From positions 352,001 through 416,000 of the forward strand of contig CBDBCR010000001.1 of the NCBI GenBank assembly GCA_965203465.1: 64,000 nucleotides of DNA, given 5' to 3'. The notes under the pieces are model-generated. The model was not told the DNA's origin, did not search any database, and was given only the letters and a program-made list of their open reading frames with translations. Numbering within the stretch: the first letter of the stretch is position 1; the number at the start of each line of letters is the position of its first letter. Of this stretch, positions 1 through 64,000 are shown in pieces. The position numbers were made by a program, and so were the translations under genes. Source of the stretch: Nitrosopumilaceae archaeon (GTDB lineage: Archaea > Thermoproteota > Nitrososphaeria > Nitrososphaerales > Nitrosopumilaceae).

Positions 1-329
1 CAACCCAGGTAGTCGTGTGTATCCCTTGCCGGGCTTGCGGTCTCTCGCCATGGCCATTTCGACCGCGTGTTATCCCAATGTCATTTATGCCGTTTCGAAG
101 ATGTCTAGTCCAATGTTAAGGCTCGAGGGCCCCAAAACCATAACACAAAACCAATCTGGAACTTGCACAGTGCGGGATTTTTATATGTACAAGTGCGCAT
201 ACGACGTTCTGCCTATCGCCTATCCATTTGGCTGCATAATAGATTTGTATCCTCGGCGTTCAGATCCGGACAACCCCGTGACTTCGTGACGTCTTGGAGT
301 ACGCGCAAGACCCGGCGCGGACCCGCCGG

Positions 330-1763
330 TCACGGACGGGATCCGGCAAACTCCCACCTGCCAAAGCCACATTCTCCGCATATGCTGTAGTGGTGGCGTA
401 TTTCTTCCTCCCATGTCTTGGTTCCGGCTACAAGCCGGCGCAGGGATTCCTTCATCTCGTTCAAGCCGGCGCACTCTTCGTTCCGCGTTATGAGCCCTGA
501 CAGGTACGTGTCCTTGGGCAGGGAGTTGCTCTTGTCCAAGTTGCATTCGGGGCATGCCAGAACCAAGTTCCACATGTTGTCGTCGACCATGTACGACCAC
601 GGAATAAAGTGGTCTACGTGTATGCAGTCTGGTTTGAGTCTGTTTTTGCAATAAAAGCACTTTTTCGCATGCTTGTAGAGAACGTCTTTGTATTTTTTGA
701 GGGAGCCCTGCTTTTTGATCCCGTTTATCTTGGCGGCCAGCTTGGGCATGCCGTGGTTTACCCTTTCCAAATACAGCACCCACTCGGCCAGCAGCGCACG
801 GGTGAGCAGCTTGTGATTGTAGCGCAAGAACGCGTGGGCTTCGGGATGGATGGTGATCACCTGCAGGTCGTCATCATAGTCGTAGAACATGTTGACGCTG
901 GCGGTCGTGCTGCCGTGCCTGACGTGCTGGAGCCGGGGCACCACCATGCCTTTTTTCTGCCTGTCGTGCCCGAACACGTCCGCGAGGATCCTCTGTTTGG
1001 CGTCTCTCTTGCGCTTGGCGCCCGCGCGCCTGAAACTTGCCGACTGTGCGTCGCCGAACACTTCTTCGAGTATGGTTATGATCCTAGGCTGGCGTTTGGT
1101 ATGAAAGTCCTGCTTCATCCTGAACTTGTATTTTTGATACCAGTAGTGCCTGAGGAACTCTCCGGCCAGATACTCGTACTTTATCTTGCGTGCGGATCCG
1201 TCAGGGGCGTGGCGCCTGCAATAATCCAGCAGCGTCTTGCACAGGGCGAACTTGTAGGTGTTGTCCCTGCGCCCCTCTGATATTATGGCAGTGAACGTCT
1301 TCCTCATGTTGCGCTCCGTCCGCTCTATCGGCTCCGGCTCGGGCCAGCAGTCCTTGACTCTAGCAGACGGCCTGTCTACTCGCATGGACGGATCCGACAG
1401 CCTGTACAGATCGGTGCGTCTGTCGCTCCAGTCGGACAGCGTGCCGCTCTTTCGCAGTCTGTTCAATATCTCGCTGGTTATGCCCATCAGCTCATTAGAC
1501 TTGCGCCTCGGCCCCCACATGGTGGAGGGCAGGCGCATCTCTTCGGCCAGCCGCCTGTCCAGATCTGCCTTTCTGTGCCACACGGGCTTGGAACGCCAAG
1601 CCTGCTGGGCCGGGCGGCCTCGGTGATTCGTGCCCAGCTCGTCTATGGTTCTGCCGTTGACGGTCAGCCCGTACAAGAGCAGCTTTGCCATGTTCTCCCT
1701 CTGGCGGCTGTCGGGCATCCTTTGTATGTAGGCAACCGAGGCGGAGCGTGGTTCCGACGCCAA
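330..1763 (-). CDS. HNH endonuclease with N-terminal winged-helix/Mrr_N-like region (candidate restriction or defence nuclease)
   Basis: C-terminal CFYC...HVDHFIPWS...NLVLACPECNLDKSN HNH motif and a central NTYKFAL motif; start codon uncertain. Confidence 0.85.
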   Translation of the reverse strand: MASEPRSASVAYIQRMPDSRQRENMAKLLLYGLTVNGRTIDELGTNHRGRPAQQAWRSKPVWHRKADLDRRLAEEMRLPSTMWGPRRKSNELMGITSEILNRLRKSGTLSDWSDRRTDLYRLSDPSMRVDRPSARVKDCWPEPEPIERTERNMRKTFTAIISEGRRDNTYKFALCKTLLDYCRRHAPDGSARKIKYEYLAGEFLRHYWYQKYKFRMKQDFHTKRQPRIITILEEVFGDAQSASFRRAGAKRKRDAKQRILADVFGHDRQKKGMVVPRLQHVRHGSTTASVNMFYDYDDDLQVITIHPEAHAFLRYNHKLLTRALLAEWVLYLERVNHGMPKLAAKINGIKKQGSLKKYKDVLYKHAKKCFYCKNRLKPDCIHVDHFIPWSYMVDDNMWNLVLACPECNLDKSNSLPKDTYLSGLITRNEECAGLNEMKESLRRLVAGTKTWEEEIRHHYSICGECGFGRWEFAGSRP

Positions 1764-2103
1764 CCCTCAGACTTTCCCCCCAAGCGTGCTTTTGACGGCC
1801 AAACGGGTGGCCGATTCTTGCGCCTGTTTATACTTTGAGAATTCTTACAAATCGGCGTGATCTGAGCACGGACGGCCGGAGTGCCAGATTCTGGCGATCG
1901 GGTGTTTTGCGCCGGCTGTGGCCGGATCCCGCACTGCATGAAGACGCGGATCGCAGGCATCTCCGGACACCGACCAGTCTGGCGGCGCTGTAGAGGCGAT
2001 CGATCCCAACGAATGTTGTACCATTGCCCCTGATCTATGTAGCCCTTTATGTTGCCGGGATCTTTCGGATCTAACGGCTGGGCAGATGGCCCACGGGGGC
2101 GGC

Positions 2104-3798
2104 TCAGTACTTGCCCAGTTTCCGCCTGCGCTTGGGCTCGGAGATCAGTTTCTGGTTTTTGCGCACCACGGCGCCGTACCTTTCCAACAAAAACTCCAGG
2201 CGTTCGTAGTCGTCTTTGAACGGCTTGCTGCGGTACAGGCGATCCGCCGCCTTGTCCAGTTTTCCGTGCGCTTTTCGGAGATCCGCCGACATGAGATCGG
2301 GATCGTATAGGTCGGCTAGCGTCTGGCTCGGATGGCTGGCGCGCGCGTTCAGGACGCCTCGGGCGTGCGGCTCTAGCGCATTCAAATCAGCATCCGGCAC
2401 CGGGAATGTGTTGTAAACCAAGCCTGCTGAATATCTGTAGTCCCCCTTTAGTCTGCCGCCCACCTTCGCGAGCCACGCCATGTGCATCTTCGACGTTATC
2501 AGCCCGAACAGGCCGAGCGTGGAGTCTTGCACGATCATGGTGCTGTCGCTTGGGATTACCGGTGGTTCCGCGTACCCGATAGGCACGTATTCGCGCCTCT
2601 CGGAACTTATGCGCGGTATCCGCAGGAACGGCTTTTCCGGCAGGACGTTGAGGTGGTACCGCGTGGGGGTCTCTGCCAGTTTTCGGGATCCGGGAGACCT
2701 GCTTTCCGACCGGTATCGTTTTACGGCCTCCACGCGTTTCATAACTTCCGGCATCGCCTTCAGCTCGGACGGCTCGGCGCCGTGCAGTGCCAGTATCCAC
2801 CGCTCCCCGCCGTTGATGAACTCCCTGGATCCTATGTACGGGCGCAGAAACTTGGCTGCCCCCGGCTCCTTGGCCAGAAAGCCGTCCTTTTCGCCCGCCG
2901 CGAAGATGTAGTGCCCGCCGTCTATGGGCTTGGAGCCCATTACCAGCTTGGGCAGGCCGTTGAGCCGCCTGGCAGACTCTGATACGAACGGCGCGTCGCC
3001 GCCGAAGCCTATCAGGTACGGCGATATGTGGCGCGGGTTCTCCTCCACTTTTCCGTCAAAGAGCCTCTTGCGGGCGACGGCGCCCTTTCTGGCCAGCCCG
3101 ATCACTACCACGTGCACGTGCGCCTTGCCGGCCGCGTCCGAATCCCACTCGAATGACTTGTGCGCGAAGGCGATCTCGTGCTTGCCGAGTATGGCAGGCC
3201 ACAGTTGTCCCACCTGCTCGCCCTGCGTCACGCTGTTGGTCGAGACGAACCCTATCTTGGCGCCCGGCGCGTACTCGACCGACTTGAAGAACCACGCGGC
3301 CACGTAGTCCGGCGTGCCCCCGCCCCCGCCGGCGGCCCTTGCGACCTGGGCGCGCTACCGCGCGGACATCACCTTGGCGCCGAGGAACGGCGGGCTGTTC
3401 AGTATGTACGAGCACTCTTCTGCGGGCAGCGCCTCGTTCCAGTCCGTCTCGAGCGCGTCGGCGTTGAGTATGTTGGCCCGCCCCTCTAGCGGGATCCGCA
3501 CGTACGAGTCGCCGTACACGCGGGATATCTCGTTGTTGGCAAGGTGGTCCGTCATCCACATGGCCGTCTCTGCTATCTTTGCCGAAAAGCCGTCCAGCTC
3601 TATGCCGTAGAACTGCCCGACGCCGATCCTCGGCATGCCGGCCTGATCGAAGCGCTTGGAGCGCGGATCCCGTATCTCCACCATCGCCTCGAGCTCCAGC
3701 CTGCGCAGCTCCCTGTACGCGACTATCAGAAAGTTCCCCGAGCCGCACGCCGGATCGAGGAACTTGAGGCCGCCCAGCTTTTCCTGGACCGGGTGCAT
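2104..3798 (-). pseudogene. MmeI-like type IIL restriction-modification enzyme remnant (MTase plus target recognition domain)
   Basis: FLDPACGSGNFL motif I, FVSTNSVTQGEQV and DYRYSAGLVYNTFP; in-frame TAG at 3355-3357; motif IV reads NSPPF; N-terminal nuclease part missing. Confidence 0.88.
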
Positions 3799-4019
3799 GT
3801 AATCTTCGTCTGCTGGGAATTTTCTAGAGCACAAGGACGCGCTCCTACGCACTACGTACAGGCTCGTGCGCGACAGGAGAGATGGTGGCTGCCAGGGGGG
3901 TCAGCGCAGGGACAGCAGACGCGTATTACAGCACACCTCACGAGGATTTGTCGGAATCTTTGGAGTTAGGCAACTAATTCGCGGGCAATCGTTATAGCGA
4001 CGGCGCCGCCCGCGCCGGC

Positions 4020-5270
4020 ATGGGCTGGTGCTCGCACAATTTCGTCCGGGATCGGAGCGGCCTCACCTGCTCAAAGTGCGGGTACAGGCAGAGGCGCCGC
4101 CGCCGGATCAGATACAGAAGCTGGCGCAGGGAGAGGCGGCAGGGGCGCTGGAAGGCGCCGGCCGCCGTACTGACCGCGATCGCAGTCGTGGCGGGCGCGC
4201 TGGTCGTCGCAGAATTCTTTCCCGGTTATCAGGCACCGGGCGTGCGGAGCGGCACCCAGGCGGGTTCCGGCGAGGCCGGAGACGCGGCGCCTTCGGGCCC
4301 CGGCTCGGGCGCAGTGTACGTCGCCCGGACTGGCCACGTGGCCGAGACGGGCAGCGCGCCGGGCGTGTCGGACGGCTCGGAGTCGGCCAAGGCGGCGGCC
4401 AAGATAGAGCTGTCCGCGCTGTACGACCACGCGCTGGAGCTCGCGAACGAGGACAGGGCCAGGCACGGCCTGGAGCCGGTCGCGCTGAGCGAGACAGGAT
4501 CCGCGCAGGATCACGCCGACGACATGATGGAGATCGGGTACTATTCGCACTGGCATTCCGAGGGGGTCAAGCCGTACGCGACGTACACAAAGCACGGCGG
4601 GACCGGGTACGTCGCCGAGAACATAGCGGCCAACCGGTGCTCCGGATACTGCTCCCACATAGACCCGTTCGAGGCGATGAAGGAGCACCAACGGAACATG
4701 GTGTACAGGGACGCCCACGCGGACTGGGGGCACCGCGACAACATACTCGATCCGGCGCACACCCACGTCAATTTCGGAATCTCCTACAGCGGCTCAGAGC
4801 TGTACTTTGTGCAACATTTTGAAAGCAACGGGGCCGGCTGGAGCGACGTCCACCTCAAAGACGGCAGGCTCATCATGGATGGAACGGCGCCTTGGGGCGG
4901 CACGCCGCTCATTTCAATCTACAGGGATCCCGAGCCCGAGCCGCTCTCTGCGCGCCAGCTGGGCACGGTAAAGCCGTACAGCCTGCCGTTCTACGAGATG
5001 GGCGAGATGGTCGGAATGGTGGTGAAAGTCCCTTCCGGGGGGACGTACCAGCAATGCCCCAACGGGGATCTGCTCACGGAGGGCGGGTGCTATCCGTACT
5101 CTTTCTGGCACGCCGACACCTGGGGCGACGGCAGGATCCGCATCACTGCGGACGTCTCCAGATGGGTCGGGACCGGCGGCCTGCACAGCGCCTTGGTGTT
5201 CTTGCCGGGCGCCGACGGCGTCCACGTCCCGTCGTTGGTGGTCACGCTCGAATACCTAGAGCAGAGCTGA
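4020..5270 (+). CDS. Membrane-anchored CAP (SCP-like) domain protein with N-terminal Cys/His zinc-finger-like and Arg-rich segment
   Basis: NEDRARHGL, AQDHADDM, YYSH, AENIA and WGHRDNIL CAP motifs; hydrophobic helix near aa 47-66. Confidence 0.85.
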   Translation: MGWCSHNFVRDRSGLTCSKCGYRQRRRRRIRYRSWRRERRQGRWKAPAAVLTAIAVVAGALVVAEFFPGYQAPGVRSGTQAGSGEAGDAAPSGPGSGAVYVARTGHVAETGSAPGVSDGSESAKAAAKIELSALYDHALELANEDRARHGLEPVALSETGSAQDHADDMMEIGYYSHWHSEGVKPYATYTKHGGTGYVAENIAANRCSGYCSHIDPFEAMKEHQRNMVYRDAHADWGHRDNILDPAHTHVNFGISYSGSELYFVQHFESNGAGWSDVHLKDGRLIMDGTAPWGGTPLISIYRDPEPEPLSARQLGTVKPYSLPFYEMGEMVGMVVKVPSGGTYQQCPNGDLLTEGGCYPYSFWHADTWGDGRIRITADVSRWVGTGGLHSALVFLPGADGVHVPSLVVTLEYLEQS

Positions 5271-6039
5271 TCGGCGGCCGGCAACCGGCGCGGCCGCTTT
5301 TCTTGCGCGGCGAACCGGCCGTTGGCAAGCACCGCCTCGGCGTGCAGGCACGCAAAGAGAAACGAGGCTGCCTAGCCTGCCCCCGAAGCTCCACGGGAAC
5401 GCGGCCGGCAAGAGCGCCGCCGGCGCCGACTCCGTTGCGCCTGCTAGCCCGGCCGTCGTGGCAGGCTCCGGCAAACGCGCTCTAGACGCGCTGGCGTTCG
5501 CCGGACCGTCGGCCATCGAGTCGCCGTTGCTCGAATTTCTCGGGTAGATGGCCCGCCTGTGCAACATCGGCATGGGCTCGATCAGGACGCTGGGCCAGAC
5601 AGGCATGAGGCCGAGTCGAGTGCCGCGCGGATTACCAGCAAACCCTGAATCGGATCCCGGTAGAAGAGTCAGGTATCTTGATAGGGGGTGCCTACAAGCG
5701 GGCCACAATGATCCGACACGGAATGTTGTTTACCACGTAGATGTGGTGGGTTTGACTTTCCGCATTGCGGCCCCATTGAAGCACCGAGTTTTACCAGGAT
5801 AACGATGTCGGAATCACCTTTCCGCAACTATCAAGTTGCGGCTCCATTCAGTCAGGCCCGCTAACTCCTAGTTAGTTGCCCAACTCTCTTGTGGAAGGGG
5901 TCGCCTCGCGCCACCTTGCGTCACCCGTGCTTGATTCTCGGGTGGAAAGCGCTCCCTAGCATCGGCAACGGCCCTGCATCGGGGGTTAGGCAACTACCAA
6001 CTCCCGAATTCTTATATTCTTACTGGCGCACGCCCGCCC

Positions 6040-9000
6040 GTGCCGGATACCCGCGTGGAAGGACTGCTTGGCATGTTCGGCGTGGATCCCTCCAAGAGGC
6101 AGAGGCTGGACTTTGGCAGGGGCTGGGAGTGCTACGGCGTGCAGCGGGCAGACGGGACGGATCCTCACGTGCAGGTGGTGCTGGCAGTTAGGGGCCCCAA
6201 GAATCTGGCCGAGCTCAAAAAGGCGATCACGGCAGACTGCATCGTGGCTTTTGTACCCAAGAACGCGCTGTTTCTGAGGGCGCTCGGGGAGAGCTGCTCC
6301 GTAGTGCTGGAAAGCGGCGACGACTATGAGCGCGTCGGAGCGGTGCTGCAGTCCTGCAGTCTTTCCGGCTCCAAGCTCGGAACGGAGTACCTAGGTGGCG
6401 TACGCGAGGCGATCAGGGCCATACCCGTATCCGAGATGCCCGGGATCGTCAACCGCGGCGTCTTTTCCAACCACTACCTAAAGAGCCGGATCTGGGACGA
6501 CCTGCAGCACGACATCGGCCCAGAGGCAGAGCGCGTCGGGGCCGCGATGGGCTCCAGCGCCAAGGCCGTGCTGGCCGCGCTTGGATGGAAGGTCGGCGAG
6601 GCGCCTGGCAGGACGCACAGGTTCGATGGGGCCTCGATAATAGTCGTGCCGAACCGGGACTTGAGCGTCCGCACGCGCGACGACGTGGCCCCCAGCTATA
6701 CCGCTGTGGCCGAACTCCAGCATTCGCAGTGGGTGATCTTGACCAACGGGACGGCGTGGCGGCTGTACACCAGCAGGGTGTCCGCGTCTACCACCAACTA
6801 TTTCGAGATAGACCTTTCGACCAAAAAGGCGGTTCTGGCCAGGTACTTGGCGGCCGTCTTCGGCGCCTCCTCGTATTCGGGCCCGGATCCACAGATCGGT
6901 GTGTTTTTCGAGCAGTCCCTGCTCAAGGCCGGGACGCTACAGGACAACCTGCGGGACAAAATCCTGCGCCCAGACGGCCTGTTCCTGGACATCGTCAAGG
7001 GGGTTCTGAATCACGACATGAAGAAACAGTTCTCCGAACAGGACTTGGAGGGAGCAAAAGAGACCGCCCTGGCGGTCATGTACCGCGTCTGGTTCGTGCT
7101 GTACGCCGAGTCGCGCAACCTGTTGCCGGTGCGCCATTCGGGGTACACAAAGATATCGCTCATGTCGCTGAGAGCAAAGCTGGACGGGTACGAGGGCGAT
7201 CCTGAAGGGGACGGCTGCTGGAGGCACCTGCTGGACCTTTTCGGCAGGATAAAAGACGGCAGCCCGGAGCACAACCTGCCAAAGTACGACGGAGACCTGT
7301 TCAAGAGGAGGGCCGACATCGAGCAGATCGACGTGCGCAACAGGTTCATCGTAAGGGCCCTGCGGGATCTGTTCGAGACCGACGGCGAGCCCGTGGACTA
7401 CGGGGACTTGGGGGTGCGACACCTAGGCAACATTTACGAGTCGCTTCTGTCGTTCAGCGTGCGGCAGGCCAAAAGAGACGTAATGCTGCTCTCTGACCGG
7501 AAGGGCGTACGCGAGGTCGCTTCCAAGGCAGAATCTACCTATTCGTACAGGAAAAACGACCTGTACTTGGCATCAAAGGGCGGGATAATGTCCCGCAAGA
7601 TGTCTGCCAGTTTTTACACGCCGGAGGAAATAGTCAAGTTTCTGGTGAGGCGGGGGCTGGAGCCCCTGTTTCGCGAGCGCGAGGCCAAGGTACCGGAGGA
7701 TGTCGCCAGATACAAGAGCAAGCGATCCGAGCAGAACCGGCGCGCCTGCATCGACAGGTTGCTGGATCTGCAGGTGCTGGATCCGGCCATGGGCTCGGGG
7801 CACTTTCTGGTCGAGGCGCTAAACCAGATCACGCAGTGGGCCACCGAGGTGCTCAACCGCAACCCGGGCCACCCGCTGGTGGCAGAGATCGAGCGGGACA
7901 GACAGACGGTCATCGAAGAGCAGAAAAAGGAGGGAATCAACATAGACCACAGCCTGTTGACGGCCGACGTTCTGTTAAAGCGCCGTGTCATGAAGCGGTG
8001 CATCTTTGGGGTGGATCTGAATGGGCTGGCAGTAGAGCTGGCCCGGCTCTCGCTGTGGCTAGACTCTTTTGCGATCGGGATGCCGCTTACATACCTAAAC
8101 CACCACATCAAGCACGGCGATTCGACTATCGGCTCCTGGCTCGGGGATCTACAGAGCCCCAAGAACCGTTCGCTGGACGATTGGACGCAAGATCTGGGCA
8201 AATACGGCGGGATGCTGGAGAGGGTCAGCGACAGCCCGGACATCACGGTGTCGCAGGCAACAGAGAGCAAAAAAAGCCACCAAGAATACGAGGAGCAGAT
8301 CAGATCCCACCGGCTCATGTTAGACGCGCTTACCGCGTTCAAAATAGAGCCGGAGCTGCTGCCCAAGAAGGCCAAGGCGGCTGACTATCTAGCGAAGCTG
8401 GGCCTTTCGCGGGACGACAAAGAGATCGACGCGGTACAATCAAAGATCCAAAAGCTGGCGTGCAGGTACCGTTTTTTCCACTGGGAACTGGAGATGGTGG
8501 ACGCCTTCACCGACTCGCGGCGCGGGTTTGATCTCGTGGTAGGCAACCCCCCGTGGGAAAAAAACAAACCAGCCCAGGACGAGTTTTTCGCGCCGCACGA
8601 TCCAACTTTCAAACACCTCAAACCTGACACGAAAAAGAAAAAGAGAACCAAAGAGCTGCTCAAAAACCCCCGCCTGCGGAGCTTGCACGAAGCGTACATC
8701 CAGTCGTTCCAAGACAAGGCTGCTTTTTACAAGACCTACGAGCTACAGGGTCCCGGCGACACGGATCTGTGGCAACTGGTGCTGGAGCGCATGCTCAATT
8801 TGGTCTCGGCCGGCGGAACAATCTCGGTATTGGTGCCGTCGCAGATCCTTTCAAACACGGGATCCGCAGACATGCGGAGGAAATTGCTCAACATGGACAT
8901 AAGGCAAGCGTACGTATTCGAAAACCGGAAAAAAATATTCGACATTCACTCGAGCTATCGGTTTGCGTTGCTGACCGTGAGGAACCAGCCCGGCCCCGAC

Positions 9001-10058
9001 GAGTTTAAGGCAGCGTTTTATCTGCATCATTTGTCTTCCCTCAACGACGGTTCTGCCGAAAGCACCAAATTCGTGGCTTGCTCCAAGCAGACCATAAGCA
9101 AAATCTCCCCCGAAGATTTGACGGTGCCGGAAGTCCCCACCAAATCATACGCGCTGCTCGCAAAACTATCAGAACGCCCCACATTGGGATCCATGTCGAG
9201 CGATGGATGGCGGGTATCTCTTGCTCCGGGCTTTCACGATGCTAAGGACGCAGACCTGTTCCGGGAAGACGGCAAGGGTTGGCCCGCACTAAAGGGAAAA
9301 GATATCCACCAGTTCAATCCTGCTTTTGCTGCGCCTGATTTCACCGTGGACCGATCCGACGGACTGCGCAGGCTGGGCAAAAAGAGGGTATATGTAGGAC
9401 ACTGCCCGAAATTCCACGAATCGTACATGTTTGTATTCCGAGACATCGCGCGCTCTACCGACATGAGAACTATGATATCGTCAATTATACCTCCGCATAC
9501 GTTTCATACAGCCTCATTACGTAGCGTTATATTGACTCGTAACCACCTTGCTATGTTTGGTGACTTACACAACCGCAAACTTGCACACTTGGCTGGAATA
9601 ATTAACTCCATACCGTTCGACTTTATCGCAAGGGCGAAAACTCAAATGCACATAGCAACCATATTCAAGCACCTGTTCGTCCCCCGCCCCTCAAAACACG
9701 ACGGGAAAATAGCCCACTTGGCAGCCGTTTTGACTGCGGCGTTACGTGGGGGGGGGATCCGTCGTATTTTGGTGCGTTTGCAGATTCGTTTGGCATCAAA
9801 CCCGAGCATCTGCCTCCTGCACGCCGCATAGATATTACCGCCAGACTCGACGCGCTAGTCGCGCACGCCTACGGCCTGTCCAAAGACGAGTACCGGACGG
9901 TGCTGGACTCGTTCAAGTTTGGCGAGGATCCGTCCCTGCGCGAAGCAGACGAAGCGGACTGGTCTGACAACCGGGTGCTGAGAAAATTCTACGGCGAGGT
10001 ACGCAAGGCGGCCATGCCCCACTTTGAGGAGATCGCCAAGGAGGATGGCCACAAATGA
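6040..10058 (+). CDS. Type IIG (Eco57I/DrmMI-like) N6-adenine methyltransferase-TRD protein, frameshifted at a G9 tract (9748-9756)
   Basis: WVILTNG..WRLY, SFYTP, VLDPAMGSGHFL and GNPPW motifs; the typical C-terminal RLDALVAHAYGLSKDEY..VLDSF lies in another frame after the G tract and ends at TGA 10056-10058. Confidence 0.88.
9748..9756 (+). repeat. Poly-G (G9) homopolymer at the frameshift point
   Basis: CGT-GGGGGGGGG-ATCC read directly. Confidence 0.9.
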
Positions 10059-13000
10059 CAGAAGAGCCCATAAGGCGCGACATCATCGACAACGTGACCA
10101 AAGGCATAACGATGCAGAAGATGCTCAATTCGGAGATACCGCGGATCAAAAAGTTCGACATCTCCACGGGGTATTTCGACGTGGCGGGGTACGGCATGCT
10201 GCGCGGCGCGCTGGAGCCGGCAGCGCGCGACGGCTCTTTCGAGATGAGGATGCTCCTGGGCAAGGAGGCGCTGCTGCCGCCGGCCGGCTCTTTCGAGCGG
10301 TACGCCGAGCAGTACCGGCAGGCGCCGGGCGCGGATCCCGACCCGCAGGCGCCGCTAAAGTCGAGCCTCGACGAGGCGGACCTAAAGCCCGAGTCGCTTG
10401 CCAGCATATCGGGCCTCATAGAGCTGCTGGGGCGCCCCAACGTGCGGGTGCGGCTCGGCGCCAGCAGGTTCAACCACTCAAAGTGCTACATACTGGGGGA
10501 CAACTCGGCGTTCATCGGCTCTAGCAACTTCACGGCAGGCGGCATGGTGGGCAACTACGAGCTCAACGCCGGGCTGTACCAGCCGAGCGTCGCCGAGGCC
10601 GCCAGGAAGTGGTTCGACCGCATGTGGGACGCGGCCGAGGACGCAAAAGAGGACATGATCAGCGTCCTGAAAAAGTCAAAGTTCGGCATGCCGCCGGACC
10701 CGCACGAGGTGTACATGAAGATGCTCTACGAAAAGTTCGAGCCGTTCCTAAAGCGGGACGACCGGCCCAAGCGCAAGGACGTACAGCTGGCCTCGTTCCA
10801 GCGGGACGCCGTGAACACGGCCATGCACGTGATCTCCAACTACCGCGGCGCGATCATCGCGGATTCGACGGGGCTGGGCAAGACCAACATGGGGATCGAG
10901 ATAGTCCGGCAGAAGATCCTGGACGAGGGCAGAAAAGTAATGCTGGTGGCGCCGGCCCAGGTCCTGCGCGGCATGTGGGAGGACAAGCTAAAGGACGTCG
11001 ACATATCCGTCCGCCGCATGGTGACCATGGAGTCCCTCGGACGGGCGGACTTCCTGAAAGACGCCAAGCAGTACCGCAACATCGACTTTATCCTGATAGA
11101 CGAGTCGCAGAACTTCCGCTCAAAGACGGCCCAGCGGCGGCTCAACCTGATGAGCCTGCTGCACGTGGGCAAGCCGAAGCAGGTGCTGCTGCTCACGGCC
11201 ACCCCCATCAACAACTCGCTGATGGACCTGTACTACCAGCTCAGCATAGTGACCGCGGGGGACGACCAGTACTTTTGGGACACGGTCGGTATCACGGACC
11301 TGTACAAGCACATGCGCGACGCCACCAACAAGGACCTGCAGCGCGGGCTGGAAAAGATCCAGCAGCTGCTCGACAGCGTGATGATACGCCGGACGCGCTC
11401 GTTCATACGGCAGGTGTACCCGCACGACACCATAAACGGGCAGCCGATAAGGTTCCCCGAGCACGAATACAAGCCGATAAACTACGACCTGGCCGGCCTC
11501 TTCGGCAACGTATTCGAGCGCATCTTCAAGGACATGGGATCCCTCACCATGGCGCCGTACGGGATAGACAGGTACAACAAGTCGCTGCCCGAGGAAAAGA
11601 GAAAAGCCCACGGGACGCTTGCCCGACTGCAGGTGATCCTGCTGCTAAAGAGGTTCGAGTCGAGCGTGGAGGCGGTCCGCATAAGCCTCGGCAACAAGGT
11701 GCGCATGTACGAGCACGTCAGGAGGACGCTGCGCGGGGGCAGGATGCTCCGGGTCCGGGACTTTAACAGGGCGCTCGGCCAGTGGAGCAACCAGGAAATG
11801 GAGAGCGAGGGGGAGGGCGAGGAGGACAGGGAGGCGCAGCTCGTAGAGTCGGTCGAGGCGCTGGCCACCGAAGACGCGGGCGACTACGACACGAAGACCA
11901 TGCTGGCGGACATCGAGGCGGATTTGGAAAAAATGCGCAGCCTGCAAAAAGAGATAGGGCGCATCACGGTCGATACGAAGTTCGACGCTGTCGCCAGGTC
12001 CATACTGGAAGAGCGGGCGCTCGAGAAAGAGGGCGGCAAGGTGCTCGTGTTCACCGAATACACGGCGACCGCAAAGTACGTGCACAAAAAGCTAAAGGGG
12101 GTGTTCCCCGACAAGGAGATACTGCTGATACACGGGCGCACGGATCCGGACGACCGCAGGGAGCGCGTGCGGCGGTTCTCGCCCAAGGCCAACCTGCCAG
12201 AGGACGAAGACCTGGATGGGAAGGAGGCCGACATATTGGTGTCCACCGAGGTACTGGCCGAGGGGCAGAACCTGCAGGACTGCAACTACGTCGTGAACTA
12301 CGACCTGCCGTGGAATCCCATGAGGATAGTGCAGCGGACGGGCAGGATAGACAGGCTGACAACAAAGCACGAGACGGTCCACTCGCGCGCCTGCTTTCCG
12401 GACAAGCAGCTGAACGAAATACTAGAGCTGGTGGCCAAGCTGCTCTCCAAGCTAGACACGGCGGCCGCGGTCCTGGGCTCGGACGTGGTGATACTGGGCA
12501 GGATGCCAAGCTCCAAGATCTACGGCCAGCTGGACGAGGACCTGCGGGCGCTGGTGGGGGCCGACGGGGCCAAGAGCCGCAAGGTAGCCGAGCGCCTCGA
12601 GTCCGAGTCGGACATGATGGCCAGGACGCCGATCAACGAGATCATCGAGCACGTCAAGGAGATAGGGCTCGACGCCATGAGGGAGGTGCCCCTCGGGCGG
12701 CGCAGCGGCAAGCGGGGCGAGGGGCAGAAGGCTGTCTTGGCGTACCTGCAGGACGGGCGCGTCCGCAGGGTGCACTTTGTGATATACGACTATGCGGACG
12801 GCCGCGCCTACGTGCCGGATACGGACACCGAGGCGATCAGGCTGGCCTCGTGCGCGTCCGAGGCGCCCCTGCACCTGCCGATGGACGGAGAAGAGCACCG
12901 CGAATCGTTCGAGGAGCTGCTCCGCATAGACGGGCCGGCGCGGCGGGCCGTGCTCGACAGGGACAGGGAAGGCAGGAAAAAGGTGGCCGATCTGCAGCAA

Positions 13001-13381
13001 AGGAGGAAGCAGCACGACAAAAACACGTACGAGCTCGTATCGGCGCTGGTGGGGGCCGCCATGGACGGGCAGGTGACCCACGAGGAGGCCGACGGGGCGC
13101 GGCGCGTCCTAGAGTCGGCGCACATGAGATCCTGGCCCGCCAAGTCCCGGGAGTTTCTGGAAGAATACAAAAAGGGCGAGGATCCCGCGGCGCTGGCGGC
13201 CAAGATACGAAAGTTCGCGGACAGCATGTACTTTGAGGACGAGGGGGAGGCCCCTCCCCCGAAAGAGCAGGAGGCAAAGCTGAAACTGGTAGGGGCGATC
13301 TTTGTGATGGACGGGTTCGACCCCGGCTTGGGCCGAAAGGGGCTGGAAAAGTACCAGGGCGGCGCGCAAGATCCGGCCTGA
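10055..13381 (+). CDS. PLD-nuclease domain fused to an SNF2-family helicase
   Basis: HSKCY..IGSSNFT..NYELN PLD motif; ADSTGLGKT, DESQ, TATP, EGQNLQ and QRTGRIDR helicase motifs; ATGA overlap with the upstream gene. Confidence 0.92.
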   Translation: MTEEPIRRDIIDNVTKGITMQKMLNSEIPRIKKFDISTGYFDVAGYGMLRGALEPAARDGSFEMRMLLGKEALLPPAGSFERYAEQYRQAPGADPDPQAPLKSSLDEADLKPESLASISGLIELLGRPNVRVRLGASRFNHSKCYILGDNSAFIGSSNFTAGGMVGNYELNAGLYQPSVAEAARKWFDRMWDAAEDAKEDMISVLKKSKFGMPPDPHEVYMKMLYEKFEPFLKRDDRPKRKDVQLASFQRDAVNTAMHVISNYRGAIIADSTGLGKTNMGIEIVRQKILDEGRKVMLVAPAQVLRGMWEDKLKDVDISVRRMVTMESLGRADFLKDAKQYRNIDFILIDESQNFRSKTAQRRLNLMSLLHVGKPKQVLLLTATPINNSLMDLYYQLSIVTAGDDQYFWDTVGITDLYKHMRDATNKDLQRGLEKIQQLLDSVMIRRTRSFIRQVYPHDTINGQPIRFPEHEYKPINYDLAGLFGNVFERIFKDMGSLTMAPYGIDRYNKSLPEEKRKAHGTLARLQVILLLKRFESSVEAVRISLGNKVRMYEHVRRTLRGGRMLRVRDFNRALGQWSNQEMESEGEGEEDREAQLVESVEALATEDAGDYDTKTMLADIEADLEKMRSLQKEIGRITVDTKFDAVARSILEERALEKEGGKVLVFTEYTATAKYVHKKLKGVFPDKEILLIHGRTDPDDRRERVRRFSPKANLPEDEDLDGKEADILVSTEVLAEGQNLQDCNYVVNYDLPWNPMRIVQRTGRIDRLTTKHETVHSRACFPDKQLNEILELVAKLLSKLDTAAAVLGSDVVILGRMPSSKIYGQLDEDLRALVGADGAKSRKVAERLESESDMMARTPINEIIEHVKEIGLDAMREVPLGRRSGKRGEGQKAVLAYLQDGRVRRVHFVIYDYADGRAYVPDTDTEAIRLASCASEAPLHLPMDGEEHRESFEELLRIDGPARRAVLDRDREGRKKVADLQQRRKQHDKNTYELVSALVGAAMDGQVTHEEADGARRVLESAHMRSWPAKSREFLEEYKKGEDPAALAAKIRKFADSMYFEDEGEAPPPKEQEAKLKLVGAIFVMDGFDPGLGRKGLEKYQGGAQDPA

Positions 13382-13412
13382 CTCCCGGGCCGGGCCGCGA
13401 TTGCGCGCGCCA

Positions 13413-14231
13413 CTACAGCAGGATCCTCGTCTCCGCCTCCAGGCAGAACGCCAGGGGCATGCCGCGGCCCACCGACTTGCCGCGGGCAGAGCACCTGTGC
13501 GAGTATTTCACGGGCGCCGACTTTCCCGCGTCTCTTATGGAATCGCCGTCGTAATTGAGTATGGCGCCATCGAGCGCGCCGGCGAACCTGGCGGCCACGC
13601 CCCGGTCAGCGGTGAGCGAGGCAAAGTGGTAGTTGACGTTCTTCGGGACGCTGTTTTTCTTCTCTACGACGTCTGTCAGCTCCGCGACGGTCGCGCAGCA
13701 GCAAAACAGCGGCGCGCCCAGATAGTCCCGCATGTTCTTGGCCGTCGCCTTGTCCGAGAGCCGCCGCAGCTCGCCGTCGATTTCCCGAAACTCCGGCTTG
13801 CGGCAGGCCTCGTCCCACGCCTCTTCGAGCGCCGACTGCCCCGTGTCCGCGCCCGTCAGGGCGCGCGACAGGCTAGGCTCCATGCCGTGCCTGCGCTCTA
13901 GGTCGCTTATCCGGTAGTGCACGTCCGAGAGCACCTCCCGCAGGCGGCCCTCCCTCTCCTTCAGATCCCTGGCCGCCCCCCTGATCCGGGCGGACTCGTC
14001 CCCTTCGTCCGGGGGCGCGCCGCCGGCCAGCGCCGCGTCCACGGCCTCGGAGAGCTCCCGGTCGGTCATGAACCTTGCCGGCCTGGGCGGCGCCTTGTAC
14101 TCTGGCGAGCTCCCCGCGGCGAGCACCGCCTTTTCCGCGTCTTCGCGGGTCAGGTTAGCCCAGCGCGTCATCGCGTCTACGGCGTTCGGGCCGCCGTAGC
14201 CTTCGAGCACCGGTTTCGCGTCGAAACCCAC
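13413..14231 (-). CDS. Hypothetical protein, C-terminus resembles the ADP-ribosyltransferase fold
   Basis: 272-aa ORF; FASLTADRGVAARFA and LEAETRI resemble the ART S-x-S and E-x-E motifs. Confidence 0.55.
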   Translation of the reverse strand: MGFDAKPVLEGYGGPNAVDAMTRWANLTREDAEKAVLAAGSSPEYKAPPRPARFMTDRELSEAVDAALAGGAPPDEGDESARIRGAARDLKEREGRLREVLSDVHYRISDLERRHGMEPSLSRALTGADTGQSALEEAWDEACRKPEFREIDGELRRLSDKATAKNMRDYLGAPLFCCCATVAELTDVVEKKNSVPKNVNYHFASLTADRGVAARFAGALDGAILNYDGDSIRDAGKSAPVKYSHRCSARGKSVGRGMPLAFCLEAETRILL

Positions 14232-14361
14232 GCCGCCGCGCGCGGCGCGCCCTTTTTGTGCCCTCCTGCCCGGGCGGTATCGTGCGCCCAGCCGCCCGCC
14301 GGCGGCAAGAATTGCCCCCTGCCAAAGCCGCGCCGCCGACCCGCGCCCGGCCGATCCAAAG

Positions 14362-14876
14362 TCACCCGTCGCATTCTATCAGGCCGGCGCCCTCCAAGTC
14401 GCGCAGGGTCGCGTCTATGAACTCGCGCGTGAAACCGACTTTGGAAAATTCCGTGTTGCTCACGATGTGGCTCCTTTTCGACATGCTTTTCCTCTTGGAC
14501 AGCAGCGTGGTCGCTATCTCCAGCCAGTCGTTGCTCCTGCCCCGGACGAAGTCGAGGAACTCGCCGCTGCGGAACTCTTGCGGCAGCTCGGCCCGGGCCT
14601 CGCGGTACCGCCCGGGGTTTTCCTCCAGATCGTAGCACTCGGTCGCTAGGGCTCTGGAACTCGGCCCCCACAGGTAAATGTCGTGCTCGTACGGCAGGTC
14701 CAGCCCGAAGCGCTTGGCCAAAGGGTCGCGTCTAACGCGTACTTTTGGATCTTGAACCTGTTCCAAAAGTGGAAGTCGTCCCCGCCCCGTATCTTGAACT
14801 CGGCCAAGTTCTCCCTCTCCAAGTACTTTATGAACTGGGGGAGCATCGACTCGCCGGTCATTACCGTGCCGCTCAT
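14362..14876 (-). pseudogene. Panacea (DUF4065/SocA)/YwgA-like protein disrupted by an 11-nt insertion
   Basis: RFKIQKY and LAKRFGLDLPY...YLWGPSS...WLEIATTL lie in two frames that join near 14720-14735. Confidence 0.7.
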
Positions 14877-14963
14877 CGGCCGCCTTGCCGGCGGGGGCGG
14901 TTAAATTCCTTGCCTGACCGGCCGGCTTTAACAATTTTATACGGCCCGCGGGGGGCGCGGCCC

Positions 14964-16118
14964 GTGGAGACGGTCTGCGTGCTCGGCGCCGGCAGCACGA
15001 AGTACGGCAAGCTCGACGGGGGCATAGCCGACATCACCGTGCAGGCCTCGGCCTCGGCCATAGAGAGCGCCGGCATAGAGCCCAAGGAGATAGGGGCCGG
15101 CTACATATCCAACGTCTTCGGCATAGCCGACAAGCAGGTGCACCTCGGGCCGGTGGTCATGAGCGGCCTCGGGGTGCCCGAAAAGCCCTCGCTGTCCATA
15201 GAGTCGGCGTGCGGCAGCGGCTCGGTCTCGTTCCGCGAGGCGTTCGCCAACGTGCGCGCTGGGTTCTACGACGCGGTGCTGGTCACCGGCGTCGAAAAGG
15301 TCACCCACACGGGGACCGAGTGGACGACCACGTACTTTTCGTACTGCTCGGACTTTTTCTACGAGGGCAGGGCAGGCGCCTCGTTCCCCGGCCTGTTCGC
15401 CTCCATGGCCAGGGCGTACCTCGACGAGTTCGGGGCCACCGAGGAGCAGCTGGCCCACATCGCCGTAAAGAACCACGACAACGGCGCCGAGAACCCAAAG
15501 GCGCACCTGCGCAAAAAGATAACCGTAGACGACGTCATGGGCTCGGCCGTGGTGGCAAGCCCCCTGAAACTGTACGACTGCTGCCCCTTTTCGGACGGGG
15601 CCAGCTCCGTGGTGCTGTGCAGCGAGAGGTTCGCGCGCGAGCATTCAAAGGACTACGTGAGGGTGACCGGCTCGGGGAGGGGCGGCTCGCCGGCGGCCCT
15701 GCAGGGCAGGGAGAGCATGACGACCATACCGAGCACCCGGATAGCGGCCAAAGAGGCCTACAAGATGGCCGGCATATCGCCAAAGGACGTAGACTTTGCC
15801 GAGGTCCACGACTGCTTTACGATAGCCGAGGCAGTCGACACCGAGGACTTGGGCTTTTTCGAAAAGGGCGAGGGCGCAAAGGCGGCCGCCGAGGGGCGCA
15901 CGAGGCTCAACTCCGAAATATCCGTAAACCCGTCCGGCGGCCTCAAGTCGAAGGGGCACCCCATCGGGGCCACCGGCGTGGGGCAGGTCGTGGAGGTCTT
16001 TGAGCAGTTCACCGGCAGGGCGGGCGGGCGCGCCGTAAAGGACGCGCGCGTCGGGCTCACGCACAACTTCGGGGCCACCGGCGCAAGCTGCGCGGTCCAC
16101 GTGTTCCAGGGGGCCTAG
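14964..16118 (+). CDS. Thiolase (archaeal/SCP2-type acetyl-CoA acetyltransferase)
   Basis: ESACGSG, EVHDCF and GHPIGATG motifs; GTG start downstream of a TTTTATA box. Confidence 0.95.
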   Translation: METVCVLGAGSTKYGKLDGGIADITVQASASAIESAGIEPKEIGAGYISNVFGIADKQVHLGPVVMSGLGVPEKPSLSIESACGSGSVSFREAFANVRAGFYDAVLVTGVEKVTHTGTEWTTTYFSYCSDFFYEGRAGASFPGLFASMARAYLDEFGATEEQLAHIAVKNHDNGAENPKAHLRKKITVDDVMGSAVVASPLKLYDCCPFSDGASSVVLCSERFAREHSKDYVRVTGSGRGGSPAALQGRESMTTIPSTRIAAKEAYKMAGISPKDVDFAEVHDCFTIAEAVDTEDLGFFEKGEGAKAAAEGRTRLNSEISVNPSGGLKSKGHPIGATGVGQVVEVFEQFTGRAGGRAVKDARVGLTHNFGATGASCAVHVFQGA

Positions 16119-16478
16119 ATGGCCGGCGGGCGCTTCGAGGAGGAGGCGCGGCGCGGCATGGTGCTGGCCCGCCGGTGCTCCTCGTGCTCGCGCCTCTCGC
16201 TTTCCACCTCGCGCTACTGCGCCTGCGGCTCGGCCTCTTTCGAGGAGGTTCCGGTGGAGGGCAGGGGGGCCATATCGACGTACACCATAATCACCGTGCC
16301 CCCCGAGGGCTTTGAGGAGCACGTGCCGTACGCGTGGGCCGTGATGAGCCTGGACGGCACCGACCTGAGGATATCTGGGTTCATGGCCTCGATAGCCTCG
16401 CCCGACCAGCTGCCCGTGGGCTCGCGTGCCCGCGTGGCCGGCTTTGACGGGCGCGGGCTGGTGCTAGAGAGGGCCTGA
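16119..16478 (+). CDS. DUF35 zinc-ribbon/OB-fold protein, thiolase partner
   Basis: CSSC...CACG zinc ribbon plus OB fold; abuts the thiolase. Confidence 0.9.
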   Translation: MAGGRFEEEARRGMVLARRCSSCSRLSLSTSRYCACGSASFEEVPVEGRGAISTYTIITVPPEGFEEHVPYAWAVMSLDGTDLRISGFMASIASPDQLPVGSRARVAGFDGRGLVLERA

Positions 16479-16546
16479 TCCGGGGCCCGGGGGCAGGGCT
16501 TGCCCCGTCCGCACTGTTTATACACTGCAAACCCGGTGTACATGGC

Positions 16547-16861
16547 ATGCAGAAAGCCGTCTCTTACGGGGAGTTCCTCGAGGAGTGGAAAAGAGAATCC
16601 GAAAAGTGGGCCGGGGGCATCTTTACGTCGCTTCCCATACACGCCCCCGAGATCCACGGCGATCTAAAGGAGGACGCCGTCGAAGACATAATGCGAGTCG
16701 TGTGGTTCCGGGTAGGCAAGTACATGACGGACGAGGAAAGGGGCAGAGCTTTGCGCGCCAACTTGGACGAGATCAAAAGATACACCTCCGAGCTGGTGGA
16801 CAGGACGGTAGCGGAAAGGTGGGAGCGCGTGCAGTCGGTCTCCAACCAGCGCATACATTAG
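16547..16861 (+). CDS. Hypothetical ~100-aa protein, paralog copy 1
   Basis: Highly similar to 17986..18288 and 18411..18709; TTTTATA box upstream. Confidence 0.8.
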   Translation: MQKAVSYGEFLEEWKRESEKWAGGIFTSLPIHAPEIHGDLKEDAVEDIMRVVWFRVGKYMTDEERGRALRANLDEIKRYTSELVDRTVAERWERVQSVSNQRIH

Positions 16862-16890
16862 CACGCTCGATGGCAAGTCGGAGCGCCGTC

Positions 16891-17595
16891 TTACATATCG
16901 GTCCCAAGAGGCGGTTTCTCCACCCTTACATGTATCGTGGTGTTGCGTGGAACACGCGTGCGGTCCGGTATCCTGCACTCCGTCTCATCGGCGTGCCTTA
17001 TCTCCTTGGCATCGCCGATCCGCTCTTCGAATGGTTGCAACGGCCTGGGCAGGGCGGTATAGGTGGCTAGCTTGACCGCGCGGCGGATGGCGTCGTTGAT
17101 CGGCACTTTTATGACCAACTCGCGATCGTTACAATACTCGTTCCGCCACATGCTCAACGCCTTGTAGCCGCGGCGCCCCCCGTCTTTCTCTATCCGGCTC
17201 TCAAAAGCTCCGTTCTTGTAGCCTTCAAGCTCTTCCCAGCTTGCACCGCGCCAGAGTACATCGCACTGTGCAAACTGCTCTCTAAATACGTGTGTCAGTG
17301 CTCTGGCCCGCCCCTCTGCTTCGATGACCGAGTCAAACTTTGCGCGATCCTTGCGCTTGAGCCCATTCATGTACAGCAAGTCCGCCTCGTACCATTTTTT
17401 GCCTTTTACCGCCAACCAGTACTGGTTGGCTTCTGATGTTTCTATCAGGATCAATTCGGGATCCTCTGCTAGTCGAGCGTATTTTTCTACCACCTCTTTT
17501 ACAATTTGGCGTATTCCATTCCCCGCGTCCATCTTGGCGCGCAGCTCGCGCAACGGCCCGTCCACATCCACGCCGTCCAGCGGCGACTCACCCAT
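16891..17595 (-). CDS. Putative ADP-ribosyltransferase-fold protein
   Basis: VLWRG ... YKALSM ... DETECRI matches an R-S-E ART pattern; AT-richer than its neighbours; start chosen at MGESP. Confidence 0.6.
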   Translation of the reverse strand: MGESPLDGVDVDGPLRELRAKMDAGNGIRQIVKEVVEKYARLAEDPELILIETSEANQYWLAVKGKKWYEADLLYMNGLKRKDRAKFDSVIEAEGRARALTHVFREQFAQCDVLWRGASWEELEGYKNGAFESRIEKDGGRRGYKALSMWRNEYCNDRELVIKVPINDAIRRAVKLATYTALPRPLQPFEERIGDAKEIRHADETECRIPDRTRVPRNTTIHVRVEKPPLGTDM

Positions 17596-17985
17596 GCCGT
17601 CTCGCCCCCGGCGCCGCAGACATGTACGAACCCCCCGACACGGCCCGAGCCTGATGCACCCGAGCCCTATTTCCGACCGAAGACGCGAGGCCCACGAGAG
17701 CGCAGGTTCTGTATGCTCGGCTGCCCGCCGTCGTGAACATGAGCCGTCGCGCGCTAGGGTACCTGAGATGTACCCGGACGGGCACCTCCACACCAAACGC
17801 CGATCCGTCAAGATTCGCCCGCTGCGCTTCTGTCCAACTATGCTTTCGCATGGATCAAGCCCGCAGAGCCGTACCTATTAAACACCACTGATTTATGCCA
17901 CCTTCCCTGTGCCTGTTGCCAGCCGCGGGCCGCAGCATTCGCCCGATCCACTCTGTTTATACACCGCAAATCCGGCGCACGGGGC

Positions 17986-18288
17986 ATGCAGAAAGCCGTG
18001 CCTTACGGGGAGTTCCTCGAGGAGTGGAAAAAAGTGTCCGCAAAGTGCGCTGAGGGCATCTACATGTCGCTTCCGATAAACGCCCCCGAGATCCACGGCG
18101 ATCTAAAAGAGGAAGCGATCGAGGACATCATGCGGGTCGTGTGGTACCGCGTGGGAAAGGGCATGACCGACGACGAAAAGTACAAAGCACTGCGGCCCAA
18201 CCTCGACGAGATCAAAAAATTCACCTCCGAGCTGGTCGACAGGACGGTGGCAGATGTCTGGGCGCGGCGGCCTTCCGCCGTGCGATAG
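17986..18288 (+). CDS. Hypothetical ~100-aa protein, paralog copy 2
   Basis: PEIHGDLKEEAIEDIMRVVW motif shared with copies 1 and 3; own TTTATA box. Confidence 0.8.
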   Translation: MQKAVPYGEFLEEWKKVSAKCAEGIYMSLPINAPEIHGDLKEEAIEDIMRVVWYRVGKGMTDDEKYKALRPNLDEIKKFTSELVDRTVADVWARRPSAVR

Positions 18289-18410
18289 AGCCGCCGGCCG
18301 GGGCGCGGGTTCCTACCGGTGCCCGCACAGGGGTGCCGCCTGACGGGCGAAGGAGCGCAAAATCTGCCCGCTCTGGGGTGTTTATACGCCCTACGCACCG
18401 CGCAAAGGGC

Positions 18411-18709
18411 GTGCAAGTCCGGCCTTACGGGAAGTTCGTTGAAGAGTGGAAAAAAGAGTCCGCAAAGTGCGCAGGGGCATCTACATGTCGCTCCCGATAG
18501 AAGGCCCCGAGATCCACGGCGCTCTAAAGGAGGAAGCCATCGAGGACATCATGCGGGTCGTGTGGTTCCGTGTAGGAGAAGATATGCCAGTCGACGAAAG
18601 GCGCGAAGCAGTGCGCGCCAACTTTGACGAGCTCAAGAGGCACACTTCCGAGTTGGTAGACAGGACGGTGGCGGAAACGTGGGCGAGACTGCCTGCCTCC
18701 GGAAAATAG
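18411..18709 (+). pseudogene. Paralog copy 3, 1-nt frameshift in a G run near 18474-18477
   Basis: GTG QVRPYGKFVEEWKKESAKCA, then a frame change to GIYMSLPIEGPEIHG; G4 here versus G5 in copy 1. Confidence 0.75.
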
Positions 18710-18946
18710 GGCCGCCGGCCGGAAGTCTGCTCGCCCGACTCCATGCCGGCGCCCACGCGAGTGCGCCGCCTGCCCGGCACGGCAGCGGACATCCTCGCCC
18801 CGTTCGCACACAAACCCCCACAGACGCCACGCGCAATCCGGGCACTCGCCCGCGCGCTGCCCTCGCACAGCTGCTGCCGACGTTGACGTGCGTGTACGCG
18901 ATCGCGCTGATTCTTTACACCCGCAGTTGGCAAAAACCGAGCTGCG

Positions 18947-19195
18947 CTATTGTGAAGAACCGCCACTCAGGTCGTGTCCTGCCCGCAGCGAAAACTTCCG
19001 ACCGCCCAGTTGCAAGAATACGGAGCAGTTCATTCTTGCCGCAAAGCGGAGATTTGGAATCCGGCACCACAGGGCACACGCCAAACCCACGATCAAGAAG
19101 GCCAAGCTCTCGGTGACCCCATCGACGGGCGGGACGATGCCGACGGCAAGCATCAACTCCCAGACTAGGACGACCAGACTCTCGACGCTTGTCAT
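18947..19195 (-). CDS. Small hypothetical membrane protein
   Basis: Two hydrophobic segments from MTSVESLVVLVW; TTTTAAA box upstream on the minus strand. Confidence 0.35.
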   Translation of the reverse strand: MTSVESLVVLVWELMLAVGIVPPVDGVTESLAFLIVGLACALWCRIPNLRFAARMNCSVFLQLGGRKFSLRAGHDLSGGSSQ

Positions 19196-19521
19196 TTTAT
19201 TGCGGGGCAAGTGGGGCGCGTGGTTTAAAAGAAGTAACGCGACCCTGACATACCCTCCGTAGGCACGCTCACGCACGATTCCGATACACACGCGTCATAG
19301 CGTAGCCCGGCACGCATGCCGGCCGCAGGCGAGCTCGCGCGCGATCGCGCAAGCCGCCGTCGCGGCGCTGGCCTGACCCAAGTCCGGGAAATGCAAGATC
19401 CACGATCGTCCGCCTCGCCGGGCGCCAATCCAGCGCCCGGGTCTGCGGGGCCACCTAGGGCCCCGCCAAGAGCCCTTCGGTGCCGTTTATTTACCCGCGC
19501 ATCCGGGCCCGCCCCGTGTCC

Positions 19522-19680
19522 ATGGAGATAGTCTGCGGCAAGTGCGGGGCGCGCATAACGCAGATGAAGATGCTAAAGCCGCTGCGCGGCGTCGTCGGGC
19601 AGTTCGACGGCAAGTGCCCGTCGTGCGGCCAGCCCCTCTCGCCGTCCGAGTTCTCGTTCGACGTCGAGGATCCGGCCTGA
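19522..19680 (+). CDS. Small zinc-ribbon protein
   Basis: CGKC...CPSC. Confidence 0.75.
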   Translation: MEIVCGKCGARITQMKMLKPLRGVVGQFDGKCPSCGQPLSPSEFSFDVEDPA

Positions 19681-19718
19681 CACAATTCTTATTTACCTCG
19701 TAGTTTTCCGCCCGCTCC

Positions 19719-21818
19719 GTGAGCGAGGGTCTTGCGGGGCGGGCGTCCGTGGAGGAGGCGCCGTGGGAGAACCTGAGCCACAGCGCCTCCAAGCGCGTCC
19801 GGGACATATTCGCGGTCATGACCAACCGCAACCGCATCGACATACTGAGGATACTCCACGCAAAGGGCTCGCAGACCTACTCGGAGCTGAAGGCCTTCGC
19901 CGGCTTCCGGTCCAAAAAAGAGAGCGGCAAGTTCGCCTACCACCTGCGCAAGCTGGGCAAGCTCAACTTGGTCTCGCTCAACAAGCTGGAGCGCCGCTAC
20001 GCGCTGACAAACCGCGGCAAGCTCGTCCTCACCCTGATGAAGCAGCTCGAGGACCGCTCGATGGCCGAGAGCGGCAAGACCTACGTGAGGTCCTCGGACG
20101 AATCCATATCAGAGTTCGACCCCGACAAGATAACCGAATCGCTGCTGCGCGAGGGCGGGCTGCCTCCCGAGCTGGCGCAAAAGACGACCGAGGAGGCGGA
20201 GAACCGCCTCACAAAGCACGCCACCTCCTACCTGACCGGCCCGCTCATACGCGAGCAGGTCAACTCGATACTGCTCGAGAACGGCCACCAAGAATACCGC
20301 AACAAGCTGGCGCGCCTCGGCATGCCCGTCTTCGACGTGGCGTCCATGCTATCAAACGCAGAGGCTGCCAACGACGGGCTGCACCGCATGCTGCTCTGGT
20401 CGGGCCGGCGCATAATGCGCGAGTACCTGCTCAGCACCGCGCTGACCAAGAACATAACCGACATGCACCTTGCCGGCGACGTGCACATCGACAACGCCGG
20501 CCAGTGGCAGACCCTGCCCGATACGGTCTTCGTCAACGCCAAGGATCTGCTCGACGGCGACGCCTCGCTGGGCGGCAAGTGCCTCGGGGTCTCGCGCGCC
20601 ACGCCGGCCGACCCCTCGTCGCTTCTGGCCATATCCATATCGCTGCTCGCCCGCGAGGCCTCCGAGGAGGTGGTCATAGACGGGCTGCTCCAGGCGCTGC
20701 CCCGCAGCCGCGACCTAAAGGACGTGCTGCTGCGCGCCTTCATGGCCGCCTCGGTCTCGCTCTCGCCGTCGGACACGGTCGTGTCGATACGGGTCTCGCT
20801 ATCGTCCGGTTCCAGGCAGGTCTCGGCCCTGCTAGAGGCGTACGCCGAGTACGTAAAGGCGACGCCGGCCCCGTCCATATCGCTGGTCATAGACCCCGAA
20901 AAGGGCGGCGTGGAGTCGGTCTCGGAGAGGCTGGCCCCCGTGGTGGCAGCCGGCGGCCTGGTCGCCTTCGCGCGCGGCCGGATCTCCTCGCGCGGCCTGG
21001 CCAACCATTCGAAGGCGCCCTCTTCGCTCCAGCTCCAGTCCGTCACCATAAACCTGCCGCGCCTGGCGCTCGGCTCGTCGCACGACCCGTCGTTCTTCCG
21101 CGCGCGCCTGGCCATCCTGCTCGACCAGGTGCTGGTGCCGATGGAGGAGCGCAAAAAGGACGTCTCGGACATGGTACGGCGCGGCCTCAGCCCGGTGCTC
21201 GCGTCCAACACGCAGTACATGCACAGGGGCAGCATGGCCATGGTGGTGAACTTGGCCGGCCTCGACGAGGCGGTAGTGAACATACTGGGCAACGGGCGCG
21301 ACAGGCAGGGCCACCAGGTGATGTACAAGGTCGTCGAGACGGCGGTCGACAAGGCGGCCGACAAGACCGCCAAGATAGGCTCGGAGGTGGCCATATCCCT
21401 GGTGCGCGGCGGCGATCCGGCCCGCTTCGCCTCGGCCGACAGCGAAAAGTACGGCAAGAGCGAGGTCTTCGGCGAATCCGAGATGGTGCCGTATTCGGAG
21501 GGCGTGGTGATCAGCGCCGACTCGCTGGCCTCGCTGACCCCGCGCAGCGACATCGTCTCGCTGTGCACAAAGCTCAACCGCCTCCTAAAGGGGAGCCTGC
21601 TGGTGCGCGTCGTGCTGCGGCGGGGCACGCCGGCGGCCCAGATAAAGGAGATACTGGAAAAGTCGGCCTCGCTGTTCTCGTCGTTCTGCCCCGTCGTCGA
21701 GGTGCCCCTCTGCGGCGAGTGCGGCTTCAAGGGCGACGGGTTTGCGGAAAAGTGCCCGAAATGCAAGTCCTCGTACATACTGCTCTGCAGGCCGTGGGAG
21801 CGCCCCTCCCAGTCCTAG
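19719..21818 (+). CDS. ArsR-type HTH - ATP-cone - NrdD-like (class III RNR-like) fusion protein
   Basis: N-terminal HTH (KESGKFAYHLRKL), ATP cone (EFDPDKITESL), HLAGDVHI and SVTINLPRLAL, C-terminal CGEC..CPKC. Confidence 0.85.
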   Translation: MSEGLAGRASVEEAPWENLSHSASKRVRDIFAVMTNRNRIDILRILHAKGSQTYSELKAFAGFRSKKESGKFAYHLRKLGKLNLVSLNKLERRYALTNRGKLVLTLMKQLEDRSMAESGKTYVRSSDESISEFDPDKITESLLREGGLPPELAQKTTEEAENRLTKHATSYLTGPLIREQVNSILLENGHQEYRNKLARLGMPVFDVASMLSNAEAANDGLHRMLLWSGRRIMREYLLSTALTKNITDMHLAGDVHIDNAGQWQTLPDTVFVNAKDLLDGDASLGGKCLGVSRATPADPSSLLAISISLLAREASEEVVIDGLLQALPRSRDLKDVLLRAFMAASVSLSPSDTVVSIRVSLSSGSRQVSALLEAYAEYVKATPAPSISLVIDPEKGGVESVSERLAPVVAAGGLVAFARGRISSRGLANHSKAPSSLQLQSVTINLPRLALGSSHDPSFFRARLAILLDQVLVPMEERKKDVSDMVRRGLSPVLASNTQYMHRGSMAMVVNLAGLDEAVVNILGNGRDRQGHQVMYKVVETAVDKAADKTAKIGSEVAISLVRGGDPARFASADSEKYGKSEVFGESEMVPYSEGVVISADSLASLTPRSDIVSLCTKLNRLLKGSLLVRVVLRRGTPAAQIKEILEKSASLFSSFCPVVEVPLCGECGFKGDGFAEKCPKCKSSYILLCRPWERPSQS

Positions 21819-21967
21819 CGGTTCCGGCCGCGGCGGGCCCGCTCGTTATATGCTTAACTGAATGCGAGCGGCCCCGGGCCGCCGGCGCCGGTGGAAAATT
21901 TTTCAACCCAAAGTCAACTTTCTGCGCGCGCTAGGTTTAAAGACACAGCGTTTGAACCCCCTCCCAT

Positions 21968-24631
21968 ATGAGCAAGACCGGCATGGATCGCGAAACCCCA
22001 GAGGCGCCGGCCATCGAGCAGATAAGGAAGCGCAACGGGAAACTGACCGTCTTCGACCCCGAAAAGATCCGCAGCGCCGTGTACCGGGCGCACGCCTCGA
22101 TAGGCAAGCCCGACCGCGACCTGGCCGGCAGGGTCTGCGAGCGCGTCATGGACCGGATAAAGAGGGACCTGGACGCGCGCCGCGAGCACCCCACCGTCGA
22201 GGCCATACAGGACGTCGTGGAATCGACCCTCATAGACATGAAGCTGAGCGCCATAGCAAAGGCCTACATCGTGTACCGCCTCGAGAGGCGCAAGCTGCGC
22301 GACGAAAAGATGTCCATACTCAACGCCGAAGAGCTCGATCCCGTCTCCAAGGACTTTGACGTAAACTGCCTGAGGGTGCTGGCCTCGAGGTACCTCATGC
22401 GCAACAACAAGAACGAGATAACAGAGAGCCCTACGCAGATGTTCGAGAGGGTGGCGCTGCTGGTCGGCATAGGCGACATGCTCTACGACCAGTCGATCTT
22501 TGACAAGAGCGGCGGGCACCGGCAGGACCCCGCCGAGGCCAGGGAGTACTATACAAAGCTGGACAACTTTGACAACAAGTTCTCCGTGGGCCCCTACTAC
22601 CTCAACAAGTACCACTTTAGGGCCCTGATAGGCCACTACGCGGAGCTGGCCTCGGCCGGCCGGATGAAGGTCGGCTTCAAGGAGCTGCTGACCATGCTGG
22701 CAGCGCACAAGCTCGATTCGTACGCCGAGAGGATATCGTCGTACTTTGAGCTGATGGCCTCGCAGGACTTTCTGCCCAACTCGCCTACCATGATGAACGC
22801 CGGCGGCCGGCTCGGGCAGCTCTCCGCCTGCTTTGTGCTCGACATGCCCGACGACATGGAGGGGATAATGAAGTCCACCTCGGACGCGGCCCTCATATTC
22901 AAGTCCGGCGGCGGGGTGGGCATAAACTACTCGGACCTGAGGCAGGAGGGGGACATCGTGGCCTCGACGTCGGGCGTGGCCTCCGGGCCGGTCTCGTTCA
23001 TGAACATCATAAACACCGTCACCGAGGTAGTAAAGCAGGGGGGCAAGAGGCGCGGGGCCAACATGGGGATACTGGAGGTCTGGCACCCCGACGTCGAAAA
23101 GTTCATCTCCAACAAGACGCAGGCCGGCGTGCTCGAGAATTTCAACGTCAGCGTCGGGATGTGGGAGGACTTTTGGAAGGCCCTGGTGGACGACAAGAAC
23201 GGCAAGTACATGCTGCGCGGCAGCCGCGACAGGGGCCCCGTAAAGGAGACCAGCGCGCACCAGATATTCGACCTCATAGCCCTGTCGGCGTGGAAGAGCG
23301 CCGAGCCGGGGCTGATATTCTTCGATCAGATAAACAAGTACAACGTCTTCGCAAAGGCGCGCGGCGGGCCGCTGCGCGCGACCAACCCGTGCGGCGAGCA
23401 GAGCCTCTACCCGTACGAGTCGTGCAATTTGGGATCCATAAACCTGGCCAACATGGTAAAGCGGCAGGGCGAGGGCTACGAGTTCGACTGGCAGCGCTAC
23501 GAGCAGATAATACGGCAGACCACGCGGTTCCTCGACGACATCATCGACGTCAACAACTACCCGGTCCCCGAGATCGACTCGGCCTCCAAGGAGTCGCGCA
23601 GGATTGGCCTCGGGGTGATGGGCGTGGCCGACCTGCTGTACAAGCTAAAGATACCGTACAACTCGAAAGAGGGCTACGAGCTCCAGTCGGCCCTGGCAGA
23701 GGCGCTCACGTACTATTCGATGGAGGAGAGCGTAGAGCTGGCAAAGTCGCGCGGGCAGTTTTCGCTCTGCCCCCGGACAGAATACCCCGACGGCAAGGTG
23801 CCCGTCGCGGGGTACTACGAGACCGACGCGTCCGAATCCGCCTACGAGTGGGACGCGCTGATAGACAAGGTGCGCAGGTACGGCGTGCGCAACGTGCTGA
23901 CCACCACGGTGGCCCCCACGGGCACGCTCTCGATGATCGCCGACTGCAGCAACGGCATGGAGCCGACCTTCGCGCTCGTCTTCGAAAAGCGCGTGACCGT
24001 CGGGAGGTTCTTTTACACCAACAAGATATTCGAAAAGGCGCTGCGCGACTGCGGCCTGTACTCTGACGAGCTGCTCAAAAAGATAGCCGACAACTACGGC
24101 TCGGTGCAGGGCATGGACGAGATACCCGAGTGGATGAGGCGCGTCTTCGTGACGGCCATGGACATACACTGGGCCGACCACCTGTACGCGCAGTCCATAT
24201 GGCAGAGGTGGATAGGCAACGCGATAGCAAAGACGATAAACATGCCCTACGACGTGACCGTCGAGGACGTAAAGGCGGCGTATTTGCTGGCCCACGAGAT
24301 GGGCCTAAAGGGGATAACCGTGTACAGGGACGGCTCGCGCCACGCGCAGGTGCTCCACATGACCAGCTCGCAGGCCGCGAAGAACTTCGACGTGGCGCCC
24401 ACCGGCCACGTGACCGACTTTGTGCGGCGCCACGCGGCCAACCCCTACATACGGGCCCAGATAGACGAGGCGCTGCGCCTCAAAGAGCCGCCCGAGCCGG
24501 TCCCCGACGCCGAGGCGCCTGCCCCCGAGATGGACCGCGAGACGTGCCCCGCGTGCGCTGCCAACCTGGTCTTCGCCGAGGGGTGCCACCTGTGCATCGA
24601 GTGCGGGCACAGCGGCTGCACTTCCGGGTAG
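21968..24631 (+). CDS. nrdJ: Adenosylcobalamin-dependent class II ribonucleotide reductase with ATP cone
   Basis: PNSPT, GQLSACF, TNPCGEQ, CNLGSINL, APTGT and KGITVYRDGSR motifs. Confidence 0.96.
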   Translation: MSKTGMDRETPEAPAIEQIRKRNGKLTVFDPEKIRSAVYRAHASIGKPDRDLAGRVCERVMDRIKRDLDARREHPTVEAIQDVVESTLIDMKLSAIAKAYIVYRLERRKLRDEKMSILNAEELDPVSKDFDVNCLRVLASRYLMRNNKNEITESPTQMFERVALLVGIGDMLYDQSIFDKSGGHRQDPAEAREYYTKLDNFDNKFSVGPYYLNKYHFRALIGHYAELASAGRMKVGFKELLTMLAAHKLDSYAERISSYFELMASQDFLPNSPTMMNAGGRLGQLSACFVLDMPDDMEGIMKSTSDAALIFKSGGGVGINYSDLRQEGDIVASTSGVASGPVSFMNIINTVTEVVKQGGKRRGANMGILEVWHPDVEKFISNKTQAGVLENFNVSVGMWEDFWKALVDDKNGKYMLRGSRDRGPVKETSAHQIFDLIALSAWKSAEPGLIFFDQINKYNVFAKARGGPLRATNPCGEQSLYPYESCNLGSINLANMVKRQGEGYEFDWQRYEQIIRQTTRFLDDIIDVNNYPVPEIDSASKESRRIGLGVMGVADLLYKLKIPYNSKEGYELQSALAEALTYYSMEESVELAKSRGQFSLCPRTEYPDGKVPVAGYYETDASESAYEWDALIDKVRRYGVRNVLTTTVAPTGTLSMIADCSNGMEPTFALVFEKRVTVGRFFYTNKIFEKALRDCGLYSDELLKKIADNYGSVQGMDEIPEWMRRVFVTAMDIHWADHLYAQSIWQRWIGNAIAKTINMPYDVTVEDVKAAYLLAHEMGLKGITVYRDGSRHAQVLHMTSSQAAKNFDVAPTGHVTDFVRRHAANPYIRAQIDEALRLKEPPEPVPDAEAPAPEMDRETCPACAANLVFAEGCHLCIECGHSGCTSG

Positions 24632-24633
24632 GC

Positions 24634-25161
24634 TTGGAGCGGCGCTACTCCAATTCAATGTGGCAGGCCGGCTACAAGATATTGGGCGACGGCAGGTGGT
24701 TTTTCGGGTGCATGGACGACGCCTCGCGCCTGGTGACGGGGTTCGGCCTCGCCGGCGAGCCCTCGGGGGGCCACGCCCTCGGGGTGATCGCGCGGGCCGT
24801 CTCGGAGCGCGGCAGGCCCGCCTCGGTGCTGACCGGCCGCGTGCGCCCGTTCTACGGCGCGGCCGCGACCGAGTTCGAAAAGGGGCTGGCCGCGCTGGGC
24901 GTGCGGCACCTGCTGCCGTCCCCCGGCCTGACGGTGGGCAAGCTGGCCAGGTTCGGCCAGATGCAGCGCAATCTGCCGGGGTTCGAAGAGGCCTCGGCGC
25001 GCGGCCCGGGGCACGTGGGCGGGCCGTTCTGCACCGACGGGCCGCGGGATCCGGTGGAGAGGCTGGTCGAGTGGCACAACGACGCGCTGCACATGTCGCT
25101 GGGCGGGGGCCAGACGCCCGAGCAGGCGTTCGCGAGCAGGGCGGCCCCCCGGGAAGCCTAG
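24634..25161 (+). mobile_element. Degenerate IS481-like integrase-core (rve) domain ORF
   Basis: YSNSMWQ, DDASR, GRPASVLT and HMSL..QTP resemble IS481 transposases; predicted DDE residues replaced; no HTH or terminal repeats seen. Confidence 0.65.
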
Positions 25162-25236
25162 GCGGGGCCCTGCCGGAGCCCGCGCTGCCGCCTGCGCAAA
25201 CGCGCGCCGCTTTTCTGCGGGGGCCTCGGCGGGCCC

Positions 25237-26286
25237 CTACATCCCCCTCATGTCCAGCCCGATCTCTATCCGGTGCTTGCGCGCCTCGTCCAAATCGAAC
25301 GATTCCACGTGCGTCCTGCCGCAAACCTCGTGCATCTGAAAGACGGACACGTATTCCTTCGACGGCGCTATCTCTATGGCGCGTTCGGCCAGCTCGTCGC
25401 TGTGGGTGGCCAGGAATACCTGGTTGCCGTAGTCCCTGCACCCCCTGAGCAGCTCTTCGACTACGTGGTACATCAGCGCCGGGTGCGTGCTGTTCTCCGG
25501 CCCTTCGATGGCCATCGTGCCCCCCCGCAACAGGTGGCTGGACATGGACAGCAGCACGGCGGAGCGGAATCCGTCGCCCACGAGGCTAATGGGCCTCTTG
25601 GCGCCGCTTTCGAAGAACACGTACGTCTCGCCGCCGATCTGCTGTATGTCGATCACCTCTCGGGTATATCCTTTCAGCCTGGAGACCACGTCGCGCATCT
25701 TGCCGGAACTGGACGCCCGGCTGCACAGCTCTTTTTGCGCAAGATCCGGATTTTTCACAAACAGGCTCGAGCCGGCCGCGGCGCCGGAAGGCGCGGTTTC
25801 GGACAGGATGTCTGCGCCGGCTACGTATAGCCTTCCTAGCACGCGGGAGCCGCCGCGGAAATAAAAGTAAAACTCGCGGCGCGCGCCTTTCCGATCCGAC
25901 GCCCCGCCTTGACTACTAGATCCGATCTCTTTCATCCGCCCGGCATCCGGAATCTCCTCCATGTCGTGCAACGATCCGGCCATTTCCAGCGTCTCGACGG
26001 CGCCCGTGTCCAGAACGCCCCTCACCGCGGCGTTCTTCCTGTCGCCGTGGACGATGTAATCCCAGCCTCCGCCGATCTCGACTCTGCGCCCGAGGATCTG
26101 CTCCAGCGTGCTCTCGCCGAACGCGTTCCTGAACATATGCTGCCCGGAGCTCATCAGGGATATCGCCTCCAGGCACGAGGACTTGCCCGCGTTGTTGCGG
26201 CCCACCAGTATGTTGAGGCGGCCCAGCTTGTCCAGCACCACGTCGTCCGCCCCGCGGAACCCCGAGATCCGTATCTGCTTGTACAC
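25237..26286 (-). CDS. ABC-like AAA ATPase (AAA_15/AAA_21 type)
   Basis: ISGFRG, Walker A GRNNAGKS, VGDGFR signature, IEGPENSTHP and ATHS. Confidence 0.88.
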   Translation of the reverse strand: MYKQIRISGFRGADDVVLDKLGRLNILVGRNNAGKSSCLEAISLMSSGQHMFRNAFGESTLEQILGRRVEIGGGWDYIVHGDRKNAAVRGVLDTGAVETLEMAGSLHDMEEIPDAGRMKEIGSSSQGGASDRKGARREFYFYFRGGSRVLGRLYVAGADILSETAPSGAAAGSSLFVKNPDLAQKELCSRASSSGKMRDVVSRLKGYTREVIDIQQIGGETYVFFESGAKRPISLVGDGFRSAVLLSMSSHLLRGGTMAIEGPENSTHPALMYHVVEELLRGCRDYGNQVFLATHSDELAERAIEIAPSKEYVSVFQMHEVCGRTHVESFDLDEARKHRIEIGLDMRGM

Positions 26287-26413
26287 GCGGGCCGCGCCGC
26301 GGACCCGCCTTTAATTTTGTACGGCCCCGGCGGTTCGGGCAGAGCACTTGGGGAACGCGGGCATCCGGGCGTTTTCGGGGCCGTGCCGAAGGCCGGCCGG
26401 CAGGGGACTTTGG

Positions 26414-27799
26414 CTACCCGAAGCGCAGGCTGCCGCAGAAGCAGCCCGGCTTTACGGCCGGCGTGCGGTGGTCGCAGAACTCGTTGGCCACGTCGACGTA
26501 CGAGACCGAGCCGCCCGATCCGCCGTACATGCCCAGCAGCCCGAGGAGCTTGTCGGTGCCCAGGCACGCGGCCCACGTGGTGAGCGTGACCGCCGACGGC
26601 TGGTGCGGCTCGTAGTACCCCGACTCCTCCTTTGCCCTCCTCTGCCCCTCGTCGAGGCACTCGTCTGCCAGCCTCATGCCGTCGATCTGGCCCGTGCACC
26701 ACAGGCACGCCGTGGAAGGGGTGACCAGCTGCGCGCGTATCGTGGCCTCGAACCTGCCTTTCGTGACCACGTTGCAGCCCACGTCGATGAGGGGGCGGTA
26801 GTGCTCCAGCGCCGCGGCGTTGAGGCGGTCCCTGCTCCTCATGCTGTCGGTGCAGCAGATCACCGCGTCCGATTCCATGGCGGCCTCCAGGTGCTCTTTC
26901 CGGCAGACGTCGCCCACCGTCGAGCGCACCTCCGAGTCGGAGAACGATTCCAGGTGCTCGCGCACCACGTCCGCCTTGGCGGCCCCCACGTGCCTCCTGG
27001 AGGATCCGTGGAGCCTGCTGACGTTGCTCTCCTCGACCGAGTCGGGATCGATCAGCCTAATGCGCCGCACCCCCAGCCGCGCAAGCTGCACGGCCACGCC
27101 GGATCCCACGCCGCCGGCGCCCACCACGCACACGTCCAGGCCGCGCACGCGCCCGTGCGTCTCCGGGCCCAGCATGGACGCCTGGCGCGCGTAGACGCCG
27201 CCGGCCGCTCCGTCCCGCCGGCACGGCGCGCCCCGGTCCGCGCGCCCCAGCGTCTTTCCCACCACGTCTATCCTGGATACCGTGTGGTCGCTTCCGCCGT
27301 GGTGCGCCACGGCGTGCATGCCCGCGCCGCTCACCACCGCGCTTGCGGCGGGGCGGCCGTCGAGCAGCTCGGCCATGTCGCGGAAGAACGTCCTGTTGGC
27401 GCTCTCGTCCGTGCCGCTGAACGACGGGGGGTGGTCGGGGGACGGGTGCGTGTGGACGAACAGCAGGCACGAGCCGGCCCTGTCGGCCTCTTCGACCGCC
27501 CTGTTGAGGTACGCCGACGACGGGCTGATGCTGCCGGGCCCCCGCTCGGACCACGAGCCAGGCCCGGGCAGCACGGCTTCCCTGACCAGAAGGCGCTGCC
27601 CTGATCCCGACGCGTGCCAGTCGGCCCTCAGATAGCACCCGTTTTCGAGCGGGCTCCCCTCCTCCAGGAACGCGGACACGCGCTCGTACAGGCCAGACGG
27701 GAACGCTATGGCCCACTCTTGGCGGGGCGCGCCTTTGGATTTTTCGTCCTTCCGGGCTGGCGCCGCGGGGCGGCCCGGCCGTCTGCTAAAAAGCGGCAC
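26414..27799 (-). CDS. JAB metallopeptidase fused to a ThiF/E1-like ubiquitin-activating enzyme
   Basis: E...HTHP....FSGTD JAB motif; GAGGVGS, DPDSVEESNVSR, CTDS, CLWC and terminal CFC E1 motifs. Confidence 0.92.
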   Translation of the reverse strand: MPLFSRRPGRPAAPARKDEKSKGAPRQEWAIAFPSGLYERVSAFLEEGSPLENGCYLRADWHASGSGQRLLVREAVLPGPGSWSERGPGSISPSSAYLNRAVEEADRAGSCLLFVHTHPSPDHPPSFSGTDESANRTFFRDMAELLDGRPAASAVVSGAGMHAVAHHGGSDHTVSRIDVVGKTLGRADRGAPCRRDGAAGGVYARQASMLGPETHGRVRGLDVCVVGAGGVGSGVAVQLARLGVRRIRLIDPDSVEESNVSRLHGSSRRHVGAAKADVVREHLESFSDSEVRSTVGDVCRKEHLEAAMESDAVICCTDSMRSRDRLNAAALEHYRPLIDVGCNVVTKGRFEATIRAQLVTPSTACLWCTGQIDGMRLADECLDEGQRRAKEESGYYEPHQPSAVTLTTWAACLGTDKLLGLLGMYGGSGGSVSYVDVANEFCDHRTPAVKPGCFCGSLRFG

Positions 27800-27801
27800 G
27801 C

Positions 27802-28194
27802 TCAGTCACCGTTCTCGAACCTCCGGTCCACGTATTCCATGAAACTGGCCAGGTCGTCCCTGGCGGGATCCCATCCGCAGTCGGCGTACGGGTGGATGCT
27901 CCACTGCAGCCATTCTTTCCCCATGTGGGCCACCGTAAAGGTGCCCTCCGGCCGCCCGTCGCCCTTGAGCAGGGTGTCGCACGGGGTGAAAAACATGTCG
28001 AACGGGGTCTTGGGGTAGTGTACGGTGTTTGTGATCATCACGCTAGTCCTGTCCCTGTTGTACCGTGCAGACCGTATGGGATAGTCCGCAAACACGACGT
28101 ACACCATCTCGTTTTCCGCGCGCACCACGGTGCCCCGTAGGCCCCGCCTGCCCTCGAACTCTTTTACCTCGCCGAGCAGCTGCTGCGGGATCAT
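27802..28194 (-). CDS. Prokaryotic E2-like protein (Prok-E2 family E)
   Basis: YN...YPKTPFDMFF...WLQWSIH...WDPARDDL pattern; sits between the Ubl and E1 genes. Confidence 0.85.
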   Translation of the reverse strand: MIPQQLLGEVKEFEGRRGLRGTVVRAENEMVYVVFADYPIRSARYNRDRTSVMITNTVHYPKTPFDMFFTPCDTLLKGDGRPEGTFTVAHMGKEWLQWSIHPYADCGWDPARDDLASFMEYVDRRFENGD

Positions 28195-28451
28195 GCGCCG
28201 TACGTGTTGCTCCTTCGTATCGCGCGCAACTGCATGCCCGGCGTGACCGAAACTTCGTGCTCCCTGTCAAGCGGCTCCCCGCCGACCCCCACGACGAACA
28301 GGTCGTATTCGTTGATCTCGCTGTCCGGATATCCGGCCTTTTCGAGCAGCTCCGCCACTGTGGCCTGCCCGCCGGGGCCCAGACTGACGGTCTTTTTGTT
28401 TATTTTTATCTCGACGGCCGGGTTTTCGCTCGGCGCGTCCACGTTGCTCAT
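28191..28451 (-). CDS. Ubiquitin-like (beta-grasp, multi-ubiquitin type) protein
   Basis: IKINKKTV..ATVAELLEKAG..YDLFV...EVSVTPGMQL pattern; ends NTYG-A; ATGA overlap with E2. Confidence 0.82.
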   Translation of the reverse strand: MSNVDAPSENPAVEIKINKKTVSLGPGGQATVAELLEKAGYPDSEINEYDLFVVGVGGEPLDREHEVSVTPGMQLRAIRRSNTYGA

Positions 28452-28472
28452 TGGGAAGCGTGCGGAGGCCGC

Positions 28473-28503
28473 GTTAATATTTCTTTTAACATTGCATATT
28501 TAA
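28473..28503. promoter_or_regulatory. AT-rich divergent promoter region with the inverted repeat GTTAA-N8-TTAAC
   Basis: Lies between the divergent starts at 28451 (-) and 28528 (+). Confidence 0.45.
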
Positions 28504-28527
28504 GCCCGAAGTTTCACGCCCGCGGCG

Positions 28528-28866
28528 TTGGATCCGGCCGGTTTCGATCAAAGCTCCGTCTTGGTAAGCTCGTCCATACTGGCGGGCCTGCTCGGTGCGG
28601 GGTTTTTTGCGGCCCAGCAGCTTGCCCGCGGCACGTATTCGGATCCAAGGCCGACTATAATGCCCTTGTACGCGTTCGGCCTGCTCTCGGTAATCTTTCC
28701 GTTCGCGATTATAATGGCCGTGATCGCCGGGCTGTACCACGCGTATCTTCACTTTGCGCTGCTTTCTGGCATGCTTGCGTGCGTTGGACTGTATTTGCGC
28801 CTCTTGTACAAAATGCGCTACGACGAGTATTCGTACGGAGCGTGGAGCGACAATACGACGCGCTGA
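28528..28866 (+). CDS. Small multi-pass membrane protein
   Basis: Three to four hydrophobic helices. Confidence 0.6.
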   Translation: MDPAGFDQSSVLVSSSILAGLLGAGFFAAQQLARGTYSDPRPTIMPLYAFGLLSVIFPFAIIMAVIAGLYHAYLHFALLSGMLACVGLYLRLLYKMRYDEYSYGAWSDNTTR

Positions 28867-28875
28867 CCCACAGCG

Positions 28876-29133
28876 TCAGGCCATGTCCCTGCGCTCTACT
28901 ATCATGTCCTGCATGCTTTTGAGATCGTCCCGGACTTCGGTAAAGTTTTTCGCGATATGGTCAAAGAGCACGATCCCGAACTCGTACTCTTTCGTCTTTA
29001 GGATCTGATCCAGCGCGCGGCGGGCGATCCTGAGGTGGTCTTTTCCGTCGGGGTTTTCCGACCTGATCTCCCTCATGCGGCGCATGGTCAGATTCAGCCT
29101 CCTCTCGTCGAGCACGGACATGCTTTCGCTCAC
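28876..29133 (-). CDS. Hypothetical helical protein
   Basis: 85-aa ORF with protein-like composition and AT-rich upstream sequence. Confidence 0.6.
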   Translation of the reverse strand: MSESMSVLDERRLNLTMRRMREIRSENPDGKDHLRIARRALDQILKTKEYEFGIVLFDHIAKNFTEVRDDLKSMQDMIVERRDMA

Positions 29134-29258
29134 GCCTCAACGGCCGTCCGTTGGCAAATATATCTTGCGCAAGGGCCGTGCCCGGACCGCCATGCGCGCA
29201 GCGGAGGAATCCAAGCCGCCTCTAAAGCAATTAATACGGCCGGGCGGGGGCCGGGGCC

Positions 29259-29747
29259 GTGTACAGCCCAGGCGGGACGGTCGACACGCTCGGCCTCCTA
29301 TTCGACAAGCTCCAGTCGCTCTTCGACGAATCGCAGGGCTACTACGAATCCTTCCTAGACACAAACAACCTGTACAAGCAGGGCAAGCTGTCCGACAAGG
29401 AGTTTTTCCAAAAGCTGGGCGACTACGTGGTGGCATATTCCGCACTCGAGTTCCTCGCCGTAAAGGTGCTCTTTGAGGTCCGCAAGTCGCTCGGGCCCGT
29501 CCAGACGCAGTCGCCGGGCCTCATGCCGGGCGTGGGGCAGCCGGGTCCGGCCGCCGGCCCGCATCCGGGCTCCGCCTCCAACCCGGTCGGGGGCCCGCCC
29601 GGCATCGTCTCGGCGGCAGAGGGCTTCGGCAGGCCGGGGACCCTGCCCGCGCCGGACAGGTCCGCGGATCCGGGGTGCGGCTCGTGCGGGGCCGAGCTGC
29701 GGGCCGGCGCCAAATTCTGCACAAAGTGCGGCGCGCGCGCGGCCTAG
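29259..29747 (+). CDS. Zinc-ribbon domain protein
   Basis: C-terminal CGSCG..AKFCTKCG. Confidence 0.85.
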   Translation: MYSPGGTVDTLGLLFDKLQSLFDESQGYYESFLDTNNLYKQGKLSDKEFFQKLGDYVVAYSALEFLAVKVLFEVRKSLGPVQTQSPGLMPGVGQPGPAAGPHPGSASNPVGGPPGIVSAAEGFGRPGTLPAPDRSADPGCGSCGAELRAGAKFCTKCGARAA

Positions 29748-29783
29748 AAACCAATATACGTAAACCCGGCGCCGCCGCGGCCG

Positions 29784-30110
29784 TTGAAGGTCTTTGACGG
29801 CAAAAAGGCGGCGCAGGAATACATGTCGGCCCACACGCTGGCCTTTTCGACGCCCGAGATGACGCTGACCCGGTTTGCAATGTGGCTGGGCGACGCGGTG
29901 CCCGACCCGTCGGATCCTTCAAAGACGATGCCGCGCACCGACTCTTTTCTGACGGACGGGCGGCCCTCGCAGGTGGTCGACGACCGCTACCAGCCCAGCG
30001 GGGCCGTGCTCCACACCGGGCCGGCCGGGGGGCGCTTCTGCCCCGAGTGCGGCGCGGCAGTCTCCAAAGAGGCCAAGTTCTGCCCCGAGTGCGGCAGCGG
30101 CCAGGACTAG
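29784..30110 (+). CDS. Zinc-ribbon domain protein
   Basis: FCPECG..AKFCPECG. Confidence 0.85.
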   Translation: MKVFDGKKAAQEYMSAHTLAFSTPEMTLTRFAMWLGDAVPDPSDPSKTMPRTDSFLTDGRPSQVVDDRYQPSGAVLHTGPAGGRFCPECGAAVSKEAKFCPECGSGQD

Positions 30111-30179
30111 GGCGCCGGATCCCCGCGCTCCGGCCGCCAATGATCTTGGTTTATTAAGCCGCCGCCGCCCGGCGCTCGC

Positions 30180-30632
30180 GTGGCGAAGGTCTACGACGTG
30201 CCGGCCCAAGAGCTGGTCGGCAGGCTGGCATCGGAGCTAAAGTCCGAGGACGTGCGGGTGCCGGCCTGGGCGGCCTTTGTCAAGACGGGGGCGCACGCCG
30301 ACAAGCCCCCGCAGGCCGAGGACTGGTGGCACATGCGCTGCGCCTCGCTGCTCCGCAAGCTGTACCTGCACGGGCCCGTCGGGGTCTCGTGGCTGCGCCG
30401 CGAGTACGGCGGGGGCAGGCCGCGCGGCTACGGCGCGCGCAACCACCGCGACGCGGGCGGCGCCATCATACGCGGCGCCATACGCGAGATGGAGAGGCTG
30501 GGGTACGTCTCGAGGGCCGAAAAGCGCGGGCGCACCCTCACCAAGGAGGGCGTCAAAAAGCTCGACAGGCTGTCAACGTCAATTCTGGGGGACATGGCCT
30601 CGAAAGAGCCGGCCCTAAAGGTGTACTCTTGA
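30180..30632 (+). CDS. rps19e: 30S ribosomal protein S19e
   Basis: WAAFVKTG, WWHMRCASLLRKLY. Confidence 0.96.
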   Translation: MAKVYDVPAQELVGRLASELKSEDVRVPAWAAFVKTGAHADKPPQAEDWWHMRCASLLRKLYLHGPVGVSWLRREYGGGRPRGYGARNHRDAGGAIIRGAIREMERLGYVSRAEKRGRTLTKEGVKKLDRLSTSILGDMASKEPALKVYS

Positions 30633-30898
30633 GCGCCGAGGGCCAGCCCGCCGACGGGCGGGCAGAGGACGCGGCCGCGCGCGAGGCGGCCATCCGCCGC
30701 ATACTGGAGCCCGAGGCGCGCGCGCGCCTCTCCAACATCAGGATGGTAAAGCCGGAGCTGGCGGCCGCTGTCGAAAACTACCTGATCGGCATGGGGGCCC
30801 AGGGCCGACTGGAGCTGCCCGTGACAGACGCGCAGCTAAAGCAGGTGCTGCTCTCCGCCCAGCAGCCCAAGCGCGACTTTAGGATGAGCCGAGTATAA
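30629..30898 (+). CDS. PDCD5/TFAR19-like DNA-binding protein
   Basis: ILEPEARARLSNIRMVKPELA; follows rps19e. Confidence 0.9.
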   Translation: MSAEGQPADGRAEDAAAREAAIRRILEPEARARLSNIRMVKPELAAAVENYLIGMGAQGRLELPVTDAQLKQVLLSAQQPKRDFRMSRV

Positions 30899-30929
30899 CT
30901 ATAATTATGGGCTCCCCGGGGGCCCGCCC

Positions 30930-32003
30930 GTGAAGGCCGTAGTCTACGACGAGTACGCCCCCGACGACGACTATGCGCGCATACTCAAGGTCAAAGATCT
31001 GGAGGAGCCCAAGCCAAAGGCCGACGAGGTCGTGTTCCGCGTGCGGGCCGCGGCCCTAAACTACAACGACATCTGGGGCATGCGCGGCCAGCCCGTGGCC
31101 GTCCCCCTCCCGCACGTCTCGGGCTCGGACGCGGCCGGCGACGTGGTGTCGGTGGGCGAGGACGTCAAGAACATCGAGGTGGGCGACAGGGTCGTCTCGC
31201 ACTCGAACATGGCGTGCCGGGTCTGCCAGGCCTGCACCGACGGGCGCGAGTTCGACTGCACAAAGAGGACCATCTGGGGGTTCCAGACGGGCCCCACGTG
31301 GGGCGCCTACCAGGAGGTCACCCACCTGCCCGAGGTCAACGTCTCAAAGCTGCCAGACGGCGTCTCTTACGAGGACGCGGCGGCGGCCTCCATGACGCTG
31401 CTCACGTCCTGGCACATGCTGGTGGGCCGCGCCAAGATAAAACCAGGCCAGACGGTCCTGATCATGGGCGGCGGCTCGGGCGTCGGCAGCTTTGGGATCC
31501 AGATAGCCAAACTGTACAACTGCGACGTGATAGCCACGGCCAGCCCGGACAAGCTCGACAAGTGCCTGGAGCTTGGCGCCGACCACGCCGTGGACCACCG
31601 CAAGGAGGACTGGCACAAGGAGGTGCGCTCCATCACCAAGGGCATAGCAAAGTCAAAGGGCGAGGCGCCCGGCATCGACATTTCGTTCGACCACATCGGG
31701 CAGACCCACTGGAACCAGCAGCTGACGCTGCTAAAGTACGGCGCCACGCTGGTCTCGTGCGGGGCCACCACCGGCTACGACGCAAAGACCGACCTGCGCC
31801 ACATCTTCTTCAAGGGGACCAACATACTCGGCTCCACCCAGGGAACCAAGGCGGAGCTCGACCAGGGGCTGTACTGGATGTCGCGCGGCAAGATAAAGTC
31901 GGCCATAGATTCGACGTACTCGTTCGAGCAGGCCGCCGAGGCGCACACAAAGATGCTCACCGGCAAGGGCCTGTTCGGCAAGATACTGCTAAAGCCGCAG
32001 TGA
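30930..32003 (+). CDS. Zinc-binding medium-chain dehydrogenase/reductase
   Basis: PHVSGSDAAG, CRVCQAC, GGGSGVG. Confidence 0.93.
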   Translation: MKAVVYDEYAPDDDYARILKVKDLEEPKPKADEVVFRVRAAALNYNDIWGMRGQPVAVPLPHVSGSDAAGDVVSVGEDVKNIEVGDRVVSHSNMACRVCQACTDGREFDCTKRTIWGFQTGPTWGAYQEVTHLPEVNVSKLPDGVSYEDAAAASMTLLTSWHMLVGRAKIKPGQTVLIMGGGSGVGSFGIQIAKLYNCDVIATASPDKLDKCLELGADHAVDHRKEDWHKEVRSITKGIAKSKGEAPGIDISFDHIGQTHWNQQLTLLKYGATLVSCGATTGYDAKTDLRHIFFKGTNILGSTQGTKAELDQGLYWMSRGKIKSAIDSTYSFEQAAEAHTKMLTGKGLFGKILLKPQ

Positions 32004-32842
32004 TCGGCTTGGGGTACCGGAGCCTCGCGTTCGTGCCCGGAAACAACGCGCGGTTCCTGGAAAAGTCGCGCCTTTTGAACGCCGACATCGTCTGTCTCGA
32101 CCTGGAGGATTCCGTGCCGCCGGACCGCAAGGGCGAGGCGCGCCGGATGGCCGGGGCAGAGCTGGGCTCGGGGCACCTCGGGCGGGTGTTCCTGCGAACC
32201 AACAGCCCCGACTCGGGGCTGATCGAAAGCGACCTGGAGGCTGCCGGCCCCGGCCTCGACGGCGTCGTGGTGCCCAAGGTCTCGGACTTGGCGCAGCTGG
32301 AAGGGGTGTTCCGGATCCTGGAGGCGGCCGAAAGGAGGGCGGGCTTGGAAAAACTCGAGGTGATCCCGTCCGTAGAATCCGCCCGCGGGGTGGCCAACGC
32401 GCGCGAGCTGGCCTCGCCGGGGCGCGTGCGCGCCGTGGTCTTTGGCGTCTTTGACTTTCTTGACGACATGGGCATAGAGTACCAAAAGGGCTCGCCGGGC
32501 GCCGCGCACGCGCGCGCCCTCGTGCCGCTCGCCGCGCGCGCCGAGGGCAAGTCTGCCATCGACGCCATATGGCAGGATCTGAAGGACGCGCCGGGCCTGG
32601 AGAAAGACTGCGCCGAGGGGCGCGCGCTGGGATACGCCGGCAAGAGCGTCATACACCCCGGGCAGCTGGGCGCGGTGCACCGCGCCTTCGGGCCGACGCG
32701 AAAAGAGCTCGACTGGGCGCGGCGCGTGCGCTCGGCCTACGAGGAATCGGCCTCGCGGGGGCGCGGCGCCACGGCCATAGACGGCGTCATGATAGACGAG
32801 GTGCACTACCGGCGCGCGCGCGACCTGCTAGAATCCGCGTAG
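32000..32842 (+). CDS. CitE-like (HpcH/HpaI) CoA-ester lyase
   Basis: RSLAFVPG, DLEDSV, GKSVIHPGQ, MIDEVH. Confidence 0.92.
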   Translation: MIGLGYRSLAFVPGNNARFLEKSRLLNADIVCLDLEDSVPPDRKGEARRMAGAELGSGHLGRVFLRTNSPDSGLIESDLEAAGPGLDGVVVPKVSDLAQLEGVFRILEAAERRAGLEKLEVIPSVESARGVANARELASPGRVRAVVFGVFDFLDDMGIEYQKGSPGAAHARALVPLAARAEGKSAIDAIWQDLKDAPGLEKDCAEGRALGYAGKSVIHPGQLGAVHRAFGPTRKELDWARRVRSAYEESASRGRGATAIDGVMIDEVHYRRARDLLESA

Positions 32843-33709
32843 CCCCTGCGGGCGGACCGTCTCGGGGTGGGATCTGATCCAGGCTATGCGCTCGAGCATC
32901 GCCTCCTTGTCGCCCGGCAGGGTCCCGCCGACCGTGTAGGCGTTGGAGCCGTGGTTGGAGCGGAACACGATGCTCCTGTCCGTCTCTATGCCGGCCACCA
33001 GGCCCTCCAGCTCTTCGACGGCCTCCTCGTCGCTTATGCGCTCGAAGGGCTCGCCGTACTTTTCCAGGAACTCGCCCTTTGTGCCGTTCTCCATGTACAG
33101 CGTCAGGGCGCCGACGTAGTCGGGCTTTACGGCGCTGATCACCTCGGCGGTGCCGCGCACGTGCTGCCCCGAGTACTTTTTGCCGCCGAGCCCCAGTATC
33201 ACCATGCACGAGAGCGCGTAGCCGGCCCCGCGGGCCTTTGCGCACGCCCTCACTATGGTGGCAGCGACGGCCCCCTTTGTGACCTTTTTGAGGACGGTGT
33301 CCGAGCCGCTCTCTATCCCGACGTACAGCATGTCCAGGCCCGCCTCCCTCATGCGCTCCAGCTCGGCGGGCGTCTTTTTGAGCAGGTTCATCGGCATGGC
33401 GTAGCACGAGACCCTCTCCAACTGCGCAAAGCTTGCCCGCAGGTGCCGCAGTATCCTGACCATGTACTCCGTGTCCAGGTTGAGCGCGTCGCCGTCGGCG
33501 AGGAAGACGCGCCGGGTGCCGGGGAACGCGCGCGCCATCAGGTCTATCTCGGACTTTACCTGGTCCCACGGGCGCTCGGCGTATTCCTTGGACCTGTACA
33601 TGTCGCAGAACGAGCACTCGTTGAACGAGCAGCCCAGCGTCACCTGGAATATCATGGAGCGCGCCTCGGAGGGGGGGCGGTACAGCGGGTAGTCGTATGC
33701 AAGCTCCAC
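32828..33709 (-). CDS. Radical SAM protein
   Basis: YRPPSEA and CSFNECSFC. Confidence 0.92.
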   Translation of the reverse strand: MELAYDYPLYRPPSEARSMIFQVTLGCSFNECSFCDMYRSKEYAERPWDQVKSEIDLMARAFPGTRRVFLADGDALNLDTEYMVRILRHLRASFAQLERVSCYAMPMNLLKKTPAELERMREAGLDMLYVGIESGSDTVLKKVTKGAVAATIVRACAKARGAGYALSCMVILGLGGKKYSGQHVRGTAEVISAVKPDYVGALTLYMENGTKGEFLEKYGEPFERISDEEAVEELEGLVAGIETDRSIVFRSNHGSNAYTVGGTLPGDKEAMLERIAWIRSHPETVRPQGLRGF

Positions 33710-33762
33710 GGGCGGCCCCCCGGATCTTGGGATTTTTATGTTTGCCCCCGCAGGCCCGCGCC

Positions 33763-34053
33763 ATGCCGGGCGACCCACACACGCGGCGCCTCATCTGGTT
33801 CGTCTTTGCCGGCTCGCGCGGCGGGCACAACCGGGCCAGGCTGGTCAGGCAGATATCGTCGTCGCCGGCCAACGCCAACCAGCTGGCCGGCGCGCTGGGC
33901 ATAGACTACAAGGCCGTGCAGCACCACCTGCGCGTGCTGGAACGGAACGGCATGGTCGAGCGCGCCGGCGGGAAATACGGCGCGGTGTACTTTCCGTCCG
34001 GCCTGCTCGAGGCCAACATGGAATCGTTCCTGGAATTGGACAAAGGTAAATAA
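33763..34053 (+). CDS. ArsR-like winged-helix regulator
   Basis: GSRGGHNR..NANQLA..YKAVQHHLRVL. Confidence 0.88.
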   Translation: MPGDPHTRRLIWFVFAGSRGGHNRARLVRQISSSPANANQLAGALGIDYKAVQHHLRVLERNGMVERAGGKYGAVYFPSGLLEANMESFLELDKGK

Positions 34054-34076
34054 GCGAACCGAGCCGCCTTGCACCC

Positions 34077-34361
34077 ATGGAGCCCACTTCGCTGGTGCTT
34101 TCGGCCGTCTCGATCGCCAACATGGGCGTGCTGGGGGTGCTCATGGCGCTGTTCGGGCGCATGTACTCGCGCACGCGCGCGCAGCTGCCGCTGGGCATGG
34201 TCGTAGTCGCGGCCATGCTGCTGCTGCACAACGCAATCGGGGCCACGGCGTACTTTTCCATGGACGAGCTGTTCTCGCACGACATATTCCCGTACATGCT
34301 CGGAGTCGGCATCGCCGAGCTTGCGGGACTGCTCATATTCCTAAAGATAACGCTGGACTAG
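34077..34361 (+). CDS. Small membrane protein
   Basis: Three hydrophobic helices; follows the HTH gene. Confidence 0.75.
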   Translation: MEPTSLVLSAVSIANMGVLGVLMALFGRMYSRTRAQLPLGMVVVAAMLLLHNAIGATAYFSMDELFSHDIFPYMLGVGIAELAGLLIFLKITLD

Positions 34362-34394
34362 GGCTTTAAAGGGGGCCCGGCGCGCCGCGCGGGG

Positions 34395-36515
34395 TTGGAC
34401 GTACGGTCGCTGGAGCTGCCGCCGCAGGCGCGGGATCTCCTGGAAAAGCAGGGATACTCAAAGCTGTACCCGCCGCAGGCAAAGGCGGTGCGCGCCGGGT
34501 TGCTGGGCGGCAGGAGCGTCGTGGTCTCGGCGCCGACGGCCAGCGGCAAGACTCTAATCGCTACCATGGCCATGATGGCGCACCTGGAGGGCCGGCCGGG
34601 GAGGGCCGTGTACCTAAGCCCGCTGCGCGCGCTCGCGGCCGAAAAGCGCCGCGAGTTCGACAGGCTTTCGGAGATACCGCTGGGCGGCTCGCACCCGCGC
34701 ACGGCCATATCGACGGGCGACTCGCCGCGCTTCGCGGCCGGCCGGGCGCGCATACTCGTGCTGACCAACGAATCGATGGACGCCTCGCTGAGGGGCAGCG
34801 CCGCCTGGACGCGCGAGATAGGCCTGGTCATAGTCGACGAGGTGCACCTGGTCGGGGATCCAGAGCGCGGGCCCACGCTCGAGACGGTGCTGGCGCGCCT
34901 GGCCCGCATGAGGCCGCGCCCCCAGCTGGTCTGCCTGAGCGCGACGGTCACCAACTCGGCAGAGATAGCAAAGTGGCTGGACTGCAGGCTGGTGAGCAGC
35001 GACTGGAGGCCAGTGCCCCTCTCCGAGGGCGTCTGGGATTCGGGGACCGTCAGGGTGCCCGGGGGCAAAGACTACGAGGTGGACGCGAGCAGGCGCGGGC
35101 CGGCCATAGACGTAGCGCTCGACGCGGTGCGGTCGGGCAGCCAGTCGCTCGTGTTCGCAGAGACGCGCGCCCGCGCGGCCTCGCTTGCGCTAAAGTCGGC
35201 CGACGCGGTCAAAAAGGCGCTCTCCGCAGGCGAGCTGGAAACGCTCGCCGGGGCGGCGCGGCGGCTGCGCGAGGACCCCGAGGCCACCGAGCTTGTCCAC
35301 AGGCTCGCAGACGCGATCTCGTCGGGCGCCGCGTTCCACCACGCCGGCCTGCCCCAGGAATGCAGGGAGACCGTCGAGGACAATTTCCGCGGCGGCGCCA
35401 TAAAGCTAGTCGCCTCGACGCCGACGCTGGCAGCGGGGATCAACCTGCCCGCGCGCAGGGTGGTCATATCCAGCGTGACCCGGTACGATCCGGCCGCCGG
35501 CTACAACAAGCCCATCAGCGTGATGGAGTACAAGCAGCTGTGCGGCAGGGCCGGCAGGCCCCAGTACGACAAGCGAGGAGAATCGGTCATAGTCTCGGGC
35601 GGCTCTGCCACCGCCGACGAGATAGCCGACAGGTACGTGCACGGGGAGCCCGAGCCGGTGGTCTCGCGCATGGCCGCGCCGCGGCCCCTGCGGATACACG
35701 CGCTCTCGCTGATGGTCACCGATCCGGGCATCGGGCGCGAGCAGCTGGGCGAGTTTTTCGCCGGCACGCTGGGCGGCGCGCAGGACGACGGAAGCCTGGA
35801 CCTGACGCTCGATGCGGCCGTCGACTTTTTAGAGTCCGAGGGCCTGGCCGAATCGGGCGACGGGTACCGGGCCACGCGCTTCGGCAGGCTCGCCTCGCGG
35901 CTGTACCTGGATCCGGCCACGGCTGTCAGCATACGCAACGGCCTGGAGGCGTCGCGGCCGGGCAGGTGCGGGTTCGGCCTGCTGCACCTGGTCTCGGAGT
36001 GCCCCGAGTTTTTTCCGCGCATGTACATGCGCGAAAAGGATCTGCCGGAGGCGCAGCTGCTCATAGAGGCGCACAAGTCCGAGATGCTCGAGCCGGTGTA
36101 CGCGGACGGGTGCAACCGCAGCCTGCTGGCGCTGTACAGGTGGATGTCCGAGGAGCCGGCGCGCCAGATATCGCAGGATCTCAAGGTGGAGCTTGGCGAC
36201 ATGCGCCGCATAGCCGAGAGCGCCGAGAGGCTGCTGTTCTGCACCGCGCAGCTGGCGCGCGGCTTCGAGAGGGGCGAGCTGTCCGGCGAGCTGGAGCAGC
36301 TGCGCGCGAGGGCCGCCTACGGCGTGCGCGCCGAGCTGTGCGAGCTGGTGCGGCTGCGCGGGGTCGGGCGCGTGCGCGCGAGGGCGATGTACAGGCGCGG
36401 CCTGCGCACGCTCCGGGACGTGCGCGGTGCCGACGAGGAAAAACTTTCGCGCATAGAGGGGATGGGGCCGGCGACGGCGCGCAGCATAAAGGCGCACCTG
36501 CGGCGGCTGGGCTGA
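34395..36515 (+). CDS. hel308: Ski2-like DNA helicase Hel308
   Basis: PTASGKT, DEVH, LSAT, FHHAGL, GRAGRP and a C-terminal HhH. Confidence 0.93.
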   Translation: MDVRSLELPPQARDLLEKQGYSKLYPPQAKAVRAGLLGGRSVVVSAPTASGKTLIATMAMMAHLEGRPGRAVYLSPLRALAAEKRREFDRLSEIPLGGSHPRTAISTGDSPRFAAGRARILVLTNESMDASLRGSAAWTREIGLVIVDEVHLVGDPERGPTLETVLARLARMRPRPQLVCLSATVTNSAEIAKWLDCRLVSSDWRPVPLSEGVWDSGTVRVPGGKDYEVDASRRGPAIDVALDAVRSGSQSLVFAETRARAASLALKSADAVKKALSAGELETLAGAARRLREDPEATELVHRLADAISSGAAFHHAGLPQECRETVEDNFRGGAIKLVASTPTLAAGINLPARRVVISSVTRYDPAAGYNKPISVMEYKQLCGRAGRPQYDKRGESVIVSGGSATADEIADRYVHGEPEPVVSRMAAPRPLRIHALSLMVTDPGIGREQLGEFFAGTLGGAQDDGSLDLTLDAAVDFLESEGLAESGDGYRATRFGRLASRLYLDPATAVSIRNGLEASRPGRCGFGLLHLVSECPEFFPRMYMREKDLPEAQLLIEAHKSEMLEPVYADGCNRSLLALYRWMSEEPARQISQDLKVELGDMRRIAESAERLLFCTAQLARGFERGELSGELEQLRARAAYGVRAELCELVRLRGVGRVRARAMYRRGLRTLRDVRGADEEKLSRIEGMGPATARSIKAHLRRLG

Positions 36516-37508
36516 TTGCTGGAAATACTGGCCGCCTCGGCCGCCTCGCTCGCGGTCTCGCTGGCCGCCACGCCGCCCCTGATCCGGGCGCTGCGCAGGC
36601 GCGGCAGCACGGCGCCAGACCTGCACAAGCCGGGCAGGCCGCAGGTGGCCTCGCCTGGCGGGCCCGCGCTGCTCGCCGGGATCGCGGCTGGCCTGTGCGC
36701 GGCGTACCTGTTTTCGCCCGGCCCCGATCTCCTGGCGGTGCTGCTCACGGCGGCGGCCGGCTTCGCGGTGGGGTACGTAGACGACCGGAAGGTCACGCCC
36801 GGCTGGTTCAAGCCGGCGGCCCTGGCGGGGGCGGCCGCGCCGCTGCTGCTGCTAGGCGCATACGATCACTCGCTGGCCTTCCCGCTGTTCGGCCCGGTGA
36901 GCATACCGGTACTGTACGCCGGCGTGGCCGTCGCGGCGGTCTCGGTGAGCGGCAACACCGTCAATTCCATAGACATATTCAACGGGCTGGCGAGCGGGTT
37001 CGTCGCCATAGCCGGCGCGGCCCTGACGGCCGGCATACTGGTAGTAGAATCGCTGGGCCCCTCGCCCGAGTACGGGGCCGCCGCGGCCGGCGCGGCGCTC
37101 ACGTTCGCCGCGCTGGGCTTCCGCAGGTACCACCGCTTCCCCAGCTCGGTGTTCCCGGGCAACTCGGGGGCGCTGGCACTCGGCGCCGCCTACGGGGCGG
37201 TGGCCGTCGCCGGCGGGGCCGAGGTGATAGCCGCCGTCGCGGCGCTGCCCGCCGTACTAAACTCGTTCCTGTACCTCGCGAGCGTGCGCCGGCTGGCCGA
37301 GCACCGCGACGTGGCGAGGCCCGTGCGCCTCGGCCAGGATTCAAAGCTGCACGATACGCGCGACGCGCTCGCGCCCATGACGCTCGCGCGCCTGATACTG
37401 TCGAGACGCCCCATGGGCGAAAAAGAGGCCGCCGGGGCCATACTGCGCCTGGCCGCGTTTTCGGGCGCGCTTGCCGTGATCACGGCCCTGCTGCAGGGGA
37501 TGACATGA
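36516..37508 (+). CDS. UDP-GlcNAc:dolichyl-phosphate GlcNAc-1-phosphate transferase (MraY/AglH family)
   Basis: DLHKP, GYVDD, NSIDIFNGL and VFPGN; many TM helices. Confidence 0.88.
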   Translation: MLEILAASAASLAVSLAATPPLIRALRRRGSTAPDLHKPGRPQVASPGGPALLAGIAAGLCAAYLFSPGPDLLAVLLTAAAGFAVGYVDDRKVTPGWFKPAALAGAAAPLLLLGAYDHSLAFPLFGPVSIPVLYAGVAVAAVSVSGNTVNSIDIFNGLASGFVAIAGAALTAGILVVESLGPSPEYGAAAAGAALTFAALGFRRYHRFPSSVFPGNSGALALGAAYGAVAVAGGAEVIAAVAALPAVLNSFLYLASVRRLAEHRDVARPVRLGQDSKLHDTRDALAPMTLARLILSRRPMGEKEAAGAILRLAAFSGALAVITALLQGMT

Positions 37509-37708
37509 TCCGCATCTACGGCATGATAACGGCCATGTGGGCATCGATAGTCTCGGGCGGCGCGCTGCTAGTGCTCGGGCTCGGGCCGCTCTCGCTTCCG
37601 GGCGGGGCCCTGCCCACCTCGGCGGTGCAGGCGGCCTGCGCCGTCGGGCTGGTCTCGGCGTGGGCCGCGATCTTTTACTCGCTGGCCAGACGGCTCTACG
37701 GGGCCTGA
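37505..37708 (+). CDS. Small membrane protein
   Basis: Two TM helices; ATGA overlap. Confidence 0.7.
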   Translation: MIRIYGMITAMWASIVSGGALLVLGLGPLSLPGGALPTSAVQAACAVGLVSAWAAIFYSLARRLYGA

Positions 37709-37733
37709 TCCGGGGCGCTTCAACGCGTTTTTG

Positions 37734-38228
37734 TCATTCCGGGCGCGCTTCCGGATCCCCCGCGGCCCACGCCTCCCGCTTCCGGTCGTACTGCGCGCGC
37801 GACATGACGCGCCGCGCGGGCGAGCCGGACACCACTTCTTCGGCCCCCACGTCGCGCGTCACGACCGCCCCCATGGCCACGACGGCGCGCTCGCCTATGC
37901 GGACGCCGGCCCCGACCGTCGCGTTGGCGCCGATGACGGCCCCGTCGCCGGCGCGCGCGCCGGACAGCCTGCCCGACGGCGGGTACGGATCGTTTGCGAA
38001 CACGGCGCCGGGCCCCACGAACACGCCGCGGCCGATGCGGGTCAGCGGCGCCACGTACGCGAGGGCGCCTATCCGGGAATCTTTTCCCACCACCGCGTCG
38101 CGGTCGACGTGCGCGAGCGCGCCCACCGAGGCGCCGTCCATCACGCGGGCGCGCGCGCCCACGTACGCAGAGTGCCACACGCGCGCGCCTTCCGAGACCG
38201 ACGCGCCCTCTTCTATCACAGGTGCCAC
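37734..38228 (-). CDS. Hexapeptide-repeat sugar N-acetyltransferase
   Basis: Hexapeptide repeats, FANDPYPPS, GSPAR. Confidence 0.88.
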   Translation of the reverse strand: MAPVIEEGASVSEGARVWHSAYVGARARVMDGASVGALAHVDRDAVVGKDSRIGALAYVAPLTRIGRGVFVGPGAVFANDPYPPSGRLSGARAGDGAVIGANATVGAGVRIGERAVVAMGAVVTRDVGAEEVVSGSPARRVMSRAQYDRKREAWAAGDPEARPE

Positions 38229-38467
38229 GGCCTGGCCTGCAGCCTTATCTTGTCGGGCAGCTCTGCGTGCTCTCTGAGGAACTCCAGCTCTTGGCCCTTT
38301 TCGCGCAGATCGTCGGGCAGCATGACGGGTATGCCGTCGGTTATCATGAAGAACCTGGTGCATTCGGTGCAGTACAGCGCCCCGGTGTCCCCGCCGCCGC
38401 CGTGCAACTCTAGCGGGTGGTGCTTGTCCGACGGGCACGCGAGCACGTCTAGCAGCTTTGGGTCCAT
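38216..38467 (-). CDS. Trm112 family protein
   Basis: LLDVLACPSDK...CTEC...DGIPVMLPD. Confidence 0.9.
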   Translation of the reverse strand: MDPKLLDVLACPSDKHHPLELHGGGGDTGALYCTECTRFFMITDGIPVMLPDDLREKGQELEFLREHAELPDKIRLQARPWHL

Positions 38468-39387
38468 CACGGCTCCATGTAGACGGGCACCCCGTCCCTC
38501 GCGGACGCCAGCGCGGCCTCGGCTACCCTCGACACGCCCACGGCCTGGCCCGGCTCCACTATTAACTTTGACCTGTCCCGGACGGCTTCTGCAAAGTTGA
38601 GCAGCTCCTCCCTGAGTGGCTCGCGCCTGGATACGGGGGGCGCCTCGGCGCCCTGTGCGCTGATCTCCTGCGTCAGAAAGTCCGCCGAGACGACCGCCTC
38701 GGTAAAGACCGCGTCGAACCGCCTGATGCGCGCCGGCGTTATCCAGTTTGCAGATATGGCCGCTGCCCGCCCGCCGCCGAACCCCAGCATCACGGAGGCA
38801 AAGTCGTCCCTGCCGCCGCCGGAGCTGCCGGCCCTCGCGAAGACCACCTCGGGAAAGCTGCCGAACAGCCAGATGGCCGTGTCGATGTCGTGGACCGCCG
38901 CCTCGTGTATTATGCCCACGTCGTCGGCGCGCGCCGGCCTGCGGTTCTGCCGGTGGAACTCGAGCACGAAGAGGCGGCCCAGCGAACCGTCCTCGGCCGC
39001 GCGCTTTACGGCCCGCACGGCGGGGTTGAACCTCTCTATGTAGCCTGCCGTCATGACGGTCTTTTTCCTGGCGGCCATGCCGGCCAGCCGCTCGGCCGCG
39101 CCCGGCTCGGGGCCGACCGGCTTTTCGACCAGCACGTGCTTGCCGGCCCCGATGAGCTCGCCGGCGACCCGCTCGTGCGAGGGCGTCGGCGTGCAGACCA
39201 CCGCGGCGTCGAACTCCGAGCCGAGCAGCTCTTTTACGGAGCCGAAAGCGGGCACCGAGTACGCGGCGGCGCACCCCGCGGCTCTGTCCCGGTCGGCGTC
39301 GCACACCGCGCACAGCTGGCCGGTCTCGTGGAGCACGCGCGCGTGGTTCTTGCCCCAGCCGCCGGCGCCGACCAGGGCCGTCCTCAA
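38467..39387 (-). CDS. Gfo/Idh/MocA family oxidoreductase
   Basis: GAGGWG, HVLVEKP, ERFNP, VHDID. Confidence 0.92.
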   Translation of the reverse strand: MRTALVGAGGWGKNHARVLHETGQLCAVCDADRDRAAGCAAAYSVPAFGSVKELLGSEFDAAVVCTPTPSHERVAGELIGAGKHVLVEKPVGPEPGAAERLAGMAARKKTVMTAGYIERFNPAVRAVKRAAEDGSLGRLFVLEFHRQNRRPARADDVGIIHEAAVHDIDTAIWLFGSFPEVVFARAGSSGGGRDDFASVMLGFGGGRAAAISANWITPARIRRFDAVFTEAVVSADFLTQEISAQGAEAPPVSRREPLREELLNFAEAVRDRSKLIVEPGQAVGVSRVAEAALASARDGVPVYMEP

Positions 39388-40271
39388 GCCCGGTACACCG
39401 CCGTGAGCCACTCGGGGTGGCCGCCGCGGCCGGCGACCAGCTCCGAGTACATGCCGGCTATCCTTTCGCACAGCGGCCCGCCGCCGAGCCTGACGCCGTC
39501 CACGGACAGGACGGGCACGATGCCGGTGGCGGTCCCGGTCAAAAACACCTCGTCCGCGGAGTACAGGGCGCTGCGCGGGATCTGCGAGACCGACGCGGGT
39601 ATGCCCGCCTCGGCGGCGAGCTGCAGCACGGTGTCGCGCGTGATGCCTTCGAGGGCCGGCGAGGCCGGCGGCGTGAAGAGCCTGCCGCCCCTGGCCACGA
39701 AGACGTTCTCGCCGGAGGCCTCGCTGACGTTGCCGGACATGTCCAGCAGTATGGCCTCGTCGCAGCCCGCGCGCCGGGCCTCGGCTGCGGCCATCGCCGA
39801 GTTGAGGTAGTTGCCGCCCATCTTTGCCTGCGTCGGCGTCGACCTGTCGGAGAACTTTGCCCACGACGAGACGCACGCCGCTATGCCGCCGCGCGGGTAT
39901 ATCTCGCCCATCTCGAAGGCCATCACCGCGGTGACCACCTTGGCCCCCGACACGTCCAGCTTTATGCCGTGCTCGCCGGCAAAGCAGAACGGCCTGACGT
40001 ACGAGTCGCCGCGCAGCCCGTTGGCGCGGCACACCTCGAGCGCGGCCTCTGCCAGCTGCGAGTCGTCGTAGCCGTATTCGAGCCCGTAGGTGCGCGCCGA
40101 CCTGCGCAGGCGCGCGAGGTGGTCTGCCAGCCTGAACACGAGCAGGTCGCCGCCGGCCGCGTACGCGCGCACGCCCTCGAAGGCCGACGTCCCGTAGTGT
40201 ATGGCGTGCGTCGTTATCGGCACGCGCGCCTCGGAGTCGGGCATCGTCCTGCCGTCCATCCAGACGATCAC
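39384..40271 (-). CDS. ilvE: Branched-chain amino acid aminotransferase
   Basis: HYGTSAFEG, AKMGGNY, EASGEN, LEGITR. Confidence 0.93.
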   Translation of the reverse strand: MIVWMDGRTMPDSEARVPITTHAIHYGTSAFEGVRAYAAGGDLLVFRLADHLARLRRSARTYGLEYGYDDSQLAEAALEVCRANGLRGDSYVRPFCFAGEHGIKLDVSGAKVVTAVMAFEMGEIYPRGGIAACVSSWAKFSDRSTPTQAKMGGNYLNSAMAAAEARRAGCDEAILLDMSGNVSEASGENVFVARGGRLFTPPASPALEGITRDTVLQLAAEAGIPASVSQIPRSALYSADEVFLTGTATGIVPVLSVDGVRLGGGPLCERIAGMYSELVAGRGGHPEWLTAVYRA

Positions 40272-40302
40272 GCGCGCGCTTTCCGCGCGGCGTAAATTAA
40301 CC

Positions 40303-40899
40303 TTAGTACCCCTCGCGCGGGAACTTCATGCCGAGCACCCGCACGGACGAGTCGGGCGCGCCGGCGAAGCGCTCGACCGTCGCCCACTCGCGCTCTACTA
40401 CGCGGGCCGCGCCGCCGGGCACCAGCGACTTCCAGTCCGATTCCAGCCCCCGGGCGGCCCGGTACATCTGCTCCCTCGCCGAGGTGGCCGAGATCTCCTT
40501 CCTCGCGCCGATGCGCGGCCTCAGGCCGTACGCCTTGAGCGCCAGCCACTCGGCCCTGTCGCCGGTGTACGTGTAGTAGTCTTTCCCGACGCCGCGCAGT
40601 ATGTTTTTTTTCAGCGCCCACGAGCGCGCCGAGATCAGCGGCGGCAGGTACCCGCGGAACGGCGCGTGGAACGCGTAGTCGCCGGTCACCTCGACGCCGT
40701 CGAACTCGGATTCCACCATCTCCCTGCGCTGCCCGAGCGTGAACGGAAAGCTGCGGCTGTTGACCTCCCTGCCGCCGTCGTAAAAGACGACCGGCATCAC
40801 CTTGACCCTGCCCGATTCGCGCAGCTCGCGTATTATCTGCGCGTGGGCCAGCGTGAGCGGGTTCAGGTGGGCGAGGTACAGGGCGGCGGGCAACGTCAA
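40303..40899 (-). CDS. Cytidylyltransferase-like nucleotidyltransferase
   Basis: HLNPLTLAH (HxGH-like) and ISATSAR. Confidence 0.78.
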   Translation of the reverse strand: MTLPAALYLAHLNPLTLAHAQIIRELRESGRVKVMPVVFYDGGREVNSRSFPFTLGQRREMVESEFDGVEVTGDYAFHAPFRGYLPPLISARSWALKKNILRGVGKDYYTYTGDRAEWLALKAYGLRPRIGARKEISATSAREQMYRAARGLESDWKSLVPGGAARVVEREWATVERFAGAPDSSVRVLGMKFPREGY

Positions 40900-41738
40900 C
40901 CGTACGATTCGAACTTTACCTCGAAACTGCCGTCCGCGCGCTTTTCCTTCTCCGGGACGAAGCCCTTGGGCTTGAGGGCCTCCATCACGCCGTCGATCGT
41001 CCCCTGCCAGCCGCACACGTAGAACACGGTGTTGTCCTTTGTGATCTCCTCGCCGACCAGCTCTTCGAGCGCCGACCTGCCCCCCTCCTTGGGCTTCAGG
41101 AACGACTCCACGCGGCCGACCTGGCCCGACCAGCCCCTGTTGAACCACTCTTTGGGCCTGCTTATGGCTGCCCTGTACCTGAAATTCCACTCTTCCCTGC
41201 CCCTGTTCTGGCTCTCGACCTCCAGATCAGAGAGCAGCCCCTTGTAGGAGAGCTCGTCTACGTAGCTTGCCCCGTGCAGCACCACTATCTCCCTCTTGTC
41301 CTTCGCCGCGTGCAGGTGCTGGGCGAAACTGGCGAACGGGGCGAGGCCCGTCCCGCCGCCGACGCACACTATCCGGCGAGCGTCCGGCGAGCCGTCGGGC
41401 ATCGTCTCGCTTATGTCCAGCGCGCTGCCGGCCGGCGCTATCCATCTTATCTTGTCTCCCTCTTTTGCGCTGAACAGCTGCGTGGTGAACCTGCCGGGCA
41501 GGGGCTTGCGCACCCAGCGCACTAGCAGCTCTATGTACTTGCGGTTCTCCGGGTGCGAGGCTATCGAGTAGGCGCGCCTGACGGTCTTGCCGTCCTCGGG
41601 GTTGGGCAGCCCCACCGTGATGAACTGGCCCGCGCGGAACTGCGGAACCTCCTCGCCGTCGGGCACGATCCTGAATATCCCGAGATCCTCCTTTAGGGTC
41701 TGTATGTATGTGATCGTGGCCTCCTTGTCCTCAACCAA
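40896..41738 (-). CDS. Ferredoxin-NADP+ reductase
   Basis: RAYSIAS, GGTGLAPF, YVCG, terminal ESYG. Confidence 0.92.
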   Translation of the reverse strand: MVEDKEATITYIQTLKEDLGIFRIVPDGEEVPQFRAGQFITVGLPNPEDGKTVRRAYSIASHPENRKYIELLVRWVRKPLPGRFTTQLFSAKEGDKIRWIAPAGSALDISETMPDGSPDARRIVCVGGGTGLAPFASFAQHLHAAKDKREIVVLHGASYVDELSYKGLLSDLEVESQNRGREEWNFRYRAAISRPKEWFNRGWSGQVGRVESFLKPKEGGRSALEELVGEEITKDNTVFYVCGWQGTIDGVMEALKPKGFVPEKEKRADGSFEVKFESYG

Positions 41739-41823
41739 CCACGCCGCCCCGCCGGCAGGCGTTAAATATCTTGTGAGGTCCGCGCCGTTTTTTGCGATCT
41801 TGGAACGGCAGAGGCCGCGCCGC

Positions 41824-42318
41824 TCACCACCTGTGTATCTGGGATTTTCCGGCGCCGGACTTTTCGTCCTGATCCGGGCTGCCGTACCTGCTCGACGGCC
41901 TTATCTCTATCTGGTTGGTGGACGAGACGTTGTATATGGGATCCCCGTTCCCGTTGAACAGGCGGCTCCTGTCTATGTTCGTCACGTTGGTGTAGATCTT
42001 GATCTTGGTCCCGTCGTCGAGAATATACTCGTTGAAGTCCTGGGATATGGTGTCGTACCTCATGTCCTTTTTTCCCACGGCCCTCTTGATCTCTTCTGCG
42101 CTGTGATCCTTGGTGTCGGGCTCGCCCTTGAGGGAGGGGTCGGCGTTGATGACTATGAGCGACTGGTCCTTTGTCTTGAAATACGGCTTGTTGTCCTTCA
42201 TCCTGCGCTCCACCCTGGTCAGTATGGTGCGCACCTTTAGGACGGAATTGTCTATGATCTGGTACTTGTTCCACGGCTCCTTTATTATCTCGAAATCCAG
42301 AGAGCGCACCTCGGACAT
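41824..42318 (-). CDS. Hypothetical protein with an internal domain duplication
   Basis: EPWNKYQIIDNSVLKV and QDFNEYILDDGTKIKI repeats; AT-richer than its flanks. Confidence 0.8.
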   Translation of the reverse strand: MSEVRSLDFEIIKEPWNKYQIIDNSVLKVRTILTRVERRMKDNKPYFKTKDQSLIVINADPSLKGEPDTKDHSAEEIKRAVGKKDMRYDTISQDFNEYILDDGTKIKIYTNVTNIDRSRLFNGNGDPIYNVSSTNQIEIRPSSRYGSPDQDEKSGAGKSQIHRW

Positions 42319-42490
42319 TTTCAGATCCGCCCCCGCGGCGCCGGCCGCGTACCTGCGGGGGCTGCGTGTTGGCGCACGGCCGCGGCCCGCCGCGAGGCGT
42401 TAATAATATTTCGAATGCGCCCGGCCGCCGCTCCGGGTCGGCGCGCGCGCCCCGCCCACAAATAAATACGGCCCGCCGGGGCCGCGCCGC

Positions 42491-43537
42491 GTGAAGGTGG
42501 GGATAGTGGGCGCGTCCGGCTACGTGGGCGGCGAGACGCTGCGCCTGCTCGTCAACCACCCCCGGGCCGAGCTTGCCGCGGTCACCTCGCGGCAGCACGC
42601 CGGACAGTACCTGCACCGCGTCCAGCCGAGCTTGCGCGGGTTCACGGATCTAAAGTTCACCGAGCTGGACTACGACCGGCTCTCGGATTCGTGCGATCTG
42701 GTCTTTACCGCCGTGCCTCACGGCACCGCCTCAGGGATAGTCAAAGAGCTGTACGAGCGCGGCCTCAAGGTGGTGGACCTGAGCGCCGACTTTAGGCTGC
42801 ACGAGCCGTCCGACTACGACAAGTGGTACGGGTGGACCCACCCCTGCCCCGAATACCTGGAAAAGTCCGTATTCGGGGTGCCCGAGCTGCACCGCGACCG
42901 GATACGCGGCGCGCAGCTGGTCTCGTGCCCCGGCTGCATGGCCGTCACCTCGGTGCTGGCGCTGGCCCCGCTGGTGCGCGAGAACCTGGTGGACACCGAC
43001 CACATCGTGGTCGATTCCAAGATAGGCTCGTCGGGCGCCGGCTCGGGATCGGGCACCTCGCACGCCATGCGGGCCGGCGTGATACGGCCCTACAAGCCGG
43101 CGCGCCACCGCCACACCGGCGAGATAGAGCAGGAGCTGAGCGAGGCGGCCGGCAGAAAGATACGCGTCTCGATGAGCCCGCACGCGGTCGACGTGGTGCG
43201 CGGCATACTGTGCACCAACCACGTCTTCCTGTCCCGCGACATCGACGAGCGGGGCCTCTGGCGCGTGTATCGCGCCGCCTACGGCGAGGAGCGCTTCGTG
43301 AGGCTCATACGCGACAAGAGCGGCCTGTACAAGTTCCCGGATCCAAAGTTCCTCGTGGGATCAAACTTTTGCGACGTCGGCTTCGACGTGGACGAGGACA
43401 ACCGGAGGATAGTGGCGCTCTCGGCCTCGGACAACCTGATGAAGGGCGCGGCCGGCTCGGCGGTGCAGAACATGAACGTCATGGCGGGCTTCGGGGAGGA
43501 AGAGGGGCTGATGCAGACGCCCCTCACGCCGGTATGA
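42491..43537 (+). CDS. lysY: [LysW]-aminoadipate/glutamate phosphate reductase (ArgC family)
   Basis: GASGYVG, CPGC, DNLMKGAAG. Confidence 0.93.
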   Translation: MKVGIVGASGYVGGETLRLLVNHPRAELAAVTSRQHAGQYLHRVQPSLRGFTDLKFTELDYDRLSDSCDLVFTAVPHGTASGIVKELYERGLKVVDLSADFRLHEPSDYDKWYGWTHPCPEYLEKSVFGVPELHRDRIRGAQLVSCPGCMAVTSVLALAPLVRENLVDTDHIVVDSKIGSSGAGSGSGTSHAMRAGVIRPYKPARHRHTGEIEQELSEAAGRKIRVSMSPHAVDVVRGILCTNHVFLSRDIDERGLWRVYRAAYGEERFVRLIRDKSGLYKFPDPKFLVGSNFCDVGFDVDEDNRRIVALSASDNLMKGAAGSAVQNMNVMAGFGEEEGLMQTPLTPV

Positions 43538-44328
43538 TCGTGGTAAAGATCGGCGGCAGCGTCGTCGACGAGCTGCACCCGTCGGCCGTGGCCGAGATGG
43601 GAAGGGCCGCCGGCGGGCTGGTCCTGGTGCACGGGGGCGGCAAGGAGGTCACGCGCGTGTGCGAATCGCTGGGCAAGGAGGCGCGCTTCGTGACCTCGCC
43701 GGGCGGCATACGCAGCCGGTACACCGACGAGGAGACCGCCGAGATATTCACGATGGTGATGGCCGGCAGGATAGGCAAGGGAATAGTGCGGATGCTGCAA
43801 AAGGCCGGCGTGCGCGCCGTCGGTCTGTCCGGTATCGACGGCGGCCTGATGCGCGCCGAGCGCAAAAAAAGGCTGGTCATAGTCAACGAGCGCGGGCGCC
43901 GGCAGGCCATAGATGGCGGCTACACGGGCCGCATAACGTCGGTGGACGCGTCTTTGTTGCGCTCGCTGGCCGGCTCCGGGATAGTGCCGGTGGTCTCGCC
44001 GGTGGCCCTCGGGGAGGGCCACGAGCTGCTCAACGTGGACGGGGACAGGGCCGCGGCCCACGTGGCCGGCAGCGTGGGCGCCGACCACGCCCTGTTCGTG
44101 ACCGACGTGGACGGCATAATGATGGACGGCAGGCTGGTCGGGCGCCTGACGCGCGGCGAGGCCGAAGAGCTGCGCCCCAAGATGGGCCCGGGCATGGAAA
44201 AGAAGGTGCTAGCCGCCACCGAGGCCCTCAAGATGGGCGTCGGCTCTGCCCTCATAGCCAGCGGCAAGAGGGAAAATCCTATATCAAGGGCAGTCTCGCG
44301 CGAGGGCTGCACGGTAATCGAGGGATGA
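43534..44328 (+). CDS. lysZ: [LysW]-aminoadipate/glutamate kinase (ArgB family)
   Basis: VVKIGGS, VHGGG, SRYTD, NVDGDRAAA. Confidence 0.93.
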   Translation: MIVVKIGGSVVDELHPSAVAEMGRAAGGLVLVHGGGKEVTRVCESLGKEARFVTSPGGIRSRYTDEETAEIFTMVMAGRIGKGIVRMLQKAGVRAVGLSGIDGGLMRAERKKRLVIVNERGRRQAIDGGYTGRITSVDASLLRSLAGSGIVPVVSPVALGEGHELLNVDGDRAAAHVAGSVGADHALFVTDVDGIMMDGRLVGRLTRGEAEELRPKMGPGMEKKVLAATEALKMGVGSALIASGKRENPISRAVSREGCTVIEG

Positions 44329-45482
44329 CGGAAGATCAGATGGGGAACCTCTACCAGCGGTTCCCCGTAACGGTGGAAAGCGGGCTCGGGGCGCGCGTCC
44401 GGGACGCCTCGGGCCGCGAGTACATCGACTGCATGGGCGGCTACGGCGTGGCCGTGGTGGGCCACCGCAACCCGCGCGTAACCCGGGCCATACACGAGCA
44501 GGCAGACAAGATAACGGCCGTACACGCCTCGACGTACAGCGCGACGCGCGAGAGGTTCCTCGGCGAGCTTGCGAGGGCTGCCCCGCGCGGCCTGACCGGC
44601 GTGCACCTAAACAACAGCGGCGCCGAATCGGTCGAGGCGGCCGCAAAGTTTGCGCGCCGCTTCACCTCCAAGCCGGCCGCCGTGGCCATGCGCGGCTCAT
44701 ACCACGGCAAGTCGATGGGGGCCCTCTCGCTCACGTTCAACCCCAAGTACCGCCGGCCGTTCGAGCCGCTGCCCGGGCCCGTCTCGTTCTCGCCGTTCGG
44801 CGACGCGGCCGCGCTCGAAGAGGCGGTCACCGGGCAGACCGGCATGGTGATAATGGAGCCGGTCCAGGGCGAGAGCGGCATACACGTGCCGCCCGACGGG
44901 TTTTTGCGCGAGGCGCGGCGCATATGCGACGAGCGCGGCGCGCTGCTAGTCTTCGACGAGATACAGGCGGGCCTGGGCAGGACCGGCCGCATGTGGGCAT
45001 CCGACCACGAAGGCGTGGAGCCGGACATCATGTGCGTGGCGAAGGGGATAGCCGGCGGCGTGCCGATGGGGGCCACCCTGGTGAGGCGCGACGTGCTCGA
45101 ATCGATGGGCAAGGGCGAGCACTCGTCGACGTTCGGCGGCAACCCGCTCGCGTGCGCGGCCGGCGCGGCCGCGCTGGAGTCCATCCGGGAGGACCGGCTG
45201 CCGGACAACGCGGCCCGCACGGGGCGCCTGATGCTCGACGGCCTGCAGGAGATGGCCGGGCGCGTGCCCGCGGTGCGCGAGGTGCGCGGCCGCGGGCTGA
45301 TGATCGGCGTGGAGCTAAAGTCGGATGTGCGGCCCGTGCTGGAAAAATGCATGGAGGCGGGCCTGCTGGTGCTGTACTCGGGGCGCAGCGTGGTCCGGCT
45401 GCTGCCGCCGCTCGTGCTGACAGAGGAGGACGCGCAAAGGGCGCTGCAGATACTGGAGGAGGCGATAAAGGGTGCATCTTGA
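44325..45482 (+). CDS. lysJ: [LysW]-semialdehyde aminotransferase (ArgD family)
   Basis: DCMGGYG, FDEIQAG, AKGIAGG, STFGGNP. Confidence 0.92.
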   Translation: MTEDQMGNLYQRFPVTVESGLGARVRDASGREYIDCMGGYGVAVVGHRNPRVTRAIHEQADKITAVHASTYSATRERFLGELARAAPRGLTGVHLNNSGAESVEAAAKFARRFTSKPAAVAMRGSYHGKSMGALSLTFNPKYRRPFEPLPGPVSFSPFGDAAALEEAVTGQTGMVIMEPVQGESGIHVPPDGFLREARRICDERGALLVFDEIQAGLGRTGRMWASDHEGVEPDIMCVAKGIAGGVPMGATLVRRDVLESMGKGEHSSTFGGNPLACAAGAAALESIREDRLPDNAARTGRLMLDGLQEMAGRVPAVREVRGRGLMIGVELKSDVRPVLEKCMEAGLLVLYSGRSVVRLLPPLVLTEEDAQRALQILEEAIKGAS

Positions 45483-45969
45483 CGAGGCCAACGAGACAGT
45501 GCTGAGGATGCTACAGGAGAACTCGCGCGTCTCGTTCGTGGAGCTGGGCGCGGCCCTGGGCATATCCGAGTCGGCCGTGCGCCGCCGCGTAAAGTCGCTG
45601 GTAGACGGCGGCGTGATACGCCGCTTCACGGTGGAGCTGGGCGACCGCGGCACGGCCAGCGCCGTGGTATTGGCGTCGGTGGATTCGGGCTCGGAGACCT
45701 CCGAGGTGGCCTCGCGGCTGCTCGAGCTGCCCGGCGCCGAGACCATCTACGAGATCACCGGCCAGTACGACATCATGGCCGTAATCACGGCCCCCAGCAT
45801 AGGCGAGATAAACTCGTCCATAGACGGGTTGCGCAAGGTGCCCGGGGTGACCAACACCAACACCGTGATAATACTGCGCAGGGTGCGCCGCGACGCGCCA
45901 AAGCCGGATCTTGCGGAAAGCTCCTCCAAGCGCCGCAAAAAGCCGGAATCCGGCGCGCGGGGGGCCTAG
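45472..45969 (+). CDS. lysM: Lrp/AsnC regulator of the lysine cluster
   Basis: HTH plus RAM domain inside the lys cluster. Confidence 0.85.
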   Translation: MHLDEANETVLRMLQENSRVSFVELGAALGISESAVRRRVKSLVDGGVIRRFTVELGDRGTASAVVLASVDSGSETSEVASRLLELPGAETIYEITGQYDIMAVITAPSIGEINSSIDGLRKVPGVTNTNTVIILRRVRRDAPKPDLAESSSKRRKKPESGARGA

Positions 45970-46022
45970 GGCCGCCGGATCCGCACCCGAGTGTTTTTAA
46001 TACGCCCGCGCCGGGATCCCGC

Positions 46023-47225
46023 GTGGACTACAACCGGCACGCGCGCGCGTACAACCGGCAGGGCCGCAGGCGCGCGCGCATACGGGTGCTCGACAGCACC
46101 CTGCGCGAGGGCGAGCAGCACCCCGGCGTCTCGTTCACCAACAAGCAGCGCATACAGATAGCCTGGATGCTAGACTACTTTGGGGTGGACCAGATAGAGA
46201 TCTCGCCGGTCATATCCGACGACCACCGCCGGGCCGTCTCGGACATACTAAAGCAGGGGCTGCGCGCCGACATCGTCGCGCACGGCCGCGCGCTGCGCGA
46301 GGACATCGACGTGTCCGCGTCGTGCGGGGCGCGGTGGGTCGCCGCGTACCTGGGCATATCGGACGTGCACCTGCAGGACAAGCTGCGCATATCGCGCGAG
46401 GAGGCGCTCGAGCGCGCGCGCGACACTGTAGAGTACGCAAAGTCGCGCGGCCTCAAGATAAGGTTCACCGTCGAGGACGGCAGCCGCGCGGATCCGAAGT
46501 TTTTGCTACAGGTGTGCAGGGCCATATCGGACGCCGGCGTGGACCGCATCAGCCTGCCCGACACGGTCGGCATCATGCGCCCGCTGGGCATGCGCAACTT
46601 TGTCTCGCGGGTACGCAGGGCCGTCTCGGTGCCGCTCGACGTGCACGTGCACAACGACATGGGCCTCGCGCTGGCAAACGCGCTGGCAGCGTGCGACGCC
46701 GGCGCCGACCAGATACACGCCACGATAGACGGCATCGGCGAGAGGACAGGGATACCGTCCCTGGCCGAGGTGGCCGTGGTCCTTACGCACCTGTACGATT
46801 CGGACAACGACTTTAGGCTCGACATGCTCGGGGACCTTTCGCGCCTGATAGAGACGTACGCGGGCCTGCGCCCGTACGATTCGAAGCCGGTAGTCGGCTC
46901 GTCCGCCTACAAGCACAAGGCAGGCACGCACTTGGCCGCGGTGCTGCGCAACCCGGCCGCCTACGAGCCCATCCCGCCGCGCTCGGTGGGGAACCGGCGC
47001 CGCATAGTCTTTGGCGAGCTTGCCGGCAGGACAGGCGCGGCCCACCTGCTCTCGCTGCTCGGCTTGGAGGGGAGCGAGGAGCAGGCGCGCACCGTCGCTG
47101 CCGGCCTCAAGGGCCTGCGTATGGGCGACCTGGTCGAGATACCGCTGGACGACGGGCCGGCGGCACTAGAAAAGAAAATAAGCCGCCGCGGCGGGGCCGG
47201 GGGGAGACTCGATGGCAAAGTGTAG
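46023..47225 (+). CDS. Homocitrate synthase (LeuA family)
   Basis: DSTLREGEQ, HVHND, GIGERTG; lys cluster context. Confidence 0.88.
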   Translation: MDYNRHARAYNRQGRRRARIRVLDSTLREGEQHPGVSFTNKQRIQIAWMLDYFGVDQIEISPVISDDHRRAVSDILKQGLRADIVAHGRALREDIDVSASCGARWVAAYLGISDVHLQDKLRISREEALERARDTVEYAKSRGLKIRFTVEDGSRADPKFLLQVCRAISDAGVDRISLPDTVGIMRPLGMRNFVSRVRRAVSVPLDVHVHNDMGLALANALAACDAGADQIHATIDGIGERTGIPSLAEVAVVLTHLYDSDNDFRLDMLGDLSRLIETYAGLRPYDSKPVVGSSAYKHKAGTHLAAVLRNPAAYEPIPPRSVGNRRRIVFGELAGRTGAAHLLSLLGLEGSEEQARTVAAGLKGLRMGDLVEIPLDDGPAALEKKISRRGGAGGRLDGKV

Positions 47226-47367
47226 CGAGTGCGACGGGCAGGTAGAGGTGCCCGGCGACGCGGTGGACGGAGAGATAGTCACCTGCCCAGAGTGCGGCGC
47301 GAGCTTTGAGGTGGCAGGCTCCAGCCTCAAGCCGGCCCAGACGGTCGGCGAGGACTGGGGGCAGTGA
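47212..47367 (+). CDS. lysW: Amino-group carrier protein LysW (51 aa, not in the ORF track)
   Basis: Hand translation MAKCSECDG...CPECGA...VGEDWGQ; overlaps the lysX start. Confidence 0.92.
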   Translation: MAKCSECDGQVEVPGDAVDGEIVTCPECGASFEVAGSSLKPAQTVGEDWGQ

Positions 47368-48197
47368 CCGTCACAGTACTGTACGACTCGATAAGGTGGG
47401 AGGAAAAGGCCCTCTTGGAGGCGGGCCGCAAAAAGGGCGTCGAAGTGCGGATGGTCGACTGCCGCGCCATGTCGCTGGACCTGGACGGCCCGGCTCCGCT
47501 CGAAGGCGCGGTATTGCAGAGGTGCGTAAGTTATTACCGCAGCGTGCACTCGACGGCGGCCCTCGAGGGCATGGGCGCGCGCGTGATCAACCGCCTTGAA
47601 TCGGCGCTGCTGGCCGGCAACAAGCTGTTCACGCACATGCTGTTGCGCTCGGCAGGCGTCCGGGCCCCGCGCGCGTCGGTCTCGTTTTCGCGCGAGGCCG
47701 CCGTGGAGTCGTTCGGCCGGCTGGGCTACCCGCGCGTGCTAAAGCCGACCGTCGGCAGCTGGGGCCGGATGGTCTCGCAGCTTGGCGGGCGCGAGGCCGC
47801 CGACTGCCTGCTGGCCGAGCGCGAGACGATGCACCCCATACACCACGTGCACTACACCGAAGAGCTCGTAAAGCGCCCGCCGCGCGACATACGCGCCATC
47901 GTGGTCGGCGACGAGGTGGTCGCGGCCATATACCGCAACTCGGACCACTGGAAGACCAACATGGCGCTGGAGGGCAGGGCCGAGCCGTGCCCGGTGGACG
48001 GGCAGATGGAAGACATTTGCATAAAGGCGCGCGACGCGGTAAAGGGGCAGATAGTGGGGGTGGATCTGATGGAGGACAGCGAGCGCGGCCTGGTGGTCCA
48101 CGAGGTCAACAACACCACAGAGTACAAGAACACGGTCCGGGTCTGCGGGGTGGACGTGCCCTCCAAGATGCTAGAGTACGCCTCGTCGGTGGCCTGA
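47364..48197 (+). CDS. lysX: Alpha-aminoadipate-LysW ligase (RimK ATP-grasp)
   Basis: IRWEEK, QRCVSYY, KPTVGSWGR, HEVNNT. Confidence 0.94.
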   Translation: MTVTVLYDSIRWEEKALLEAGRKKGVEVRMVDCRAMSLDLDGPAPLEGAVLQRCVSYYRSVHSTAALEGMGARVINRLESALLAGNKLFTHMLLRSAGVRAPRASVSFSREAAVESFGRLGYPRVLKPTVGSWGRMVSQLGGREAADCLLAERETMHPIHHVHYTEELVKRPPRDIRAIVVGDEVVAAIYRNSDHWKTNMALEGRAEPCPVDGQMEDICIKARDAVKGQIVGVDLMEDSERGLVVHEVNNTTEYKNTVRVCGVDVPSKMLEYASSVA

Positions 48198-48198
48198 G

Positions 48199-49326
48199 TT
48201 GGACCACATCACTCCCACCCCGCGGTACGCCGAAAAGATGCTAGAAAAGGCGCTGCGCCTGTACACGCCGTCGATGTCCGAGGGTCCGCTGGCCGAATTC
48301 TTGGCGGACAAGTGCGACGACCTGGGCTTCGAGGACATACGAATAGACGAGGCCGGCAACCTCGTGGCGAGGAAGGGGCGCGGGCGGCCCGTGATCATGC
48401 TGTGCAGCCACATGGACACGGTGCCGGGGCGCATACGCGTCAGGAGGGACGGGGACCTGCTGTACGGGCGCGGCTCGTCGGACGCGAAGGGGCCGCTCAT
48501 GGCGATGCTCTTCGCCGCGGCGTCGGCCTCGGACTGCACCGTCGTGTTCGTGGGGGCAGTCGACGAGGAGGGAAACGCGGCCGGCATAAAGCACCTGGCC
48601 AGCCAAAAGCTGGACATCGACTACGCCATATTCGGCGAGCCCAGCGGCCTCCACCAGGTGACGGTCGGCTACAAGGGGAGGCTGGCCATCAGCCTGCGCG
48701 TGGACGCGGGCGACAGCTCGCACGCGAGCGCCCCCTGGCTTTCAAAGAACGCCATAGAAGAGTCGGCGGTCTTTACGGCGCGCCTCAAAAAGGCGCTCGA
48801 ATCGGGCCAGGAGGGCAGGCAGCGCGCCCTGATGCTGACGGCCACGGTGACCGAGGTCAAGGGGGGCACCAGCCACAACGTCACCCCAAAAGAGTGCGAG
48901 ACGACCATGGACATACGGATACCCGCCGACGCGGGCTGCAAGGCCGTCGAGGAGAGGATAGCCACGGCGGTTCGCGAGATCTCGCGCGAGCGCGGCGTCG
49001 AGGCGTTCTATTCCATACTCGACGAGACCGAGCCGTTCGAGACCGAGCCGCGCTCGATGCTGGTGCGGGCCCTGACGCTGGCCGTGCGCGAGTGCGAGAA
49101 CGAGCACCCCTCGCTCATACGCAAGACCGGCACCGGGGACATGAACGTGATAGGCAACCGCATGTCGGTGCCCGTGGTCACGTACGGCCCCGGCGATCCG
49201 CACCTGGCCCACACGATGGAGGAGCGCATCTCGGTGGACGAGTACCTGCGCGGCATCGAGGTGCTAAAGGCGGCCATACGGCAGATAAAGCGGCTTCACG
49301 ACAGGGAGTCGGCCCGGCGGAAATGA
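48199..49326 (+). CDS. lysK: [LysW]-lysine/ornithine hydrolase (M20 family)
   Basis: SHMDTVPG, GRGSSDAKG, KTGTGDMN, YGPGD. Confidence 0.92.
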   Translation: MDHITPTPRYAEKMLEKALRLYTPSMSEGPLAEFLADKCDDLGFEDIRIDEAGNLVARKGRGRPVIMLCSHMDTVPGRIRVRRDGDLLYGRGSSDAKGPLMAMLFAAASASDCTVVFVGAVDEEGNAAGIKHLASQKLDIDYAIFGEPSGLHQVTVGYKGRLAISLRVDAGDSSHASAPWLSKNAIEESAVFTARLKKALESGQEGRQRALMLTATVTEVKGGTSHNVTPKECETTMDIRIPADAGCKAVEERIATAVREISRERGVEAFYSILDETEPFETEPRSMLVRALTLAVRECENEHPSLIRKTGTGDMNVIGNRMSVPVVTYGPGDPHLAHTMEERISVDEYLRGIEVLKAAIRQIKRLHDRESARRK

Positions 49327-50384
49327 CCCTGTGGTTCGTCGGCGCCGGCCTGTGCGGGTACGGCGGCATGTCGCCCGACGCCCGCCGCGCGGTCTCGCGC
49401 TCGGCGGCCGTGTACGCCGACGTCTTTACCAGCCCGCTAGGCGACGGCGACCTGGAGAGCCTCTCGGGCATGGCCGGCGGCCGCGTGATCCGAGCCGAGC
49501 GCTGGATGGTCGAGGACGGCCGGCGGATACTAAAGTCCGCATCGGAGGGGGACGCGGCGCTCGTCTCCTGCGGGGATCCGTACGCGGCCACGACGCACGC
49601 GGAGCTGCGCACGCGCGCCGAGCTTGCCGGCATACCCACGCGCACGGTGCCGGCCCCGTCGGCGCCCTGGTCGGCGCTGGGCGAGTGCGGGCTGCACCAC
49701 TACAAGGCCGGGCGCACGGCCACCGTCATGGAGGACGCGCGCTCGTCCGAATCGACCTACTACGCGGTGCAGCGTAACATGGCCGCCGGCAGCCACACCG
49801 TCCTGCTGCTAGAGTACGACGCCTCGCGCGGCTTTTTCCTGGAGCCGGCAGCCGCGCTGCGCCTGCTGCTCGCGGCCGAGGAGGGGCAGCGGCGCGGGGC
49901 CGTCACGCCCGGCACGTTCTGCGTGGTGGCCTCGCGCGTGGGATCCGAAGGCCAGGCCGTCACGTCGGGCCTGGCCGGCAGGCTCCGCTCGATGGACTTT
50001 GGCGCCCCCCCGCACCTGATCATAGTGCCGGGCAGCCTGCACTTTACCGAGCGCGACTCGCTCAAGGCCCTGACGCGCTGCCTCGACGAACCGGTCTCCA
50101 ACTCTTCCGAGACGGTCGCGCGGCAGATGGTCTCGAGGTACGCGCCGGCCCTCGAAAAGTCGATCGCGGAGACTGAAAAGCTGTGCCGGCAGGAGGGGGC
50201 CGGGGCGGCGCTGGAGAACGCGAGGCTGTACGCGCGCGACGCCGAGGACTTTATGGACAGAGGCCGCGAGGAGACGGCCGTCCTCTGCGTCGGGTACGCC
50301 GAGGGGCTGCTCGACGGGCTGCGCCTGGCCTCGGGGCTGGACCCGGTGGGGGCCGGGCCGGGCGCCGGAGACGGGGGCGGCTAG
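49323..50384 (+). CDS. dph5: Diphthine synthase with a C-terminal DUF357-like domain
   Basis: GDPYAATTH, GLHHYKAG, GAPPHL, GYAEGLLDGLR. Confidence 0.9.
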   Translation: MTLWFVGAGLCGYGGMSPDARRAVSRSAAVYADVFTSPLGDGDLESLSGMAGGRVIRAERWMVEDGRRILKSASEGDAALVSCGDPYAATTHAELRTRAELAGIPTRTVPAPSAPWSALGECGLHHYKAGRTATVMEDARSSESTYYAVQRNMAAGSHTVLLLEYDASRGFFLEPAAALRLLLAAEEGQRRGAVTPGTFCVVASRVGSEGQAVTSGLAGRLRSMDFGAPPHLIIVPGSLHFTERDSLKALTRCLDEPVSNSSETVARQMVSRYAPALEKSIAETEKLCRQEGAGAALENARLYARDAEDFMDRGREETAVLCVGYAEGLLDGLRLASGLDPVGAGPGAGDGGG

Positions 50385-50538
50385 CGGCCTCCGTCCGCCG
50401 GGATCGGGGGATCTTGAAGCCGTCCTGCGTTCGTAAACACCGCCTCGGGCTAGGGCGTGCCTGCCTGCGCCTCTTGCCCAAACGCTTCCAGCAGCTCACT
50501 CCGGCTCATACGCTAGGCGACACGTGCAAAAATTCCGG

Positions 50539-51002
50539 TTATTTGTTCAAGCGCCCAAAAGAACCATCCGTAGTGAAACGCAGACACACCCGCACGGCGG
50601 GCAAGATGCGCGTGTTCAATATCTGCGGGCCCCGAGCCGGAGTATCGATATCTCTTGGACGTAATTCCTACTGGGATGGGCTGTCTGCTGATCTCTAACA
50701 AGATCTGTCTGCAATAGTCGCTTGGGCGTAAATCGGGCGTGTACGATTCAAGCTTACCGTGCTCGTCCATATTTGGTATATATTTTATAAACTCTGCAAT
50801 AGCGTTTGTGCATCTTGATGTAGCAGCAGATTGAACACGTTCTGTCTCAATTGTTCGATCCAACGCCCCCCACAGTTTTTCTTCTTAGCACGTGTATAGT
50901 TTCTAACAGTACTACGTGAGACGCAACTACAATTCTGTCGTTGAGCATGTGCGCCGCCCAAATACCGCCGTCGTAATATTCGAGTTGTGGATCAGATGCC
51001 AC
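50539..51002 (-). pseudogene. PIN (VapC-like) toxin remnant, multiply frameshifted
   Basis: YYDGGIW, VLLETIHVLRRK, DIEHAHLA and FTTD fall in different frames; low GC. Confidence 0.7.
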
Positions 51003-51291
51003 TTCTAACAGATCGTATAATGTCCAAAGAATCCTCGCCCCCATCTACGTAATCCTCCAACAGGCCTTCTATGGTCTTTGGCGCATCCCCGTTGTATTCT
51101 ATGCCCAACAGCTCCCGTATACTGCGCAGTTGGCGCGTCGAATCGAGTCGCCGCGCTGAGTTTTGCCTCCTTTCGGCGTCTTGGATTCTCCCAACCGCCG
51201 AACGCGGGGTTCCAGCACCTGGATTCGAATCACGTCCTGTGCGCAACGTATCTGACTTGTTCGACACACGCCAGCCAACCACGCTGGCCAT
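50992..51291 (-). CDS. Putative VapB-like antitoxin
   Basis: Small ORF overlapping the PIN start; C-terminal DSLDIIRSVR. Confidence 0.55.
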   Translation of the reverse strand: MASVVGWRVSNKSDTLRTGRDSNPGAGTPRSAVGRIQDAERRQNSARRLDSTRQLRSIRELLGIEYNGDAPKTIEGLLEDYVDGGEDSLDIIRSVRSGI

Positions 51292-51861
51292 ATCGACGTT
51301 TTATCCCGCAATTCTTGTAGCGCACATCCAGTCCGGGCCGCCTAACGCATACGCCAATCTTGCCCGGCAAGACTGCATGCAGCCTCGGCCGGCGGCGCGG
51401 CCAGGCAACACGGCGGGCCGCCCTTGCCCGCGGCGGCACCGGCTAGCGCAGGGCGGCTTTGCGGGCAGCCTGCGCGCTACTGCAGAGCCGCGCTCCAACC
51501 GCGCCCGCGGCGGCACCGTCTCCGATTCGTGGGAGTCCGCGGTTAGGCGCGGCCGGAAGCATGCAGTATCCGCCTGCCAGGATCTCCTACCCGGGCCAAC
51601 CCGGGACGGGCCGGATCTTCCCGGCCTCGGGCGCGAGATCGCGCGCTGCAGGATACGGGCGGCCGCGGCGCAAGGCCGGAGCCGAACCGGCAGGCGCAGA
51701 TTGCGCGCTACCGGCAAAAGGGCGCGAGTTCGCGGCCCGTCACCCCGCCCTGGCCGGGATCGGGCCCTGCCTCGGGGCGCACCTGCCCGCGAACTGGAAG
51801 CCGAGCCCCCGATGGCGGCCCTGAGTAATGTATATATCGCAGGCGCGGGCGGGCGGGGGTA

Positions 51862-52131
51862 ATGACCCCTATCGTAGGAACGTTCCTAAACGTCCTCTCG
51901 GCCCTGACGGGCCAGCTGGGTCCCAACTACGACCCGCTCTTCTACGATGTCATGATTTACATATTCGGAACCATGATGTTCGTAGTCTTCCTACTGGGCA
52001 TCATTGCGTTTTGGCTCCGCGTCCACGGCTGGTCCTACAAGGACAACCGTGAGAAGTGGGTCGACGAGCTCGACAAGCACTTTGAAAGGGAAGGCATCGG
52101 CCTCATCCCCGACAACGGCAAGTACTGGTAG
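51862..52131 (+). CDS. Small single-TM membrane protein near the amo genes
   Basis: TATATA box upstream, one long TM helix, T-rich 3' signal. Confidence 0.8.
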   Translation: MTPIVGTFLNVLSALTGQLGPNYDPLFYDVMIYIFGTMMFVVFLLGIIAFWLRVHGWSYKDNREKWVDELDKHFEREGIGLIPDNGKYW

Positions 52132-52284
52132 GAACCATTTTTTCATTCTCGGCGCGGCCCGCGGGCCCGCCAAATTTTTGCGCGCCGGGGCGCGGGCGCC
52201 TATTCTGACGGTCGCGCAGGATTTGGCCCCCGCCTGCGCGGGGGCGGAATTTTCAACGCCCGCCCGGACGAATCTGCCGCCGGC

Positions 52285-52809
52285 CTACAGGTCGGGCGGA
52301 AGGAAGTCGCTGTCGCTGCTGCTGTCGTAGGCCTTTGAGACGAACTCGGCCTTGTAGGACGCCCCGTCTATGAGCTCGTGGTTGATGAACTTGTCCGACT
52401 CGCGGCCGTCCACCAGGATCCTGGACTTTGACTGCTCCATGTCCCTTATCGGAAACTCCCACATCCACAGAAAGTGGCCTATCTCGAACGGGTACTCTTC
52501 TGTCCATTCGGCGTACACGGTGCCGCTCGAATCTATCGTGTACATCGATCTCTGGCAGCCGCCCTCCTCAAAGCCCACCCTAGCGGGTATCTCGGCCTCG
52601 GCGCCGTCCACGTACAGCTCGAGGCTGGCGGAGACCGAGTACCTCGTGTCCCTTTCGTTGATGCACGACTTTAGCGGATCGTTCTGGGCCCACTGGCCCT
52701 GGATCAGGCTGCTGGCCACCCCCACCGATATGGCTATGATGCCGGTCAGCAGCAGGAACTTTAGCGTCTTTTTCCTCTTTGTGGGATCGCCCATGCCCGG
52801 CCAGATCAT
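52285..52809 (-). CDS. Membrane-anchored exported hypothetical protein
   Basis: Basic N-terminus plus TM helix and two Cys; downstream of amoB. Confidence 0.85.
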   Translation of the reverse strand: MIWPGMGDPTKRKKTLKFLLLTGIIAISVGVASSLIQGQWAQNDPLKSCINERDTRYSVSASLELYVDGAEAEIPARVGFEEGGCQRSMYTIDSSGTVYAEWTEEYPFEIGHFLWMWEFPIRDMEQSKSRILVDGRESDKFINHELIDGASYKAEFVSKAYDSSSDSDFLPPDL

Positions 52810-53062
52810 GTACGGGGGCCGGGGCCGGTTTCCATAAAGTCTTTTGGATCGAGCGGCCGCCGGCTTTTTTCGGCCCGCGCCCGAGCGCGCCGCGTATCTT
52901 TAAGCCGGTACCCGTCTAGCGGCCCGCAGCTTTGCGGCGCGCCCTAGATCCCGCGATCGCCGCGCACGAACGCTTACTCCTACAGCGCGCAGCGGCGATC
53001 GAAGCCTCGCTGCCGGAAAGCGCGGCGCGCGCACCCGCGGCCGGCCCGGCGCGCGGGCGGTT

Positions 53063-53073
53063 AAAATGAAAAA
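53063..53073 (-). terminator. T-rich terminator of amoB (TTTTTCATTTT)
   Basis: About 10 nt after the stop; the same motif follows amoC and 51862..52131. Confidence 0.6.
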
Positions 53074-53083
53074 GGGGGTTTGG

Positions 53084-53656
53084 CTATATTACCTGCCAGG
53101 GCCTGGTGGCGAAAGTGATCACGTAGCCGACGCCGATGATGATCGACTGGTACGCTATGTTGGTGTACGGAATGGGCTTTATGATCGGCTCGCCTTCCAC
53201 CACGACCGTCTGGCCAGGACCGAGCCCCGGGCCTACCGAGGCTACGTTGAGCTGGGTGTGGACGTGGTAGACGCCTTCCTCGAGCGCCTTTGCAGAGATC
53301 GAGTAGGGGCGGACTTCGTTTCCTCCGATGTCAAAGACGTTGCCGGGCGGATCCCTGGCGAGGATCTCCCACCTGTTGCCCGCGTTGGTAGATTCCGAAA
53401 AGATGGATATCCATCCCCTCAGGTTCCTCTCGACCAAGCTGACGAGCTGGCCGTTGAGGGTCAGCGTCTCGCCGGTCTGGAGCGACTGCCTGTTAAACGT
53501 CTCGTTTTCGATCTTTATGAAGCGGCTCTGCAGTTGGGCCTGGACACCGTGGGCGTCTGCCGAAGGCACGATGGTCTCAACCCAGTTGAAACCGAGCGTG
53601 CCTAGCGCCAGAACGGCCGCGATCCCGGCCACGATAATTTTGTTGGTCTTTACCAT
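53084..53656 (-). CDS. amoB: Ammonia monooxygenase subunit B
   Basis: ADAHGVQAQLQSRF, YHVHTQLNV, TRPWQVI. Confidence 0.98.
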   Translation of the reverse strand: MVKTNKIIVAGIAAVLALGTLGFNWVETIVPSADAHGVQAQLQSRFIKIENETFNRQSLQTGETLTLNGQLVSLVERNLRGWISIFSESTNAGNRWEILARDPPGNVFDIGGNEVRPYSISAKALEEGVYHVHTQLNVASVGPGLGPGQTVVVEGEPIIKPIPYTNIAYQSIIIGVGYVITFATRPWQVI

Positions 53657-53986
53657 GCTAATCCCTTGGGGCGACGGCCGGCGCCTGTCGTTATATGTTT
53701 TGCCTTGGCCGCTTCCCCGGCGCGGGCGTCCAGCCTGGGCGGCGCCCGGCGCGCCCAAAGGCCGGCGGGGCATGCCGCTTCCAGTAGCCGGGCGTGCAAA
53801 ATCAACATCGATGTTCAACATCGCTCCTGCTTGACAGGGGGCAAAAATAATCCCAAAACTTGCCGGCCTTGAATGCATATTTTGCGTCGTATGGGGCCCG
53901 TATATCTGTATAATAGAAATAAAGGCCTGTTTTTCCTACCGAAAGAGCCTCTAGCTTTATATCCAGAACTCACGTCTCCGTGCCAA

Positions 53987-54550
53987 ATGGCACAAATGCC
54001 CGCACTGATCCCCAAAGAGGTCGAGATCCAGAGGCTCAAGAAGATCTGGCTCATCGTCATCGCAATGGGATCTACCGCAGCGTCTGTCGAGGTTGACAAC
54101 TTCGTAGACGGCTCCCTGCACCAGACTTCCATCAGGGATAGCGCGTTCACGCCGGCACACTGGTGGCTCTACTCTCACTTCGTAGCGCTGCCTCTGGGCT
54201 GGGGTTCCGTGGCTATCTATGACAGGAAGGTGCCCGTGCTCAGGGGCCCCAACAACTCGATGAACACCGGCCTAAAGATGACCATACTCGGTTATCTTGC
54301 GACCATGTTCACGATCGGGGTCAACGAGATGTGGCACTTTTGGTTCGTAGAGGAGATATTCGCGGTTCCAAACCACTGGATGTTCAACATGGGCGTCGTC
54401 GTGGCGTTCATGGGAGCCTTGGCCTACGTGGTCAGGGTCTACGCCAGGCTCGTAGAGCTGGGCGCGGAGACACCCGGCGAAAACCCCTATGTCGCGGAAA
54501 TGTACAAGATGGCCCTAGAGGGCAAGCTGTACAGCCGCGCCATACCCTAG
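53987..54550 (+). CDS. amoC: Ammonia monooxygenase subunit C
   Basis: MAQMPALIPKEVEIQRLKK, DGSLHQT, FTPAHWW, NEMWHFWFVEE. Confidence 0.98.
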   Translation: MAQMPALIPKEVEIQRLKKIWLIVIAMGSTAASVEVDNFVDGSLHQTSIRDSAFTPAHWWLYSHFVALPLGWGSVAIYDRKVPVLRGPNNSMNTGLKMTILGYLATMFTIGVNEMWHFWFVEEIFAVPNHWMFNMGVVVAFMGALAYVVRVYARLVELGAETPGENPYVAEMYKMALEGKLYSRAIP

Positions 54551-54573
54551 GCGGAACCGCCTTTTTTCATTTT
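54551..54573 (+). terminator. amoC terminator (GCGG-AA-CCGC plus TTTTTTCATTTT)
   Basis: Immediately after the stop codon. Confidence 0.6.
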
Positions 54574-54634
54574 ACATGGCGCCTTAGGGGCCGCGCTTCG
54601 TGGATTTATTTACCTCGCCCCGAGGGGGGCGGCC

Positions 54635-55072
54635 GTGCGGTTCCCGTCCGAGTACCTTAGGCTGAACCGGAACCTGCTGGCCGGCTTCGCCTCGTCGTTC
54701 ACCATATCGTCGCTGGTGGCCCAGTCGCTCTCGGATCAGGAGCACCACGCCAACGCCAGCTACACGCTGGCGGCCGACTACGCCGTGTTCTTCGGGGTGT
54801 TCGGCGGCCTCACGTACTTTTGCAACCGGCGCAAGTACGGCAGGGGCGGGATGGAGCGCGGCAGGCTCCGGCAGCACCTGGCGCGGTTCATCGGATCTTT
54901 GGGGGTCGGCGAGGTGGCCTATTCCATCTCGCGCTGGGCGCTCCACTATTACTTTCTGGAGGCAGGGTACGACCCCTACGCGGCGTCGCTGACGGCGCAC
55001 GCCGCCTCGTCGGCCATCTATTTCACGGTGGTGAACCTGAGCATGCGCGCGACGCGGGCGTACAGGCAGTAG
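54635..55072 (+). CDS. GtrA-like small membrane protein
   Basis: Four hydrophobic helices in a repeated pattern. Confidence 0.7.
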   Translation: MRFPSEYLRLNRNLLAGFASSFTISSLVAQSLSDQEHHANASYTLAADYAVFFGVFGGLTYFCNRRKYGRGGMERGRLRQHLARFIGSLGVGEVAYSISRWALHYYFLEAGYDPYAASLTAHAASSAIYFTVVNLSMRATRAYRQ

Positions 55073-55443
55073 CGCCGGCCCGCGCTTTCCGGCGTGAAAA
55101 ACAAAAAAGAACGGATAAAGATCGGCTTGGCAGGGCCGTTCATGTCGTGGACCGCGTTGGACATAGGCGCCGGAATAAAGTGGCCCGCGAGGCCGGCAGG
55201 GATAACAAGGCGGCGCCGGATTCCCCGGGAGTCTCAACGGGAGTCGCAAAAAGAGACTAGCGAGATGACGGCAAAGTCGACGGACAGGATGTCAGAATCG
55301 AGACAACACCGCAAAGCTGCTAGAGCGCGTGCTAAAGAACGCCGGCGCGGCCCGGCCGGTTTTCGGCCGGGGGCTGCGGACAAAAAGGGGCCGCGCCCCG
55401 GCAGCCGGCGTAGGTTTATTATGCAAAATCGGAGGGCTCCGGC

Positions 55444-57525
55444 GTGGCGTCCGTGTTCCTCTCGCCCCGCTCGATAGCGGTGATCGGAGCATCGGACCGG
55501 CCCGGCAGCGTGGGGGCCACCATAACCAACAACCTGATCAAGAGCTTCAAGGGGAAGATACTGCCCATAAGCCCCACGCGCGACACGGTCTTCGGCAAAA
55601 AGGCGTACAAGAGCGTGCTCGAGGCGCCCGGCAGGATAGACCTCGCCGTCATCGTCATACGCAACACGCTCGTGGCCCAGGCGCTCGACGAGTGCGGCAG
55701 AAAAGGCGTGGGCGGCGCGGTCATAATCACGGCCGGCTTCAAGGAGGTAGACGAGGAGGGCGCGCGCCGCGAGGCGCAGCTGCGCGAGATCGCCGAAAAG
55801 TACGGCATCGACGTGATCGGGCCAAACTGCCTGGGCGTGATGAACCTCGATCCCAAGACCATGATGAACTCTACGTTCCTGAAGGTCACGCCAAAGGCGG
55901 GCAAGATAGCGCTCGTATCGCAGAGCGGGGCCATATGCGCGGCGCTCGTCGAGGACGCGAGCGCGCAGGGGATAGGGTTCTCGGCCGTGGTGAGCATGGG
56001 CAACAAGGCGGCCATGAGCGAGGTCGACGTGCTCGAGATGCTCGCGGAGCACCGGCAGACCGAGGTCATAGTGATGTACCTGGAGGACATGGGCGACGGC
56101 AGGGAGTTCATGCGCGTGTGCAAAAAGCTGACGCGCGAGCTCAAAAAGCCGGTGCTCGTCCTAAAGTCGGGGCGCAGCCCAGAGGGCGCCAAGGCCGCCA
56201 TGTCGCACACCGGGGCCCTGATGGGCTCGGACGAGATCTACGACGCGCTGCTGCGCCAGTCCGGCGCCATCAGGGTGGACACCATGGAGGAGCTGTTCGA
56301 CTACGCGACCGCCTTTTCAAAGCAGCCGCTCCCGCGCGACGGCCTCGCGATCGTCTCCAACGCGGGCGGGCCGGCCATAATCTCGACGGACGCCTGCTCG
56401 CGCATGGGCATAAAGATGGCCGACATCTCGTCGGTGCGCAAAAAAATAGACGCGGTGATACCGCCGTGGGGCAGCTCGCGCAACCCGGTCGACATAGTGG
56501 GCGACGCCGACTATGCGCGCTTCGAGGGGGTGCTCGGCCACGTGCTCTCGCACAAGAACGTCGGCTCGGTGATCGTCATGTGCACGCCGTCGGGGACGCT
56601 GGACTACGACGGCCTCGCGCGAGTGGTGGTAAAGGCCTCCAAAAAGCACCGCAAGACCGTACTTGCGAGCCTCATGGGCCTCGACGAGGGCACGACGAAC
56701 AGGCAGATACTGGCAGAGGGCAGCGTGCCCTACTACACGTACGCGGAGGGGGCCATACGGGCCCTCTCGGCGATGCTGAGGTTCTCGGAGTGGTCGGGCC
56801 TGCCGGCGGGCAGGCCCAGAAAGTTCAAGGCCGACAAAAAGGCGGCGCTGGAGATAATCGCGGGAGCGCGCGCGCAGGGGCGCGACGCGCTACTCGAAGA
56901 CGAGGGGCAGCGCGTGCTCAAAGCCTACGGCCTGCCGCTGCCCGAAAGCGGCCTTGCGCGCACCGAAAAGGAGGCCGCCGAGCTTGCGCGCAAGATCGGG
57001 TACCCGGTGGTGCTCAAGGTGTCTTCGCCGCAGATAATACACAAGTCCGACGCGGGCGGCGTCGAGGTCGGCCTGAAATCGGACGCCGAGGTGCGCTCCG
57101 CTTTCCGGAGGATAAAGGCGTGCGCGAAAAAGTTCGACCGCAAGGCCGAGGTGCGCGGCGTCATAGTGTCGGAGATGGTCTCGGGCGGGCGCGAGATGAT
57201 AGTGGGATCAAAGGCCGAGCCGGGCTTCGGGCAGGTGCTGATGCTGGGCATGGGCGGCATATACGTCGAGGCGCTAAAGGACGTCACGTTCCGGCTCGCG
57301 CCGGTCTCGCCGCGCGAGGCCTCCTCGATGGCCCCGTCCCTGCAGGCCTCCAAGCTTCTCTCGGGCGTGCGCGGCGAGGCGCCGTCGGACGAGGCAGCGC
57401 TCTCCGAGTGCGTGCAGCGGCTCTCGCAGCTGGTCTCGGATCTGGACGTGCGCGAGCTGGACATGAACCCAGTGCTGGTGCTCGAAAAGGGCTGTAGGGT
57501 GCTCGACGTCAGGATCGGGATCTGA
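55444..57525 (+). CDS. ADP-forming acyl-CoA ligase, probably the 4-hydroxybutyrate-CoA ligase of the HP/HB cycle
   Basis: SPRSIAVIGAS, GPNCLG, SHTGAL, HKSDAGGV; alpha-beta domain order as recalled for the thaumarchaeal 4-HB-CoA ligase. Confidence 0.88.
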   Translation: MASVFLSPRSIAVIGASDRPGSVGATITNNLIKSFKGKILPISPTRDTVFGKKAYKSVLEAPGRIDLAVIVIRNTLVAQALDECGRKGVGGAVIITAGFKEVDEEGARREAQLREIAEKYGIDVIGPNCLGVMNLDPKTMMNSTFLKVTPKAGKIALVSQSGAICAALVEDASAQGIGFSAVVSMGNKAAMSEVDVLEMLAEHRQTEVIVMYLEDMGDGREFMRVCKKLTRELKKPVLVLKSGRSPEGAKAAMSHTGALMGSDEIYDALLRQSGAIRVDTMEELFDYATAFSKQPLPRDGLAIVSNAGGPAIISTDACSRMGIKMADISSVRKKIDAVIPPWGSSRNPVDIVGDADYARFEGVLGHVLSHKNVGSVIVMCTPSGTLDYDGLARVVVKASKKHRKTVLASLMGLDEGTTNRQILAEGSVPYYTYAEGAIRALSAMLRFSEWSGLPAGRPRKFKADKKAALEIIAGARAQGRDALLEDEGQRVLKAYGLPLPESGLARTEKEAAELARKIGYPVVLKVSSPQIIHKSDAGGVEVGLKSDAEVRSAFRRIKACAKKFDRKAEVRGVIVSEMVSGGREMIVGSKAEPGFGQVLMLGMGGIYVEALKDVTFRLAPVSPREASSMAPSLQASKLLSGVRGEAPSDEAALSECVQRLSQLVSDLDVRELDMNPVLVLEKGCRVLDVRIGI

Positions 57526-58380
57526 TTGAACGTTGAACAGATATCGGCGACCTCGGCGTGCGTGCTGATACTGGAGGGCGGGCGGGTGCATTCGAGCCCG
57601 GCCTCGCGCAGGTTCCGCCGCATGCTGGATCTGAATCCGGGGCGGCGCTTTGCAGACGAGTGCACGTCCGCCTGGCCGCACTACGACAAGGTGGTCGTGT
57701 ACCGCAAGTGGAAGATACTCCAGCTTGCGAGGGAGGCGGTGCGCTCCGGCGCTAGGCAAGTCGCGGTCTTTGGCGCCGGCCTCGACGCGCTGTCCGTCGA
57801 GCTTGCCTCGGAGGGCGCGCGCGTCTTTGAAGTCGACGTGGCAAACATGGGCGCAAAGGCGCGCATGCTCGAAAGGCTGGGGCTCTCCGGCAGGGTCTCG
57901 TGCGTCACCGCGGATGTGGCAGACGCGGGTTCGGTGGACGCGGGCCTCGCGGGGAACGGCTGGGATCCCTCCGCGCCGTCGCTGCTGGTCTTCGAGGGGA
58001 TATCGTACTACGTGGAGCCCGATGCGCTGTGGGGGACGGTCCGGCGCCTCTGCAAAAGGGGCCGCGTGATACTAGAGTACTTTTTGCCCCCCTCTGAATT
58101 CGACCCGGCGGTGGCCGGCATCGCGGCCCACCCGTTCAACGTCATATCGCGCGACGCAAAGCTGGAGATACGCAGGTACTCGCGCGCCGAGGTGGCCGGG
58201 CGCGCCGAGGGCCTGGGCGGGCGCATGCTCAGCGCCGACGGCATGCACCAGATAGAGCTCGCGCGCGAGCGGTCCGCCTCGGTCTTTCCCACGCCGGGGA
58301 GCGGGTGGATAGAGGTGTGCTGTTTCGAGATGCGGGGGGCGGGATTCGAACCCGCGGACTCCTCAAAGACAGGGTCCTAA
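57526..58380 (+). CDS. Class I SAM-dependent methyltransferase (LCM family)
   Basis: FGAGLD, FEVD, FEGISYY; the 3' end overlaps tRNA-Leu antisense. Confidence 0.85.
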   Translation: MNVEQISATSACVLILEGGRVHSSPASRRFRRMLDLNPGRRFADECTSAWPHYDKVVVYRKWKILQLAREAVRSGARQVAVFGAGLDALSVELASEGARVFEVDVANMGAKARMLERLGLSGRVSCVTADVADAGSVDAGLAGNGWDPSAPSLLVFEGISYYVEPDALWGTVRRLCKRGRVILEYFLPPSEFDPAVAGIAAHPFNVISRDAKLEIRRYSRAEVAGRAEGLGGRMLSADGMHQIELARERSASVFPTPGSGWIEVCCFEMRGAGFEPADSSKTGS

Positions 58381-58415
58381 GCCCTGCGCCGTTGACCGGG
58401 CTTGGCTACCCCCGC
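58331..58415 (-). tRNA. tRNA-Leu(UAG)
   Basis: Reverse complement GCGGGGGTAGCCAAGCCCGG...CT-TAG-GA...GTTCGAATCCCGCCCCCCGCA with a long variable arm. Confidence 0.95.
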
Positions 58416-58577
58416 GCCCGGCGACGGCCGCGGATGCAAGTTAACTGTTGCGGGCGGCCGCAGAATCTGCAGGAAAGATCCAGGCGCTTGCCGGCAACGC
58501 CCGCCGGCGCCCGGATCCCGCGGGAATCCTACGGCCCAGCCGTTGCATTTTTTTAGCCGGCCGCCCGCCCCGCGCCG

Positions 58578-58958
58578 TTGAGGGATTCCGAGACGTTCGG
58601 CGTGGAGAGCGGCAGGCAGGACGTCATAGACTGGCTCAACGAGACGGCGCGCTCGGAGGGATCCAAGTTCGAGGCGCGCCTGTACGGGCAGACGGTAAAG
58701 ACGGCCAACTTTGGCGACTTTGACCTCTTTTCGTGGATGGGCGACGTAAAGCAGGCGAGGCGGCTGGTGCAGCGCGCCGGAAAGCGCTTCCGCGTGAGGA
58801 CCGTCGAGGGCGGCTACAAGCCCAAGGAGCGCACCTTCGGCCTCTCCCGGCGGGACTACGCGATGGTGCGCAGGGGCGGCAAGGTAGTCGGCAGGCTGCT
58901 ATTCGAGGCGCCGCGCATCGGCGGCAGCTGGCGCGTGGCCGGGGAAGAGCGCGCATGA
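58578..58958 (+). CDS. Hypothetical protein
   Basis: 126-aa ORF with ATGA overlap into the next gene. Confidence 0.8.
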   Translation: MRDSETFGVESGRQDVIDWLNETARSEGSKFEARLYGQTVKTANFGDFDLFSWMGDVKQARRLVQRAGKRFRVRTVEGGYKPKERTFGLSRRDYAMVRRGGKVVGRLLFEAPRIGGSWRVAGEERA

Positions 58959-59809
58959 TAGGGCTGGTGGGCACCGGCATGCTGGGCCTGGCGGTAGGGC
59001 AGCGCCTGCTCGAATCCGGATACCCGCTGCAGGCGTACAACAGGACGCGCTCAAAGGCCGAGCGGCTGCGCGGCGCCCGGATCTGCGGCTCGCCGGCCGA
59101 GGCCGCGCGCGGCGCGGACCTGACCATAACGGCGGTGACCGACTCGGACGCGCTAGACGAGGTGGCGCTCGGCCCGAGCGGCATAGCGTCGGCCGCCGGC
59201 GGCTCGGCGGTGCTGGACATCAGCACCGTGGATCCGGCAAGGGAGCGGGCCCTCGCCGAAAAGCTGGCCGGCGCCGGATGCGGGCTAGTCGAGGGGCCGG
59301 TCATGGGCGGGCCCGACGCGGCGCTCGAGGGGCGCCTCGTCATGATGGCGTCCGGGCCGCGGGATCTCGTCGAACGGCACAGGGGCGTGCTCGGCTCGGT
59401 GGCATCCGAAATAATATACCTGGGCCCGAGCGGCTCGGCGCACGCCGTAAAGCTCGCGATGAACATGCAGATCGCCTCGCTCGCCATATCCCTATCGGAG
59501 GGCATGGAGCTGGTCCGCGCGTCCGGCATAGACCCGGAAAAGTTCCTGCAGGTGCTCAACGCGACGTACTTTGCCACCGGCATGAGCCGCAAAAAGGCCT
59601 ACCGCATGGCCCGCTCCGAGTACCCGGCCACGTTCACGCTGGCAAACCTCGCAAAGGATCTGGGCCTTGCGTGCGGGCACGCCGGCTCGGTGAACGCGGA
59701 CGTGCCGGCCGCCGAGCTTGCGCGCAAGCTGTACTCGGAGGCCGCCGCCGGGGGCCTCGGGGACCTGGACTACACGGGCATACGCGAGCGGCTGCGGGGC
59801 AACGCCTAA
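58955..59809 (+). CDS. NAD-dependent beta-hydroxyacid dehydrogenase (3-hydroxyisobutyrate/6PGD-like)
   Basis: GTGMLG, YNRT, PVMGG, KLAMN, KDL. Confidence 0.92.
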   Translation: MIGLVGTGMLGLAVGQRLLESGYPLQAYNRTRSKAERLRGARICGSPAEAARGADLTITAVTDSDALDEVALGPSGIASAAGGSAVLDISTVDPARERALAEKLAGAGCGLVEGPVMGGPDAALEGRLVMMASGPRDLVERHRGVLGSVASEIIYLGPSGSAHAVKLAMNMQIASLAISLSEGMELVRASGIDPEKFLQVLNATYFATGMSRKKAYRMARSEYPATFTLANLAKDLGLACGHAGSVNADVPAAELARKLYSEAAAGGLGDLDYTGIRERLRGNA

Positions 59810-59833
59810 ATCAAGAGCCCCCCGCCCGGCCCC

Positions 59834-61069
59834 GTGGAGCTGCCGCGCGGCATGAGGGACATTTCCGGCGCCGAGCTGCGCGGCATCGAGCTTGTCCGGG
59901 GGCAGTTCATGCGCCTCGCCGGACTGTACGGCTACGACTTTGTGGATCCGTCGCCCATCGAATCCCTGAAGGTGCTGGAGGCAAAGTCGGGCCCGTCCAT
60001 ACGCGACGACATATACGCTTTCCAGGACAAGGGCGGCAGGGAAGTTGGGCTGCGCTTCGACTTTACCGTCGGCCTGATGCGGCACGCGGCAGCTCAGCGC
60101 TCCATGCCGCTGCCCGCAAAGCTCGCGTCGTTTGGCGGCGTGTTCCGCTACGACGAGCCGCAGCGCGGCAGGTACCGGTATTTCCACCAGTGGAACGTCG
60201 AGGCGTACGGGCCGTCGGGGCCGGCCGTCGACGCAGAGCTTGCCGAGTTTACGTACGGCATGCTCGACGGCCTCGGCCTGCGCGGCGTCTCTTTGCGGCT
60301 GAATCACCGCGGTTTGGTGGAGGCGCTGCTGACAAAGACGGTGCGGCGCTGCACGCCTCCGATGCTGCGCGCCATGGACCGGCTGCAAAAGCGCCCGCGC
60401 GAGCAGCTCGTATCCGAGCTCGCATCGGCCGGCATCGAGCGCCGAGAGGCCGAACAGGTGCTGGATCTTGCGTCGGTCTCGGGCACTGTAGATACCGTAG
60501 AGTCAAAACTACCGGTCTCGGATCTGGAGCCATGGGGGGATCTGCGCGAGGTGCTAGGCATGCTGGAGGAGCGCGGCGTGCCCGCAGAGGCGGACTTGGG
60601 GATAGTGCGCGGTTTGGACTACTATTCGGGCATAGTGTTCGAGGCCTACGCGGGAAGCAAGGACGCCCTAGCCGGCGGCGGCAGGTACGACAAGCTGGCA
60701 GCGGCAATGGGCAGGGAAGACCTGGGCGCTGCCGGCGCCGCCGGCGGCGTGGAGCGCACCGTCCTGGCCATGGCCGAGCAGAACCTCCTCAAAGAGCCGG
60801 GCCCGCGCGGAACCCGGATAATATACGCAGACGGCATGCAGAAAGAGGCGCTGCTGCTGGCCTCAAAGCTGCGCTCCCGCGGCGTGCAGGCCACCGCCGA
60901 CCTTTCCGCAAAGTCGTTCAAGAAGCAGTTCGAGGCCGCGCGCTCCGCGTCCAGATACGCGGTGATTCTGGAAAAAGGCTCCGTCTCCGTGAGGGATCTG
61001 GAATCCAGGGCGCAGCGGCAGGTCAGCGCGGAGGACCTGCTTGCGGATCCCCGGAAATACCTCCCATGA
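59834..61069 (+). CDS. hisS: Histidyl-tRNA synthetase
   Basis: LRFDFT, FRYDEPQRGRYRYFHQ, RGLDYY, GGGRYD. Confidence 0.96.
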   Translation: MELPRGMRDISGAELRGIELVRGQFMRLAGLYGYDFVDPSPIESLKVLEAKSGPSIRDDIYAFQDKGGREVGLRFDFTVGLMRHAAAQRSMPLPAKLASFGGVFRYDEPQRGRYRYFHQWNVEAYGPSGPAVDAELAEFTYGMLDGLGLRGVSLRLNHRGLVEALLTKTVRRCTPPMLRAMDRLQKRPREQLVSELASAGIERREAEQVLDLASVSGTVDTVESKLPVSDLEPWGDLREVLGMLEERGVPAEADLGIVRGLDYYSGIVFEAYAGSKDALAGGGRYDKLAAAMGREDLGAAGAAGGVERTVLAMAEQNLLKEPGPRGTRIIYADGMQKEALLLASKLRSRGVQATADLSAKSFKKQFEAARSASRYAVILEKGSVSVRDLESRAQRQVSAEDLLADPRKYLP

Positions 61070-61721
61070 GAGCGCGCGTGAGCATCATTATCTCGGGGCC
61101 CGTGGTGAACGAGCCGACCACGGCGCACTTTTCGTTGACCAGCATGCCCGACGAGACGAAGGGCACGCCGCCGTTGACAGTGGCCGGCTCCAGCTTGGCC
61201 CCCATCGCCTTTGAGAGCTTTCTGACCTGCTCCTCGTCGGCCTCGGGGTGCACGATGCCGCCGGACGAGTTTGCCCGCAGCATCGCGCCAGATTGCACGT
61301 AGCCTGCCACCCGCGAGCGGACCACCTCGACGCCGAGCGCATCGCCGGCCATGCTGGCCGCGTCGGGCTCTATGAGGGGAGAGACGACCGCGCCCCTGTC
61401 GTTGGCCGCTATCAGGTTGCCCAGGGCGTTGTGGCGCGTCTGCAATACGCAGACCTTGAGGCCCGTCTTTTCGACGGCGGACACCTCGGAGGGGTGCGCC
61501 GTGGCCGGCAGCAGCGCGGCGCGGCTGTTGGCCACCATCATGGCGCCCACGACCCTGGTCCCGCCTACCGTGGTCAATACGGGCTCGGCGCCCAGCAGCC
61601 CGGCCAGCCTCTCGGCCTTGGCCTCGGCGAAGCCGCCGGGCAGGAACACGAACCCGTCGTTGGCCGCCGCGTACACGCCGACGTTGGGGCCCCTGTACAC
61701 GTCGCACTTTGCGATGTCCAC
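61023..61721 (-). CDS. eif6: Translation initiation factor 6
   Basis: PNVGVY, ALGNLIAAND, TVNGGVPFV, TTGPE. Confidence 0.94.
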   Translation of the reverse strand: MDIAKCDVYRGPNVGVYAAANDGFVFLPGGFAEAKAERLAGLLGAEPVLTTVGGTRVVGAMMVANSRAALLPATAHPSEVSAVEKTGLKVCVLQTRHNALGNLIAANDRGAVVSPLIEPDAASMAGDALGVEVVRSRVAGYVQSGAMLRANSSGGIVHPEADEEQVRKLSKAMGAKLEPATVNGGVPFVSSGMLVNEKCAVVGSFTTGPEIMMLTRALMGGISGDPQAGPPR

Positions 61722-61800
61722 GGCGCGCGGGCCGGCCGGAGCGTTATAACCATTAGGCAGACCTAACGGGGCAGTCTAGGTTTAAATTACAACTTTGTAG

Positions 61801-62340
<540 letters not shown>

Positions 62341-62410
62341 GGCACATTCTCAACTTTTTGTATAGGGCTCATGCCCAACAAATTTTAACCGCGCGCCCCG
62401 CGCGCGCACC

Positions 62411-62494
62411 GCAGAGGTAGCCTAGCCCGGCAGGGCGCGGGCCTTGAGAGCCTGTGCGAGAGATCGCGCGGGGGTTCGAATCCCCCCCTCTGCG
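62411..62494 (+). tRNA. tRNA-Ser(UGA)
   Basis: GCAGAGG acceptor stem, CT-TGA-GA loop, long variable arm, GTTCGAATC, discriminator G. Confidence 0.95.
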
Positions 62495-62495
62495 C

Positions 62496-63431
62496 CTAGC
62501 CCAGCTCGGCCAGCATGGCTGCCAGCTGTATCTCGGCGTTGGCCCCGGAAAGCAGCCGGTAGTCGTACTCTGCTATCCGCTCGAGGGCGCGCGCCGGATC
62601 GGGTAGCCCGACGCGGAAGACCGAGCCGGCCGCGTGCTTTACAAAGTCCGATTCGGACATGCCGTGCACCTTGACCAGCTCTATCATCTTGGCGCGCGCT
62701 TCTTCGAACTTGCCGCCGGCGGCCAGCCGGACCGCCGCGTCGACTTCGGAGGCGCGCGAGAGGCCGGCGGCGGCCTTTACGGACGCCTCGGTTATCTTGC
62801 CCTGGCCGGCCGCCGCCTGGAGCGAGTTTATGGCGTGGCGCAGGTCGCCGCCGGCCAGCTCGTAGAGCGCATCGACGCCGTCGGGGCCTATGGAGACCTT
62901 CTCCTTCTTGGCTATCGAGGCCAGGTGCGCGACGGCCTCTTTTTTGGGGACGGCGCCGAAGCGGAACGAGGCGCACCTGCTCTGTATCGGATCTATTATC
63001 TTCGAGACGGTGTTGGCTATGATGATGAAGCGGCAGTGGGCCGAGGCGTCCTCTATTATGCGGCGCAGCGCCGTCTGCGCGTCGGCGGTCATCTCGTCGG
63101 CCTCGTCCAGTATTATCAGCTTGAAGGGCACCTGCGCGATGCCGGCGAACCTCGAGAACTTTTTGACCTTTTCGCGCACCATCCCGATGCCGCGCTCGTC
63201 CGATGCGTTGAGCTCCAGCGTCGAATCCTTCCAGTTTTCGCCCAGCACCTGCCTTGCGATGCACAGCGCCGTGGTGGTCTTGCCCACGCCGGCCGAGCCC
63301 GAAAAGAGCAGGTGCGGCATCTGCCCCGCCTCCTCCAGCAGGGCGCCTATGCCGCCGGCCACGTCGGCCTGCCCGACCAGCTCCTTGAGCTCCCTGGGCC
63401 TGTACTTTTCGGTCCACATGATGCCGGACAC
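62496..63431 (-). CDS. rfcS: Replication factor C small subunit
   Basis: WTEKYRP, GSAGVGKT, ELNASDERG, DEAD, QSRC. Confidence 0.96.
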   Translation of the reverse strand: MSGIMWTEKYRPRELKELVGQADVAGGIGALLEEAGQMPHLLFSGSAGVGKTTTALCIARQVLGENWKDSTLELNASDERGIGMVREKVKKFSRFAGIAQVPFKLIILDEADEMTADAQTALRRIIEDASAHCRFIIIANTVSKIIDPIQSRCASFRFGAVPKKEAVAHLASIAKKEKVSIGPDGVDALYELAGGDLRHAINSLQAAAGQGKITEASVKAAAGLSRASEVDAAVRLAAGGKFEEARAKMIELVKVHGMSESDFVKHAAGSVFRVGLPDPARALERIAEYDYRLLSGANAEIQLAAMLAELG

Positions 63432-63589
63432 GCCCCCGGCTCCGGCGGCCCCGTACAATAAGGTTTATACGGTACTGTACGGTACCGCTGCCCATGCAGC
63501 AGACGGACGGGCCGGCCCGCAAGTCAACAATATTTGACCCCCGCGGCAAAACGCTTCACTCCGGCGAGGCACCCTCGGATCGGCCATAC

Positions 63590-64000
63590 GTGCTGGTGGG
63601 CGACATCGCCTCGGTGGTGCGCGCGGGCACCGCCGGGTTCAACCTGGAGGACGTGCAGGTGCTCTTTTCGGAGGACGTCGACCTGGAGGTCTCGGGCGTG
63701 CGCGTCGAGGGGCGGCGCGGCGAGATGGCCAACCTGCCGCGCTGGGTCGCCGAGGCCGTCTCGGAGCAGGGCCGCGGCGAGATGCAGGACGAGGACAGTT
63801 TCGTGGAGCTAAAGCAGGCGGTCGTCAAGGAGAACGCGCAGGGCGAGTTCGACGTGGCGCGCCTGGACGGCCACTTTTACATACGGCTGCGCGCCTACAC
63901 CAAGCGCTTGCCCGAGCGCGACCGCGAGAGGGCCGGCAGCCTCCTGAACGATCTGGTGAGGAAGAGGCGCGGCAAGCTGGTCAGGCTGGCCGACTCGTCG
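63590..64000 (+). CDS. GINS subunit (Gins23-like), runs off the window end
   Basis: NLPRWVAE, LDGHFYIRL, RKRRGKLVRLA; open to the window end. Confidence 0.8.
   Translation, partial: MLVGDIASVVRAGTAGFNLEDVQVLFSEDVDLEVSGVRVEGRRGEMANLPRWVAEAVSEQGRGEMQDEDSFVELKQAVVKENAQGEFDVARLDGHFYIRLRAYTKRLPERDRERAGSLLNDLVRKRRGKLVRLADSS

Follow-up and report, generated by a model that had tools for sequence, protein, structure and literature searches.

Does an ammonia-oxidising archaeon possess a working protein-conjugation pathway of the bacterial Bub type and, if so, which role might it play? This question is raised by three adjacent genes on the minus strand of a 64,000 nt stretch of Nitrosopumilaceae DNA (here called the window). 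They occupy positions 26414..28451 and encode, in this order, a ubiquitin-like protein (Ubl), an E2 and a JAB peptidase fused to an E1 (JAB-E1). An initial annotation, made from the letters of the sequence, had described a complete, tightly coupled Bub-type operon, horizontally acquired and probably antiviral. Our own reading, to which we assign a probability of about 0.65, is that of a working three-gene Ubl conjugation module of the Bub kind, reduced by the lack of BubE, with a role most likely in conflict or defence or in a stress response.

According to the list of open reading frames, the Ubl gene (28451..28191, 86 aa) and the E2 gene (28194..27802, 130 aa) begin with ATG and the JAB-E1 gene (27799..26414, 461 aa) with GTG. 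The stop codon of the Ubl gene overlaps the E2 start in an ATGA (GCATGATCC), and the next junction reads TGA GC GTG, i.e. a stop codon, 2 nt and the GTG start. Translational coupling of the three genes is visible at both junctions, as had been annotated. The host coding signature is found in all three frames (GC3 0.80–0.92), and the composition of the whole operon is fully host-like. Between the Ubl gene and a divergent membrane-protein gene lies an intergenic region of 76 nt (28452..28527). An AT-rich stretch of approximately 30 nt, 20–50 nt upstream of the Ubl ATG and amid a background of 65–70% GC, makes it a candidate for an archaeal TATA/BRE promoter. A scan for sigma-70 promoters and terminators was set aside, since its model is not applicable to archaea.

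The same genome carries an archaeal amoA (1.9e-115 with the archaeal AmoA model), which supports the host as an ammonia-oxidising archaeon, in agreement with the initial annotation; the bacterial AMO model gave no match in this genome. Contigs of other studies span the operon with zero indels within the three genes, and six of the ten population differences listed inside the operon (there are 29 further ones) change an amino acid. The sequencing runs that contain the stretch include some labelled sponge metagenome; no RNA run is among those listed.

The three proteins and their candidate active sites

The first gene (28191..28451, minus strand) encodes a single beta-grasp domain, as indicated by profile, AF2 model and a conserved glycine. 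This Gly85 (codon 28199..28197) is followed by one residue, Ala86, and the stop codon; it is the sole invariant column across 26 relatives (26/26) and forms the C-terminal end in 15 of them. With the Ubl sequence alone, Pfam returned no match. The family profile matches the solved multi-ubiquitin Ubls, among them 9cd2 at 9.5e-11. The AF2 model (pLDDT 79.3) shows a beta-grasp fold; in VIA, the top six structural matches are all Bub/Bil multi-ubiquitin Ubls (Z 8.0–9.4), with 9cd2 the best match by structure as well as by profile; Foldseek on its own gave no match for the model at E<=0.001. The 86 aa protein had been called beta-grasp-like, and this description holds.

The middle protein (27802..28194, minus strand) is of the Prok-E2_E or BubB type by Pfam, profile, AF2 and Foldseek. 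It matches Pfam Prok-E2_E at E=3.1e-14 (53 bits, cut-off 25), and across the PDB its family profile matches Citrobacter BubB alone (1.3e-24). Its AF2 model (pLDDT 95.3) has BubB, 9eae_C, as top Foldseek match (E=6.4e-7, TM 0.78, rmsd 1.9 Å), on which it superposes; thus, both the likeness to Prok-E2_E proposed earlier and the UBC fold are borne out. The candidate active site consists of Ser99 (codon 27900..27898), His101 and Asp66, which align with the Ser, His and Asp of Citrobacter BubB. Together with P61 and W108 these residues are invariant in 34 E2 sequences, and the S-x-H motif is present in 39 of 40 aligned rows. The protein has no conserved cysteine, its two (Cys72 and Cys106) not being kept in relatives.

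The third protein consists of a JAB/JAMM peptidase domain (approximately residues 29–190; 27230..27715) and an E1 adenylation domain (approximately residues 200–461 and the stop codon; 26414..27202) in one open reading frame. The best PDB match is Citrobacter BubCD (9ea4, 3.4e-17), covering residues 64–347 and thereby both domains. The E1 part matches ThiF in Pfam at E=3.9e-31. For the peptidase part Prok-JAB is sub-threshold (E=0.0039, 17.5 bits against a Pfam cut-off of 25), but the JAMM residues E52, H116-x-H118, S128 and D131 are kept in 38–39 of 39 aligned relatives, so that the annotated fusion of a JAB to a ThiF/E1 domain is upheld. The E1 motif residues R205, G227-x-G-G, D251, K275 and D339 are present, as is a zinc motif, C365-x-x-C368/C453-x-C455. 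Tyr395 (codon 26617..26615), located in the crossover loop, occurs in every aligned row (38/38), canonical Bradyrhizobium BubCD among them. The loop has no conserved cysteine; where the window protein has Cys381, its closest relatives have Leu or Phe. PADLOC models named 'E1-E2' match residues 217–370, which is only the nucleotide-binding core.

The three proteins are hence homologous to the solved BubA, BubB and BubCD, with catalytic residues conserved and frames intact in several populations, and the motifs of E1, E2, JAB and the Ubl glycine are all present, as had been stated. Judged from these motifs and matches, the operon probably specifies a Bub-type conjugation machine. To our knowledge, Bub systems are the only ubiquitin-like cascades that use oxyester instead of thioester intermediates, and by analogy with the Bub biochemistry of Citrobacter and E. 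coli the same chemistry may be expected here. The JAB domain would trim Ala86 after Gly85, and the E1 domain would adenylate Gly85 using ATP. The Ubl might then pass as an oxyester to Tyr395 and from there to Ser99 of the E2, aided by His101 and Asp66, and the E2 would hand it to lysines of target proteins with no E3. The JAB domain may also strip the tag, since it is the only peptidase present. Mutants described for Bub show that the equivalent residues, Y370, S333/H335 and those of the JAB, are required (bioRxiv 10.1101/2024.11.21.623953).

One could instead regard the small protein as a sulfur carrier of the ThiS/MoaD/SAMP kind, which becomes thiocarboxylated and not conjugated. The E1 of ThiF/MoeB fold indeed keeps the CxxC...CxC zinc motif. 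However, all NCBIfam equivalogs of sulfur-carrier E1s remain far under their cut-offs (ThiF 78.8 vs 275, MoeB 53.9 vs 376, UbaA 45.9 vs 450), the operon has an E2 of its own and a JAB peptidase fused to the E1, the crossover loop is devoid of a conserved Cys and neither a rhodanese domain nor a sulfur-transfer neighbour was seen. We regard this explanation as extremely improbable. Pfam scans of the neighbouring open reading frames found no RING/E3, rhodanese or other sulfur-transfer family, in line with the initial annotation.

Very improbable, too, appears an inactive, disused relic. The genome holds a sister copy in evident decay, and the share of non-synonymous changes given above (6/10 of those listed) could point in this direction. 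Against this, every catalytic residue is intact, start/stop coupling is kept, the contigs of other studies show no frameshift and the E2 model reaches a pLDDT of 95.

Relation to Bub and other conjugation systems

The solved representative of Type I Bub (6E.1/DUF6527) is that of Citrobacter sp. RHBSTW-00271, with BubAB, BubCD and BubE (PDB 9ea4, 9eae, 9ea8; Ye, Gong, Chambers, Corbett; bioRxiv 10.1101/2024.11.21.623953). The window operon resembles this type in the gene order Ubl, E2, JAB::E1 and the lack of an E3, in the JAB-E1 fusion, whose crossover loop has an invariant Tyr but lacks a conserved Cys, in the Ser-x-His plus Asp of an E2 with BubB-type UBC fold, and in a beta-grasp Ubl whose conserved C-terminal Gly is predicted to need trimming by the JAB. 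It differs in several respects. Ubl and E2 are separate genes, whereas canonical Bradyrhizobium loci encode a fusion of 289–299 aa; the BubE serine protease (DUF6527/PF20137) is absent; the Ubl consists of just one beta-grasp domain; the CxxC...CxC zinc motif of the E1 is not found in BubCD rows of the Bradyrhizobium type; and the JAB-E1 is approximately 25–31% identical to those of canonical bacterial loci, in an archaeal host. In the preprint, every Bub operon is said to have BubE and every Type I operon a fused BubAB (bioRxiv 10.1101/2024.11.21.623953). Therefore, with unfused Ubl and E2 and no BubE in the locus, this is not a canonical Bub operon. The claim of a complete Bub-type operon stands with regard to the homology of all three proteins to BubA, BubB and BubCD, but not with regard to the fusion and to DUF6527.

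Type II Bub (6E.2; E. coli ZDHYS365 BubA, BubBD, BubE) has a Ubl of the same family, represented by 9cd2, and, as the preprint states, likewise works through Tyr/Ser oxyesters (bioRxiv 10.1101/2024.11.21.623953). It differs from the window operon in the fusion of E2 to E1, in having no JAB and in possessing BubE. The Bil system (BilABCD) likewise combines a prokaryotic Ubl, E2, JAB and E1 with no E3, and its Ubl fold is related (8u38, Z 8.7). Its JAB is a separate protein and its large E1 has IAD, AAD and CYS domains and works by Cys thioester chemistry (bioRxiv 10.1101/2024.11.21.623953). In contrast, the E1 of the window is a single adenylation domain fused to the JAB, and Tyr and Ser replace Cys.

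Type II CBASS shares with the window operon an E1 adenylation domain and a JAB partner (Cap2/Cap3) in a defence setting. In Cap2, E2 and E1 are fused; the protein that becomes conjugated is the cyclase itself, with no free Ubl. Among archaeal systems, both SAMP/UbaA and the Caldiarchaeum/Asgard type have a beta-grasp modifier, a ThiF-fold E1 and a JAMM peptidase. SAMP/UbaA is without an E2, unlike the window, and the UbaA equivalog NF047750 reaches here the 45.9 bits already mentioned against its cut-off of 450. Conjugation of the Caldiarchaeum type relies on a Cys E2 and a RING E3, whereas neither Cys72 nor Cys106 of the window E2 is conserved and scans of the neighbours gave no RING match. 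The distinction from both systems had been drawn at the outset and is confirmed.

It had also been stated that no characterised thaumarchaeal example is known. The literature searched indeed contained no thaumarchaeal Bub, although Table S1 of the Bub preprints, with its 544 operons, might hold archaeal or unfused entries that go beyond the main text.

Copies, distribution and phylogeny

The genome holds three such loci: the window operon, a close paralogous operon that is followed by sugar epimerases, and a third copy in decay, in which the E2 is frameshifted and its His lost. Since this third copy decays within the same genome, such operons can evidently be lost. In addition, there is a separate Type II Bub operon at C1:729-732 kb; it comprises an E2-E1 fusion (NF004805, 469.8 bits) and a DUF6527 protein (1.6e-22). 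It contains the sole PF20137 match of the genome, approximately 350 kb from the window operon.

Within the family, Prok-E2_E is present in 20 of 400 other genomes, but in none of four genomes of the same genus; among 344 genomes sampled from the rest of the phylum, none had a match. The highest copy numbers occur in this genome and in two genomes of 3.2–3.9 Mb (G071 and G089). Such a patchy spread follows the pattern of accessory genes and not that of a needed regulator. Relatives were found in genome contigs by an alignment-based scan; a scan with the single JAB-E1 protein had found none. Viral contigs yielded 53 loci, all of them covering the E1 nucleotide-binding part only (query residues approximately 181–382), and zero relatives of JAB-E1.

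In the phylogenetic tree the window operon falls into the BubE-less half, which is split off at a support of 99/95. Its nearest relatives are unfused, TIR-linked Ubl-E2-JAB::E1 operons of Nitrosopumilaceae and Chloroflexota, also without BubE, and the lineage as a whole is common to Nitrosopumilaceae, Chloroflexota and one Acidimicrobiaceae bin. A DUF6527/BubE gene was not found beside any of the archaeal E2 plus JAB-E1 loci examined. Horizontal acquisition, as suggested initially, fits the patchy spread and the tree, but it is not recent, as the composition is fully host-like. The notion of a one-off import is contradicted by the three loci and the Type II operon of this genome and by the occurrence of the lineage in the 20 other genomes of the family.

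Gene neighbourhood and possible role

Conservation of flanking genes gives hints at the function of the lineage. The E2 lies directly upstream in 107 full-length JAB-E1 loci that are not near-identical. TIR-linked relatives consist of the same three unfused genes without BubE and add a conserved TIR protein of 265–283 aa after JAB-E1, often together with a divergent CARF-wHTH regulator; we found no paper on these operons. Close to its C-terminus the TIR protein has an invariant Tyr and an invariant Gly. The following counts come from a biased sample, as the profile used to collect its loci was made from the archaeal clade. JAB-E1 has a TIR gene behind it in 8 of 17 loci of other genomes of the family and in 12 of 96 loci altogether, no locus contains BubE as well as TIR (0 with both), and the CARF-wHTH regulator stands upstream in 14 BubE-less loci as against 0 of 51 BubE loci. 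Single loci have other genes downstream: a dCTP-deaminase defence gene, TCAD9 kinase-like genes or a DAC cyclase. Both the TIR gene and the CARF regulator are missing from the window locus, and a search of this genome for a TIR homolog gave no match.

The sub-clade of the window has, instead of TIR and CARF, two other genes. The first encodes a predicted membrane protein of 112 aa (28528..28866, plus strand; hydrophobic by hydropathy at about residues 10–29, 44–72 and 74–94). Its paralog (28–36% identity) adjoins the paralogous operon, and a weak match lies upstream of the operon in a Cenarchaeum bin. Convergent with it is hel85 (28876..29133, minus strand), coding for an 85 aa helical protein without known family, with no match in Pfam, PADLOC or NCBIfam. 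A paralog of hel85 (49% identity) again adjoins the paralogous operon, and homologs adjoin the sister-clade operons of genomes G089 and G052 or stand 7.5 kb from them; they were not found in genomes G014, G061 and G071, and a search of 5.8 billion proteins returned no relative beyond hel85 itself. Both genes are candidate accessory genes of the sub-clade.

As the lineage is patchy, has moved between domains and is coupled in its relatives to TIR, CARF and other immune-type genes, a role in defence or conflict, or in a related stress response, is the most likely one, and the operon is probably a working conjugation module from an accessory, conflict-related gene pool. For the narrower claim of an antiviral function we see an even chance: the context in relatives (TIR, CARF, dCTP deaminase) speaks for it, but nothing in the window locus itself does. 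Even for Bub, the biological role has been deduced from context only (bioRxiv 10.1101/2024.11.21.623953), and the companion Bub preprint asks for roles beyond antiphage immunity to be considered. Along these lines, the module could work in housekeeping- or stress-type regulation outside defence, tied for instance to life in a sponge host. The absence of TIR and CARF from the window, its housekeeping flanks (RNR, rpS19e and a conserved pair of zinc-ribbon genes), the accumulation of copies in this genome, G071 and G089 and the sponge label of some runs would agree with this. Still, we consider it rather unlikely, given the accessory pattern of Prok-E2_E (20/400 in the family, 0/4 in the genus) and the immune-type partners of the relatives.

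Returning to a conjugation module with a role in conflict, its BubE-less lineage may tentatively, at somewhat less than even odds, be seen as a third Bub type. Ubl and E2 would be unfused, BubE absent and the JAB the sole peptidase; the type would have been passed between Chloroflexota/Actinomycetota and ammonia-oxidising archaea and would do the sensing or the regulation in an immune system whose effectors are interchangeable, TIR being a frequent one among several and hel85 the one in the sub-clade of the window. If this is true, Archaea would here provide their first example of ubiquitin-like conjugation through Tyr/Ser oxyesters, and an immune effector could for the first time be identified for a Bub lineage. 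The relatives with TIR and CARF offer a handle on function, namely what becomes tagged and whether tagging switches an NADase. Furthermore, the finding widens the published Bub definition, built only from DUF6527-containing operons (companion Bub preprint), and would place Bub chemistry in Archaea, among ammonia oxidisers of global importance about whose defence against viruses little is known. The gain from the window locus itself is smaller, as that of a reduced member of the lineage without effector.

On the other side of the operon, 127 nt downstream of JAB-E1 and on the same strand, lies a gene for an AAA_15/AAA_21 ATPase (25237..26286, minus strand, 349 aa; Pfam AAA_15 2.2e-19, AAA_21 2.2e-17). 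It matches the PADLOC defence models PDC-M38A (2.5e-27) and AbiLi (1.5e-25). Such a position makes conceivable a four-gene system in which the ATPase occupies the slot of the TIR as sensor or effector, all the more so because the slot after JAB-E1 is variable in relatives and holds effector-like genes. Yet an ATPase homolog was found in 0 of 142 related loci, sugar epimerases take this place after the paralogous operon, the ATPase start has an AT-rich stretch in front of it and the spacer to JAB-E1 is polymorphic in length (7 nt). A four-gene system is therefore improbable; the ATPase is a defence-type neighbour and not a conserved partner.

The segment from RNR to rpS19e differs from that of four relatives according to tblastn; a tblastx comparison of the RNR-S19e gaps with the window was discarded, as it returned only compositional noise in this GC-rich DNA. 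Two zinc-ribbon genes within these flanks (29259-30110) were considered as partners of the operon, since their homologs flank a Bub-like operon in G089. This was ruled out, as zr162 occurs as a conserved single copy in five relatives, two of them without a Prok-E2_E match. A fragment of an integrase-core gene (24652..25158, plus strand; Pfam rve E=1.2e-4, below cut-off) is located at the left margin of the non-syntenic segment. The AbiL/PDC-M38A-like ATPase and this fragment adjoin the operon and were counted as defence context, as was the difference of the RNR to rpS19e segment from that of the four relatives. In the genome the fragment has five paralogs, of which two lie 5–17 kb from the paralogous operon, and a full-length homolog is located near the operon of genome G194.

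Three genes and their products

On the minus strand of the window, three genes encode a ubiquitin-like protein (Ubl, 28451..28191, 86 aa), an E2-like protein (28194..27802, 130 aa) and a fusion of a JAB peptidase with an E1-type domain (JAB-E1, 27799..26414, 461 aa, GTG start). The Ubl stop overlaps the E2 start (GCATGATCC), and the E2 stop is followed by a 2-nt spacer and then by the GTG of JAB-E1. These reading frames and junctions, together with the homologies described below, confirm the Ubl, E2 and JAB-E1 arrangement noticed in the initial annotation. All three frames show the coding bias of the host (GC3 0.80–0.92), and the G+C content of the operon region, 0.58–0.72, is not distinct from that of the flanks. 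The genome (4 contigs, 2.26 Mb, 96.9% complete) has an archaeal amoA just outside the window (1.9e-115), and the nearest named relatives of the operon are found in Cenarchaeum and Nitrosopumilaceae bins. Thirteen runs from 5 studies, some of which bear a sponge or marine metagenome label, with no RNA run among them, contain 60% or more of the words sampled from 25200–29200. Contigs of other studies cover the operon with 8–17 differences; they show no indels in the three genes, the only indels being in the spacer before the neighbouring ATPase gene.

The E2 is a member of the Prok-E2_E family (Pfam, 3.1e-14). A profile of 34 relatives had a sole match in the whole PDB, the E2 (BubB) of the Citrobacter Bub pathway (1.3e-24). 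The AlphaFold model (pLDDT 95.3) superimposes on BubB (9eae_C) with an rmsd of 1.9 Å and a TM of 0.78, and ordinary E2s, for example Ubc13, come next at a TM of about 0.5; the model has a UBC fold of the BubB type. The S-x-H motif is kept in 39 of 40 rows, locus L078 being the exception, and P61, D66, S99, H101 and W108 are invariant in a 34-row alignment from which L078 and near-duplicates were left out. Neither of the two cysteines of the E2 is conserved in these alignments.

In JAB-E1 the ThiF domain is recognized by Pfam (3.9e-31), and the Prok-JAB match (0.0039) lies under the Pfam cut-off. Its best solved relative is the Citrobacter JAB-E1 protein BubCD (3.4e-17), with an alignment spanning both the peptidase and the adenylation part. 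Tyr395 is shared by all 38 aligned rows, canonical Bradyrhizobium among them, a count that leaves out one further, truncated row; the JAMM residues E52, H116, H118, S128 and D131 are kept in 38–39 of 39. At the position of Cys381, the sole cysteine of the loop, the nearest relatives have Leu or Phe. A protein search returned 116 relatives, about 80 of them metagenomic proteins of 29–68% identity, and bacterial ThiF-family proteins rank behind these at about 29%.

For the window Ubl alone no Pfam match was obtained; its relatives do match Multi_ubiq, and the family profile matches the solved multi-ubiquitin proteins of E. coli ZDHYS365, Methylobacterium and Citrobacter (9.5e-11 to 2.6e-6). The model is a beta-grasp (pLDDT 79.3), whose six best VIA matches are Bub/Bil multi-ubiquitin Ubls (Z 9.4–8.0), with ubiquitin and NEDD8 ranking lower (Z at most 7.8); Foldseek by itself gave E-values of 2e-3 or worse for this model. 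Gly85 is the sole invariant column among 26 rows, of which 15 stop there and 11 extend 1–6 residues further. The window Ubl has one residue past it, Ala86, which is Val in one natural population.

Relation to bacterial Bub operons

In the main text of the Bub preprint (Ye, Gong, Chambers, Corbett, 10.1101/2024.11.21.623953), structures and mutations are described which assign a crossover-loop tyrosine (Y370) to the E1, Ser-x-His plus Asp (S333, H335, D299) to the E2, and cleavage after a conserved Gly to the JAB residues. The preprint gives a Ubl-E2 fusion for all Type I operons and the DUF6527 serine protease BubE for all Bub operons, whereas in the window Ubl and E2 are separate genes and the locus holds no BubE; the sole DUF6527 gene of the genome is located about 350 kb away. 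Of the original assignment to a Bub-type conjugation operon, the homology at the level of mechanism stands, but two stated membership features, the Ubl-E2 fusion and BubE, are absent. According to the main text of the companion preprint, its operon set was drawn from DUF6527-containing operons, and therefore BubE-less forms would be missed by design. Neither Thaumarchaeota nor archaeal Bub are mentioned in the main text of either Bub preprint, nor in those of the Bil preprint and a 2024 review. The operon is best placed in a BubE-less lineage, of which it is a reduced member and which Nitrosopumilaceae share with some Chloroflexota and Actinomycetota.

A careful maximum-likelihood tree of 54 JAB-E1 rows separates 24 BubE-bearing bacterial rows from the 30 others (99/95). 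The window protein pairs with a paralog from its own genome (98/92), joined next by the row of genome G089 (95/80) and then by a Cenarchaeum bin (100/100). Sister to this clade are 11 further archaeal rows (100/99), followed by a single row from Acidimicrobiaceae (100/97). Chloroflexota rows stand beside two other archaeal clades, at 88/88 for one and, unsure, at 73/54 for the other. A single clade for all 26 archaeal rows, a group named after the tree was seen, was rejected (AU test, p=0.0029). Without a root, this tree names no donor.

Among 400 other genomes of the family, 20 have Prok-E2_E (19 of 399 when the unpublished G077 is left out); they cover 10 of 27 genera, with none among four genomes of the same genus; JAB-E1 adjoins the E2 in 24 of 27 returned loci. 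A sample of the phylum gave 2 of 56 genomes of this family and 0 of 344 from other families. DUF6527 was found in 13 of 400 family genomes and, besides the window's own genome, only G371 has both families, 14 kb apart.

The paralogous operon at 882–885 kb of contig C1 (JAB-E1 63% identical) carries its own copies of the adjacent membrane and helical genes. A third locus (C3, about 199.9–202.5 kb; L004, L120) appears to be decaying: its E2 is frameshifted and split over two frames, the His of S-x-H is replaced, and upstream only fragments of a CARF-wHTH regulator are found; its Ubl still ends in YG. The same genome holds a complete Type II Bub operon (L001, C1:729355-732531), made up of a Ubl of 81 aa, an E2-E1 fusion of 400 aa (NF004805, 469.8 bits) and a DUF6527 protein of 133 aa as BubE (1.6e-22). 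A gene for the three-Cys-motif partner protein TcmP (7.7e-62) adjoins it.

Partner genes of the relatives

Related loci from genomes and metagenomes, 142 in all, were scanned with HMMs built for this analysis. Among the 124 that are not near-identical, the E2 lies directly upstream of a full-length JAB-E1 in 107. Where at least 1 kb of downstream sequence was available (96 loci), BubE followed in 51, a conserved TIR protein in 12 and neither in 33, in a sample which the query profile, built from the archaeal clade, biases towards that clade; BubE and TIR never occurred together in these 96. A CARF-wHTH regulator (PADLOC CARF3, 6e-57) is located upstream in 0 of 51 BubE, 4 of 12 TIR and 10 of 33 remaining loci. 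Counted over 17 loci of other family genomes, the TIR gene is present in 8 and the CARF gene in 5. The TIR proteins (265–283 aa, directly after JAB-E1 in L101, L103-L107, L110, L111, L140, L145-L147 and L016) are orthologous along their full length. In other loci this slot is taken by a dCTP-deaminase defence gene (1e-149), TCAD9 kinase-like genes or a DAC cyclase. Judged by the TIR, CARF and other partners of its relatives, a defence role for the operon is plausible.

In the TIR protein, the TIR domain itself is C-terminal, has an invariant Glu in its core and is preceded by an unknown domain; an invariant Tyr and Gly a few residues before the C-terminus recall the Y/F-G end of the Ubl. In metagenomic relatives without BubE or TIR, JAB-E1 is followed by a diadenylate cyclase (DAC) with DACNG/DACNH sensor domains or by a TCAD9 kinase-like protein (L139 3436-5220, L144 3413-4957, L161 1693-3294).

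The genomic site

Four relatives, three from the same genus and one from a neighbouring genus, share the gene order thiolase, OB, NrdD-like, RNR, rpS19e, ADH. The RNR-rpS19e gap measures 2.3–2.7 kb in these four and contains a 394-aa gene and Nep1. In the window it measures 5.5 kb and has a different content: an integrase-core fragment, an AAA_15/AAA_21 ATPase, the operon, the membrane gene (28528..28866, +), the 85-aa helical gene hel85 (28876..29133, -) and two zinc-ribbon genes (29259-30110, +). A tblastn search of these genes against the relatives' stretches yielded no match for any. Because the 394-aa gene lies on another contig of the same genome and the first zinc-ribbon gene is conserved in single copy elsewhere in five relatives, the site is a rearrangement junction rather than a clean insertion. 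A zinc-ribbon pair also flanks the G089 operon (L113 7873-9160) in different genomic surroundings; its place beside both operons may be a coincidence or a preferred site of rearrangement.

Relatives of hel85 adjoin the paralogous and the G089 operons and lie 7.5 kb from that of G052, and a search of three genomes that lack such an operon gave none; hel85 travels with the sub-clade of the window. The ATPase (25237-26286, -) matches the PADLOC defence models PDC-M38A and AbiLi. It is no conserved partner of the operon, as none of the 142 loci has a homolog. Neither a nuclease nor a second component was seen beside it, and it may be the orphaned half of another defence system. Of the five paralogs that the integrase-core (rve) fragment (24652-25158, +) has in this genome, two are located 5–17 kb from the paralogous operon, and G194 has a full-length homolog about 3 kb away from its operon. 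Elsewhere in the window, a 1108-aa protein (10055-13381, +) combines a PLD-like nuclease domain with a SNF2/helicase core, an architecture of the defence type.
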